Origin: Takakia lepidozioides | Lineage: Eukaryota > Plantae > Bryophyta | Length of the DNA stretch: 64,000 nt | Assembly: GCA_030704615.1 (NCBI GenBank) | Contig: CM060731.1 | Span: 56,544,001-56,608,000, forward strand | Direction of reading: 5' to 3' | Notes under the pieces: model-generated | What the model was told of the DNA's origin: nothing | The model's database searches: none | What the model saw: the letters and a program-made list of their open reading frames with translations, nothing else | Shown here: one piece after another, positions 1 to 64,000 of the stretch | How positions within the stretch are numbered: the stretch's first letter is position 1 | How the letters are laid out: the number at the start of each line of letters is the position of its first letter | Made by a program: the position numbers and the translations under genes

Positions 1-146
1 GTTGAGCAAGTGATTAAAGAGTTCGATCGTTTACTAGTTAGTTACGCCGAGAGGAGCTCAAATGTCAAATGGGCCAGCTGCGTATGCTGAACGTACAGAT
101 ACATAAATCGTGCAAGCTTGGTTAATAGACGATGAAGTGCTTGTAC

Positions 147-312
147 CATAGATGAAGGGAGCTGTTTTCCAACCGCCGGTCGTCGCCTTATCAGCAGGCC
201 GCCCTCTCCAGTCCACAGACCCGTCTTCTGTGGTCCCCTTGACTGCCGATCTTGCATCTGGTACTTTTTTGTAATCCATATTCTCATCATCATCCAGGTC
301 CGCCTGATGCAT
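147..312 (-). CDS. NPF (NRT1/PTR) nitrate/peptide transporter, first coding exon; gene continues beyond window start
   Basis: Translation DGSVDWRGRPADKATTGGWKTAPFIYG matches the typical NPF N-terminal motif; phase-1 donor TATG|GTACAA at 147/146, where NPF genes usually have their first intron. Confidence 0.88.
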
Positions 313-2905
313 ATGCGCAGACCGAAGGGGTTAATATGATCTGCTGATGCGGACTCTAAGAAATTCGGTGATTTTCAGGGTTCCATACATTGTTTGCGAG
401 CTCAGTTGCCAGCACATTAACAGAGCTGCCGGCCAAAGCGTGTGAGTAGTGAGTACCAGCTGTCAGATCTAATCGTAAGGAGGGAGTAGCATGGATATAG
501 GAGCATCAAAATCGACCTTCAGAGACAAAAAAGGCTTAAAGACCTAGAGTTTTAAGAACCTGTACATAGACTAGAGTTCACTACAGATCCTCTGCCCACT
601 TCTTAACATCTGGAACTAGCTTGAAAGTTCTCATACATACGTATATGCTTGAAGCTTGAACAAGTCTTACTACTACTAAACTAGTTAAAACTTACCTATA
701 TAGATCTATGAGTTCATCAAGATCAGCAGAGTGGAAGACTCGGTACACACTTCAGTAGTTTAGGTCCATGGATTTGTTGTACAAATTTACATATGAGTTC
801 AATTATAAATGCGAACTCCCCTACTTGTTCAACTGTGTCCTGTCCTCCAGCGTGGCGTAACGTGCGTCTTTGAACAAAGGAAGCTCGGTTACCACTTGAT
901 GGCTGTATATGCACCATGTTTGTTGCTGATTTACATCCTAGTCTAAGCCCATGTATAATTCAAACGTTATAGACTTTAATAGCGGTGCAAGTGTACCGCT
1001 GGCAGCAAAGTCTAGTTAGAATAGAATACTGAAACTTGTATGTTCACGAGATGTCATGGACAATTAGATAGAGAGCGAGATACATCGTGCCCGGCTTGTC
1101 AGCATTAAGGGTAGATTGTATGTAACTGTTTTGAACATCTGGAATCTACGGAAAGGAACTCTTACCGTCGTGGGTCCAACATAGGGTATGCAGCCAGCAC
1201 AAAATGCCATCTTTAACAGAAGTTCCTCAAGTCGAGCTCCTCTGCGTGTTTGTCTATCTCTCTCAGTCCAAGCGCGCCAACTTGCAAGCCTCTCTTACCG
1301 CTATCTACCTGCCTCGCTTTCAGCTCGATCTGCAACCAGATGTGCAGGAGAGCTGCCTGTACTCTCAAGTCCCAAATCGAGAGCCTTCTGAATTATCGGC
1401 CTGCCAGGACATAAATCTCCCCCAACTCTGTAATCAGCTCAGTTCAGGAGTCGCCCTGTCAATCTCTTCCTCTCACCACCTCAATCCTCGACTAAACTTA
1501 GGCTCCTGGGCAAACACTCTCAACCTCTTGCTGATTACAACCACCTTCGGGCATGGAAGTCGGCAATACTGATCGATGCTGAGACCAGTCTGCGAGGTGT
1601 GTGAGGGAGAGTAGGTGGGGTTCTGGAAGTCGAAGGTCTTATAAGGACATGAGAGCCTAGCTGCGTATGCGACCGCCGCCCTCACGTCAGCGTTGTCACA
1701 AGTTAGGACTCAAAGTGCACATTTTGTGTAGTCTACGCACTGCTCCAGTAAGACGATGGAAGCTCAAACTCCTCAATTGTAAATTGACTACACTGGCTCC
1801 TGGACACAATCATTGTTTTTCTTTTTCTTTTCTCTTCCTTTTTCCCCTTTCCTTCGAGGAACCTTTCCTCTCCTCTACAGTTGTCCCTTGTGGTTTTCTC
1901 TTGATAAAGCACTCGAGGGTTGTGTTCAAACACAGGGCCCACCCGAACTGACATCTTTCAGACAAATCAGAAATGACAAGAGAAGTGACACCTTGTCAGT
2001 GTCATTGGAAATTTAGGTGGTACTGTATGAGGATTCAACGGCGCAGTGACAAGAGGAAGTGAGATTTGTGAAAGAATGAAGATCGGCAGTGCAGCGCACC
2101 TGTAAAGCATGCCGCTTTGACCATGGACCCTCAAGTGAGCTCACCCCTCGACCTTCAATCCCACACTGCTGCACACTTTTCAACCTCTCCTTAATATCCG
2201 AGGCCGAGATAACTTAGATGTGACTACGTTGTGGAAATAAAAAGTCGAGAGGTCAAAGTGGGTATGCGTCACAACGTGGACTGCCATCGCTGCTCTCTGC
2301 CACCGAACCTTCTCGCATCCCGACTTCGTGCTTCTCAACCCTCCCGCTTACCCATCTACCTAGTGCCTCAGCGTTCCCGAGCAGAATGGATCTTTCAACG
2401 GCACGCTTGAAACACTGGTAGGTAGGTAGGTAGGTAGCAGCGGGAGTAGAGTGTTGCTGCAGAGTGAAGGCGGGCTGCTCGATCTAGAAGCCCGCCTGTT
2501 CTGACTCACGCAGATGAGGATGGATGAGAGTCATCGCTTCTTGTGGCATTCATTAGCCGGCAGAGTGGACACGTGATCTCGTAGGGCTGACCTTACTAGT
2601 AGGGGCAGGCAGCGGGCAGGAAGCCGGCAGGAAGCCGGCAGGCCATGAAAGGAATATAAGCCAAGTCCTTTCCCAGATCAGGAATTCCACTTCCTCCAAT
2701 TTTATTTTTTACTTTTTTGAGAAAGGGAAATACCAATTCCTCCAATTTGTATTTTGCTGGCCATGATAAAAGGGCATTCTCCTGGAAGTCCCATAAATCA
2801 CCTATCTGTTTTCTATGCAGCTTTTCCGCTGGCTCACTGGATGAAGACCCCGGAACCTTCCTCCTCCAAACTTCTCTTTGGTGTTTTTTTTTTCTGGCGA
2901 AAAAT

Positions 2906-2970
2906 CGCCAGATTTCGACCTGGAAAATCGGTCAGCTACTTGTACAAAGGAATTATGGGGGGTAAAATCC
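2906..2970. repeat. Dispersed repeat, copy 1 (short TE-derived segment)
   Basis: CGCCAGATTTCGACCTGGAAAATCGGTCAGCTACTTGTACAAAGGAATTATGGGGGGTAAAATCC recurs almost identically at 52998-53062. Confidence 0.75.
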
Positions 2971-4285
2971 GGTATTTTCGCCAAAAAGCACCAGCAGATG
3001 AATATCAGGAGCCTAATTTTCCAACGTGGACCAGTTAAAACGTGCCACCTGGAATTAGCCACTTTTCTAACCCTGTCACATTGTTATTCTCACCACATGG
3101 GCACTGGGTAGAATTCACAGGTGGCCCGGCCTGCGATTTGGAGGTCTTTCCTCTTTTCCTTGGAGTCCCTTTGTAAGTTGGTGGATCTCTGTAGTGGATC
3201 AGAGTAACCTTCTACTTCCTCTCAGGCAGCGATGATTGTTGGGCTCCAAAATGCTTCCGCCCTCAATGTTTTTATACAGTAATTGCTCTAGTTCCAATTA
3301 TTTTTGGTCCGGCACATTGAAATAAAATTGGGCTACAAGATACTCACTACTCACAAAGCTTTTGTCCGCTTCATCAACTTTAGATAAAGGCATGGCATAG
3401 TGTACACAAATCCACATCCTCCACCGCCACATAAAGCATATTATGTTGCTCAGTATTGCCCCAACAATTCTGCATTGCGGGCCAGGCTCAGCCCGGGCTT
3501 TTTCATAATCCGGGCATGGGCAGAGGAAATGTTTGAGCTTTGCCTTACAACAGGTAAAGTTCTTACGTTCTTACCCTCCAAATTTGCTGGATTTTCGAGG
3601 CTGCCCGCGGTGGGCCCCCGACTCTCCAATCGAGAGAAGTCCACTGGGACCAACTTGACCTCCTCACACGAGACTCTTTTGTGACCCATTTTGTAAGCCG
3701 GAAACTCTGACCCACAAGAACATTCCCGGATTTGCAGCCGTGGTGATGAAAATGCCGGGCGGAGGGCTGACGGGCTGGCCAGCATAATCAGCGATGGGGA
3801 AATGCCTGGGAGTTATTTAACGTGAAAAACTTCTGTCAACACTGCACATGGCTCTGCGTTGCTGATCCCGGTCGGTCTGGGGTTCAATCCCGTGTGGCTT
3901 CGTCTCCCTTCCAACTCGGGCTTTGTCCCCGCCTATGCCTCATGGCTTGCATAGAGGGAAAAAAGAACACAAATCACAAAGTAAAGAGTAATGATTTATA
4001 TAATAACCATATATAAAAAAGCACACAGATTATTAGGGCACAAGGCCACCTTAACGAAAGATCCTGGGTTCAAAGTCATATGAAAATGTCAACGATTAGC
4101 ACCAACCACCTAAATACATACCCCCGGCTTCTTGTGGGGGCCACATGGCTATTGCGCCGAGGGAAAATGTCCTTCATCCATCCACGAGCCTTACTTACTT
4201 TCCGGGACTGGGCTGGGCCGCCCCTTATAAGTGGCGTTGAATTTGATGCTAGGGTTTAAGTCAGCATAACTGGGGGGGTAAGAAC

Positions 4286-4772
4286 CAGTGTTGTGCGGGT
4301 CCGGGTTTTGACCCCGGGTGCCCGGCGGGTCCAGGTCCGGGTTATCCGGATCCGTACCCTGACCCGTGTAATCTCAAAAAACCCAGCCCGAGTCTAATTC
4401 TGAAATGAACCCGGACCCGGACCCCCTTGCTAGGTTTACCCAGTGGGCCAATATAGGGGTTCAGGGTCAGAGTTTTAACTTTATATGTAAAATTTGTTTT
4501 TAAGAATTAAGATGTGATATTTATTTGACATTTATATATTTAAATATGACAGAAAAAATAATTTTAATTAATCTCATTTTTCTAATTTATTTAATCAATG
4601 AATCAGGACCCAGATCGGAAATCGTGAACCCGTCAGATTTTTCCAGCAACTACTCGGACCTGGACCCGACTCAGTGTTCAAAACCCGGATCCGAACCCTG
4701 ATTTTCCAAATTTCAAAAACCCGGATCTGAACCAAGCGGGTTCCTTAAAAAGGCATAACCCGCACAACACTA
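4286..4772. mobile_element. hAT-type MITE
   Basis: TIRs CAGTGTTGTGCGGGT / ACCCGCACAACACTA (14/15); 8-bp TSD GTAAGAAC / GTAAAAAC; ACCCG/CCGGA subterminal repeats; AT-rich core. Confidence 0.85.
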
Positions 4773-4825
4773 GTAAAAACTTGAGTTTTAAAATGAGACA
4801 TTTTATGAGTTTTGCAGGTATTTTG

Positions 4826-5689
4826 CAGTGTTGGATGGATATTTGATTCTGCCTCAAACCCCCGACGGATCCCAACCCGGATATATATATGTGGATCTGC
4901 CGGAGGTCAAAAATTTAAATATCCACCTCAGTTTGGAACAGTCGGATATGAATAGCTCGGATAACCGGATCCGGTTGAGAATCTGTGGTCTTGTTTTCTT
5001 TTATATTTGTTTTGATCCAGAACTAGTGGCCCATAATAGTCAGGTTACGAACCTTTATATCCGCCCTTTAATCAGAGGTTACTAACAGGGTTATATGGTT
5101 AAATAAACAATGTGGTATGAGCTTTTTTGTCTTAAAAAAGTGGCCAGATGATGACTGGGTTGCATGTCTCCAAAGACATGTAGCCATCTCAATTAAACAG
5201 AGGAAAATTTGGTAGACAAGCTTGAGGAGGAATTTGAGGATGAGGTAGAGAGGGAAGAATTTCCCGCATTGCATGTTTGTATATGAGAGAATTGGGGTTG
5301 AATAACGTTGATGAACACCTCAAATATGTTCAAATGTGATATAATTTAGGTCAGATTATTGTTCAGTTCCTAATGAAACTCTGTGATAGAAATAACTGTT
5401 ATTATTTTTCATTAGTATTTTTACATCAGATTTTACTTTTTGGTTTATTTTACATCATTAAAATACACCATGACTTGTTTGATAACCGGATATTGAACCG
5501 CGGGACCCCTAGAGAGAAAGTCTATTTGTCCATAACCGCATAGGCTTAAATTTTATATTTATTGTTAACCGGCAGGATATCAAAAATGAGAAAGCTCCAA
5601 AACTCCGGAACCGGAGGATGTGAATACAAAGTTAGTGAAACATCAGTAACCGCCTGATATCAAAAAAATCAAATAACCACCCAACACTG
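4826..5689. mobile_element. hAT-type non-autonomous element
   Basis: ~25-bp TIRs CAGTGTTGGATGGATATTTGATTCT vs revcomp CAGTGTTGGGTGGTTATTTGATTTT; perfect 8-bp TSD GTATTTTG (4818-4825 and 5690-5697). Confidence 0.9.
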
Positions 5690-8600
5690 GTATTTTGACC
5701 AGAGCACCAAGGCTAGTATGGAATCAGGTGCCAATAGGGTGCGCGGCCAGGGACTGGCCCACCGTCTCGGGTACCCCCATGTACGGTGCTACCTCCCGCC
5801 CGTCAATGCCCCGGGCGGCCCCCTCCAGAACGACGCTCGTGTCCAGCTGGACAGATCTGCCACGAACAGCCGCTGGATATTTGGAGGAACTGAGGGCCAT
5901 TACCGCGTCACCGTTACAAACTGTACGTCTCGCCAACGTGCTGGTCTTTTGCTTCTCCGTCAGAATGCCCGCGTAGGGAGCAGAATGTCGGAGAATGCGG
6001 GCGGGCATTCCGTACTGCCCGGCGTGTACCGTGAGTGCCCTGGGGCGGGGGCAAATATTATATTCGAGGCCCACGATCCAACGTCCGGGAAGTTGAACCA
6101 GCCAGTAGCCGCTCATTCCCAGCAGCAATCGGCTAAGTGGGTTGGGCAGTCGGTTGCTGCCCCTTAGTGGTAACTATACCCGGTCAATTTCCGAGATAAA
6201 TTCTTTACAACAGCTAATATTCCTAATGATTTATTTTGTGTTCAGCTATAAATCCGGCCCTTATAAATATCAACCGGTTGACTACACAAGTGTCAAATGC
6301 AACAATAAGTAAATAATAATAATAAATCACAACCAGTTTTAAGCAATTCAAACAAGTGAAGAACATTGTATCCTTATAGAAGTTGGACCTGTCAATGCCT
6401 TCAAAGCCAAGAATTGAACCCGCGTGGACAGGTGAGCTGTGATAGCAGGCAGCGAGTGCAAGCAGGCGCTGGGGGCTGCGAGAGCAACGTCCAGACTTAA
6501 GTTAGTAGGGTTTGCCCGGGCCGCCCTCTTGAGTTCAATATTTTTTCACCTAAACGCCCTTCCTCGGATGTAACCCGGCCTGGCACGTTGGATTTCTACC
6601 ATGTGGTGGACTTCGACGGCCATTTCCGTTTTTTGTAATATAAGAAGGGCCGGAATCCGTCCAGGCCTTGCCAACTAAGGCAGATTTCCCGTCTGTAATG
6701 AAATGGAAAGGCAAATATCCTTCCTAAAAGTAGGGCACCCGGTTGATTTCCGCCTCGGCCATTTTTTTTCCCTTGGATCCATTTCCTGAGGATTCATATT
6801 TCATTCGGAAATTCTGGAATTCAGTCGGCTAGCATGTAACTGGCTGCCAGTTCTCCCCGGACGTTGGGCACGTGGGTTTTGCATGCCACGGGAAAATGGC
6901 GAGTGCCGTGGGCCCGGATGTGCACTCCCGATTTAGAGAACGCGACCGATTCCAAGTGTGGGAATGCGGGGAGAGAGCGATCCGAGGGTGGCGTTTGGCG
7001 GGTAAAAGTAAAGATGTTGGATGACTAGGTGGCAGTAGGGCGGATGTGGGGTGGAGTTGAAATGGGTCGGAGGGCAGCGATGGCGGTCAGCTGTGCGGGA
7101 ACGATTTTGATGAAGAAAGGCAGAAGCTGGAAGAAGTGAAGCTGATTCTGGGAGAGTCCATCCTTTCCACTCTCTGGAACTTGATTGTAAGCTCCACTTT
7201 TGCATTGCAAAATCCCAGAAGCAATGTGCACTTGGATGTGTCTGTTGTCTAGCAGTGAGGGTTGCAGCGGGCAGTCCGCTGAGCAACGAATGTTTGCAAC
7301 CGAGGGTGAGGATGGTGGGCAGCATGTGTCATTGAACTAGGCCTCTGAAAGTTGCAAATTTGATTAATGGATGGAAGAGACGGTGGGAAGAAGATTAGGA
7401 AACCCTTGCTCACTCGTTGAGCATTGCATTCGTTTCAGTTTGGTTGTAGTTTGTCAGCACCCGCTCTCGGAGGGATTTGCTGACTGCCGTCTGACTTCGG
7501 TTATCAGCGACAGCGTATGAAAGCTTGGTGTACGGAACCTTAAAAGTATGGTAGGAATGACTACCTTTTTAAGTATGGGCTACTTCAGGGTACTTCCCCC
7601 TGACTACCTATAACCCTGTATTCAAGCGACTTGCGACGGTTTTTTTTCGCACTTTAGTCTTTCTAGGGTAGGATCATTGGAAGCTTTGAGTGCCTGTAAA
7701 CTTCAAAGAAAGCATCTTCCTGTGCATGGTTGGATGCGTTCCGAGGTACGTGAATTAACGACCATGCCCACAGGTACAAATGATTCGATCAGAATGTGTC
7801 TCAAATCGGTTATTTCATGTCAAGCTTCTGCCGTCGTATGAACCTGACCTCCAGTATCTTCCAATCTTCTAATCGACACATGGGGCGTGTCATGGTTGAT
7901 AGGTAGTCCTGCAAAGCGTACCATCACCGCTTGGTTATGGTATGGAGTCCAGGCAGCCTTGTGTTTGGTACAGCACAACTGTGTGCAGTGCTATATGGGC
8001 ATGTGAGTTTTAAGGCTCACCATAAGACCCATGAATGGCAACAGCTCCACATGGCCTGAGCAGGGTTTGTCTAGAACCCCCAATATACCGTAGCCTGCAA
8101 ACTCCAGAACTTGGATGTAAAATTAGCCTCTTTGAGGACCTTGGGCTCAAAGGTTCGAACAAGAAAAATGATCATTTAACAGGTTTAGAGGACTGCAACT
8201 CACTATTATATGGATATGGAGTTCTGGGTCCCATTTACTGCAGGATTGTCACCATTCATGCTTCAGTGATTAAAATGGATTTACTTGAATTCATAAACTC
8301 GTTATAGCTGCAGACATTACCCCAGTGCCGGAGCTGCAATGGGAGCCAGAAGACATCTCAAAGGAAAGGCACGGCTTGTTGCAAGAGAGGTAATGTCCAC
8401 ATCCAGTTATCACTTTCACTCTTTTGGTTTCCTGGATGCACTGGCTGCAGTCTGTGCTGAATATGTAGATCCTGTACCTTATATTTCATTCTCGCATCCA
8501 CAGAACTGCATGCCAGTGTACTTAACTGTGGCACATTGGGAGAAGGTTGGAGGGATAGTTGCTGGTGGAGGACACATGCCTCTGCTTTAATGCATTGAAA

Positions 8601-9329
8601 GGGCTTCCAGGTGCTGTTCGCCTCTTGCCTTCCTTCTCTTTTGTATTGCTTGAGAGTACCTCGCCTAAGAGAGATGGTTTCTTCATTTTTACTTCTTCTT
8701 GATCCTCTATAGGGAAATACAAGCCTATTTCTCATCCAGTACATATCTTCCAGCCATCTTTTTCTCTATGAGCACCCATTTTCTACTGCATTATGCAATT
8801 CCAAGCGAACTCAATTGAGATCTCTTGCTCTTTCCTCACCTCTCTCGACAAGTATAGTCCCTGTCCCTTTCAACCCCAACAGTAGAGCCAGGCTCTACTA
8901 TTTTTTGGAGTAGAGAGAAGGGAAAAGCTATACTTGGGGCCTTTTCAGATTTGGCAAACACCTGGTGTTCGCACCTGTCTGCCACAGCAACGTGCATTTT
9001 GAATTAGTGTTTCACACTATGAACAGCAGCCCTGCGACAACAGGTTGCTGAGCTGGTAGCAGGGTGGTGCACAGAGCTGCTTTTTAGACTTGCTCTTCAG
9101 AAAATTTCCAAGGGTGTCCCAAACAAGAGCTGGAGCTGCTTGTGCCCATGTGTCATGTTTTCAACAATCTTTCCGCTCTCCCTTCACTCTTTTGTCACTC
9201 TTTTTTCTCTTCATTTGGTTCCCCTCCTTTTGGCACTCCCCTTCCCCTCTCTATCATTGAAGTGACCTGTGGAGTGATCACTAACAATGTCATTCCTCAC
9301 TCCCTTTCTCAACAGTTTGTGTGCCAATT

Positions 9330-11941
9330 GTGCTCTCTCTCTTTTCCTAAAGGATCGGGTCAATCTGTCCAACTCATCGTAGATCTCCTTCCTTTGTGAT
9401 CGAGATCCGTCTTCACAAAGAAAGTGTGCACCCTGTTCTTTACCTCACTCAGCTGCATCCTGAGTGCTGTTTCTCATTCCCGCTCTCCATCACTTTCCTC
9501 GTTGTTGCTATATCATCCCACCTGCATGGTAAACATTTAACAGCAGCACATGTACTGCAGCATTTTGTGGTTTCAACTAAAGAACACATTTCGCAGCACG
9601 TTCTGCTAGCTCGACATTGTCATGGATCCTGCAGGCACCAAGTAAGGCCCGCCACATTGCAGCGTCTGGCCGAGACGAGATTTTGTTGATGAAGTCCTCT
9701 GCCTCATCCAGGTGCCCTGCACGCCCAAGAAGGTCCACTACACAACCATAGTGCTTGCGTGTTGGAGATATGCTATGATCTCGACACATGGAACAGAAGT
9801 ACTGATAGCCTTCCTCCACCAGGCCGGCATAGTTGCATGCAGAAAGAACACCAATATATACGACATTGTCAGCTGTCACTCCTTCGCGTTGCATCTGGTC
9901 GAACAGTTGGAGGGCCTCCTTGCCATGCCCATGCCGAGCATAGGCCGTGATCATTGCAGTCCATGAGACTACATCTCGTGCATGAATATTCCTGAAGACC
10001 TTCCATGCATGCAAAATACTCCCGCACTTGGCATACATGTCAACAAGGGCAGTCCCAACAGAGACATCTGACTTGCATCCAGATTTCAGGATGTGAGCAT
10101 GCACCAGCTTTCCATATTCCAGAGCCGTTAGTCTGGCACAGGTCTTGAGGATGGTAACAAACGTGACCTTGTTTGCACACAAGTGACCTCCTTGCTCACT
10201 TGTGACCTCCTTGCTCGTGCATTTGCAGAAAGAACTGAAACGGCTCTCGACCACATCGTTCCTGAGCAAGTCCTGCAATCATCACATTCCATGAGAACAC
10301 ATTTCGTTTAGGCATATCCAAGAAAAGCCTGCGTGCGTCCACCACGCTGCCGCACCTGCAATACATGCTCACGAGGGCATTACCGACCCAGACATCTGAC
10401 TGAAATGCAGCTTCAACAATGTCCAAATGGAGCCTCTTGCCCTCAGTCAGAGCTTCTGGGCTCACACATGCCTTGAGGATGCTGATGTAAGTGACCCTGT
10501 CGGGCTTGATGTCTACCCGTTGCATTTGACGAAAGAGCTCCAATGCTTGTGCACCATGCCCTTGCTCATTCAATCCTGCGATCATCACATTCCACGAGAT
10601 TACACTCCTTTCTGGCATGTTTTCAAATACTTCCCGTGCATGCTGCACATTTCCACACCTGCAATACATGCTCGTAAGGGCAGTCCCAACTCGGACATCT
10701 GTCTCCATTCCAGCTTTGATTATCATCTCATGAAAACGTTTGCCCTGATCGAGAGCTGCTGGGCTGGAACAAGCATTGAGGATGCTCATGAAGGTGACCT
10801 TGTCCGCTTTCACCCCTTCTTTGTGCATTTGTTGAAAATGTTTAAATGCCTCCGCACAAAGCCCCTCTTGAGAAAATCCTGCAATCATGGTATTCCATGA
10901 GATGACATCTCGTTCGGGGATTTTGACAAACACTTGCCACGCATTTACCACACTCCTACACTTGCAATACATGCTGACAAGTGCATTCCCCACTCGGACA
11001 TCCTTCTCAAATCCAGCTTCGATAATGCAAACATGGACCCGCTTGCCCTGTTCCAGGGCTGCTGGGCTGGCACAAGCGTTGAGGATGCTGATGAAGGTGA
11101 TCTTATTTTGCTTCACTCCCTCCCTTTGCATTTGCCAAAAGAGTTCAAATGCCTCTGCACCACGCCCGTCCCGCGCAAATCCTGCGATCATTGCATTCCA
11201 TGAGACTATATTTCGTTCGGGCATTTGGAGGAACAGTTGGAAGGCCTCCACCGTACTCCTGCATTTGCAATACATGCTGACAATGGCATTGCCCACTCGG
11301 ACATCTGATTCGAAACCAGCTTTAATAATGTCTGCATGGACACGCTTGCCCTGTCTCAGCGCATCTGGGCCGCCACATGCATTCAGGATGCTAATGAAAG
11401 TGACCTTGTCCGCATTCACGCCTTCTCGTTGCATTCGCCAAAAGAGTTCGAATGCATCATGCCCTTCTTGAGCTAGGCCTGCTATCATCGTATTCCATGA
11501 GACCACGTTCCGATCAGGCATTTTTTCAAACGCTTGACGGGCATCCACAACGCCCCCGCACTTCAAATACGTGTTAACAATATTGTTTCCTATGAATATA
11601 TTCGGCTGTAACCCGCTTTTAATGATGTGGGCATGGACTCTCTTGGCCTCTGCTAGGACTTTCGCTTGGCAGCACCCCTGCAAGAGACGAGCATAGAGCT
11701 TGGAGAACGTCGCCTGGTGCTCCGTCGAATCCAGAATGTGCATTGCCTTCTTGGATCGTCCCTCTTTGCGCGGTGCACTGACATCCCTACTATCTCCACA
11801 AGTTTCCTTGCTGCTTTTCTTCCCAAATTGCCTTCGCCCTCCATTATAAGGCCGGCTACTGATTGTGTTCGTGCCAATACGATCTGCTGCCAATTGATGC
11901 CAAGCAAACAGTTGGGCCTCATTCCAGACATGAAGGACCAC
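9330..11941 (-). pseudogene. PLS-class PPR protein, E1-E2-E+ subgroup (organellar RNA-editing factor type), disrupted
   Basis: About 20 L/S/P motifs (e.g. DKVTFISILNAC, VGNALVSMYCKC, NVVSWNTMIAG) then L2-S2-E1 (HYGCVVDLLGRAG, MWRALLGACRIH); frameshift at ~10200, in-frame TAG at 9577-9579, further shifts in E2/E+ (LKPQNAAVHVLL..., EVKNRVHTFF, KEIYDELDRL); no DYW seen. Confidence 0.9.
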
Positions 11942-12737
11942 CGCTCTGCATGATAGACAATCTCAAGCTTAATCCCTCCGAAACGAGGACGCGGTTCTGA
12001 CTTGTCACTTGTTCTATTCAGAATACAGACAAGGGGAGTGGATTGAGAACATACCTGGGATTCCAAATTTGTCTTGGGAATTCCATAGCTCAGTTACCTA
12101 CGGCTCATTCTTGAGCACTGGTGGGTGTGGAGAAGCATGGTGAGATTCATTTTGTCGAGAGGGCATCAGATACATTTTTGAGACGCAAAACCGAGTCTTT
12201 GAAACGACAACTGCAGCTCGGATGCCAGGTCGCCATCGTCATTTCTCTCTCGCAACATTTTCTTTCTTGTATCTCTGCCATTGCAATGGTGGCCGGTCGG
12301 CCGTTGCACCTTCATCCAGTCCTCTACAGATGGAAATGAGTTGTGCATCAAAAGCCACGTGAAGTTTTTTATGCGTTGCTTATCTTCCATTTTTGCATTC
12401 AGGGTGTTTGCAGTCAGTCTTTCTTCCTGAAATTCCCTCCTTGGACTTACATGATCTTGTAGTGATAAACTTATGTCCAAGAAAACTTCAACTTATGCTT
12501 CATCTGGCCAAAAATCTTGTGCAATTTAAGGATAGTATATCTCAGATTCTATAATCTCGAACAGCCAGAACAGCTAACGTGGCTCTGAGCTTGGGACTTG
12601 ACGAGTTCAAAGTCAGCATGCCTCATACTAGATACCCCAACAAGATGACCGATCCGTTCTTGGAAGCAAGACTACAGCCAAGTCCTTCGCAGGACAACTC
12701 ATGCGTAAGACTCAAGTGGTCGAGTAGATTTTCAAGT

Positions 12738-13029
12738 TATTGAAATGATAGATAATCTCATCCATAATTCTAGGTTTCATCCGATATAGTGAATAGACAC
12801 AACTCTTGAAGTATCAAGGATTAGGGTTACACCAATTGGTCAACTGGAAGGTTACGACGGTTACTTTGAACAGTTGTAGCCAAGTTCTTTGTCTTCTTCG
12901 TTTAGAGAAGAAGTGTAATTATTATTGTACAGAAGAATATCTAGATCAATGTTTTTCCACACTCTCTCTCATGACATGCAATAATGTATGAGAGTAGATC
13001 CTGTGTAATTTGTTACATGGTATCGGAGC
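12738..13029 (+). mobile_element. Degenerate LTR end plus tRNA-iMet primer-binding site (Copia-like remnant)
   Basis: ...TTGTTACA followed directly by TGGTATCGGAGC (13018-13029); left LTR boundary uncertain. Confidence 0.5.
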
Positions 13030-13490
13030 TAGATTAGAGAAAAAGATAGAGATGAGCATTCTCTTTCTAATAAGATGGTGTGCACTAATTGTTGGATCAG
13101 GCTAGTACCACAACCAAGTGGAACTGCTTACCCTTCTATTTTGATATCTCTTAATCCTCAATCATATTGATGAAGGACTCGGAAAGATAAGAGAATGAAC
13201 ACAATCCACATGAGAATATTGCATCTATGTTTTCTTTGAATCTACTAGAGAATGAGCTCACCATTGAGAATTTGGTTAAGAATATACAACCTTCTCTGTT
13301 GCATCCACACAGGCTGTGGCTAGACGATGCAGCCACAAAACCAATCAGACGACCACACATGCTACAGAGAGAGGAGGAAGCAGGGGCTCGCCTGAGAGGG
13401 CTCGGCTTTAGTTGGCACGGGCTGTGAGCAAGACAAGGGGATCTCCTGCTGGAGCTTCAGCTTGGCCATACGAGACATTGGACGCGTCCC

Positions 13491-13847
13491 GTGGTACAAA
13501 GGTTTGAGTTTGCGCCGCGGTTTGGAAGTGGGGTTCCTCTCAGGAGAGCTGTGGACGTACCCGCACTCGGCCTTGGGCATGGTTATAATCGGATGGTAAC
13601 GGTCGGCTCAGCTGTACACGACGACATATACACAATTACAATCAGAGTGGAGCCGACCTGCAATTGTACGGACTTCTCGTTGATGGAAGCAAAGAAGGGG
13701 ACAAAGTATTATCCGTGCAAGCATCTGTATTACATTTACATGAAGAGGTTGAGGATGAACTTGACTATTGATGACTTTGTTCATGCACCAGCGTTGAGCG
13801 TGAACGAGCTGCACAAACTCCTCCACCGGGATTCCAGAAATCATTGA
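13491..13847 (+). pseudogene. SWIM zinc-finger domain fragment, probably TE-derived
   Basis: YTITIRVEPTCNCTDF...PCKHLYYI matches the SWIM CxC...CxH signature; no intact upstream ORF. Confidence 0.65.
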
Positions 13848-14124
13848 TGGGGCAAAGGGAATCCACCATATGGATATTTACAATTGCATTTTTATGCATT
13901 AGACTTTGTTTTGCAGTGTAATGAAATGCACCCCAAAACTCCAGGAATGAGACAGACAATATTAAAGTAATATCTTTCAAACATATTATGGACTTCTGGA
14001 TATCCGTTGACGTCCAATGGCAATTCAATGTCGAAACATAATTCATAATAAAATTGTGGCAGGAAAAATTTGCAGATCTTCCACAAAATTGAGTTTGAAC
14101 AGTAGCAGTGGTGGGGCCCAATTC

Positions 14125-14385
14125 TGGAGAAATGGTGCCAAATTTCTCTATTTTGGGCCGAATACGGGCCTAGTCCCAATATGTTCAGGAACGATGTCTG
14201 GAAAAATGGTGCCGAATTTCCAGTTACATGGCCCAAAACTGCCCAACATCTGTGCAATCCCCGACACCATCTACCGAAATTCGGCGCCACATTTCCAAAT
14301 TTTGGGGTACCACACTTGGCATGTTGGGACCTATAGCCGCGAAATTCCGCTCCATTTTTGCAGCTGTCGCTCGGAATTTCCATGA
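14125..14385. repeat. Subterminal-type repeats (AAATGGYGCCGAATTTCC in both orientations), left side of CACTA-like remnant
   Basis: Several direct and inverted copies; the same motif recurs at 18990-19425. Confidence 0.65.
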
Positions 14386-14594
14386 GCGGAAGAGGAAATA
14401 TCATGAGCACGGCTCCCAAAACTACAATTTCAGCTTCAAACAATGAATATTATATTATTTTTGTTCTGACACATTCCATTAAAATAATTTTTTTATGTTT
14501 TTTATTCCCAAAATTTGTACTTCTGCTCATGAAAACCGATTGTCTTACTACTCCGCTCATGCCACTCATGCCACTCATGCTCATAAAATAGCTA

Positions 14595-15456
14595 ACCTCA
14601 CACTTGGTAGTGCACTTAGTGGAAGAGGCTTCGATGGTCGGCCCCGTTCATTCTCGGTGGATATACTTCCTTGAGCGTTACATGAAGACTTTGGCATTTG
14701 TAAGACAAATGGCGCACCCGGAGGGTAGCATGGCGGAGGGGTATACATTGCAAGAAGCTATATTCTATTGCATGGAGTACATGGCAAGGGTGGATGAGAA
14801 AGCCCCTCGGATGTGGAAGGAAGAGGAGGATGTACGAACCAATGACATCGTTTTGCCCAAAAAATTGAAGATGGTAAAATTGCCGACCTTGATTATTGAG
14901 CAAGCACATGACTTTATAGTGAATAACATCCCATCCATACATGAGTGAGAGACAAGATACAATAACCTTGTTCAACAACGAGAGGAGGAGATGCTTGCAT
15001 GGAGGCGGAACCATCCAAGGCCAGTTACTAGATGCCGTCGACGAGGAGCGGGCCGCCTCCATGTTCATTCACAAGATTTGTCAATGGAATTGCAGCCTCT
15101 AAGTTCATTCCAACAGTGGCTCAAGACTTCAGTTTATGACGTCGTTTCTCAATGTGAGGTGGTTTCAGATATGGTGCAAGACCTTGCAAGGGCCCCTCTT
15201 AATTCGCTACCTCATACACGGCGGTTTGGGATCACGGTCGTCATTTCCGCATTCGTGCTCTTGACATGAAGCGCAAAACAACGTTTGATTCTGGCTTGTG
15301 TGCCACATATTGGCAAGACTCCGTGTGGGATAAGGGAGATACACGACCTGCTATAAGCAAACTTGAGTACATTGGAGAGCTTGAGAGCATATTCCAACTT
15401 CAGTATACAAGGTACCGGCCTCTTTTCTTCAAGGGAAGGTGGTTCCAGCCACATCT
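14595..15456 (+). mobile_element. CACTA/En-Spm transposase remnant (DUF4218 then DUF4216-like)
   Basis: VHLVEEASMVGPVHSRWIYFLERYMKTL...HPEGSMAEGY (DUF4218); downstream KTTFDSGL...EYIGELESIFQLQY...FKGRWF; stops and frameshifts. Confidence 0.85.
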
Positions 15457-18412
15457 TGTATATTTATGTTCTTTCCTGTTTGTTTTTCAGCATATGCTTT
15501 ACAGATCTTGAACTTATCAAACACTTCATTCTTATGTTTTAGAAAGTACATTACTGTGAAGCGTGATTTGTCGTCTATAAATGTAGCGAAATACCTTGCT
15601 TCTCCCATTGCTTGAGTTTGCATGGGACCGCATATGTCTGAATGAATAATTTCGAGCACATCAGTTGCACAAGTATGTCTACCTTGTGGAAATGCTTGGC
15701 GATGCTGTTTCCCTGCCATACAACTCTGGCATACAGATAATTCTCTTAGTTATCCACTTAAACCAATAACCATTTCTTTACTTTGCATGTCTTTTATGGT
15801 TTTCAAATTTAAGTGACCCAATCTCTGATGCCATAGTAGAGCTTGATCTTCCTCTTTTGTTAGTACAGAGAGACCACACTCTGATGCAGGAACACCAACA
15901 CCAACTGGGTATAGTGCACTCTGCAATGAACAAATGATGGCAGTCGGATTTCCTGCCCTTCGTATGGTACACTTATCTAGTACAAACTCGAAGCTTGTTC
16001 CAGCTTGAGTCGATTTACCAACGGACAACAAATTCTTTTTCAGCCCTAGTACATGAAGCACATCTTGTACTTGGGTTCTCAATCCTGATGTAGTACTGAT
16101 TGTTACTGTGCCCTGTCCTACAGCTTGTTGAGGGGTGAAAACATGCTAATGTGTACCACTGACACTCTTGAAAATGACTAAATTTTGACTGCTGGCGTAT
16201 TACACCGCGGCCCATGGACATGACATGTTGATGGATTTGAAGTAACAAAATCATTTGTCATTTGACTCATATGGACTAATATATGTAAAACAAATAGGTA
16301 TTTTTTGAAAAGTCCAAAGCTCATCTTGTTTTTTGGATTTTGGGTGTCATTTTTTTTTCTAAAAGTATAAAAACCTATAATCTTCAATGTCTGAAAGTTT
16401 TTTGTAAACTCTAATTTTTAGTTTTTCATATTTTTTCTAAATAATAGACTAAAATATTTAATAAATTATATCTTTAATATTTGGGGTAGGACTCTTTATT
16501 AAATATGTTCACTATACCATTATTTATCACTAAAAAAACAATTTGGGATAGTATCCTCAACTTTTATTTTTTGGTCATGGACTTTCATGGAGCAGGATCT
16601 GCCGTTTTTGGTCCACTCAACCCTGCAACTGCCCGATTGTGGGCACCTCGACCCCATCCATCGGATGCTCGTACATTGTCTTGTACACCTCCAATTTTGC
16701 TCGTACACCGCTAATTTTGAGTTTACGATACTAACTCGACTTCTGTTTGTCACCATTTGTTTTTCTCTCATCGCATCCAAGCCGGGTTTGGTGTGTTTGA
16801 TGCCTATTTCAGTGTTGTAGATGCTCGTATAATTTTTAGGAGTTTATTTGATATATTTTTAATTTTAAAACAATTTATAATGAATGATACACTATTTGTA
16901 AGAACTCATTTTGGCCTCAAATTCAAAATTGGAGGACCTTGTAGCCATTTCAAGGACATGGCATTCTTCCTTCTCAGTAGCTAACACTTTTGGTGAAGGA
17001 ACTATGTTCAAATTTTGAGGTTTAATAGTACCAAAGTTTGGTGCCCCTAAATTATGCATACCGCGTAATAGAAAATTCCTATGATAATGGGTTTTTCTGG
17101 TTCTGCAGGTCTACTGTCCTTTTTGCATTCTTTCATACCTTACATAAGCACATGAAAATCCCTGATAGGACCTTCACATGTTATGGGTGTGAAAATGAGT
17201 CCTAAAGGACTACAACATTTTGGGACATTTGAACTTTGTGCTATTCAAGACTCCTTTAACCCCTTAAACTTGTCAAATCACAAAAAAAATTATATGGGCA
17301 TGACAAGAACTTCCAATGATGTAATGTGTCTGTGGTTTCATATTGAACTCGATATCCTAAATTTGGATCGATTGCACCATATGTGCTGGAAAACAGTTTG
17401 TGACATCCTTTTTGGGTCATATTAGTGTGCTTTGACCCTGAGTGCTATCATCTCCCAGATATATTGGTATAGGAGAATAAAAAAGTTGATAGGAACTAAA
17501 CCACTCCATGTGAGGAGATATATGCTGGGACGCACCAGAGTCCACATACCATGTATATTTGGAAATGGTGCCAACAGACAAACAAGCAGAAAATAACTGA
17601 ATACCAATTGAATCACTAGAATTTGCCGTATGAAACAAGGTCATTTCTTTCTTTTGGAGGCATTTAATCGAACATCATAGGAGCTTCCACTTCCCTCATG
17701 ATTTCTCTCTTGTTGGATTTTTGACCGAATCCATTTTGACTCTGATAATTGCCTTTGTTCCACCTTTTGTCTTTATTGCCTAGATGGCTTGTGTAAAATG
17801 CTGAAGATGACGCGTTCCCTTTTCTCGAGGAACTATTATTCATGGCTTCTTCCTGTTGTAGTCTTCCACATAACGTTGGATAAGACAGTTCAGGGTTGTT
17901 GCCCACGGTTGTTACAAACGACCGCCATGAAGGAGGTAAACTCGATAGGAGTTGTATTACAGCCTCATTATCTGAGATCTCCAAACCGGCTGCAACCATG
18001 TGGTTTAACATGCCTTGGAATGATTCCAAGAATGCTGTAACAGGTTCTCCTTCCTTCATTTCCATTCCCATGAATTTTTTCTTAAGCATCAACTGCGTGG
18101 CTCTATCACTATGTTCATAGAGCCTCGTGAAGTATTCCCAAACTTCATTGGCCGTATCAAGATTTCTGACCATCGCTAACTGACTGTCTCCGCAGTTCAG
18201 AAAGATATCACACTTGGCTCTAGCGACGCTTAAGTTGCCAGGCCTTCTGCTCGTCAGGATCATCTGACCCTGGGTCTTGATCAACCCCTTTTACTACATT
18301 TAGTAAATCATTCTTAGCGACATAATTCAATTTTCATTTTCCAAATTGTGAAATTTGTGCCATTTAGTTTTTCAATCATTATGGAACGATGCTCAGAAGG
18401 TACCGATGCCAT
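15457..18412 (-). mobile_element. Ty1/Copia internal fragment (gag, protease, GAG-pre-integrase, partial integrase), no LTRs seen
   Basis: EKLNGTNFTIWKMK and QLLSSLPPSW (UBN2-type gag), WYVDSGASQH (protease), LWHQRLGHLN, LEIIHSDICGPM...FIDDKSR; truncated after AEKQTGKNINI. Confidence 0.9.
16132..17438. mobile_element. PIF/Harbinger-like non-autonomous element inserted in the Copia protease region
   Basis: Imperfect ~26-bp TIRs GGGGTGAAAACATGCTAATGTGTACC / GGGTCATATTAGTGTGCTTTGACCC; 3-bp TSD TGA on both sides; removal restores the Copia frame YLGDDST-QQAVGQG. Confidence 0.8.
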
Positions 18413-18989
18413 GGTAGACTCTTGATTGTTAGATCAGATTAGTACCACGGACCAACAGTGCCTGTGGTGTTTTGTGCTTACTAATATGCACGGTGGTTGG
18501 ACAGACCCGGTGGCTCCAAATCTGGAATGGGTCCCAGAGTACAAGGGACATGTGGAGCTTCCCCAAACCCGACAAACTGTCTGACCCCACATTCAACATG
18601 TGGATGAACCGCATGACATGGTGGTTTCAGGTACTTTCCCACGCTTCATTTGACGCTTCTACTCTTGTATCTGGTGGATTTCTTGTATTTATTGAGGAAT
18701 GCAGTCTGATGGAGAATCTTCACAGGTGACGACGAATGTGCAAGAGCAACTTGACACCCAAGCACATCAGTTCAAGCTGGAGATTTATGGAGAAGCAGAG
18801 AGCCTACGCGACTGTGTGACGAGGTACTTTAGCGGCAATGCGCCTTCTGTACAGGTAAATATGCGGTGCTCCTCTTCAATCTGTGGCCATTGTAGTCCCT
18901 AGAGTTCGTGGATGTAAAACGGCTTGTGTGGGGCATGACAATTGGTTGTGAAGAAATGGCAAAGTCCCTGGGGTGACTGCCCCCGAGAC

Positions 18990-19425
18990 ACGGAAAATGG
19001 CGCCGAATTTCCAGGCTGGGTCCGAAAGTGGCTAAGTCCCAGAAAGGGCTGGGCCCCAACCTGGGAAAATGGCACCGAATTTCCAATATCGGTGCCAGCT
19101 ACCCCCGGGACTTGGCCATTTTCGGGGCCTGGAACTGGAAATTCGGCGCCATTTTTCCAGGCTGGGAAGTGGCTAAGTCCTAGAAAGGGCTGGGCCCCAA
19201 CCTGGAAAATGGCTCCGAATTTCCAGTATCGGTGCCAGCCACCCCCCGGGACTTGGCCATTTTCGGGGCCCGGAACTAGAAATTCGGCGCCATTTTTCCA
19301 AGCTGGGTCCGAAAGTGGCTAAGTCCTAGAAAGGGCTAGGCCCCAATCTGGAAAAATGGCGCCGAATTTCCAGTATCGGTGCCAGCCACCCCCCAAGACC
19401 TAGCCATTTTTGGGGCCCGGAATTT
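18990..19425. repeat. Tandem repeat, ~3 x 140-150 bp, each unit with an internal inverted pair (CACTA subterminal-like)
   Basis: Unit AAGTGGCTAAGTCCYAGAAAGGGCT...GGAAAATGGCRCCGAATTTCC...GAAATTCGGCGCCATTTTTCC repeated three times. Confidence 0.85.
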
Positions 19426-19769
19426 GGAGTGGATACAGAGTTGGCCTCCTTCAAAGTCTGCTGCATATGAATTTCTATGCAGACTCAAAATTACTCATAT
19501 GCCATGTCAGGTGGAGTTATGACATATTTAACCTGTTACTGGGCCTCCTTGATGCTTTTCATCCATTTTCCAAAATTGTTTTTGACAAAATTGTATTGTA
19601 AATGGAAAACATCCACCAAAAAAGAAAACACACAACAAGAATAAATGGGTTGAGTCTGGTCAGTTTAACCCAGACGTGACAGAGACTCAACACTGGCACT
19701 CCCTCACCCTCAACCACAATATGGTGGAAATAGAATGGTGAACAGGGGGCCTCGGCAGCCAGTCAGCAG

Positions 19770-21005
19770 ATGAATAGAGAGATTGCAGCCACTAGGAAAA
19801 GGAGGGTAAGGGCCCTCATCAAATGCCTCTCAGTCTATCAAAGAAAAATGGAATCTCCCCGCTGTGATCAAGAAACTTACAATACCTACCTGGAAGCAAA
19901 ACAAAACTTGAAATTCTTCCAAGACCTGCAGGAGCAGAAGATCAGTTGTTCCTCCACTACATTCATGTGTATTGGTTCCAAAATCGCTATGTGGTGTACT
20001 GCTGCTTGCAACATTCCACATGCAAGCCAAGATACTAATGCAAGCATCGAGGCATACCACGGAAACTTAAAGGCGAGACTTAATATGGGCAAAGGCAAAA
20101 TGACGGGTCGAAGAGCCGACTGGCTCATATGGGAGTTGACTGGGCGTGTACTTATCGACTACTGGTATGGCATTCATCTGAAGACGCATGGATTTATTCG
20201 CAACGATAAACAAGAACAACACATTTCCAGTGCAATATGTGCAGCCCGTGACATACCTCTTTCACACGTGACTTTGCCTGCAACGCTTGGGCAGCCTGCT
20301 TACGTGATCAGCTCCTCTGATCCGAATACAACATACACCGTGTTCAATCCAGAGTCGCAGTGGGCCTGTTGCACTTGCCCATGGGCGCTGAAAGACAATC
20401 TGTGCAAGTACCAGGTTTGGGTCATAAAATTGCTAAAACCAGACGTACAAGATGGTCTCATTGTCCGGACATGTGGTACCCACCTCGGTACTGTTCACGG
20501 CGGGTTGGAGAATTTGGACGAACACGACGGCATGGCAGCATGTGACCTCAAAAGCACTAACGACAATGTGCGCGCAAGCGCAACCCCGAACACGGCGGAG
20601 TCATTGCTCACGCCAGACCTGTTGGAAGCTATTTTGAAACGAGAGATAACCGACCTACTCGACCTTGTACACAACGACGCATACCTTATACACCATTGCT
20701 TGTCTGCGATGCGTGTTTGCCAAGGGCAGATGCAGGACATCCTCGTCAAAAAAGCTTCCGACATGTTACACCCGACTGTAGCACGAGCGTTGAATCGTGG
20801 AAAAGACAACAACAACATGTCATTGAAGAGGAAAAATGGTTTTGTGGAACATTTTCAAGTTCGGCGGAAAATAAAACTAAATGGGGGGAAACGTGTGTCT
20901 GCCCTTCCCCATATTAGCCACATTTACTCGACTTTGAGGCGGGTGTCTCATCGTCCAGAACTGAGAAAAAAAGATCAATCTAACTATGGAAAGGATCTGC
21001 AGTAG
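19770..21005 (+). mobile_element. MULE-type transposase C-terminal half with SWIM finger
   Basis: From ~19965: WC...PHASQDTNASIEAYHGNLK (catalytic Glu region), GRRADWLIWEL, WACCTCPW...LCKYQ (SWIM-like). The first ~65 aa look unrelated (possible fused fragment). Confidence 0.75.
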
Positions 21006-21780
21006 ACCAAATGCGGCAGACCATGATCGCAAACCATCTGCAGTAGACCAATGATCGCAGATCACCTGCAGTAGACCAGTACTCACCTGCAGTAGACCAA
21101 TGCGGCAGACCAATGACCGCAGACCATCTGGGAGACCCATTATGTGCTTTTTAAAGGATTGATGAAGGAGACTAATGAAGTCAATAAATGAGCCAAAGTC
21201 AATCAGTAGACCAACGTAGTAGAGCAATGAAGCAAGCATAATTCAATGAAGCACTTAAAGGGGTAGACCAAGACAGTACAGTGGACTAATGATGCAATCG
21301 ACAGACCCATGGAATATTCGACAATCGATAGACCTGTGCCAAGTTTAGGCGACCACGGAATTCAGTAGACCACTGAGTCTACTAGACCACGAAAAGCAGT
21401 AGACCACTCTCTCATGGACAGACCTATGCCAAGCAGCAGACCCACATAGACCAGCAAGGAATTGACCAAGCAGTAGACCAAAATAAAAAATCGACTGATT
21501 GACCGATCGATATCAATCTGTGGTCCAAACCAAGTCCACTCCGCGGAGGGACCAGACCAATAACATTAGTTCACCAGCAGACCACGGCGAGCAGTACACC
21601 ATACATCACTAGACCAATAACATCAGTTCACCAGAAGACCACGTCGAGCACTACACCATACATAACATCGATCAGACCAGGAACGGAGTGTAAAGCAGTG
21701 GACCACGATAGCAGACTAATGAAATGTTCCACGAAAGTGTAGACCATACATAAAAATGAACAGACCTACACCACAAACCA
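20995..21780 (+). repeat. Cluster of CAGTAGACC/AGACC motifs between transposase and Ulp1-like gene
   Basis: About ten GTAGACC copies plus many CAGACC variants, essentially all on the plus strand. Confidence 0.85.
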
Positions 21781-21801
21781 GATGAGCAAATGCCATGTCT
21801 T

Positions 21802-22760
21802 TCATTTATTGCCAGGCCTAGAAGAAATAACCCGGACATTGGAAGAGTCTGACATGTCCAACATCTTCCTAGATGCCAACTGCCTCTCTACAACTACATT
21901 CTCCATAGTACTGAGTGCTTTCAAAATATACTCAACACACTTTAAGCGTTGCCTGCAAGCATAGCGGAATGTAAACCACTTTGAGGTAAACGGCTTTCCT
22001 CTCTCTCTAAGTCCTTTGCCACGATCGCCCTTCAACTAGTCGTAGAACCCCTCGATAAAGGACATGACGTAAAAGCCACATTCCCACGAAAAAGGTTGTT
22101 GTGGCACTTCAGGGACATGAAAATTGAATGCAGTGGCCTCGTCCCATGACGCCGTGTGTGGCTCCAAGCCGAGACATGCTCCATACACATTTCGAACCCA
22201 TGGCAATATCTCCACGGGTTTGTGCATCTCCTTGATTGAATTCAGATGAGTGAACACCGGCCACTTTTCTGACGTTAACCCGCGTCCACCTGTCACTGAC
22301 CCTATGGACTGTGCAACCCGCGTGGGCTGTGTTGGGCCGTGACAGGCTGTGTCAAACTGTGGTGAGCTGTGATAGTTGTTTGACTGTTTAGAACCAACAG
22401 ACTCGCCCGGTTATGAAGAATCCATTTGCAAATGGACTCTCGTGGCAACGCCGGAGTCCATCGTTTCAAGCCACAGCCTCCTTTGTTCATATGCTTTTAC
22501 TATTTTTGCTTTGTTGTTCGCCTATTCATGGGACTGTTTGAGCGCGGGGAAGACGTCCTTGTTTACATTGAGTTTACAGTGCAGACTTGAATGGAAGTAT
22601 TTAGCTCTTTGCTAACAAGTTGACTCATTTTAGCGGACAGCAATTGAGAATCAGCCTTTCCCTTATCACACTGTCTTGTTTGAGGCTTGTCCTCCATATA
22701 ACATGTCTGAGAATGGCATTACAAAAATGGCGGAAGCATATGTGCATGGCTGGCTGTATA
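21802..22760 (-). pseudogene. Ulp1/C48-like cysteine peptidase remnant (TE-borne)
   Basis: THLNSI...HVPEVPQQPFSWECGFYVMSFI resembles the C48 Asp-position and PQQxxxxxCG catalytic-Cys motifs; several stops; His motif not clearly seen. Confidence 0.6.
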
Positions 22761-23766
22761 AAATTCAGATTTCCTCCCGAGTTGCATCTCTTGGATGTTG
22801 GATCCCATCGATGCAGGACCAGATGGGCATGTGTGGCGGAATTTTTTGCGCACCGAACTAGTGGACCTTCCATATGTTACCATGATAGTGCGGGGATGGA
22901 CAGACCCAGCCGAGGGAACCATTGAAATGGTCAAACGGGTGGGGACACAATGCAGACAGAGGGCAGACCAGATGGGCAGAGCAGGAGAAGAGACGAGTGC
23001 ACCATGCCAGTCCAGACATGAAGACCAAACCAACAAACCAGCCTGGAGAACTCTGGGCAGACCCCGAAGGCAAGACCGAGGGTAGACAATCTTTGCCAGA
23101 CGAATGCGACAGACTAGTGCCACAAACCTGCACGGCAGACCCTTTTGACAGACCTGTTCGGCATACCGTACGGCAGACCCATATGGCTGACCTGACCGAC
23201 AGACCCGTTTGACAGACCCGACTGACAGACTCGACTGACAGACCCGATTGACAGACCCGATTGGCAGACCCGTCAGGCAGACTCTCGCAACAGACCAACG
23301 ACAAACCGGCATGGCGGAAGGACTTAGGGCAGACCATGGAAGACCTTGACGGCAGCCATTATTGTGCCGCCAGGACATTTGATGTTTCGGCAGCAGTCCA
23401 ATGGGCCACGGCCGCCTGTACGACGTGCATGGCCTCTTCTGCACGTGTGCATGGCCTCGACGGCCACACGCGTGCTCCTGTCACGCTTAGCAGTGAGCCG
23501 TTACGTTGGGGCCATCACCCTCTTGCGTCTTTCGCGTCTCTCCACTTTGCTCCTGCATGGTGTGTTACGCCGCTTCGACCCGACGATTCGTTTGTAGCGC
23601 CCGCCCGCTCTTGAAAGGTCACGTGCCCGTCGTTGCCGAAGTACGAAGGTATCAACTTCACCAGACTTCTGAACACCGTGAGACCTTCATTTCATTTTTT
23701 GCTTGCTCTTCTTCATTTGCATTCCGCAGACCATCCCTGACACAATTCTTTGCTTATGTTGTAGCC

Positions 23767-26375
23767 ATGGAAGAAGCTTGCCCAAAGGGTGGAGCCGATT
23801 GGGTGGAATATGTGCATGCCCCTCGCCACAAAGCAAAGAGAAGGTACTGGTATGAGCCAAGTGAGTACGATGCTAAAATAGTAGAAGCATTTTTGGACTT
23901 GCGCGTAGCGAAGGAGAAAGAGAACTGGCCAAAGGATCGGTTTCAGTGCCCCTTTTGCCCTGACATTGTCAAGGACAAAGAGACTCTAAACCGGCATGTC
24001 CTTAATGGAGGATGCAAAGGTATGGTCCCTGAGACCTTCAAGCCTTGGCCCAAGCCAAGTTCGTCTAAGGTTGCAAAAGAAATCACTGCAAAGTGTAGGG
24101 GTGCACATGTCATCGCTCGGTCTGCTAAGGAAGTGCGGCAGCGTTATTACACTGAAGCCGGCCTGCTGGGCCCCGGCCGCGTTGTGCCAATGAAGAAAAT
24201 GAAGCTCAGTGATGGAGCTAAAAAAAATGTAAACCGGAAAAGTCACAGACCTGCTAGTACTAGTACTGGCAGACCACGGGATATGAGAGTGACTAGCAAA
24301 GAATTGCAACCAGGTCGGTCCCATCAGACCAGCACCAGCAGACCACAGGCTGTTGTTCGAACTTTGTCATCCAGTGGGGATGACTCAAGTGAGGAAGACT
24401 CCCATGAAGAGGAGGATCATGTTCATGACATGTCGACGGAGCTGCCGCGACTAGTTGTGAGACCGTACTTGGTTTCCGACCCCATTGGGTACGCCCCGTC
24501 GGTACATGACATAAACCTAGACTCGGACCCACGAAGCAGACCACATATCAGACCCAACAAGCAGACCAAGAAACAGTAGACCCTGATTGACGTTCATGGA
24601 GATGTAACGGGCACCCCTGTCGGCCCTGGCACATTGTACCTTCTTCCCCATGGTCTTCTGTCAGACGAGTACCCAGATGAATCAGATCCGTTTTTCCCAT
24701 TTTTGTATGGTTACGTGAGATCAGGGCAGATACAGCAGACCATTCACACATTAGAGAAGAAGTGGGTGGATGCACGATCACACCCAAGGGATGAAGACTA
24801 CAACGGCCTCCAGGTACTTGAACCACTCTTTCTATGGTCTACCGTATTTAAGTGTTTTGATTTTCTGGTTGCAATGAGTGATATACTATGTTGGGTGTTG
24901 TATGTGTGGTCTACTGCTGTTGGTCTACTGTTCTGGGTCTGCTATTCTCTACATGGTACTGCATTACTTGTTCTGGCTGTGGTCTGCTGCATGGGTCCAT
25001 GGCCGTGCGTCTACTTTCCCCTGTTGCAAATCATGGTATACTGTTCTTTATTATTGTGGTCTGCTACAAACGGTCTACTATTTTGGGTCTGCTTTTCGCA
25101 ACATGGTATTGCATTGCTTTGAGAGGGTCCTACTATCCTGGCTGTGGTCTGCTGCATGGGTCCACGGTTGTGGTCTACTGTTATGCTCTACTGGTCTTCT
25201 GGGTGTGGTCTACTGATATGGCCTACTGGTCTATGGTCCACTGGTCTACTGTCATGGCCAATTTGGGGTGGTCTACTGGTCTATGGTCTATGGTCTACTG
25301 GTCTATTGTTATGGCCAATTTTGTTGTTTGTTTTCAGGAGGCGAATGCACAAGACAACCGAGTGTACAGGGCTTTGCAAATCTGGAAGTACAGGTCCAAC
25401 GGTCCTCCTTTGGAAAATACACTTGTCCGGAATGAGGTCCGTGATATTCGCGACTACATCCTGAGTCTGTATCCACAGTCGGCCGATGCCATTGCATCAA
25501 TTCAAGATGGTACCACTGGCCCCGCAGCAGGCCTCCCTCCGTCTGCGGCAAAGGCTTTTGAGAGCGTCGGTCAGACTAGCAGACCCAGCTCAGTGGACCT
25601 TTCTTCCGTGAACCGTCCTCCAGCGGACCTTTGTACCTCTGCAGCAGACCACATTGCGTGGCCGAATTGATTTCCCATTTGGCAGACCATGACGACCTCC
25701 ACAGTGACGAGGACCCCACTCTTCCGAAGTTTCGTTGTGGGGAAAGCAATCGGCATCTCGACTGGTACAATGAGCTTCACCGCATTGTCGCCTCCCTGTG
25801 GACCTTTGCTCTGCAGCACTCCTCAATGGAGTTCACGACGGAGGAGGCCACCCGTGTTTTGGACAAAGCCCGTGAGTATGGAGTGGCTCTTCTGGCAGAG
25901 GAGACCGAGCCACCGCTTATCGCGCAGCTCTTTCTCATGCACGACCCACGCCCACTAGAGATAAGGCACATGGCCATCGCCCACCCAATATTTGGTGTTC
26001 GTCCAAAGCACTTAGTGAGCTTGACAGAGAGTGTTTTTCAGGAGATAGCAGATTGTTTCTTCCGCCGTCAATGGATGCAATTCGGCAATTTCAGGTCTTA
26101 CATCAAATTAAAAAAAGACCTTCACAATCTGCGGATGGACCTGCTGTACGGAAGCAAAGAGGCTCGGGAAAGTATCACGCAAGACGCCATGATGTGGGTT
26201 GTGACTGTGCAAGAGCGTGCGGTGTTGGACATTGCATTTAACAAACGACATGCTTTCCAAGTGCTCTAGAGTGGGTTTCCAGCAGAGGACCGTGTTACAG
26301 CTCTGGGACAGCTTGATGAGGCCTTCATGGATTGGCTGATGAAAGATATTGGCACTAGAGGAAAAACGTGGAATA
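23767..26375 (+). pseudogene. TE-borne spliced gene encoding a C2HC/C2H2 zinc-finger protein with basic and acidic tracts, degenerate
   Basis: ATG 23767; FQCPFCPDIVKDKETLNRHVLNGGC; in-frame TAG at 24577; phase-0 intron 24814-25337 (CAG|GTAC...TTTTCAG|GAG); frameshift ~25650; TAG at 26267; cut off at ~26375. Confidence 0.6.
24814..25337 (-). repeat. Intron packed with TGGTCTACTG (reverse complement of CAGTAGACCA) motifs
   Basis: About nine GGTCTAC copies plus GGTCTGC/GGTCCA variants inside GT-AG boundaries. Confidence 0.8.
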
Positions 26376-27380
26376 ACCACTGGCCCTTTAGCCACTACTG
26401 TCTTTTTCCACTCTATAAACCACTAGTAACCACTTGCCAGTGGTTAAGCCACTGTGGCATCACAGACAGTGGTTGGAAGTGGTTTCAACCACTCAGTAGT
26501 CCACGTGTAATAATTTGTTTTTATTTATTATTATTTATTTGGTAATACATTTTAATTAATAAATATAATATTCCACGTGGACGAGTGCAGTGGTACATTG
26601 TGAGTGGTTATAGACACCTCAGTGATGGGAAGTGGTTGAAACCACTTGCTACTCCAAGTGTAATAATTCAAATTTTATTTGTGATTTATGATTTGGAAAT
26701 ATATTTTAATTCATAAATATAATATTCCACGTGGACGGGGACAGTGCACGTTGATCTTGAGTGGTTAAAGACACCTCATTGATTTGTACCACTTTGATAG
26801 TGGTGGAGAGTGGGTGGTGAAAGATACTACAGTAATTGGAACCACTATTCTAGTGGTTGCTCATGAGTGGTTACCTACACAACAGTGATTGGTACCACTT
26901 TTTGGGTGATACATGAAAAACTTTAAGTGGTTTGTGCAGCTGTGACAGACTTTGAAAAACAGACAAGTGGCCAGACCATTGTGGGATGATGCTATTGAAC
27001 AAATGGTTCCAACAATAAACTTTATTCTGAATCTGAAACATATTCGTCACCCTCTGAATCACTTTGCTCAACTGGAATAGCGGTTGGTTGCACAAATGCC
27101 GCTTGAATGGTAGCCAACATAGCCAGGTCTTCTTTATTTAGGTCCCTAATGACCTAGGTATTGGCAGATCTGATAAGGTAGACGTCGATTGGCACGCCAC
27201 TCATCACCACATGCCTCTATGTCTGTTGTGAACTGTGCCTTCTCTGTTAAAACCACTGTTTCAAACCACTGGAGGAATGAGCAGAATGACTTGTAAATGA
27301 ACATGCTCTTCCAACAAGTCACTCACTTAGACATTCCGTTACTACATCATTGGTTATAATCAGGATGAACCACTGACATT
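26370..27380. repeat. AACCACT/AGTGGTT motif cluster (likely subterminal region of the adjacent CACTA)
   Basis: More than a dozen copies in both orientations, plus a duplicated block ending TAAATATAATATTCCACGTGGACG (26560 and 26713). Confidence 0.6.
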
Positions 27381-27468
27381 TGTGACTTTGTGGGTGGTTT
27401 GATTACACTGGTGATAGTCAGAATTGAAATTGAACTTGATATGAATAAGGTGCAATGAAAAGAAATAC

Positions 27469-27790
27469 TCACTGCACCCAAGGAGCCATGACATTGGTAT
27501 TGTTCAGCACATACAAAATTTGTGCTGCATCTCTCCCAGCTCTAGTCATGTCCCGCTTTTTGCCGACACCTTCGAAGACCTCGTCCTCAACCCCTTCCTC
27601 CGCATTTGCATCCCAAATCCGCCGTTGAGTTGCATCAAATGATTGCATATACTCAGTCATGGAGCTCATGTCCTCATCCAGAACATACCCTGTAGTCGTA
27701 CTCCATTCTGGCTTTGTGTAATTCCTAACGTATCCCTAAGATCTTTCATGTAACGCTCCATGGGATACATCCACCGTGAAGACACTGGAT
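27469..27790 (-). mobile_element. CACTA transposase remnant (DUF4218), second family
   Basis: PVSSRWMYPMERYMKDL / YVRNYTKPEWSTTTGYVLDE...TEYMQSFDATQRRIWDA; frameshifted. Confidence 0.8.
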
Positions 27791-27894
27791 GAACAGTTTT
27801 GTTTATCTCCATGGAATACATCTATGTGCTCACTTGTAACCACTAAAATGAATTTTAAGAAAAAAATCAAAGTGCAAAAGATTTAAAAAAAAAC

Positions 27895-28106
27895 ACATCG
27901 GCTGGTAAGTGCAGAGTGTGTCATCCTGGTGGTTCAGGGTTCAAACCCGCTGCATTACCCCATGTGTGGGATTGTTTGTGACGACGGTATGTCTGGGCGT
28001 TGATCCTCCTGTAGGTCTCATGGCCCATAAATGAAAGGGGGTTAATTTTTCCCCCTCCTCAAGGGCCTGAGGTTTCCTTTAAAATTTATTTAAAAAAAAA
28101 AACAAA
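27895..28106 (+). mobile_element. tRNA-derived SINE-like element
   Basis: B-box GGTTCAAACCC at 27938, weak A-box upstream, A-rich tail at ~28092-28106. Confidence 0.4.
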
Positions 28107-28212
28107 AAGTTGCTTATAGGGTTTGTAAAAAGGTTAAAAAACTTTTAAAAATTGCCCATCACGTATGTCCAATATATACATACTTTCGGGGGGGAATTTC
28201 AAATGTGTGCAT

Positions 28213-28290
28213 GTAGCGTACTAGTAAGGGCTCTTCTTGCGTGTCGCGGGGTCGCGGGTTCAAACTCCTCGCGTTGTTTTTTTCCCCCTC
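28213..28290 (+). mobile_element. tRNA-like SINE head
   Basis: TAGCGTACTAGTAAG (A-box-like) ... GGTTCAAACTC (B-box); cloverleaf stems do not pair. Confidence 0.3.
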
Positions 28291-28986
28291 ATGCACTAAG
28301 CCCCACTAAGCCCAGCCCCACTAAGCCCTATCGTTGCTGTGCACACTAAGTCCTCGTGCAGGTTGGTCTTAGCAGGTCGCATTTCAATCTCTGCTCACTC
28401 AGCTGCACCGTGGCGGTTCTCATGGACAATCCGACATTACCTGACTACATACACAAGCAGCACACACAAGAGGTCCGTTTGGGTTCATGGTCTGTCACAT
28501 CCTCCATGGGTCATGACACAAGGTCGATGACAATGTGGTGAGGGCACCTTCTTCTTCGACCTATTTCAGCCTGTTTTGCCCTCTCATCAGACTCGGCCCT
28601 GAATTTGCAGCACGGAGCAGAGCTCGCATGAGTTTTTTACAGATCCTTCATGATGGTGGGACAATCGCAATCGCAAGGTGTGGCTTTTTCTTAATGTAGG
28701 ATGTGAAGAAGTTTGTCCATCCTGCAAATGTGGGCTTTTGGCTCCTGTTAGTACCATGATTTGGTATTCTTCCTAATGTTTACAAGGTTTTTGGGAGAGT
28801 CAGCTTGGTCTTAGCAGGTCGTGTTTCAATCTCTGCTCACTTAGCTGCACCATGGTGGTTCTCATGGACCAATGCGATGTTTTTTTTTTTTCCCTCAAGC
28901 ACTAAGCCCCACTAAGCCCTATCGCTGCTGCGCACTTAAGTCCTCGCTGATGTTTACAAGGTTCTTGGGATAGTCAGCTTGGTCCA

Positions 28987-31485
28987 GGGTATGCACGGCA
29001 GGGACGTGGGATGGAGGCTTTGGAGACCTATGAGCAAATGATGGGGGAAGCACATCGTGTTTGTGTGCATTTGCAATGCTGGTGCAAGCCTGGCAGCCCT
29101 GGAGAAGGGCTAGAGGTGCATGGGGATATCATCAAAGCTGGAATTGTGCCAAATGTCAATCTGAACACTGCCCTCGTAGCTTTGGAAAAGGGGAAAGAGG
29201 TACATGGCGTCATCTTCAGAGCTGGAATTGTATCAGATGTCATTCTGAACAATACCCTGGTGAACATGTTTGCAAAATGTGGGTGCATCTAGGATGCAAA
29301 GGGAGTGTTTGACACTATGGTTGAATGAGATGTGGTGTCGTGGAGTGTGATGTTTGCAGGGTATGCACGACAGGGACGTGGGATGGAGGCTTTGGAGAGC
29401 TATGAGCAGATGATGGGGGAAGAACATCATGTTTGTGTGCATTTGCAATGTGCGTACAAGCCTGGCAGCCCTGGAGAAGGGCAAGACATGCAATGGGATA
29501 TTACCAAAGCTGGAATTGTGCCAAATGTCAATCTGAACACTGCCCTAGCAGCTTTGGAAATGGGGAAAGAGGTGCATGGCGACATCTTCAGAGCTGGAAT
29601 TGTACCAGATGACATTCTGAACAATACCCTGGTGGACATGTTTGCAAAATGTGGGTGCATCTAGGATGCAAAGGGAGTGTTTGACACTATGGCTGAACGA
29701 CATGTGGTGTCATGGAGTGCGATATGATGTGCTTGCAGGGTATGCACAGCAGGGATGTGGAATGGAGGCTTTGGAGAGCTATGAGCAAATGATGGGGGAA
29801 GCACATCATGTTTGTGTGCATTTGCAATGCTTGTGCAAGCCTGGCAGCCGGCCTGGAGAGGGGCAAAGAGGTGCATGGGGATTTCATCAAAGCTGGAATT
29901 GTACCAAATGTGAATCTGAACACTACCCTGGCAGCTCTAGAAAAGGGGAAAGAGGTCCATGGCGACATCTTCAGAGCTGGAATTGTACCAAATGTCAGTC
30001 TGAACCATACCCTGGGGGACATGTATGCGAAATGTGGGTGCATCGAGCCTGGACGAGAGGTGCATGGGGTATCATCAAAGCTGGAATTGTACCAAATGTC
30101 ATTATGAACACTACCCTGGCAGCTCTGGGAAAAGGGGAAAGAGGTCCATGGCGACATCTTCAGAGCTGGAATTGTACCAAATGTCAGTCTGAACCATACC
30201 CTGGTGGACATGTATGCAAAATGTGGGTGCATCGAGCCTGGACGAGGGCAAAGAGGTGCATGGGGTATCATCAAAGCTGGAATTGTACCAAATGTCGTTA
30301 TGAACACTGCCCTGGCAGCCCTGGAAAAAGGGGAAAGAGGTCCATGGCGACATCTTCAGAGCTGGAATTGTAAACCATACCCTGGTGGACATTTATGCAA
30401 AATGTGGGTGCATCGAGCCTGGACAAGGGCAAAGCGGTGCATGGGGTATCATCAAAGCTGGAATTGTACCAAATGTCATTATGAACACTGCCGTGGCAGC
30501 TTTGGAAAAAAGGGAAAGAGGTCCATGGCGACATCTTCAGAGCTGGAATTGTACCAAATGTCATTCTGAACCATACCCTGGTGGACATGTTTGCAAAATG
30601 TGGGTGCAAAGGGATCTAGGATCTAGGATGCAAAGGGAGTGTTCGACACTATGGCTGAACGAGATGTGGTGTCGTGGAGTGCGATGCTTGCAAGGTATGC
30701 ACGGCAAGGACGTGGGATGGAGGCTTTGGAGACCTATGAGCAAAGGATGGGGGAAGCACATCATGTTTGTGTGCATTTGCAATTCTTGTGCAAGCCTGGC
30801 AGCCCTGGAGAAGGGCAAGAGGTGCATGGGGATATCATCAAAGCTGGAATTGTGCCAAATGTCAATCTGAACACTGCCCTAGCAATTTTGGAAAAGGGGA
30901 AAGAGGTCCATGGCGACATCTTCAGAGTTGGAATTGTACCAGATGTCATTCTGAACAATACCCTGGTGAACATGTTTGCAAAATGTGGGTGCATCTAGGA
31001 TGCAAAGGGAGTGTTCGACACTATGGCTGAACGAGATGTGGTGTCGTGGAGTGCGATGCTTGCATGGTATGCACGGCAGGGACGTGGGATGGAGGCTTTG
31101 GAGAGCTATGAGCAAATGATGGGGGAAGCACATCATGTTTGTGTGCATTTGCAATGCTTGTGCAAGCCTGGCAGCCGGCATGGAGAAGGGCAAGAGGTGC
31201 ATGGGGATATCATCAAAGTTGGAATTGTGCCAAATGTCAATCTGAACACTGCCCTGGCAGCTTAGGGGAAAGAGGTCCATGGCGACATCTTCAGAGTTGG
31301 ATTGTACCAAAATAAAACCTTGGTGAACATGTTTGCAAAATGTGGGTGCATCTAGGATGCAAAGGGAGTGTTCGACACTATGGCTGAATGAGATGTGGTG
31401 TCGTGGAGTGCGATGCTTGCATGGTATGCACGGCAGGGACGTGGGAAGGAGGCTTTGGAGAGCTATGAGCAAATGATGGGGGAAG
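28987..31485 (+). repeat. Tandem array derived from a pseudogenised PLS-PPR triplet (~372-bp units with ~190-bp internal subunits)
   Basis: Units start at ~28987, 29359, 29738, 30693, 31065, 31422; encode YARQGRGMEALE, KEVHGDIIKAGIVPNV, LVNMFAKCGCI*, MAERDVVSWSAM with shared frameshifts and TAG. Confidence 0.9.
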
Positions 31486-31499
31486 GGGGGGCACCTTCT

Positions 31500-34437
31500 T
31501 CAATAGCACAACGGCTACGAGTGGGCTGTGGACCACAGTCCTAGATCATGGTATGTCATCAGACCTTTAACAGACCTTGTCGGTGACCATGAACGCATAC
31601 CTTCTCGCAGACTTTATCCCAGACCATGTGAACCATGACAACCAACAGACCTTGTGAAGCAGACCACGTGAACCAGCAAACCCCCATGTATTCTTCCATT
31701 TGTGAGCAGACCAGGGATGAGTGCTTTGTTTCTGACAATGTTTCTGACATTGTTGCAGAGTACGACCCGGAGGACGAGCTTGTTTGGAATGCTCTGGACC
31801 AATACGCCAATGGCGCATGACAGCTTCTAAGAGCCCTCCGTGGCCATACTAGCGTCGAGTCACCCATTAAATGCAGGCTCATTGGAGTTCATACAACAGT
31901 AGACCCTTCATTTACACAGAACCCAACTCCTATGGAGACCCAGCAGGACCGCAGCGAGCAGACCGTGGAGCGAGCAGACCCTTCCCAGCAAAATCCCAAG
32001 TACCGACATGCAAACCAGCAGACCTTGTCGATGGAGAACAAGGAACAACAGACCCCCAACTGGATTATCAGTACTCCCCAACCAGACAATGTGGTGGGAC
32101 ACCCAAAGTCCGAGGCCTTTTTTCTCGAATCGTTGGCCAGACTTCGTGAGACTTGTTTGGGTGACAAAAACTTACTGACTTTTTCCAACTTGTCCTTGCC
32201 AAAACAGACTTTCGTGGAGGCATTGCACACCTTACCCGAAATTACTGGGGAGACCTTGGTTATGCATGCTTTTCCAGATAACACCTTCCAGAACACCTTC
32301 TATGAGCAGACCTTTCCAGATCAGCGGGCACCCATCTTACATCAGATGCAGACCTTCCCACCGTCCACCTTCCTAGAGCAAACCGCTACGGTGGACAGCA
32401 GACCAGAGCATACTAGAGCAAACCAGACCACACCACACCACACCACACCAGAGGAGTCCCCACTAGACCAGACCAGACCAGAGCGAATGACTCCAGACGA
32501 GACGAGTGCACAAGAGACTAGACCCTAGAAGACCAGAGGATACCAGACCACACGACACCACACTAGACCGTATCAGAGTAGACCTTTCCCGACCAGTGCA
32601 GACCTGATCAGACCTTGCCGGAGGACACCCTGCCCGGTACATTGCTTGACAACAGCACCGCATAAGTGCATCGCGACACAGGTATGGATGCTAACACCTC
32701 CAACATCAGCAGACCCTGCCAGTGCAGGACATCAGATCATCTGACATTCGTGAAGACCTGGCGGAAAAAACCCAGGAAGCGACGCCGATCCTCCCTGGCA
32801 CTTACAAGTTGCCGAAAATGAGAGGATCAATTCCTTTCCCCCCCACTGCACCATCTGCTGAGAAGCAGAGAATGGTAGTGGACCTTACCCTTGTCACCAA
32901 ACCTTCTGACACAGCACGACCTGAACAGTACTGAGAAGGCGCCAGTGCTCATTTATCCATAGTACAGACCAATTCTCCAATTGTAACTATGGACTATGAC
33001 AGTGACACTTTGGACTGTGACCTTCCCCATCTGTTAGAGGCAAGGTCTACAGAAGATGAGGATGTATCTTTGGCCGTTTTGCCACTTAGTTGTGTGGACC
33101 CCGACTCGTCTGTAGACCCACAAGTGGCGTTAGACCAATCCGTTGATAGGGTGCTCTTTATGTTCGACTCCACCACTGAGAAGGTAGACCCCACAGCAGA
33201 CCTTTCAGCAGACCTTTTGGAAACCCATGCACATATTTTTGTCCATTCTCATTCTCTGGATCCAGTCACTGTAGTCAAAGATGTACCTGCCACAGGAGTG
33301 GTGCAATTGCAGACACCCACAGCGCCCACAAAGGTCTGATTCCATTGCATTTTTACAATCCAATTTTTTTTTCGGGTGCATTTGGGTGGTCATTGCTAAG
33401 GTTTTGTGGTCTGATCTTCATGTGAAGGTTCTGGCGTTTGAGGTCTCAGCTCATGGTCCGTTGCAGGTGCTCAACATGGGGTCAAGCACAAAGGGTGGAC
33501 CAGTAGTGATAACCCCCACTGTAGGGGCCAGTTCGACCCATGGAGTGCAAGAAGCGTCTAGAACGGGACCACAGAGTGTCAATAAACCCCAGGACAAAAT
33601 CTTGTTGTGAAGCCGAGCTAGCCAGCTCCGGGAGGGTATGAAGGAGACGGCTGTTGCATTGGAAAAGAAGTTGGATGAACCTGCTTCAGCAAATAGAGCG
33701 ACGGTAGCTGGGAAGAAGCGCATACCATGGCGTGGCAGACCCGAGGCAAAAAACAATTCCCCCCAAAAAAGGCGCTCCATGGGTCTGCTCCTGATGTGGT
33801 TGCCGTTCATCCGCTCCATTGCCCTACTCCATTGGTCTGTTCGTTGGGTCTGGTACCGTATCCGTTGTAGGTCTGGTCTTTCTGGGTGTGGTCTCATTCT
33901 CTCGGAGCCATACCATTGGCCATCGACGCCCAACTGGATCTATCAATTGCATTGGTGTAGTCTTTGGTGGCATAATGTTTTTTTTCCAAATTGGATTTAA
34001 GACCTCTGAACAACAACAACAACAACAGGCGATAGGCAACAGAGAAAAGAGAAAAGAGCAAATGGGGTCTGAGGAGATCAGCAAGTGCCATGGCATGCCC
34101 TAAATTTGGACGGTCTGGATAAAACCGGATCTGGATGGGCAGATGCGCGCCACGTAGGTCTGGGTCTGTTGTGCCGGTCTGGGGTGGTCTGCCGGACGAC
34201 ATGCGCCACTAGCGGGCAAACCCCAGCCTTGGGCGGACCTAGCGGCGACCGCGGGTGGCTGTGGGCCTGCCGACCGCGCTGCACGGCTAGTAGATGGGGG
34301 TGGGCGGGGGAGGCCGACCCCGCGTCGGTGCGCGCCCTGTCCCACACGCGACATAAACTCCCAATTATTCAAAAATGAGAGGCATTTATAAGTATGTGGA
34401 GTAATTTTCTGGAAGGTTTCTTCATTATAAATTTCCG
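31500..34437. mobile_element. AGACC-rich TE segment with a MULE-like terminus, probably the distal part of the element starting ~19.9 kb
   Basis: Same AGACC motif (plus strand to ~33340, mostly GGTCT afterwards); low-complexity QT/RP-rich ORFs; GC-rich then AT-rich end ...ATTATAAATTTCCG; matching left TIR and TSD not found. Confidence 0.45.
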
Positions 34438-37400
34438 GATTTCAGTAAAAAAGTGTATAGTGGCCCATTCATCCCCTTATTCACGGTGGTTGAATACAAG
34501 CAAACAAAGTCTTATGTATTGTACAAGTAGTGGACCCCCTCTGCCTCTAATTCCCCACACTGTCACAGTTTCCAAGAATCACTACGGTATGTACCGAAGG
34601 CTCTACACCTCGTCGACTATGACAATTGTTCTTGCTGGCTGTGTGACAATCTATACCTCAGGAGTGGCATCCCAGTGGTCAGTACTAAGCCATGGCGTGT
34701 TGTGGCAAAGAGGACTTCCCTCATGATGCTCTCCCACAACACAGAACTAGTGGGACTAGAATCTATTGAAAACCGAGTACCTACTCTCCAAGATCAGATC
34801 GCCCACTTGGATATTTGATGGCTTGGATCATTTTCAGGATAATTCTGGAGCCCATGCTAAATAAAAAGGAAGTCGTGATTCTCACAATGCTGGTGCTGCA
34901 TGAACTTCTTGCAACCTACCTCATGAGTTCAGATGTTTGAAAGGAGCCATGAATCTGCTCGTTGACACATCATGCTCATTGGTAGTCAGTGCGTTGCAAA
35001 ATAGATTCGATCAATGCTGCAACTACAAATTTTGAAGTACAAGCTGATTTTCCACATAGTATGTGCATCCGTTCATTGCCTACCAGCGCGATTACATTTC
35101 AAGATCTCAAGTCACTGGCAAACACTCAACACCTTCGAAAGAAGCTGTTCAAAATTGCTAGGAGCTCGGAAATTTCCAGACTGGTGGAGCTTGCCTCAGC
35201 TAGATTCCTACTAAGGGTTTGACAAAGGAGTTTACAAGCTTCCAACTTTTAAGAGTAGGGGAGGAGAAAGACAAATCAGAATTAACCCAACAGAGCAGAA
35301 TTGCCTCTCTGGCACGCTTGGTTACACGAATTCTAGAGGTATTAATAGTGCGGGAACTGGGGGCCGATTAAGCGAGCATTCAGAATAAACACCACTCGAA
35401 TACCTTGCCCAAATTGTGCACACTCAAATTAGGTGCGTCACGATGGATCACTGGTCCTACATAGCGGACTACGTATTGCTAGTTGTAATGGAGACAAAGT
35501 CGGTTTTTAGTGAAGCTTGACATGCGTCGTGAATTCAGGCTCCTACATAACTGCATGTGGCTGGACCGAGTGGGCCGGTAGTCTATCCTCTAGATAGTTA
35601 TTAGTGAGTGCAATGTTCACACTTCACGCCCTCTGCACTGCCCACAGTACTTCGAGGGGACTGTTTACGTTGTTATCGTACTTCCAAAGAATATGACAAG
35701 TTCATGTGGAAGCATGCCATCATATGATCCGGCTGTCGATATCCACTGAATGTCATTTACTATTTGCTGGTTGGAGGAGTCCAAACCGAAAAAGGTGGAG
35801 AATCATGTCGACGAGACTGATGAGCGCATGACAACCATCGCTGGCTGCTACAAAATCGATCGAGAAATAGAAGAAACGAACACTGAAACGACAAACTGAG
35901 AGGAAAGTGGCCGTGCGCCCGGCGTAGCCGGAAAGGCGCCGCCATTACAGTAGGCTTGGTGTGACTTGTTGAGCAAATTGCGCCCATTCCCCAGAAAGAT
36001 CGTTCCTTTGTACTTAGAGCTTTCTGACAGAGGTATATTTCCTTCCTTAAGTGCAACCCAACGTGCTAAACGAGTTCTTATAGACTGCAAGACCCTCATG
36101 GAGCCTTACCGTTAGCTTAGGGTTTGACTGATGATGAGCTACAAATCACATTAGGAGACTTGATGACAAGATACACTGCACTGCACAGCAACCAAGCAGC
36201 CACTAAAACTCGGGGCGTTTACTGGATGATCTACAAAGACAAACGCTTCCATATTGGACAACCTGGTTAGCTCTATTTCTGATTATACAATAACCAGTGA
36301 CAACCTTTGCCGCCATAGCTGCTTTGATGATCTGTTTGAATCCAGCTCTGAACTCTGAACCGCCCATAATAATATAAATCTCCCTCCAGAGGCGGAACTA
36401 ACAATCTAATAACGAACTCTTGGACTGCAAGAAATCTTTTGTCGCTACTGCAACCAACGAAATGGACCTGGGTACTTGCGAAGCAGTAAAGGCCTGCACT
36501 GCCCTTACACCCAATATTAGCTGCACGTGCCCCCAAACACCTGCGAGTGACGGAACCGTGACATTCGGCGCTCTGTTGACCCTCAAAACGAGCCCAGGAC
36601 CTGTGACCGATAGGCTATGAGCTCTCGGATGGAATGGGCAGGTTGCTCTTTACGGATTCCATATGTACATTGAGAATCAGAGCAGCGTCACTCATCAGCG
36701 TGGTACTACATGTAACTCCAGTGCATGTGTGGTGACCGTTGCGAGGAGTGTCTCCCATTGATTTCTAGCTTGTCGCATCATGGTTTTGTTGAGACTGTAG
36801 ACTACAAGCAGCACTAGTACCAGTCTCCAGATCACTCGATGGTTGTGGACAACTTCCAACCGTCTTCCTCAGAATACGCACACTCAACAAACGTATCTTC
36901 CAAAGATATCATGTTCACTCAACACTCTTCCTTGCTGCACATGAATTTGCACCGAGAGACTAGATCCAAAGTAATTGCAGTTGTAATGTCAAACTTGAGG
37001 GTAAGGTGTGAGGGTTATCTGTCTGGGAGGCGGGTTAATTGCGTCCTCACTCATTTTATTTTAACATTTTTCAAAAAAGGATCTCCGGGAGCGGCTGCCA
37101 AGTTGCTCCTGGCGGCGCACTCGGTTAATAAAATGTGTAGGGTCCATAGCCTAGAAACAATCTTCATCTTCTCCAAAGTCCGCGTGTGCAGCTTGAGGAC
37201 TCAGTCTTGGCCGTCAGTACTTCCTCAGCGGTTTGAGGTAAGTGCACAACGTGCGTATGACGCTTGTCATTGGAATTGTATCCATCTGCATGGACTCAGT
37301 CCCGTATCAAGTACTATATATGCAGATTGACAATGACTCGATAGTCGAACAAAATGCCTGATACCTTCACATTCATTCGCTGGAAATAAATGCGACGGCA

Positions 37401-38813
37401 AAGTAGCGGCACTGCGCCAGGCAGTATTGATCTCTAGAGAGCCTTCCTGTAGGAGTGGATTGGAGCCTGTTGGGTTTCCAGCATGTGCATTGCGACCTTC
37501 ACAAACTCTAAGAATCACTATGGGCAAACATTCATGAATAGTTGCCCATTCATGAATAGCAACTAAATCTCACGATAGAAGAATCTCAATTGTACGTAGC
37601 TAAAAGGAGGTAGGTAGCTGTTGTACAGACAGTCACTCTCTCAAAACAGCCATTCACAACTGGTAACTTTAGTGCGTTTTGGAGTTCTTGGCTGTCAGCT
37701 GAGTTCAGCCCTTCCAACTTTCTAGCAGTGATTGAAGACAGGGAGTGGGTATGTATGCAGGAGAAACATAGAAGGTACCTAGGTACACGAGCAAGGACTG
37801 CAGTGCAGAGGCAGGCCGCAGACAGGATGTGAAAGAGACAAAGCGAAGAGACAGCGAAAGCGGCTCCCTGTATATTTGGCTCCCGCATTAACTGGAGCCG
37901 GCGCCGGTTTTTGACTTTTAAAGCCGGAGACCTATCCGTATCGTACCATGATCGGCTATACCTACTGCGTTATACAGGTATGCTGCAGTGACCGTAGTTG
38001 GAGTTATAACTCTAATAATACTATTAATAAAGGAATTACCTACACCCAAGGCAGCATTCACTCGGCCATAAAGGCCGGAGTCCAAGTTATTATTATTGCA
38101 CCATCACATTCGTATTACTGATTCAATGACTACAAAATCGAGTGAATAATTGCAGAATGAGATTTGAATGTGCGTTCATTGTTTCCACTTTTTGTGTTTA
38201 CATTCGGAGCTGCCCACCTGAATTATTACACATAATTTGGAATATCTAGATTTATGGGGAATTAATAAAGAGAAAACGATGATGACCATGATTGTCTTCT
38301 TCTCTCAATCAGCGATTGGGCTTCTGGAAACAAATAAATGAAATTGATCGGGATTAAATAGATTCATGGCTATATATCTCATAGGAAACAGTGAGAGCTC
38401 AGTTGGATAGTGCACAGACTGCCACCCAGATGATTCTGGGGTCGAATCGAAAGAAAACGGAAATTAGAGATCGCACAAGGTAAAAAGTAAAAGTATGTGT
38501 CATCCCAAACTTACCGGCACCATCTTTGTTTTTTCATCCGCCTTCCCAACAGTAAATGGAAGAAAATGAACTTGATAAAAGATACACATCAATGCTCATT
38601 GACTGCTGCAAAGGTGATCTTGGGTTCAATTTCGATTACCGTTGTATGTCGTTACTACTCATAAAGGTACTTTACTCATTTCCCAAATCGTAGAGTATCC
38701 AGACACTGAATGTATGTATACGTAGTATGTCCTGTATACGCGATTTCGAAATTCCTGGAGATAATACGGGGTAGCCGTGGCGGCGCAGGTGCAGTGGGGC
38801 AGCCCCTCTTTAC

Positions 38814-38838
38814 GAGAGAGAGAGAGAGAGAGAGAGAG
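38814..38838. repeat. (GA)n microsatellite upstream of the LRR-RLK
   Basis: Perfect GA run. Confidence 0.85.
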
Positions 38839-39099
38839 GGACAAGCGCACACTGGAGCTCCACGCTACTTTGGACTAGTGCCCGCTCTCAGAGATCCTGG
38901 CAGGGAGAGTGTGGGGGAAGCGAACAATTCATAGGCGCCAAGGAAGGTAGATAGGTTGGGGAGATGGTAGAGAATGGCAGTAGTAAACGAGAATTTTTGA
39001 TGGAGAGACGGACGGATGGTTATGCGGGCAGATTAGATCCTTAGCGAGAGAAAGAAGGAGAAAGGAGGTTGAGAGCCTGAGAGAGAGGGACAGAGTGCA

Positions 39100-42000
39100 A
39101 TGAAGTCTGGGAACGTGATGCATTTTGGGAAAGGGTCAGGAGATGAATATAGAGGTAGACTGGTGAGGGTACTTTCGGAGGGTACTTGTTCACTTGAGTC
39201 GTGCGGCGTGGCAGATCGATGGAGGGATGGCACTTCTAAGATGGGAGTGAAAAGACGAGAGTTGATTAGAGGGGCGAGGTTGAAGAGTTCTGCAGAAGAC
39301 AATCGGGCCAAAATTCTCGGTAGCGGAAATGTTAGACTATCCCGCTTTATACCCGATAATCAGGTGCCACATAGCAGAAGCATAGTCTGTATCAGAAAGG
39401 ATAAAAGGAGAGTAGATAGATTTCATGTCTTACTCAGCAATCTACTTCGACATAATTCATTTCTCCTACCTTTCATCTTTCTACTACAATTGTTGCCATT
39501 GGTCACAGGAGCGATAGTTCATGCCCAGCTCGTGCACGCATTACCAGCAGCAGCCAGTCAATACAATTCAGCTCATTTGGGATCGATCGTAGCAGTAGCA
39601 TCGTCGGTTGAAGTCAAAGCAAGCGTGGATGTTGAATGGGTTTTACACGGTTCGAGCAGTTGTAGACCCATGAGACAAGTTTTTGGCGAGAGGAAGGGGA
39701 GGAAAGCACGGCGGACTCGCTTTGACTGCTCGGACTCGGACAACGATAGGCAAACACAACTCGCAGGTAGAGTCTCATTCAGTGAGTTTCATGTGAGCCT
39801 TACATACGATGATCCTCAATGATTTACGTCAACTTTTAATCTTTGGGGAAGATTGAAGATGGTTTCACAGAGAAACATCCGTGTAGTTTTGTACTAAATT
39901 TTAAAACCAGCTCGTCTCGCTAATAAGTTGAGAGATCCTCGCAACAACTTACATTCAGTAGAAACCACCTGCAGGCATGAGAAGTAGGGGAAGTATAATC
40001 AAGTTGGGGGCAACGAAAAAGTCCAGCAGGAGCCGACAGCAAAGGTGTGCAAATTTCAGAAATCATTCAAGTCAACCCATTCACAGTGGAGCTAGGATTC
40101 TTTCATCCCCATCCGATGAGAACGCACCCGTATGGACACTGGAGAAAACGTCCTCTGTGGTCAGTCCTGAATCGGAGACAAGGTCTAACGAGGAACCACG
40201 AAGATCCTATGAAAAATTTAGCAAGCAAATACCGACATGGATGCCCTCAAGTCAGATTGGGGAAGCGGACAAGGATTGGAAATCAAGTGCACCTAAGGAT
40301 TCTGTAGCTGTGTGGCAGCCGTATAGTCTCACGGCAATGTGTAGACTGACTTGGGTCAGGTGCTCCAAAGGGGTTGTGACCTCCATTGACGCGTCTAACA
40401 GGGGCTTTCAAGGGCCAATACCTTCCTGTTTTTCTCTCTTAACAGGGCTCCAAACACTCAACTTGTCACACAATAGCTTCTCTGGGACCATTCCTCCGAT
40501 GCTCGGGTTGCTTCTAAACTTAACCATCCTGGACTTAAGTTACAACAAGCTGTCAGGTCCGATCCCGGAAACTATGGGGTCTCTGGGAAAGCTGTCTATT
40601 CTTGACGCAAGTCACAATCAGCTGCAGGGTCCAATCCCTGGAACTCTTTCTCAAATGAAGGCTTTGACTGCAATCAACCTTTCCAGCAATAGATTGTCAG
40701 GTCCGATTCCTCCAAATCTGTGCAATTTGTCGAACCTTTCAAGTCTTTCGCTCTCTTTCAACAACTTGCGGGGGTCCATTCCATCTGACTTGGGCAGCTT
40801 CGAAAAGCTGGAGGTCCTCTCTCTGGGAGGAAATGAGTTTACTGGCCCCATTCCATCTGAGTTGGGTGATCTTCCATTGCTAAAAGTCTTGGACTTGAGA
40901 CGTAACAGACTTACAGGGTTGATCCCCTTCCGGTTTGGCTCTCCAAAGTTGCTGAAAGTGCTGGACCTCCATGGAAATTACTTGAACGGGAGCATCCCTG
41001 ATTCTCTGGGATCTCTCTCCTCTCTTGAGGAGCTCATTCTCTCCAACAACAGACTGGAGGGCAGTTTACCAAGTGCATTGGGAAGGCTCAACTCGCTAAA
41101 GCTGTTGGACGTGTCACGCAACCAGCTAGTTGGGAGGCTCCCCAGCCAACTGTCTCTTCTTTCCCAGGTACATATCGAGCGTGGATGCTTGATTAAGGAG
41201 GAAGGTTACTTAGATATCTTGACAAAAGAAATTATGGAGAGGGGAGCGTGGAAAAGGATGCAGAGGACATGTACTCAAAATTTATCTGATATGGTCCAAC
41301 GGCTGTAGCTGTAGCTGTAGCCATGTGGCCATGTCGCGATAGATGGGACTGCTGCAACAGACAATGTGGAGCCGTCACAACCCCCTAGCAAAAGGGGGCC
41401 TGTAGCTTGATCATAACTTCGTAACTTTGTTCATAACTTTGAGGGAATATAGAGACTGGTCAAAATACTATGCATTTTTGCGAACTGAAAGTCATCTCTT
41501 TGTGTATGTGCAATTGCTTACAGCTGAAGTTCCTGTATGTGAACCGGACATCCGTTTCAGGGTCCATCCCTGCTTTCTTCGGTAACCTCTTGTCTCTACA
41601 GTTTCTGTCTTTGTCGTCCAACAACCTAGACGGCTCTATTCCCAGTTCTCTCGGGCTACTTTGGTCGATGGAATATCTAGACTTGGAAGGGAACAATTTC
41701 ACGGGTCCCATTCCATCTGCGCTTTCCAATTGCATACATCTCGAGTACCTTTTGCTCTCCGCGAACTCTCTCTCAGGTAATAGGTCTCTCTTTATCCTCC
41801 CTTCTTTTGTATATGATATTCAACAATCCTGGGTTGCACATTTGTCTACTCTTTTCTGATCAACTTGCATGCTGATATTAAATCATTAAATTGGAAACTT
41901 GTCCTGAAATTTTGAGTAGGAGCCTCAGGAAAGGAGGCAGATGAGGCAGGTCCCGAGGAGAGAGGAGCAAGTAGAGGTCATCTAAACACAAAGTTCAGAC

Positions 42001-45000
42001 AGGGTAATGAGTGGATCTAGACAGAGACATTCCCTGTATTCCAGTCATTGATTTTACCCTGGTTGTTTCTCAGGTGGAATACCGCAGTCCCTTGCGAATC
42101 TCCCACATCTCAAAGTAGTGGCCATGGGGAAAAACCTTCTGGGTGGAGAGTTGCCAAAGTGGGGTATGAACACCCCATTTCTTGAGGAAATTGTCCTGCC
42201 TCTGAATACTTTGAGTGGAAATATCCCACATGAATGGGGCCAACTTTCCTTTCTTCAGGTTGTCTCGCTCTCAGTCAACAACTTAACTGGAAGCATACCA
42301 AAGTCGCTTCAGCAGTGCAAAGGGCTGCAGCAAATGTGGCTTGATCACAATGCGTTGACAGGGCAGCTTGACGATTGGTTGGGCCAGTTACCTAATTTGG
42401 CCGTCCTGTCTGTCATTAACAACAGATTTTCTGGGGGAATTCCTGCTAGTTTAGCAAATTGTTCTCTCCTAGAGACCTTGTACTTGGGCTCAAACTTCCT
42501 GTCTGGTGAAATCCCCGCCCAACTTGGGCAGCTTCCCAACTTGGTGGTTCTGTCTCTGTCATTCAACAACCTCTCAGGAAGCATTCCTCCCCAATTGGGA
42601 AATCTTACAAGCCTTCGAGGGTTAGATGTAACACGAAACATGCTCATTGGCAGTCTCCCACGTGAGCTTGTAGGATTGACTTCTCTTCAGTTTCTATTAT
42701 TGGGCCTGAACAACCTAACAGGGACAATTCCGACCTGGTTATCCCAGTTGAGCAAGCTCCAGGCCTTGGATCTCTCATCCAACAACTTCTTTGGTGATAT
42801 TCCAACTGGGCTTACGAATTTGAGCTACTTTCGAACTCGGGTTCATTCTCTGCCTACTCAGCCTATGACCAGACTTGAAAGAAACAATCCGGGTTTGGAT
42901 CTCATGTATACAGAGGCCATCATAGGCCAAACGTTTTTGTTGCTAGGAAGTAACCGTCTCTCAGGTAGACTACCTGATGATTTTGGCGATTTGAAGAACC
43001 TGTGGGTTCTCGATGTCCATGACAACCAGCTATCTGGGAAGATTCCAGCCAACCTGGGGGGTGCTGATGCCCTCTGTTATCTGGACCTTTCAGACAATCT
43101 ATTCAGTGGCGACATCCCAGGAGATCTTGAAAATTTATCTTTTTTGAGTTTCTTCAATGTCTCCGACAACCGGCTGACCGGGAGAATTCCAGATCATGGG
43201 CAGTTTGATACATTTGGTGCTAACTCTTACAGGGGAAACTGGGGTCTGTGCGGGTTGCCCCTTGGTACAACATGTGGTGTCCTTCCCACCATCCCATCTT
43301 CACAAGCCGCAAACCTATCTTCAACTCATGGTGCTGGAGGGACGTCTGGGTACTTTTCTCTCCCCCTTCTCTCCATCCACAATTCTGATCAGTGTCATAT
43401 CCTAGACAGTGAAAACTGGCTGGGAATCTTAGTATGCTGCAAGCAATAAGTACTTCAGGCCTGATGACACACTCTCTCTCTCTCTCTCTATGTCTCTCTT
43501 TCTCGATTGCTCCGCCCAACAGGGTGCATGGTCTATGCCCACAAGGCTATGGCAAACAACATCTTATGAGTACGTTCTCTCTGTCTCTACATGGTCTCAT
43601 GGGTCTTGTGGTCCTCTGTGAATGTCATAAAGTTTCTTTCTCTTTCTTTCTCTCTCTTCCACTTTCTCCCATAAGCTCTTCAAATTGTAGACCTTATAGA
43701 AGTTCGAATTCTGTTTAACCTCTTTGTCCTCTATATCCCTTCCTCTGTGTGTCTCATGGGCACCTTCAGGCCTCACATGGAGGTGATGTATGCTTTCTTC
43801 TCTACTACATGTTCAAACTGTTAAAACTCCCATTCACAAGCTTCAACCTGTCTCAGATTTTGTCCTAGCTAGGGGTGGGGGGAGGGCTGTCGTTGAAGTG
43901 TGCTTTTTGTCCCTTATGTAAGTCACTCGTAGCTCTAGTTGGTCTGTAGGCTGAGTTCTCCTTTGTCATGCTGAGCAAGGCCTCAGGCTTTAGGTGGAGT
44001 AGATGACTGCTTCAAGGGGGCTTTATTTGCATGGTGGAGTCATGATACAAAGGAATCCCATCCTACCCATGCAACTAAGGATGAACCTGCTCCTGTCATT
44101 TGTCCTGATTGCCTGATTTCGTCTTGTTCTTGTAGGTTGCATCACATTAAGCTCAAAACAGGCGCCTTAGTGGGTATTGCAATGGCCTCCACAATAGTGG
44201 GATGGGGTATGCTGGGGCTGTTGTTGTGGTGGAGGATAGCACATCGGTGCAGCACCTTGAATACAGTTCTTGCTGTTCACAATACCGGCGTGGAACACAG
44301 GCCAAACCCAAAGGAGGCTCTGAGTATCAATGTGGCAACGTTCCAAAACTTTCTGCCAAAGCTAACGCTGGCAGACCTCATGAAAGCCACCAACAACTTT
44401 GCCATTGAGAATGTGCTTGGAGATGGGGGTTTTGGCACTGTCTACAAGGCTAACCTCCCTGTAAGTTTTTGCACAGTTCAATCCAGGGTTTGATTCACAT
44501 TCCCAGACAACCTATTCATAACTTTAGTGAGTTCTTGTTTTGGAGGTGTCTTGACCATGTGCCAAAAACACAAAGGATATATCGGCCCACCCTGGGACTA
44601 TATCAGGGGGCAAGTGCCATAGCTGTCCCATTTATGCCCCAATCTGTGAGACACTGGTCTCCAACTTATTAGATAGACCGTCCAGCAAGACTTGACTTCC
44701 ATATACTATTGGTGATCTCTTTCTTCTGTTTAATTGTAGATTGGGTTAGCAAGTCTGCTCCTTGGGTTGGAAAGGTCATGAATCTGACTTGCATTTCTTT
44801 GCTTGTGGTGTTACCAGGATAAGACTCTGGTGGCAGTGAAGCGACTTATGGGCAATAAGATGAAAGGAGAGAGAGAGTTCCTGGCTGAAATGGAAACACT
44901 GGGAAAAATTAAACATTCAAACCTAGTGCCCTTGATTGGTTATTGCACTTTTCGATCTGACCGAATGTTGGTCTATCAGTACATGCCCAACGGCAACCTT

Positions 45001-46214
45001 GACTTATGGCTTCACACCAGTGCCAGAGTGTCAGCAGGACGGAAGGCCCTGGATTGGCCAACAAGGTTGAAGATAGCCCAGGTAAACCAAAGCTTCATTG
45101 CATAAGAGAGGAAGCTGAGATAGAGAGGTGACCTCTGTGAGCTAGTGTTCTGCCAAAGATGGTGGCCTGCAGCCGTAAGAGTTGTTGTGGTACACTTTCC
45201 ATGTCTCACAACCCACAAACTTCCTGTTGTGGTTTTGTGCAGGGAGCTGCCAGGGGCCTTGCATTTTTACATCATATATGCATCCCTCATATCGTACATC
45301 GGGATATCAAGGCCTCAAACGTCTTATTGGATGCCGATTTCAATGCCTTGATTTCAGATTTTGGACTCGCTCGGCTGATATCCGCATATGAGACACATCT
45401 GAGTACAGATTTGGCAGGTACAGTTGGGTACATTCCTCCTGAGTATGGGCAAAGCCCCTTCGCATCAACAAAGGGAGATGTATACAGTTTTGGGATGGTG
45501 CTTTTGGAGATATTAACAGGAAAGCGTCCCACTGACAGATTTGTTAAAGAAAGAGATGATTGCGATTTTGATTTCATTGGCTGGGTGAGACATCTAGTGC
45601 TCCAAAGCCGAATCAACGAGGTCTTTGACCCTGAGTTGGTTCTGGAGTTAGACCCCGAATATCAAAGCATGGGGGGTAGGATTGCAGAGTCAGACTCGGA
45701 CATAAACCCTGAATTCAGCTCTAGTTCAAGTGAGGAATCAAGCCCTGATTCGAGCCCTGACTCTAGACCTGGGACGAGCCCAGTTTCTAGCGCTCAACTA
45801 ACCCCCAAGTTAAATCCAATGTCAAAAGTTTCCAATACTTTGTATCATGAAGTGTCAGAGTTGAATGTTAAGAGCGCCTGTCAGATAAGTAGCTCAACAT
45901 TGCTCAAGCCTGGATTGAACCTAGTGCAAGGGTTAAGCCCTCGTCCGAGTACTAGTACAGTCTCAAATCGACCAAGTGCTAGTTCTGTCTCGAATCCTCG
46001 TTATAGCAGTGTCATGTATAGCCCTAGATCAGATCCAGAGTTGAGTCCAGATGTGGATTCTACGTTTAGGGAAAGTGGGAATAAGTTGGAATTGGTTCAA
46101 GCTCTAGGCCTAGCAGTTTGGTGTACAGAAGAGATGGCGTCAAAACGCCCTACAATGCTCCAGATTTCTAGATTGCTGGACAAAATGGGTGAGAATAGAA
46201 ACCCAGTGACATGA
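39100..46214 (+). CDS. LRR receptor-like kinase, LRR-X (EMS1/BRI1/PSKR clade), kinase closest to EMS1; 7 exons
   Basis: Phase-consistent exons 39100-39766, 39975-41167, 41524-41776, 42074-43349, 44136-44460, 44818-45081, 45243-46214; roughly 25-30 LRRs with island, GNWGLCG cap, [82 protein letters not shown]. Start codon (39100 vs 39241) uncertain. Confidence 0.9.
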
Positions 46215-48552
46215 TGAATTCTTTGATTCTTTCTCTCATAAGCTCTTTCGTGGTTGTGATGAACCTTGGCTAGAACTTCGCTTTCTTTATCTGTCACATG
46301 AAGTTGCATGTTGCTTAGTGTAGGTGTGCAGATTCCCCGGTGTAAAACAAAACTTGAAGATCGGCCATGTGTAGAGAGAATGATTTCATTGTACATATAT
46401 CCTTGGCCTGGATTGAATTCCTCTTACACCCCTGGTTGAGCAGGGCCACTCAATTAGTTCAATCCTTCATCTTGCATCGAGTCACTCCAGTATCAACTCT
46501 CCCCTGACTGTAGAGCATGAAATATCTTTCCCCTCTGCATTTAAGCGGGCATCCCAGTGGTTGTGTTGCGATTGCAAAGACAAACACGAGCGTGTCACGG
46601 AGAAAAGGTGCTAGGTTAGTCAGCCGTTGAATTTCTGTGAAGAATTCAGAAATTCACCACAACGTCTTGGACGAATGCTCAAGACCACCTTATCCATCGG
46701 GATGGAAATTGAGATCCAAGTTCGACATGAAGAAAGCCATGTTCCCCATGAAGATGAAGATCTAACTTACACAACTCTGCAGACAGATTTACTTAAACTG
46801 ATTTCTTTGGAGCGACAGCTCACAAATCAGGCCCCTTAATTATAGTGAGAGGAGAAAATAACCCCTTTCACAGTAACCTCGCTGTGATGGAACACCGCCC
46901 AAGGGAATGGCACTCGATTTCAAGGCCAGGCAATTGATGCTGAGATTGCCAATGGGTGATCTACAAAGGGAGGCGAAATCTTATTCCACTAAGTTACTTC
47001 GGACAGAATCCAAACAACACTGCTTCGGACAGAATCTGATTGTCCATTTCCCACTTCTCCTGCATTCGCCATGACCATCTAAAGGCACGGGGACAATGGC
47101 TTAAGTTCGTCAGTATTTTGCTCCAGCAAGCATGTTTCACACACGGTCAGCTTTAGAGTACAAGTTTAGGACCGGAAATGTACTGTACCTTTAGAAACTT
47201 TATACATGCAACTCATTAAGTGGATGAATTAATGAAGCATGATGATGGCTGTGACTTGCAATGCAACGTGCTCCATCCTAGTATACTCTGTATTACCATG
47301 TCACCTTGTCTGTAGGTAAGAGAGCATGTGTAAGTCTGTGGCTCTTGTAAGAGATTGCTTTCCAACTTGGAAGGGCATAGAAGTCTTCCTCTATTTTCTG
47401 TCCTGACCTATCTGCATTAGAACATTGCAAGCTCACTATTGAAACCACAATAGTCACGAGTCACACAATTCTAAGATGCAAATGGTGGGCAACAGTTCTA
47501 TCAGGTGGTTTGATCTAATGTGTGTGGGTCGCATTCACATTCGCTCAACACGTCAAACCAGTTCTCCTTAGTATATACATCTGTTCCCGAAAAGATTGCC
47601 TACAGCTTTCAAACTAGAGGGTAGATATCCACTTCTTGATTCAGTCCTGGGACAGCATGTACAAACAATAAAGGAAAACCAGATTGAAAACCCTGACATT
47701 TGTAAAATCTAGTCTATGCTATCAAATAGCCGAAGATTTGTGCACGTATCCAGGAAAGGGCTAGGCACCAACAAATTTTCAACCCAAAGGGAACAAGATC
47801 CATAGAGATCACCTCCACCTTCTCTTTCTTCCCCGCTGAAACCTAGACCAAATCCATAGGAGTTATGCTCAATACCAAATAATTTCACAAAGACAAGTCT
47901 GACTAATCGAGTTCAACTCTAAGCACATTGATCTTGCATTCTGAACCAATACAGAAATGACTGTGTACACGATACCAATCCACAGACATGCAGCAGGGCT
48001 AGATGCTTACGCTGGTAACTTCAACGTTGAGCAGGCCTCCTGCCCCTTGGCACAGACACAGAAACAAGCAACGAATCGTTGTATCCTACCCAGGAGGGAT
48101 GTGGGATCAGGCCATTTATGGTCCTGGAACCTCCTAGGAACCTGAGATCAAATGATCTTTTGCACTAGTGCGTGGAGTCTCCCCTCTAGGGTAGAGACAG
48201 CAATTGATTCACCTGCTGCATTCATGCAACACCCAAAAGCCCATCAAATACACACATTCAAAAAGCTGCATTCACAAAGCTCTGTATATGACAACGCCTT
48301 GAAAGATCACCTAAGTCAATTCTCACTTTAATGGCTGCAATGAGCATCCAAATTATCCCATACATTGAAGCAGGAGCCTTGGTGGTTTACCTGAAGTCCT
48401 CCTAGTTAGACAGTCGTCAATTCCTGTTAAACATCAATTCACATCAGGTAATGTTACCACACATCCTAGTCAAATGACACCAAAGCCCCTCATTGCCGGT
48501 ATACCTTATAGAGAACTCTTTTCACAAAAGAAATAGCAAACTACTCTTCTTA

Positions 48553-48829
48553 GGGGGTTGCCCCACCTGCAGTTAGGCACATTTAAGCTAACTAATAGGT
48601 TTAGGTGCCCCACTTACAGTTAGAATGACTTGGACTCTCAATAGTTAATGCACCTCACTAACTGAAAACATGAAACTTATGTCTGAAATAGGACCTTGTA
48701 CTTAACTGGTGGCTGACTTCCAGAAGGAAGTGAAGCGACTTCTACTTGGCTCTCTACTGCCACAGTAAACGTGCAATAACTGATGTGCTAGTGATATTGG
48801 GTGTCTTAATTGTAGGTGGGGCACCCCCT
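48553..48829. mobile_element. Tourist/Harbinger-type MITE in the last coding intron of RRF
   Basis: ~28-bp imperfect TIRs GGGGGTTGCCCCACCTGCAGTTAGGCAC / GTGTCTTAATTGTAGGTGGGGCACCCCCT; TTA on both flanks. Confidence 0.75.
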
Positions 48830-50171
48830 TTAAGAATCACATGGGCTGAAAGTATTATATAGAATCCCTTAAAAAACTAGGACCATTGAACATCAACGTT
48901 TCTGATTCTCCTCCCATGTAAGGTTAGTAATGCAAGCTGCCAGAATAGCTGAAGCAGGTCATAGACAACAGTTTTCAGTAAATAACAAACCACACACCTT
49001 CTCCTTTTGTTTGAAGAGGGTCTCAATTTTCTTGACATATTCGTCAGTGAGTTTCTGGAACCATCCAGGAACCTAGAAGTCAGCAATGCGTTCTCATCTC
49101 CAAATGTGCAGACTACCCTGGCCATCAGCAAGTAAATAGTTGTCCCATTGCATTTCAATGTGAACTATTGAAGAACAAAAGTGCATCTCCACCTTATGTT
49201 CAAGGAAAGCATGTGAGAAGTAAAGAAAAGGGATCCAATAAGTACAGATCCAAAAGCAAGATTAAAATCCATTCAGTCAAGTGGTGTCAGATTCTTGGCC
49301 TGGAATCAGTGTCCTCCGAATCTCATCACAAATGTTGATCTGGCAAAGGCCACAGAAACACTACAATAATTCAGTGCAAATCAACTGTCCTAGATTCTAG
49401 AGTCTAGTAACATTACCTGAATTTCAACAGAAAGATCCTTTACATTGTCCACGGAGAGCTTCTTCTCCTATCACCTACAAGGCACAAAGCAACAAAACTA
49501 TCTGTCATATAAGAGTTCCCATGATAAGTGAACGAATGCCCACTACAAAGGATGCTGACCGGGTTTCCAAAACTTGGTCCAACCACCAGCTACCGCTAGG
49601 ATGCATTGATGCTTGAACAGCGGAGACTTAAAATGGATTTTCATTTAACTGCTCCCATGTAGGATAAAGTAAATAGCCATGGGTTCCATACCTCATACAA
49701 TGCTGCACATGCAGCTAGTTTGTTTGACATTGGCCAAGTTTATAGCTAAAATTTTCCTGAACTCGTCATTACATATTTGTGACTCTTGTTTCAAACGCAA
49801 AAGCCAAGTGCAGTTACCTTTTCAAGTTTTTCATACGACTTGATGGCATCTCTTCTCATATTCCGGAGCGCCACCTGCCCTCCCACTATCCATATATCAG
49901 AATTCAAGGATGGGAGACATCTAAACATGAGCTTTGATTTGACGCATGGAAAATACTTCGTAGGTGTAGCATGTCCACTGGTAAAATAGACAACAGGGAG
50001 AATTAAGGAGATTCATCTTGTAATGCACTGTTTCCAGTTGCAGAATATTTTGGTGGACACTCCCCTCCACCCACATAGGCATGGATGACCTTCTTGTCTT
50101 TTCCTAGGTGGCCCTTGTCACATGTGCTTACTTATTGTCTTCTTGATATCTGCATGGTGGATGTTTCATAG

Positions 50172-50213
50172 GAGCTTCTGAAGCTGGTCTCGAGACTTAC
50201 TGAAGATGGCAAG
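50172..50213 (+). other. RRF: RRF coding exon (ELLKLVSRLTEDGK) in inverted orientation
   Basis: TTTCATAG|GAGCTT...GGCAAG|GTACTT on the plus strand; fills exactly the 14-aa gap between EDRRK and VALRN. Confidence 0.85.
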
Positions 50214-52859
50214 GTACTTGCTGACTCATCTCCCCTCCCTTACTAGTGTGATCCTCTGATATATGGTTGAATGCTTGGATACATAGGCACAGGTTACTGC
50301 GGTGGTAACTGCGGAGGGGGAGATGTGTAGCTTTGGACCATAGTCTTTAATAGTGCAAGAGCACCCCTGCATACCTACAGAGCCACTACTGCATGGGGCA
50401 GTGCCCTAACCATATTTATCCACCAGGGTGGTTGTCATACCCAGTTATGGTCACATATTAGGGTTCCCATAGGTCTTGTCGCTCAACGTACACAGTTGAA
50501 ACATGACCCAGTGAACCCCTGGCTGGGTTGACTTAATAACCTCCAACCATGTGGAATTTGAACACATGACCAACTAGGAAGGATGGAGGCCCTAGCCACT
50601 GCACTTTCTACTAGAAGCTGTGGATTCACACCAAAAAAGCAGTCATGAGACAGTTTGCCATTTGGATGAGGAAATCCTTTTATAAAAAGTTTCTGAAAGG
50701 ATCCAATCAACACAGGGTGCTCGTCATGGAAACTCTCAAGAGTTCTCCTAGGAGTTGGTCTAGGTATGCAATGGCTCAACAAGGAAAATGTATGTCAGGT
50801 ATTATGCACTCCCCCCAACTTGTCAGCATTGCATGATCATCGCATCTATTCAGCCTCCCTAGTGACCACGAGCTCTTGCCCTAAGAGATGCGTGAAGAAG
50901 TTGTAAAGGACACTTCTTCACATGGACCACCATTTGAGAGACAAGCTCAGACAACATACCTTTCTTCTATCTTCAGTGAGCTGTGGAATGTTCAACCGTA
51001 TGACACGTCCATCACTGCTTGGTGTGAGGCCCAAATCTGACTTTATGAGAGCTTTCTCAATCGCAACCAAACTGCACTACAAAGGCCCCCCTCACTGAAT
51101 TGAAGATGGATATAGCCTCCCAACAACTTTTTTTATTAGAACACTGATTGAGATGACAATGCATGCCCTTTTTATCCAGCATTTGATGACAAGCCCAAGA
51201 TTTTCCCAAACTTGACGTTGAAGGCATTACAAACGTGAGCACACAGAGACTCGCCTTGATTTATCAAAAGGCTGGACAAGGATAGTGCTGCCATCTGGTG
51301 TGCTGACTTGAGAAATGCTCTTCAGAATGACAGGAGTCCCATAATACTCCACCTTTATTCACAGCAACCCCGTCAGGTCAGTTACGATCTTCCTAAAGAT
51401 CATTTCCCCTGGTCATTTGCGAGGCCAAACAACACGAGCTTGGTTGATGTTTCATCCTCCAGTTACAAAGTTGGTGGCCCAATGACTCTGCACCAAGTTA
51501 CCTCGACACGGTCTAACAGAGATGGGCTGGCTCTGCCAGTGCGAACAGTGTTAAAATTGGCCTTTGTCTTCTCCATCCTCTCCATCTGCCCACTCAACCA
51601 CAATGATAGCCCTTTTTATAAATAATACATGGCAGCCATTGACACCAAACCTCCCTGTTAGGTTAAGTGCACAAAAATGCACTTTGTATATTTTGCTGTG
51701 ATTTGCCAGCAAGAAAGGCATGGCTTGAGCACAAAAATCTGTAGCTGAGAGTGGGTCCTTGTTGCATAATTTTTCAGGTTGAAGGCTTGAGTATGCATTG
51801 TTAGCTTGCAACCTTTTAGGACTCCCACAAGCTTACAGTGACTGCCGAATGATATCTTGGCTTGCACCCTTACGATCATCCTAGGAGGAATAGAGAGGTG
51901 GGGCCAAGCGGGTGAGAGGCATGTAACATCTGTGGTCCACAGAAAGGCCCCCAGCAACTAGCTTCAATAGCTTCAAATAAAGAATAGTTAAGAGACCCAC
52001 CGCATCTTCTTCGATGATCTCCTTCTCTGCCTCCACATCTTCTGCAGTTGCGAACCGGATACTTAGGGACCTTATAATCCATGCAACCTCACATATCAAA
52101 ATAATACCTTGAAATTGAGAATAACACTGCGAACATACTATAGGAACTTGGGCGTGTTAAGGATAGTAGTCATATCCTAGTTGGGTTTCTATTTCTCTTG
52201 CTGCTAAATGGCCTCAAATAGTTGAAAGAACCTAGAATAACATTCTTTCGAAAGAACACCACCACAGCACTGATTTGGAGGCTCCCAACTCATAATCATA
52301 TCTTAAACCATTTCATCAGAAGAGAGGGGTGCTGGAGGCAAAGAACAGTGAACTATTTATGCCTGGGATTTACTTGTTCAAAAGACATTCTAGGAAATCT
52401 ATTTCTAAGCAATTCCTACATCCCCTCTGTCTCTCAAATTGTGCTGGTTGTTTTCCTACATTCCGCCTGTGTACATGTGAATCCTCCCTAATGCTTCCCA
52501 CTACTCCAACAGTTAGGAATCGCATGGGTTTTGTAAGCATGAGCTGATAAGAACATTTTTGTCTTTCTCTATGTACATGAAATGAGCTCAAAGTCAAGGA
52601 AGAACAAAGCGCAAAACCAATCCACGTCCAAACACTCTAATTTGCTGATTTGGACTTCTGATAGTGAAGGATCGGACCAGTTGCCCATGGGATGGTCAGA
52701 ATATTCTGGTATTCAGCACCACTACAGAGAATTCCCAAGATAGAGACGAGCAAAAACGATTGTAGACGCCACATTACGGAAACACACTGTACTAGATGCC
52801 GCAGAACGAATGGTCTGCTTAATTGTTGAAAATCCAGGGAAGGCAAAAAGGAGTGGTAC

Positions 52860-52938
52860 CGAGGCTAATAGCTTGCAATGCGACATCCCTGATGTTAGTT
52901 CCTCGGACCGCTGCAATTGCATCTCCCACCATCCCCAT
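52860..52938 (-). pseudogene. SEC11: Signal peptidase complex catalytic subunit SEC11, isolated exon 1
   Basis: MGMVGDAIAAVRGTNIRDVALQAISL-G|GTACC resembles the plant SEC11 N-terminus (MGWIG...IRQ...QAISLG); no further SEC11 exons found. Confidence 0.7.
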
Positions 52939-52997
52939 CCCGATACTGCCTTTCTCCTCCTTCTCTCCTCTCCTTCACGGAAGAGTTTATTTTCTGA

Positions 52998-53062
52998 CGC
53001 CAGATTTCGACCTGGAAAATGGGTCAGCTACTTGTCCAAAGGAATTAGGAGGGGTAAAATCC
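52998..53062. repeat. Dispersed repeat, copy 2
   Basis: Near-identical to 2906-2970, same orientation. Confidence 0.75.
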
Positions 53063-53887
53063 AAATTTTTTGAGGATAAATAATGTGCGAGCAGTGGGGG
53101 AGTGGGCACATTCCTGTGTGGTAAGTAGGGGAAGAGAGTGTAGCCCATTATATTTGTATGAAATATGTTCTAGTATACCCTTGTGTATGCTTCCCAAGAT
53201 GCTTCCCAAGACACCCGGGATCGTTGAGGTCATCCCGAAGTTGAGTACCAAGGGTTCTGGAATATGATATTGCAGAGGGTTGTAGAGGCCATACCATATT
53301 GATTTTGTGGGAGCTGGGTGAGGGCATTGGGGGTGCTAATGGGGAGTCCACATATGCGCTTTGTGAGGCTAGTGATATCTTTGTCAACTTGTGCAGGCTT
53401 GCTGTATCATGTTCCAAGAATCATCCACGCCAGACATTCAGCAGACATCTAACCAGCAACCACGGTGGCACAGGCCAAGAAGGCAGACTCGGCGACATCA
53501 ACTCATCAGGGGGGGGGGGTTTAAAATACCCACATATTCTGCAACACACCTATAAACTCTGACGCCAAACACAACAAGCAACTTGTTTGGCTGCAATGCC
53601 ACAAAACCTCCCCATCCAATCTAGCTACCATAAACAATGGACACAGCAGAAAGAGTCCCCTATTCTAGAGAGCTTTACTGTGTAGCTTCACAAGGCCTAA
53701 AAGACTGTGTCCCCACCACTGCATAAGAGGTGACAGGCACCAACAACAAAGACGAATCCTTTCATACAATAATTCCCTTGGAAAAATCCAAACCAGTAAC
53801 AATGCTACACCTGCACAGACAAAGATCCACCTACGGCTACTGCAAGATTGAGGACACCAGTGAACCCCCTTGCCGATGATATCCTTT

Positions 53888-55323
53888 CACTAAGGATTCT
53901 TGAGAGCGTCTCACTATCCGGCTCACCTTCCGCTTTAAGTCTTCTTTTGTCTCTCGCCACTCTTTCTGCAGAGAAGATGCAGATGATAAAAGGTGACTAC
54001 CAGAAAATGACAGACACCGCGTACAGATGTGATACAAGGCAAAGACATCTCAGCTGCAGTTTGTGAGGCAATGAAGTGCAAGATATAAATAATCATAGAA
54101 CGAGGGAACACCTTTAACATTATCTCTCTCATGCAGTATCATACTTGGACTGTCAATTCACATCCACCAATTTTAAATGCTCTTTAGGTGAACAGCTTCA
54201 AATTGGTCACGTTGGAAGCTTCCTTTGTCTGCATGACCTTCATTGAAGCTCAAATTCGTTTTTCTTAAAACACAATTGGAAGGCCAATTTGGCAAAGTGC
54301 GACCTCTTCTGTTGACAGGGAAGACGCTTTAAAGGAGAAGTGAACCCTCACCGCTGCATCAAGTTCGCAGGTGACTCATCATTTGGACTGGACCACATAG
54401 ATATAATGCTCAGAACAATTGTCTCCACCTGCCCTTCACTTATCAGCCATAATGATCACAGCACCAGCATGAAAATTACAAGTATCTCTTTCTCAAGACG
54501 ACAGGAAAGATAAGCTGAATTCATTTCACACTTGTGCACTAGGCTCAAGTAAACAGAGCAAATTGATGACAAGAGTAATTGACCTTGAGAAGGAGTGCCT
54601 AGCAATTGACTCTGGAATCCTTGAGATTCTTCTGCTATCCCACGCAACAGTCCAAAGCTCATGTATTTCACTCTATGCTCATTCCTTTTAAGACTGCCGG
54701 TTCATTGCTTACAATTAGAGTACGGAAACAAGTGTATAGCTTATTGTCATAGTGTGGAGGTGGGGCTTTGCAGGGGCAGAGAGAGCAGAGAGGAGCTAAT
54801 CATGTTTATCACTGGCATATATATTACCTCCTCACAGAAGTTCATTGTGGTCCCTATAGCCACAAAGCTAAGAAAACACTGGGGGAACAAGGGATATGTC
54901 GCTGACAACAATCTTAAGTAGACCAGGCCTTAAAGGGCAAAATGCTTCAAACAGTCTAGCTCATGCACAAGGGATCACCCAAGCTGTGACAGCCCACTGC
55001 TCATAGAGGGGCCTGATGATGAGCAAGTCTTTGCTCCAGAGTCCAGACACTACTCATGCAGTACAACTGCTGGACATACATAGAGGACCATCACAAGGCA
55101 TTCAGCCATCCAACTTCTTGAAGAGAACTCAAACAGAAGATCCATAATAGGCATGGGAAAACCATTTGTTGCAAGCACTAAGATACATAAATGATATTTG
55201 CAGGGATTGCATACGAAAATACCGTGTGCACAGGGGACCATCGCTCACTGGCAAGCTCATAGCCGTTGGGGTCATCTTCAGGCGCATGGAGTATGGAGAT
55301 ACAAACACGTCCATCAGGATAAA
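53888..55323 (-). pseudogene. UBC7/UBE2G-type ubiquitin-conjugating enzyme, last three exons, frameshifted
   Basis: Exon 55323-55223 [33 protein letters not shown]; exon 54428-54352 VETIVLSIISMWSSPNDESPAN (77 nt, 1-nt deletion); exon from 53965 KEWRETKEDLKRKVSRIVRRSQE; 5' exons not found. Confidence 0.85.
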
Positions 55324-55994
55324 CTGGAAACGCAGAGGCAAACCAAGCTGTTACTAAAAATAAACACTCCTTGTAATTTGACTAATGACGCAATAAGTGT
55401 GCAGGTAACATGATGTGTAATCATTTCTCTAGAGCCTGATCAGAACAGCATCAAGGCAGCGGAGATGCAATCTCAAGCCGTCTCTGCATCACACATATTA
55501 TGTGAGCTTTACTACATTTATATTCCCCAAAATCCAGTGGCCAAGTAAGACAATGCTATGCTACCTCAATATACACGCGCGAGTAGCACCACATAGTAAA
55601 GAACTTAACAAAGACATTGTTGCACTGACAAGACCCCTGCAAAGCCATGCTGAAACTGGGCCACTATAACTCGACTAATAGAGACACAGCAAAGATTTAC
55701 ACTGAATAATGTTGATGCTAGATCTAGTGCTCTAACTGAGAATATTGAGTAATGATCACGTTTAGAGGCGATATCAATGCCTATCCCCAAAAAGAGAAAC
55801 TCCAATCCAGTCACCCACTTCATTTATGTGAAACCTGAGACTGATGGAAGTTAGCAACCAATGCTTCTAAGAGATTAGAGCCAACGCAATACAGCAGCCA
55901 CTTGCTTCCCCTGAACAGTCATAAAAAAGGCTTGTTGTTGTCACAGGAATGGTAGCTTGAGAACACATATGGGAAACGGTGTCAGATGCACTGG

Positions 55995-56314
55995 TGTTGG
56001 AAGTAATTAAACATATCTAGAAGACTAAGAGTCTTGAAGGCCAAAGGTTTAGAAGTCTAAGAGACTATCTTGTTTAACTCACCTTTGGAAGGTGAATGGC
56101 TAGAAGGTGGATGGTCACCATAGTGGAAGTGGAAGTGACCAAGTAGGACTTTCTAGAGAAGTTCTTGTACAAGCTCGGGGGTGAAGCCACTAGTCTAAGT
56201 GTAAGAGTATGATGGTGGCTTCTATGGTTGGGAGGAGAGCTTTAGTTTTAGCTTTAGTCTAAGACTTTAGTTCTTGTTCATGTTCTTGCCCAATTCTAAC
56301 ATGGTATCAGAGCC
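55995..56314 (+). repeat. 5' LTR (55995-56301) plus tRNA-iMet PBS (56302-56314)
   Basis: TGTTGG...CTAACA followed by TGGTATCAGAGCC. Confidence 0.85.
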
Positions 56315-59300
56315 ATTCTTCTCTAGGTGAGAGTTGGTAGTTGAGATTGAGAGAACTTGATTATGGCTGGAGCGTCGTCTTCTAGCAATCCTCCTTCTAT
56401 GTCTATGACGAGTGCATTAGATGTAAGAGTGGAAGATCGATTCAATGGAGCTAACTATCAAACCTGGAAGTTTAGGATGGAGATGGTCCTTCTAGACAAA
56501 GATCTATGGGGAGTGGTTGATGGATCAGTCCCAAGACCTGACACTATTGTTGGCCAAGCCATATGGGATAGGAAAGATCAGAAAGCAAGAGCTAGCATCA
56601 TCACAAGCTTGAGAGACAATCAGTTGCATCTCATTATAAGTGCTAAGAATGCTAAGGATGTTTGGGACAAGCTAGCAAGCATATATGAGACAAAGGATGT
56701 CACATCGCAAGTGTATGCGACGCAAAAGTTCCATGGTCTGAAGATGGCCGAGTCAGACTCAGTTGAACAACACTTGAATTTGTTTTGTGTGTTGCGAGAT
56801 CAACTAGTCTCTGTGGGAACTAATGTGACTGATGAACACGCCACAGTGGTGTTATTGGCAACCTTACCTGAATCATATGATGGTTTTGTGGTGTCTCTAG
56901 CAGGACAAACCAACTTAACTATTGATGTTGTCATAGGACTTCTCCTCAAGGAGGAAACAAGAAGAAAAGGTCAAGGTACGTCTACAGAGGTAGACAGAGC
57001 TTTGTTCACATGCAAGACTGGAGTAGTCTTGATTAGAAGACTCCATTTACATATGTCTCAGAAGTCCCAGAGGTTTTAAAAACCTCAATCTAGCTCAAAG
57101 ATCAAAAAGGCCAAAGTGAGGTGCTTTTATTGCAAGAAATTGGTCATATGATCAAGGATTGTAGAAAGCGCATTGCAGATGAGCGCAGCAGAGAGAGTCA
57201 AGGGAACATAGCTACTCATCAGAGGAATGTTATTCTATTTGTTGTGTCTCTCTCAGCCACTACTAGACAGAAGCATATGTGGTATGTTGATTCATGAGCA
57301 TCTCAACATATGAGTTCAGAGAGAGAGCATTTCTTATCCTATAGATCTCTTTCACCTACACAATATGTTCTTTTGGGAGATGATAGCAAGCATATCATTG
57401 GTGGGGAAGGCTCAGTCTCTCTTATGCTCAATGAAGGGGAAACCATAGAGGTGGAAAATGTCCTACATGTCCCTACTTTAACAAAGAACATGCTGTCTGT
57501 AAGGCAAATTGTTGCAAAGGGATACAGAGTGGTATTCCAAGATAAGAGTTGTACTATCACAGATAGCTCAGGAGCTGTGATTGGGATCTACACCTGTCAT
57601 GTCAGAAAGAGAGTTGTGGCATAGAAGGTTAGGTCATGTGAGCATGAACTCTCAAGCCATCTTGTGGAAGGACTACCATTGAAGGAGATGAGCGATATGC
57701 GTCTATGCAAAGGTTGCTTGGAAGGGAAGCAACATCGAGGTCAATTTCCTAAGGATGGTGGACGAAGAGCCACAAGTATATTGGAGATTGTATATTCTGA
57801 TGTGTGCGGGCCAATGCAAACCACATCACTTGGAGGAGCAAGGTACTTTGTGACATTCATTGATGATTTGTCAAGGAGGGTTGTGGTGAATTTCCTAAGG
57901 CAGAAAAATCAAGTGCTAGAGAAATTCGAGTTCAAAGTACTTGCAGAAAAACAAACTAGAAAGCATCTTAAGATTTTGAGATCTGACAATGGTGGTGAGT
58001 ACATCTCAAAGGCTTTCAATCAGTTTTATCAAGAGAATGGAATAGCTCGACAGCTTACTGTTCCATATACACCTGAGCAGAATGGTGTAGCTGAGCGGAT
58101 GAATAGATCACTACAAGAATCTGCAAGGAGTATGTTGAAAGAAGTGAATCTTTCAAATCATTTTTGGGCAGAAGCTGTTGGCACTGCAGCATATCTTCAC
58201 AACAGAATACCTACCAAATCAGTGTTGGGAAAAACACCAGAAGAGGTATGGAGTGGTCAGAAACCTAGTGTGGCTCATTGTAGGATTTTTGGATGTCGTG
58301 CATATGTCCATATCTCTGCTCAGAAGCGAATGAAACTTGACTCTAAATCAGAAGAATGCATCTTCATTGGCTACACAGAAGGTGTGAAGGGATATAAGTT
58401 GTTCAATAAGACAACTTAGGCTGTCAAACACAGTAGGGACGTAGTGTTTGATGAAGGCTTCATACCCTCTTTGGTAGGGGGAGAAGATGACATGGGAATG
58501 AGCTTAGAGCCAATATACCATTTCCAAGAGGAGTCTTATGAGGAGCCAATACAAGAGATGGCTGAAGCAAATGATGGAGGTGTTCAACTTGACGGAGTTG
58601 ATCAAGGAGTCGAAGTTGGTGAACCACTTGTTGATATAGACTCTAGAGATGAAGTTGAAGATGTGCCAATTCTAAGGAGATCTCAGCGGGAAATGAAAGC
58701 TCCTAGTAGGTTGATTACATCTATGAGTGTCATTGAAGCTATGGAAGAAGCATCACAAGTGGTTGAGCTTGCTACATATGAGGAAGCGATGCGCTCTCCA
58801 GACAAACTACAATGGGAAGAAACAATCAACTCAGAGTTGGATTCATTGATGGAAAACAAAGCATAGACACTCATTAGGTTGCCTGCAGGACGAAGAGCCA
58901 TTGGTTGCAAGTGGATCTTCAAGTTGAAGTACAAAGCTGATAGATCTATTTACCAGTACAAAGTTCGTCTTGTAGCTAAAGGCTATGCACAAATTCAAGG
59001 AGTGGATTACAATGAAACCTTCTCACCAGTGGTGAAGATTTCTTCTATCAGAGTGTTATTAGCTCTTGCAGCTCAACATGATCACGAAGTTCATCAAATG
59101 GATGTTAAGACCGCATTTCTGAATGGAGAACTACAATAAGAGATCTACATGAGACAACCTGAAGGGTTTGTACAAGGAGAAAGTGATATTGTGTGTAAGC
59201 TGCAAAAGAGTTTGTATGGACTCAAACAAAGTCCTCGAGCTTGGTATGTCAGGATCGATGCTTACTTCTTAAAGGCAAGATTTGAGCGAAGCATTGCTGA

Positions 59301-59672
59301 CACAAACATCTATGTGAAAAAGATGGGAGAGCAATTTGTGGTCATAGCTCTATATGTGGATGACACAATCATTGTCACCAACGATCATCAAAGGTTGTAC
59401 CAAAGCAGTGTTGAGTGCTGAGTTTGTCATGACTGACATGGATGAGATTCGGTTCTGTCTTGGTATTCAAATCAGCAGAGATCGAGTGAACCATACAGTA
59501 TTCATGCATCAACGACAATACATTGAGACAATTCTACAAAGGTTTAAGTTGGAGATGAGTAAGCCAACATCAACTCCTCTCGAAGTTGGTTTGAAACTTA
59601 CGAAGGATATGGCACCTAAGACTCAAGAAGAGCAAGAAGATATGAGGAAAATTCATTATCAAAGCGCAGTCG
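55995..59672 (+). mobile_element. Ty1/Copia retrotransposon, decayed and 3'-truncated
   Basis: 5' LTR and PBS; gag (RFNGANYQTWKFRM), zinc knuckle, protease (WYVDS*ASQH), integrase (LRSDNGGEY, PEQNGVAERMNR), RT (HQMDVKTAFLNG, YGLKQSPRAW, LYVDD); many stops and frameshifts; no RNase H or 3' LTR. Confidence 0.93.
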
Positions 59673-59674
59673 AA

Positions 59675-60543
59675 TGAAATGAATGAATTCAAAGGTCAAG
59701 AATGTATGGTAAGTCACCCTCTGAAACAAGTGGTGCTTGGGATGCACTAAATCGCTCGGTAGAATGGTACTCAAGCTTGGTCCTCCTCCGGCACTCCTAT
59801 TCGTCCTCAAGTCTCTCACTTGATGGAGCGCTTCCTCTACTTCTTGCCTCAAATGGCCACAAGGCCTTGAGCTAGGACTATCCTACTCTCAATATGTTTG
59901 CTTCTAATACTAGAGAGCCACAAGCTCAACTCTCTAGGAACTAGCTCCCTCAAGCTCAAAACTAACTACACAAGCAAGAGGCCAAAACAAGGAAATGAGA
60001 CTAGATTAAAGAACAAGAGGAGCCTGTTCTTCTTTTATTGTGTTTTTGGGGCCTCTTAAACTAGTGAAGGATAGTCTTAAACTATTATTTCCTACATGAA
60101 TCTATAATTTAAAAACGATAGAACACCATAGAATAATAACCACGGATGTAAAACCTTGGTGTTAAAGATAAATCTGGTTTTTCATCCATCCAATGGATGA
60201 CCAGTTGGCGCTAGGTTGTCTTTTCATCCCTCCAGCTCGCAGGTCGAATTTCCAGATTTCATCCATTGGAAGAACTAGAATTCCATTTAATCGCCATTCG
60301 CAACGCCCTCCGGCGTGATAATTTGATGTTGTCTCTCATCACCTCCAAAAATTCTCAAACTTGGTGACAAATTATAATTAAATTTCCCGTAGCTGCCCAC
60401 GAAATCTCAAGGGAATCGAGGAAGAAAAGCTATACTTTTGGTTGGTTTCCATGGTTTCGCCATATAAGCAGTCTGACGCTTCCTGGCAGTAAAAATACTG
60501 GTGGTGCCCCCAAGGGGGTCTTTGGCCCTGCCACTGGGTCACA
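59675..60543 (-). mobile_element. Possible LTR fragment of another retroelement truncating the Copia
   Basis: Abrupt junction after RT HYQSAV; non-coding, LTR-like composition; TGTGACCC start on the minus strand; no PBS or PPT confirmed. Confidence 0.35.
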
Positions 60544-61299
60544 GATCATCTGGAGTTTCATCCTACACACTTTGCATCGCTGAGGAGTTCAAAACTTCGC
60601 TGGGAAGCTCCTTCACCCGTCGTTTGCTCCGATGCAACACTTGCTTTGTCGCGATATTTCATCGCTGTACAGATTGTTTCCTCCAATTGCCAAGACTCCT
60701 CACCGCGTGCTCCTACTGGACTTGAAAGGCGGGAGAATAGAGAGATTGCAATCCGGGACTGGGACAGTCGCCATGTATTGTTTCGAACAGGTGCATGTTG
60801 TCGTTACTGGTACTGAATTGACAACCTAACTCGTTGTCGATGCAGCTCCCTACGGTTATTTTCACGCTAGAGCTCCTCCATGGTCGTCTCAAACATTATC
60901 TAAATTCCTACGTGCTTTACCAGCGATTCCCAGATAACTCACAAACTGCCCTGCTTTGGCAGTACAATGCCTAAACTGTCTGCCTTAAGATCAAAAACGA
61001 TCTGAAAAGAAATATGTACCAATATATGCATCTACACCCCTCATACTGCCGAGAACGGGTGAGGAGGAGACCGCATCCAAGGGAGAGACGGACGCCGAAG
61101 AGGATGTTGATGGTAGCCTCATGAAGAAGCAGACAGTGGAAAAGATGATGGCGGAGATGCTCCAGAACATGCTCGGCGTAGACAGCAGTCCGAAGCGGAA
61201 AGGGTCTCCTGCAATTGGAGAGACATCCCACGCAGCACAAAGAAAGGTACAAGTCTGCCATAACAGCCCCTCATCTTGTTGATCTTTGATTTCAAAATG

Positions 61300-62080
61300 T
61301 ACCTCACCAGCCCAGTCTGCCATGTATTAAAAACACCTACATGGAAGCACAAAACAGTGTGCGGCAATGCACACTGTTTGTGCCCCCCTGCTTTGCTTGT
61401 TTTTTATGTCAAACTGTACCACACCAGCCCAGTCTGCCATGTCAAAATGCAGCTGGATGGAAGCACGAAACAGTGTGCGGCAACGCACACTGTTTGTGCC
61501 CCTCTTTTTTGCCTGTTCTTCATGTCAAAATGAACCAGACTAGGCCAGTATGTGGTGTATCACACACACTTAGATGGAAGCACGAAACAGTGTGCGGCAA
61601 CGCACACTGTTTGTGCCCCTCTTTTTTGCTTGTTCTTCATGTCAAAATGAACTAGACTAGGCCAGTATGTGGTGTATCACACACACTTAGATGGAAGCAC
61701 GAAACAGTGTGCGTTGCCGCACACTGTTTGTGCCCCTCCACTTGGTTTTTTTCCATGTCAAAATGAATCACACCAGGGCTGCCTGCCAAGTTCAAATCAC
61801 AATTATATGGAAGCACAAAACAGTGTGCGGCAACGCACACTGTTTGTGCCCCCCTCTTTGCTTGTTTTTTTATGTCAAAACGGGCCACACATGGCCAGTC
61901 TGCCATTTTCAAAACACCCCTAATTGGAAGCACAAACAGTGTGCGGCAACGCACACTGTTTGTGCCCCATCTTTGCTTGTTTTTTGATGTCAAAATGGGC
62001 CACATGTGGCTGCCTGCCAAGTTCAAATCACACCTACATGGAAGCACAAAACAGTGTGTGGCAACGCACACAGTGTAGCC
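61300..62080. repeat. Tandem array, 7 x ~117 bp, each unit with hairpin AAACAGTGTGCG-GCAA-CGCACACTGTTT
   Basis: TGGAAGCAC anchors at 61342, 61458, 61575, 61692, 61808, 61925, 62039. Confidence 0.92.
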
Positions 62081-64000
62081 CCACCATGTCAGGAACCTTA
62101 AGCTTCACAACGTTGTGTAACCTGTTGAAAGCAAGTTTATTGAACTTCAACAATTCCTTCTCAGTATAGGTGAGAGGTGTGCCAGTAACTTTGGAGCAGT
62201 ATAGGTATTGCCAAGCTGTCTGCTCCTTATTAAAAATGTCGTCAATATGCCGTTTTTCATTGCTCAAGTTGTTCCAGGCCATGTTAAACCATGAACGGAG
62301 TTGTGAATCCCTCTGTAACATGATTTTCACATCATATAAATACGTATGATGCGGCACCACAGGTAAGGTCCAATGATTTGTAGTGGAATAAGTCAGAAAT
62401 CTGGACTGCATCTTCTGCTGCTCAATGTGGTAACGTGCAATGAAACAAGCAGTATAATAAATTCCACAACCCATGACCAAACTCGCTACTTCCTTTGTTT
62501 TGGTGTGAATGTGCCCATGAACAACCTGGAAAGCAATTAACTCCTTCAACATGGTGCCTGCCTCAGACCAGTACCTTGAAAAATGATGATCCTCAATGAG
62601 CTGATTCATTGCCAGAATCTTAGTCCGAGTGGCCACTGGCAACCAAATGCGCATTATTTGGTAGTAGTGTGGAAAGGATTGTGGAGGAAAAAAATTAATT
62701 CCAAGCCAAATCCAAGCTATCTGGAATTTCATTGAAGGGCATGATCATTGCTCGGTTGTATTCCCGTGCAGCATGAGTCTTGGGTGGGTTGAAAGCAGCA
62801 TTTCCCCATACCTCAGGCCGTGCAACTGCTGTCATAGGAGATTCAGTAACCTGTACAGCCACCTGCTGTGAAACTGGTTCTATTGGTGTTTCCACCACTG
62901 GCATCCCCTGCACTTCTTGTGAAGAAGACTGGAAAACTAGAGTTCTGGCCCTCAAATACGCCTCCATGAGATGTTCTTCAGGAACCATGAGCCTTTGGTC
63001 TATGTTTGAACTCAAGTCCTCCACTTGAGTCTGCAGTGTATCCACATCCTCTTGGAGCTCTCCTATTCTACTATAGACATTGTCTATAGTAGTGGTGGCA
63101 ATATTCTGCACTTGCAGCCTCAGGTCATTCATCTCCCCCTGGGTGAGCATTCTCGGTGCTTTCCCTTCCACTGGCCCTTGTGCTAACCATACTTTTAAGA
63201 GTTGGTCATCCACTCTGTCCTGTGTAACACCTCTGAGACTCTGCTCCTCCTTGAGTCTGTAGGCATCTAACTGCTGTTGCAATCCTTGCATGCGCTTCTC
63301 ATGAGGTTCAACTAAATTGGCATAAGCTGCAACCAGATTATTGGCTTCCCTCGCTGCCTTGTTAGCTACAGAGAGTTGATTCCTATTCGCCATAAGGGTC
63401 TGTTGTAACTCCACAATGTACTTCTCCTGGTTAGCCTCAACCTGTTTGTATTGCTGTAAAGCACCCTCATTGTGACATATTGTATCTTTGAGGTCCACAA
63501 TGAATTTGGCTTGCTCCACTACCTCCGTTTCTGCCCTTACACATCGCTCCCTCTGCTGGTTGGCTTCTGTTGTGGCTTGCTCTAGAACATTTGTGAGGGT
63601 GGCACATTGCACCGTCATCCTTTGATGTACTACCTCCAACTCTGCATGTTGTTCCTTTAGTCCTTGCATCTCATCCTCATGCTTGTTCTGCAATTGGAAT
63701 AATTGCTGCTTGTGTATCTTGTGCAGATGGTCTTGCTCCAGACCCCCCTCAATCAATTGTTGCTTAGCAAATTACAGAGCATCCCTTGTTTCCCTCAACT
63801 CCTGTTGCAACTGCAGATGCACTTCCATCTCAACCTTGTTAACACACTCGGTTGCCAACCGATTTTCGAACTCTCTTCTGAGTTCCTCCTTCAGAACTTC
63901 CAACTGAGTCACTGGAACATGTGACTTCATGTAAGTTCCCAACAAATTGAGGGTTCGGCTTATGGAGTTCATCAGCATAGCCTGCTGAGGCCCATCATGG
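62034..64000 (-). pseudogene. Decayed long ORF: coiled-coil region plus unknown globular C-terminal domain, probably TE-encoded
   Basis: ORFs 63978-63772 and 63756-62695 are in the same frame, separated by one TAA; frameshift at ~62700 into 62732-62034; Q/E/L heptad-rich region followed by a W/Y/H-rich domain. Confidence 0.55.

Follow-up and report, generated by a model that had tools for sequence, protein, structure and literature searches.

Remains of a MULE lie between positions 19770 and 34440 of a 64-kb window of moss DNA (the window being the whole stretch that was analyzed), among blocks of a short and densely repeated motif, AGACC. This raises the question of whether the blocks are sites at which a protein encoded by the element recognizes its own family, as has been described for VANC and the VANDAL elements of Arabidopsis. 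We put the probability at roughly 0.4 that the locus is a decayed MULE copy in which the arrays are family-specific sites for an element-encoded binder, making it a functional analog of the VANDAL/VANC system.

Three genes of a decayed element

On the plus strand, the open reading frame at 19770-21005 is what remains of a MULE/SWIM transposase gene, its last exon, and matches the C-terminal part of such proteins (P0001 to P0003, E values of 1e-34 to 6e-26, the only three transposase relatives returned by word-based searches). It also aligns in tblastx with the homologous locus L001 (42% over 19980-20489). The third catalytic-region motif, TNASIEAYH, begins at 20034, and a SWIM-like CxC...CKY begins at 20367, with a tyrosine in place of the SWIM histidine; CKH is retained in P0001 and P0002. 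Pfam gave no match on the exon in the window; among the homologues, P0003 passes PF04434 (SWIM), and the upstream exons of L001 carry PF10551 (MULE). No upstream MULE exons were found in the window, which also lacks the DNA-binding N terminus of the transposase. The SWIM-MULE transposase of the initial annotation thus stands by homology, but only as a last exon. L001 has neither a motif array nor a Ulp1 gene within 1.5 kb 3' of its transposase and is uninformative for the AGACC family.

Convergent to the transposase, the minus strand at 22036-22611 carries a probable, fragmentary Ulp1/C48 peptidase remnant, for which the indications are weak but consistent. PF02902 falls just short of its cut-off (20.3 versus 20.7 bits), the SENP7 catalytic-Cys motif is matched weakly (E = 0.8), and the nearest Atlas clusters are plant C48 peptidases (score of 0.88). 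A catalytic-Cys motif (Q...ECGFY) lies near the C terminus; H and D motifs precede it, and at the H-W position the frame is interrupted by a stop. The convergent Ulp1-like protease that had been read from the letters of the locus is therefore probably present, in broken form.

The third gene (gene 3) is on the plus strand and consists of exon 1 (23767-24813; P0004, E = 4.7e-42; P0009, E = 3.7e-4; alignment A1), a phase 0 GT...AG intron (24814-25337), and exon 2 (25338-26362), which matches L002 in tblastx (alignments A2 and A3, 52 to 54% identity). L002 and L003 are diverged gene-3 homologues on short contigs of a Takakia lepidozioides metagenome. L002 is colinear with gene 3, shows no interruption in either exon, and has a phase 0 intron at the same position (1171-1503). 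Judged by these alignments, gene 3 is a real conserved gene, and the claim of a third spliced gene with a zinc finger and with basic and acidic tracts is borne out by intact colinear homologues. An exhaustive HMMER search for gene-3 homologues yielded two true relatives. Word-based searches found no homologue for the C-terminal open reading frame of the window and, for the C-terminal domain of L002, returned only the query itself, and two JGI metagenome scans gave no relatives. The near-empty results for gene 3 and the transposase indicate that the family is nearly absent from public protein sets.

Exon 1 encodes a conserved N terminus, one C2HC/C2H2-like zinc finger (23941-24015), a PGTLxLLPHGL segment, basic tracts resembling nuclear localization signals (NLS), and acidic tracts. 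In the exon 2 product, a conserved helical C-terminal domain follows a variable stretch rich in Q, T, P, and S. The zinc-finger ligands (C61, C64, H77, and C83) are kept in all three homologues in the alignment. Pfam matches to zf-C2H2_4 and zf-Di19 are weak and below the cut-off, and PDB profiles show a resemblance to the DNA-binding C2H2 fingers of ZFP57, CTCF, and ZBTB10 (E values of 0.01 to 0.07). The model of the N-terminal exon product has a beta-beta-alpha arrangement at residues 59-80 (pLDDT of ~65 there). Searches of the ESM Atlas returned only generic zinc-finger leads of low recognition for P0004 and no usable match for the C-terminal part of gene 3.

The element belongs to a multicopy family (2,236 contig pieces at at least 80% identity), which is living, whereas the copy in the window is dead. 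Besides the reduced transposase and the stop in the Ulp1-like remnant, gene 3 has an in-frame TAG at 24577-24579 created by a copy of the motif CAGTAGACC, a frame change between 25502 and 25709, and a late stop at 26267-26269, which is TGG in all 12 of the other genomic contigs (26268 A>G). These lesions agree with the earlier description of a decayed copy. In runs presumed to be RNA, only a few contig pieces were found, one being 339 nt with 95% identity over the 3' region of the Ulp1-like gene; another piece, of 84 nt and 82% identity, begins at approximately the acceptor of gene-3 exon 2. These are too little to claim transcription of the family.

Oriented arrays of AGACC

An unbiased k-mer screen ranked AGACC first among 5-mers (19-fold) and CAGACC first among 6-mers (52-fold), and the element holds nearly all of the AGACC copies in the window (134 on the plus strand and 75 on the minus strand). 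The core is AGACC, and its extended form is YAGACC, often as CAG-Y-AGACC. The longer motif CAGTAGACC, for which shuffles predict 0.32 occurrences, is present in 18 copies, 16 of them within 21.0-21.5 kb (plus strand) or 24.57-25.30 kb (mostly minus strand). The arrays have Poisson P values of 1e-12 to 1e-27, and each block is nearly purely of a single orientation. Array A (21003-21790; 26 plus, 0 minus; 33.0 AGACC per kb) lies where the transposase and the Ulp1-like gene converge, in the spacer that separates their 3' ends, and its copies are mostly CAG-T/C-AGACC-A. Array B (22900-23350; 16 plus, 0 minus; 35.5 per kb) is placed where the Ulp1-like gene and gene 3 diverge, between their 5' ends, with copies that are mostly G-R-CAGACC-C and a periodicity of 13/26 bp. 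The gene-3 intron constitutes array D (24814-25337; 0 plus, 19 minus; 36.3 per kb), which is opposite in orientation to array B.

Two further arrays lie in the distal segment. Array F (31486-32720; 28 plus, 0 minus; 22.7 per kb) is mostly CAGACC and overlaps a Q/T/P-rich open reading frame (31932-32528), and array H (33341-34440; 14.5 per kb), with 14 of its 16 copies on the minus strand, ends in a GC-rich stretch (34100-34340). In contrast to the 14 to 36 copies per kb of these blocks, AGACC occurs at 2.4 per kb in the transposase exon, 0 in the Ulp1 region, 6 to 12 in the gene-3 exons, and 1.3 in the remainder of the window, as expected from the initial annotation, which had described spacers, an intron, and a distal segment packed with the motif. 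The copies in the gene-3 exons occupy two codon phases (RP and QT), indicating that the recurring unit is a DNA word and not a peptide. Another motif, TGTMACCC, shows no enrichment in the window, and thus the element there is of the AGACC subfamily only.

The motif is what joins 19.9-26.4 kb with 31.5-34.4 kb as one putative element, and we give even odds to the alternative that the two parts (19.8-26.4 and 31.5-34.4 kb) are separate fragments or copies of one family, e.g., a nonautonomous derivative, placed 5 kb apart by chance. The parts show no sequence similarity beyond the motif: the distal segment has no homology to the proximal part, L001, L002, or the putative exon 3 of L002, and it is blank in Pfam. 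Between them are 5.1 kb of unrelated DNA (26395-31485), with AGACC at background, composed of an AACCACT-rich repeat with a DUF4218-like (CACTA-type) fragment, tRNA-like SINE pieces, and a PPR-derived satellite with a 372-bp period. Nested insertions into a single element would give the same picture, however, and gene-3 homology breaks off at ~26362-26395, exactly where the foreign repeat starts, which fits an interruption. No pair of inverted repeats brackets the element within the window, as two fragments would predict, array H has no inverted-repeat partner there, and no target-site duplication (9 to 11 bp in the Mutator superfamily) was found. The missing terminal inverted repeats (TIRs) say nothing about the family, because this copy is truncated at both ends.

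Motif turnover among gene-3 lineages

The homologues of gene 3 carry arrays of their own. The intron of L002 contains seven copies of CAGCGGACT/CAGCAGACT on the minus strand, with sense copies in its exon 2 (17 matches in L002 against 1.3 expected). The more distant homologue, L003, has 10 copies of TGTAACCC just 3' of exon 1, in a putative intron, together with 5 inverted copies upstream, giving 15 where 0.85 would be expected; this motif is unrelated to AGACC. The array is therefore a conserved feature whose motif varies by gene lineage, and the likeness of the motifs follows the distance between the genes, the closer homologue having the more similar motif. In both the window and L003, the upstream and intron arrays are mutually inverted. 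This is turnover of the motif between gene-3 lineages, as in VANDAL/VANC, observed in three lineages, two of which are represented by short metagenome contigs.

Because the diverged homologues hold another motif at the same intron position, the arrays may be taken as lineage-specific cis sites, read by a sequence-specific DNA-binding protein that the element encodes. The source of the copy, which appears to be cut off at both ends, would be a high-copy-number Mutator-superfamily family of a land plant encoding a SWIM-type transposase, a Ulp1-like peptidase, and a third conserved protein with a zinc finger. Single-orientation YAGACC arrays would fill its noncoding parts, with fewer copies in the variable coding tracts of gene 3. 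The leading candidate for the binder is the predicted zinc-finger protein of gene 3, and active copies would recognize and regulate only their own family, by trans-activation or antisilencing. We infer binding of the motif, the identity of the binder, and any epigenetic effect from the sequence. A single C2H2 finger with flanking basic residues, as in the GAGA factor, can specify a core of ~5 bp. This would fit the repeated 5- to 6-bp core found here, as an analogy and not as a match in sequence or structure.

An unlikely alternative is that the transposase itself binds the arrays, through its N-terminal DNA-binding domain, for transposition or self-activation, with gene 3 acting as, say, a chromatin or transposition cofactor. 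The AtMu1c transposase alone binds the ends of its family and causes family-specific hypomethylation and activation, and regulators of the TnpA type derive from transposases (bioRxiv 10.64898/2026.08.24.746577). By analogy, the transposase, whose N-terminal part is absent from the window, would be as legitimate a candidate binder as gene 3. The scheme in AtMu1c and in TnpA of En/Spm is the one proposed here, in that a protein encoded by the element recognizes the repeated short motifs of its family, which it activates or hypomethylates. However, in those systems the binder is a transposase or derived from one and the sites are terminal or subterminal, whereas arrays A, B, and D are internal, between or within genes and away from recognizable termini, and the candidate is a zinc-finger protein unlike transposases. 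Furthermore, arrays accompany gene 3 on L002 and L003, contigs that are too short to reveal linkage to a transposase.

Less likely again is that slippage during replication, or unequal exchange, produced the arrays as neutral by-products in fast-evolving transposon noncoding DNA, with no protein reader. Parts of them are plain tandem repeats (periods of 13, 14, 26 to 28, and 57 bp), genomic copies differ by repeat-unit indels, with length-changing joints clustered in arrays A and D, and low-complexity DNA of the same kind extends into coding tracts. The core is nevertheless invariant across five separate blocks with differing flanks, periods, and orientations and irregular spacing (5 to 295 bp), independent lineages retain an array with other motifs at the same intron position, and there is no array in the adjoining transposase and Ulp1 exons or in other spacers.

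Relation to VANDAL/VANC and to other MULEs

The proposed reading of the arrays as sites for an element-encoded binder has a parallel in a known system. The target motifs of VANC are dense, noncoding, and in the same orientation, with turnover by tandem repeats and variable peptide repeats in the protein (PMC5735166). Like VANDAL21 and VANDAL6 with their VANC proteins (PMC5735166, PMC10398659), the element described here is of the Mutator superfamily, has three genes, and carries in its spacers and introns dense, family-specific motif arrays of a single orientation. The arrays are in part tandem and gain or lose units between copies, related lineages have different motifs, and the accessory protein combines conserved domains with a variable region containing tandem peptide repeats.

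The parallel does not extend to homology. The VANC family is defined by the domains DUF1985 and DUF287 (PMC5735166), and neither was found by Pfam at E values up to 1 in the gene-3 pieces of the window or in P0004, P0009, and P0010. Gene 3 was accordingly rejected as a VANC homologue and, lacking these domains, is an analog at most. Structure prediction added nothing, as AlphaFold2 models from three-row alignments were unusable for both the N-terminal exon product (pLDDT of 43.5) and the C-terminal domain (35.9). Unlike VANC, gene 3 combines a single C2HC/C2H2-like finger with a C-terminal domain that is not related to VANC. Its host is a bryophyte rather than a member of the Brassicaceae, the motif core is 5 to 6 bp (YAGACC) rather than the 9 bp of VANC21, and binding and hypomethylation are predicted activities. 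Of the VANC-like system first proposed, the three genes and the oriented dense arrays in spacers and intron hold. The change of motif and the variation in array length add to it, and homology to VANC is not supported.

The probable Ulp1 remnant has a counterpart in the non-TIR Kaonashi and KI-MULEs of angiosperms (PMC13317346), in which a Ulp1/C48-like gene also accompanies the transposase along with a third gene, and no long TIR was detected in the truncated copy described here. A review puts the capture of Ulp1 by non-TIR MULEs close to the monocot-eudicot split (PMC13317346). In a moss MULE, a Ulp1-like gene, with a remnant scoring just below the Pfam cut-off, would thus represent an independent or much older capture and bears on the timing of Ulp1 acquisition by MULEs.

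The strongest form of our proposal is that MULEs of an early-diverging moss converged on VANC-like self-recognition or antisilencing, using a single-finger protein unrelated to VANC that co-diversifies with the motifs YAGACC, AGACT/GGACT, and GTAACCC to yield mutually blind subfamilies; we consider this rather improbable as it stands. To our knowledge, sequence-specific antisilencing by transposon-encoded proteins has been shown experimentally in Arabidopsis alone, for VANC and, more recently, for the AtMu1c transposase and TnpA. If true, a second, nonhomologous system in a bryophyte would mean that DNA transposons across land plants have repeatedly adopted a private motif paired with its private binder. 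Such a system would open the co-evolution of a protein with its target array to direct testing, and it would supply a small zinc-finger module whose specificities have diversified in nature and may be useful for targeted epigenome editing.

Gene content of the element

The transposase remnant is a plus-strand ORF (19770-21005) that matches the C-terminal portion of proteins encoded on Logan contigs (E values of 1e-34 to 6e-26). On one of these contigs (L001), the portion matching the ORF forms the final exon out of three or more; those preceding it contain a DATF motif and a TDN motif and satisfy the Pfam model for MULE (PF10551), and another transposase homologue, P0003, passes Pfam SWIM. TNASIEAYH (20034), the third catalytic-region motif, lies close to where the window's copy begins, and CxC...CKY occupies the site where relatives of this copy show CKH. 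Upstream transposase exons were not detectable within the window. The truncated exon is abutted upstream by an unrelated 141-bp tandem repeat (19008-19422; 2.9 copies, 89% identity), which contains inverted repeats internally and is 86% complementary to a sequence located 4.9 kb farther upstream (14198-14246).

Convergent to the transposase, a probable Ulp1/C48 protease remnant lies on the minus strand (22036-22611). It contains a Q...ECGFY catalytic motif and scores 20.3 bits against PF02902, which is below the cut-off of 20.7; its best PDB matches are to SENP7, and its nearest Atlas clusters are plant C48 proteins. H and D motifs are found upstream, where a stop codon occupies the H-W position and breaks them. 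Inside this remnant, summed contig depth at 22109-22482 is 10 to 50 times that of the remaining element, and over 100 contigs cover 22338. This segment contains a short GCTGTG-type repeat, and approximately 22258-22375 is common to many contigs, which diverge beyond it. It is either a far more abundant repeat or a piece common to many MULE subfamilies.

The third gene (gene 3) is divergent from the Ulp1 gene and consists of two plus-strand exons (23767-24813 and 25338 to ~26362) separated by a phase-0 GT...AG intron (24814-25337). Its lesions are an in-frame TAG at 24577, derived from a copy of the nine-mer CAGTAGACC where other motif copies read CAGCAGACC; a frame change somewhere in 25502-25709; and a TAG at 26267, which is TGG in 12 of 12 other genomic contigs and in L002, a contig carrying a diverged homologue. 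An exhaustive HMMER search returned only two true relatives, P0004 (E value of 4.7e-42) and P0009 (3.7e-4). L002, which encodes P0004 and P0010, is uninterrupted and colinear with both exons at 48 to 54% amino acid identity, and its phase-0 intron is at the same position. The spliced third gene proposed in the initial annotation is borne out by two homologues, one of them colinear and with the intron kept. Common to the three gene 3 proteins are an N-terminal segment, one finger, a basic NLS-like tract, and a PGxLxLLPHGL segment. The finger ligands are C-x2-C-x12-H-x5-C, with weak matches to the classical DNA-binding C2H2 fingers of ZFP57, CTCF, and ZBTB10 (E values of 0.01 to 0.07) and Pfam matches that score under the cut-off. 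Under a tentative helix numbering borrowed from classical fingers, D at position -1 and R at position 6 are invariant among the three homologues, and positions 2 and 3 vary. AlphaFold2 models were too poor for use. These sequence comparisons show gene 3 to be conserved but place it in no recognized family.

In each of two runs tentatively taken as RNA, one contig of 1.6 to 2.1 kb matches only an 84-nt piece of gene 3 (25340-25423, 82%). The match begins approximately at the exon 2 acceptor, and the contig flanks on both sides are unlike the window; these contigs may represent a diverged gene 3 paralogue that is transcribed or a relative that has been domesticated.

Motif arrays and limits of the element

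The nine-mer singled out in the initial annotation, CAGTAGACC, is present in 18 copies, versus 0.32 expected from dinucleotide-preserving shuffles of the window. However, the recurring core is shorter than this: AGACC is found 134 times on the plus strand and 75 times on the minus strand of the window, almost always within 21-25.4 kb and 31.5-34.4 kb. In an unbiased k-mer comparison of the blocks with the remaining window, AGACC was the top 5-mer (19-fold), and CAGACC (52-fold), AGACCA (28-fold), and TAGACC (28-fold) were the top 6-mers. Its density is 33 to 36 per kb in the three proximal noncoding blocks (A, 21003-21790; B, 22900-23350; and the gene 3 intron, D), 14 to 23 per kb in the distal blocks (F, 31486-32720; H, 33341-34440), 6 to 12 per kb in the gene 3 exons, 2.4 per kb in the transposase exon, and 0 in the Ulp1 region, compared with 1.3 per kb outside the element. 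The spacers, the gene 3 intron, and the distal segment are therefore packed with the motif, as had been claimed.

Orientation is nearly uniform within each block, with AGACC on the plus strand in blocks A and B (42/42) and F (28/28) and on the minus strand in the intron (19/19) and block H (14/16). Spacing is irregular (5 to 295 bp), and plain tandem repeats make up only parts of the blocks. Position frequencies give a consensus of C-A-G-[T/C]-AGACC-A for 21.0-21.8 kb and 24.8-25.3 kb and of G-R-C-AGACC-C/T for 22.9-23.35 kb and 31.5-32.7 kb. The exonic copies lie in two codon phases, encoding RP and QT, which indicates that the recurring unit is a DNA word and not a single peptide.

Motif types are split by block: TAGACC prevails in A and D, and CAGACC prevails in B, F, and H. 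When a methylated CHG cytosine is deaminated, CAG is expected to become TAG, and the stop at 24577 arose by the same change. Another reading of the split is that there are two functional motif types, comparable to the C type and the T type among VANC21 motifs.

Contigs from DNA runs of the source organism covered all 30 bins of 20.8-26.4 kb (2,236 pieces at ≥80% identity), and a “plant metagenome” run covered 29 of 30, indicating an abundant family in which some copies are less decayed than the one in the window. In the genomic contigs, joints that skip or repeat 39 to 255 bp were clustered in arrays A and D, which indicates that repeat units have been gained and lost between copies.

Searches of the window for TIRs, TSDs, and element ends found none. 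Gene 3 homology ends at ~26.36-26.40 kb, at the start of an AACCACT-rich repeat that contains a DUF4218-like fragment and is followed by SINE-like pieces and then by a PPR-derived satellite (28985-31485; period of 372 bp with subperiods of 84 and 181 bp, ~6.7 units, 83 to 90% identity) that stands between the two motif-rich segments. Joining these segments as one element, as first proposed, is consistent with the motif common to both, but no other likeness was found; the distal segment may be an interrupted continuation or a separate fragment. The AACCACT-rich repeat is itself a second motif-saturated stretch (26395-27000 and 27469-27821), with AACCACT/AGTGGTT in both orientations, a 154-bp tandem repeat (26467-26783), and an adjacent minus-strand ORF (WMYPMERYMK) with a weak DUF4218 match (E value of 7.7e-4). 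This stretch probably represents subterminal sequence of a CACTA-type element by which gene 3 is truncated. At 27900-28330 and 28790-28930, tRNA-like pieces (GGTTCAAACCCGC and GGTTCAAACTCCTCGCG) are followed by CACTAAGCCC repeats, and a block, GGTCTTAGCAGGTCG...CTCATGGAC, is duplicated; these pieces resemble SINE-like insertions bordering the start of the satellite.

Motif change between gene 3 lineages

Shotgun metagenomic sequencing of washed T. lepidozioides plants (run SRR15431198; PMC9021317) is the source of L002 and of L003, the latter encoding a distant gene 3 homologue (25 to 30% identity). Taken with the contig coverage of the element, this makes Takakia the probable organism from which the window derives. 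The L002 intron is dense with AGTCCGCTG/AGTCTGCTG, that is, CAGCGGACT/CAGCAGACT on the minus strand, and is thus antisense, like the window intron array; sense copies of CAGCAGACT in exon 2 encode IQQTP repeats (17 matches to the motif versus 1.3 expected). L003 has ten TGTAACCC-type sites directly 3' of the conserved exon 1 end and five more upstream in the opposite orientation (15 versus 0.85 expected). The motif seen in L003 is GTAACCC; in the window, TGTMACCC shows no enrichment. Three gene 3 lineages thus have three motifs at one position. Motif similarity is greater in the closer pair (AGACC and AGACT/GGACT), and in the window, as in L003, the upstream array runs opposite to the intron array.

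In L002, whose gene 3 homologue is intact, CAGCAGACT encodes a run of IQQTP/VQQP peptide repeats in the variable region (1700-1900), so that a target-like DNA motif and the repeat region of the protein are one sequence.

A putative family-specific recognition system

VANC targets in Arabidopsis VANDAL elements have dense noncoding motifs in one orientation, turnover of tandem repeats, and motifs that differ between related lineages, and the accessory protein combines conserved domains with repeat-rich variable regions (PMC5735166). The element described here is similar in density, orientation, and location of its motifs, in repeat turnover, in lineage-specific motifs, and in the layout of its accessory protein. 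Because this anatomy matches published VANC targets, we take the arrays to be putative cis-sites for a sequence-specific binding protein encoded by the element. The gene 3 zinc finger protein is the leading candidate for this binder, and the likely role of such a system would be family-specific activation or anti-silencing.

The chief alternative is binding of the arrays by the transposase, for which AtMu1c, whose transposase has been shown to be the binder, provides a precedent. An origin of the arrays by neutral slippage is less likely, given an invariant core common to five differently built blocks and an array position conserved across lineages.

The VANC domains DUF1985 and DUF287 (PMC5735166) were not found in Pfam scans of gene 3 and its homologues, and homology to VANC is rejected. 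The suggestion of a VANC-like third gene is partly supported, being strengthened as an analogy through the lineage-specific motifs at one position, but not as common descent. We found no description of such a system in bryophytes or Takakia in the literature searched. If the function proposed for gene 3 holds, its likeness to VANC would represent convergence.
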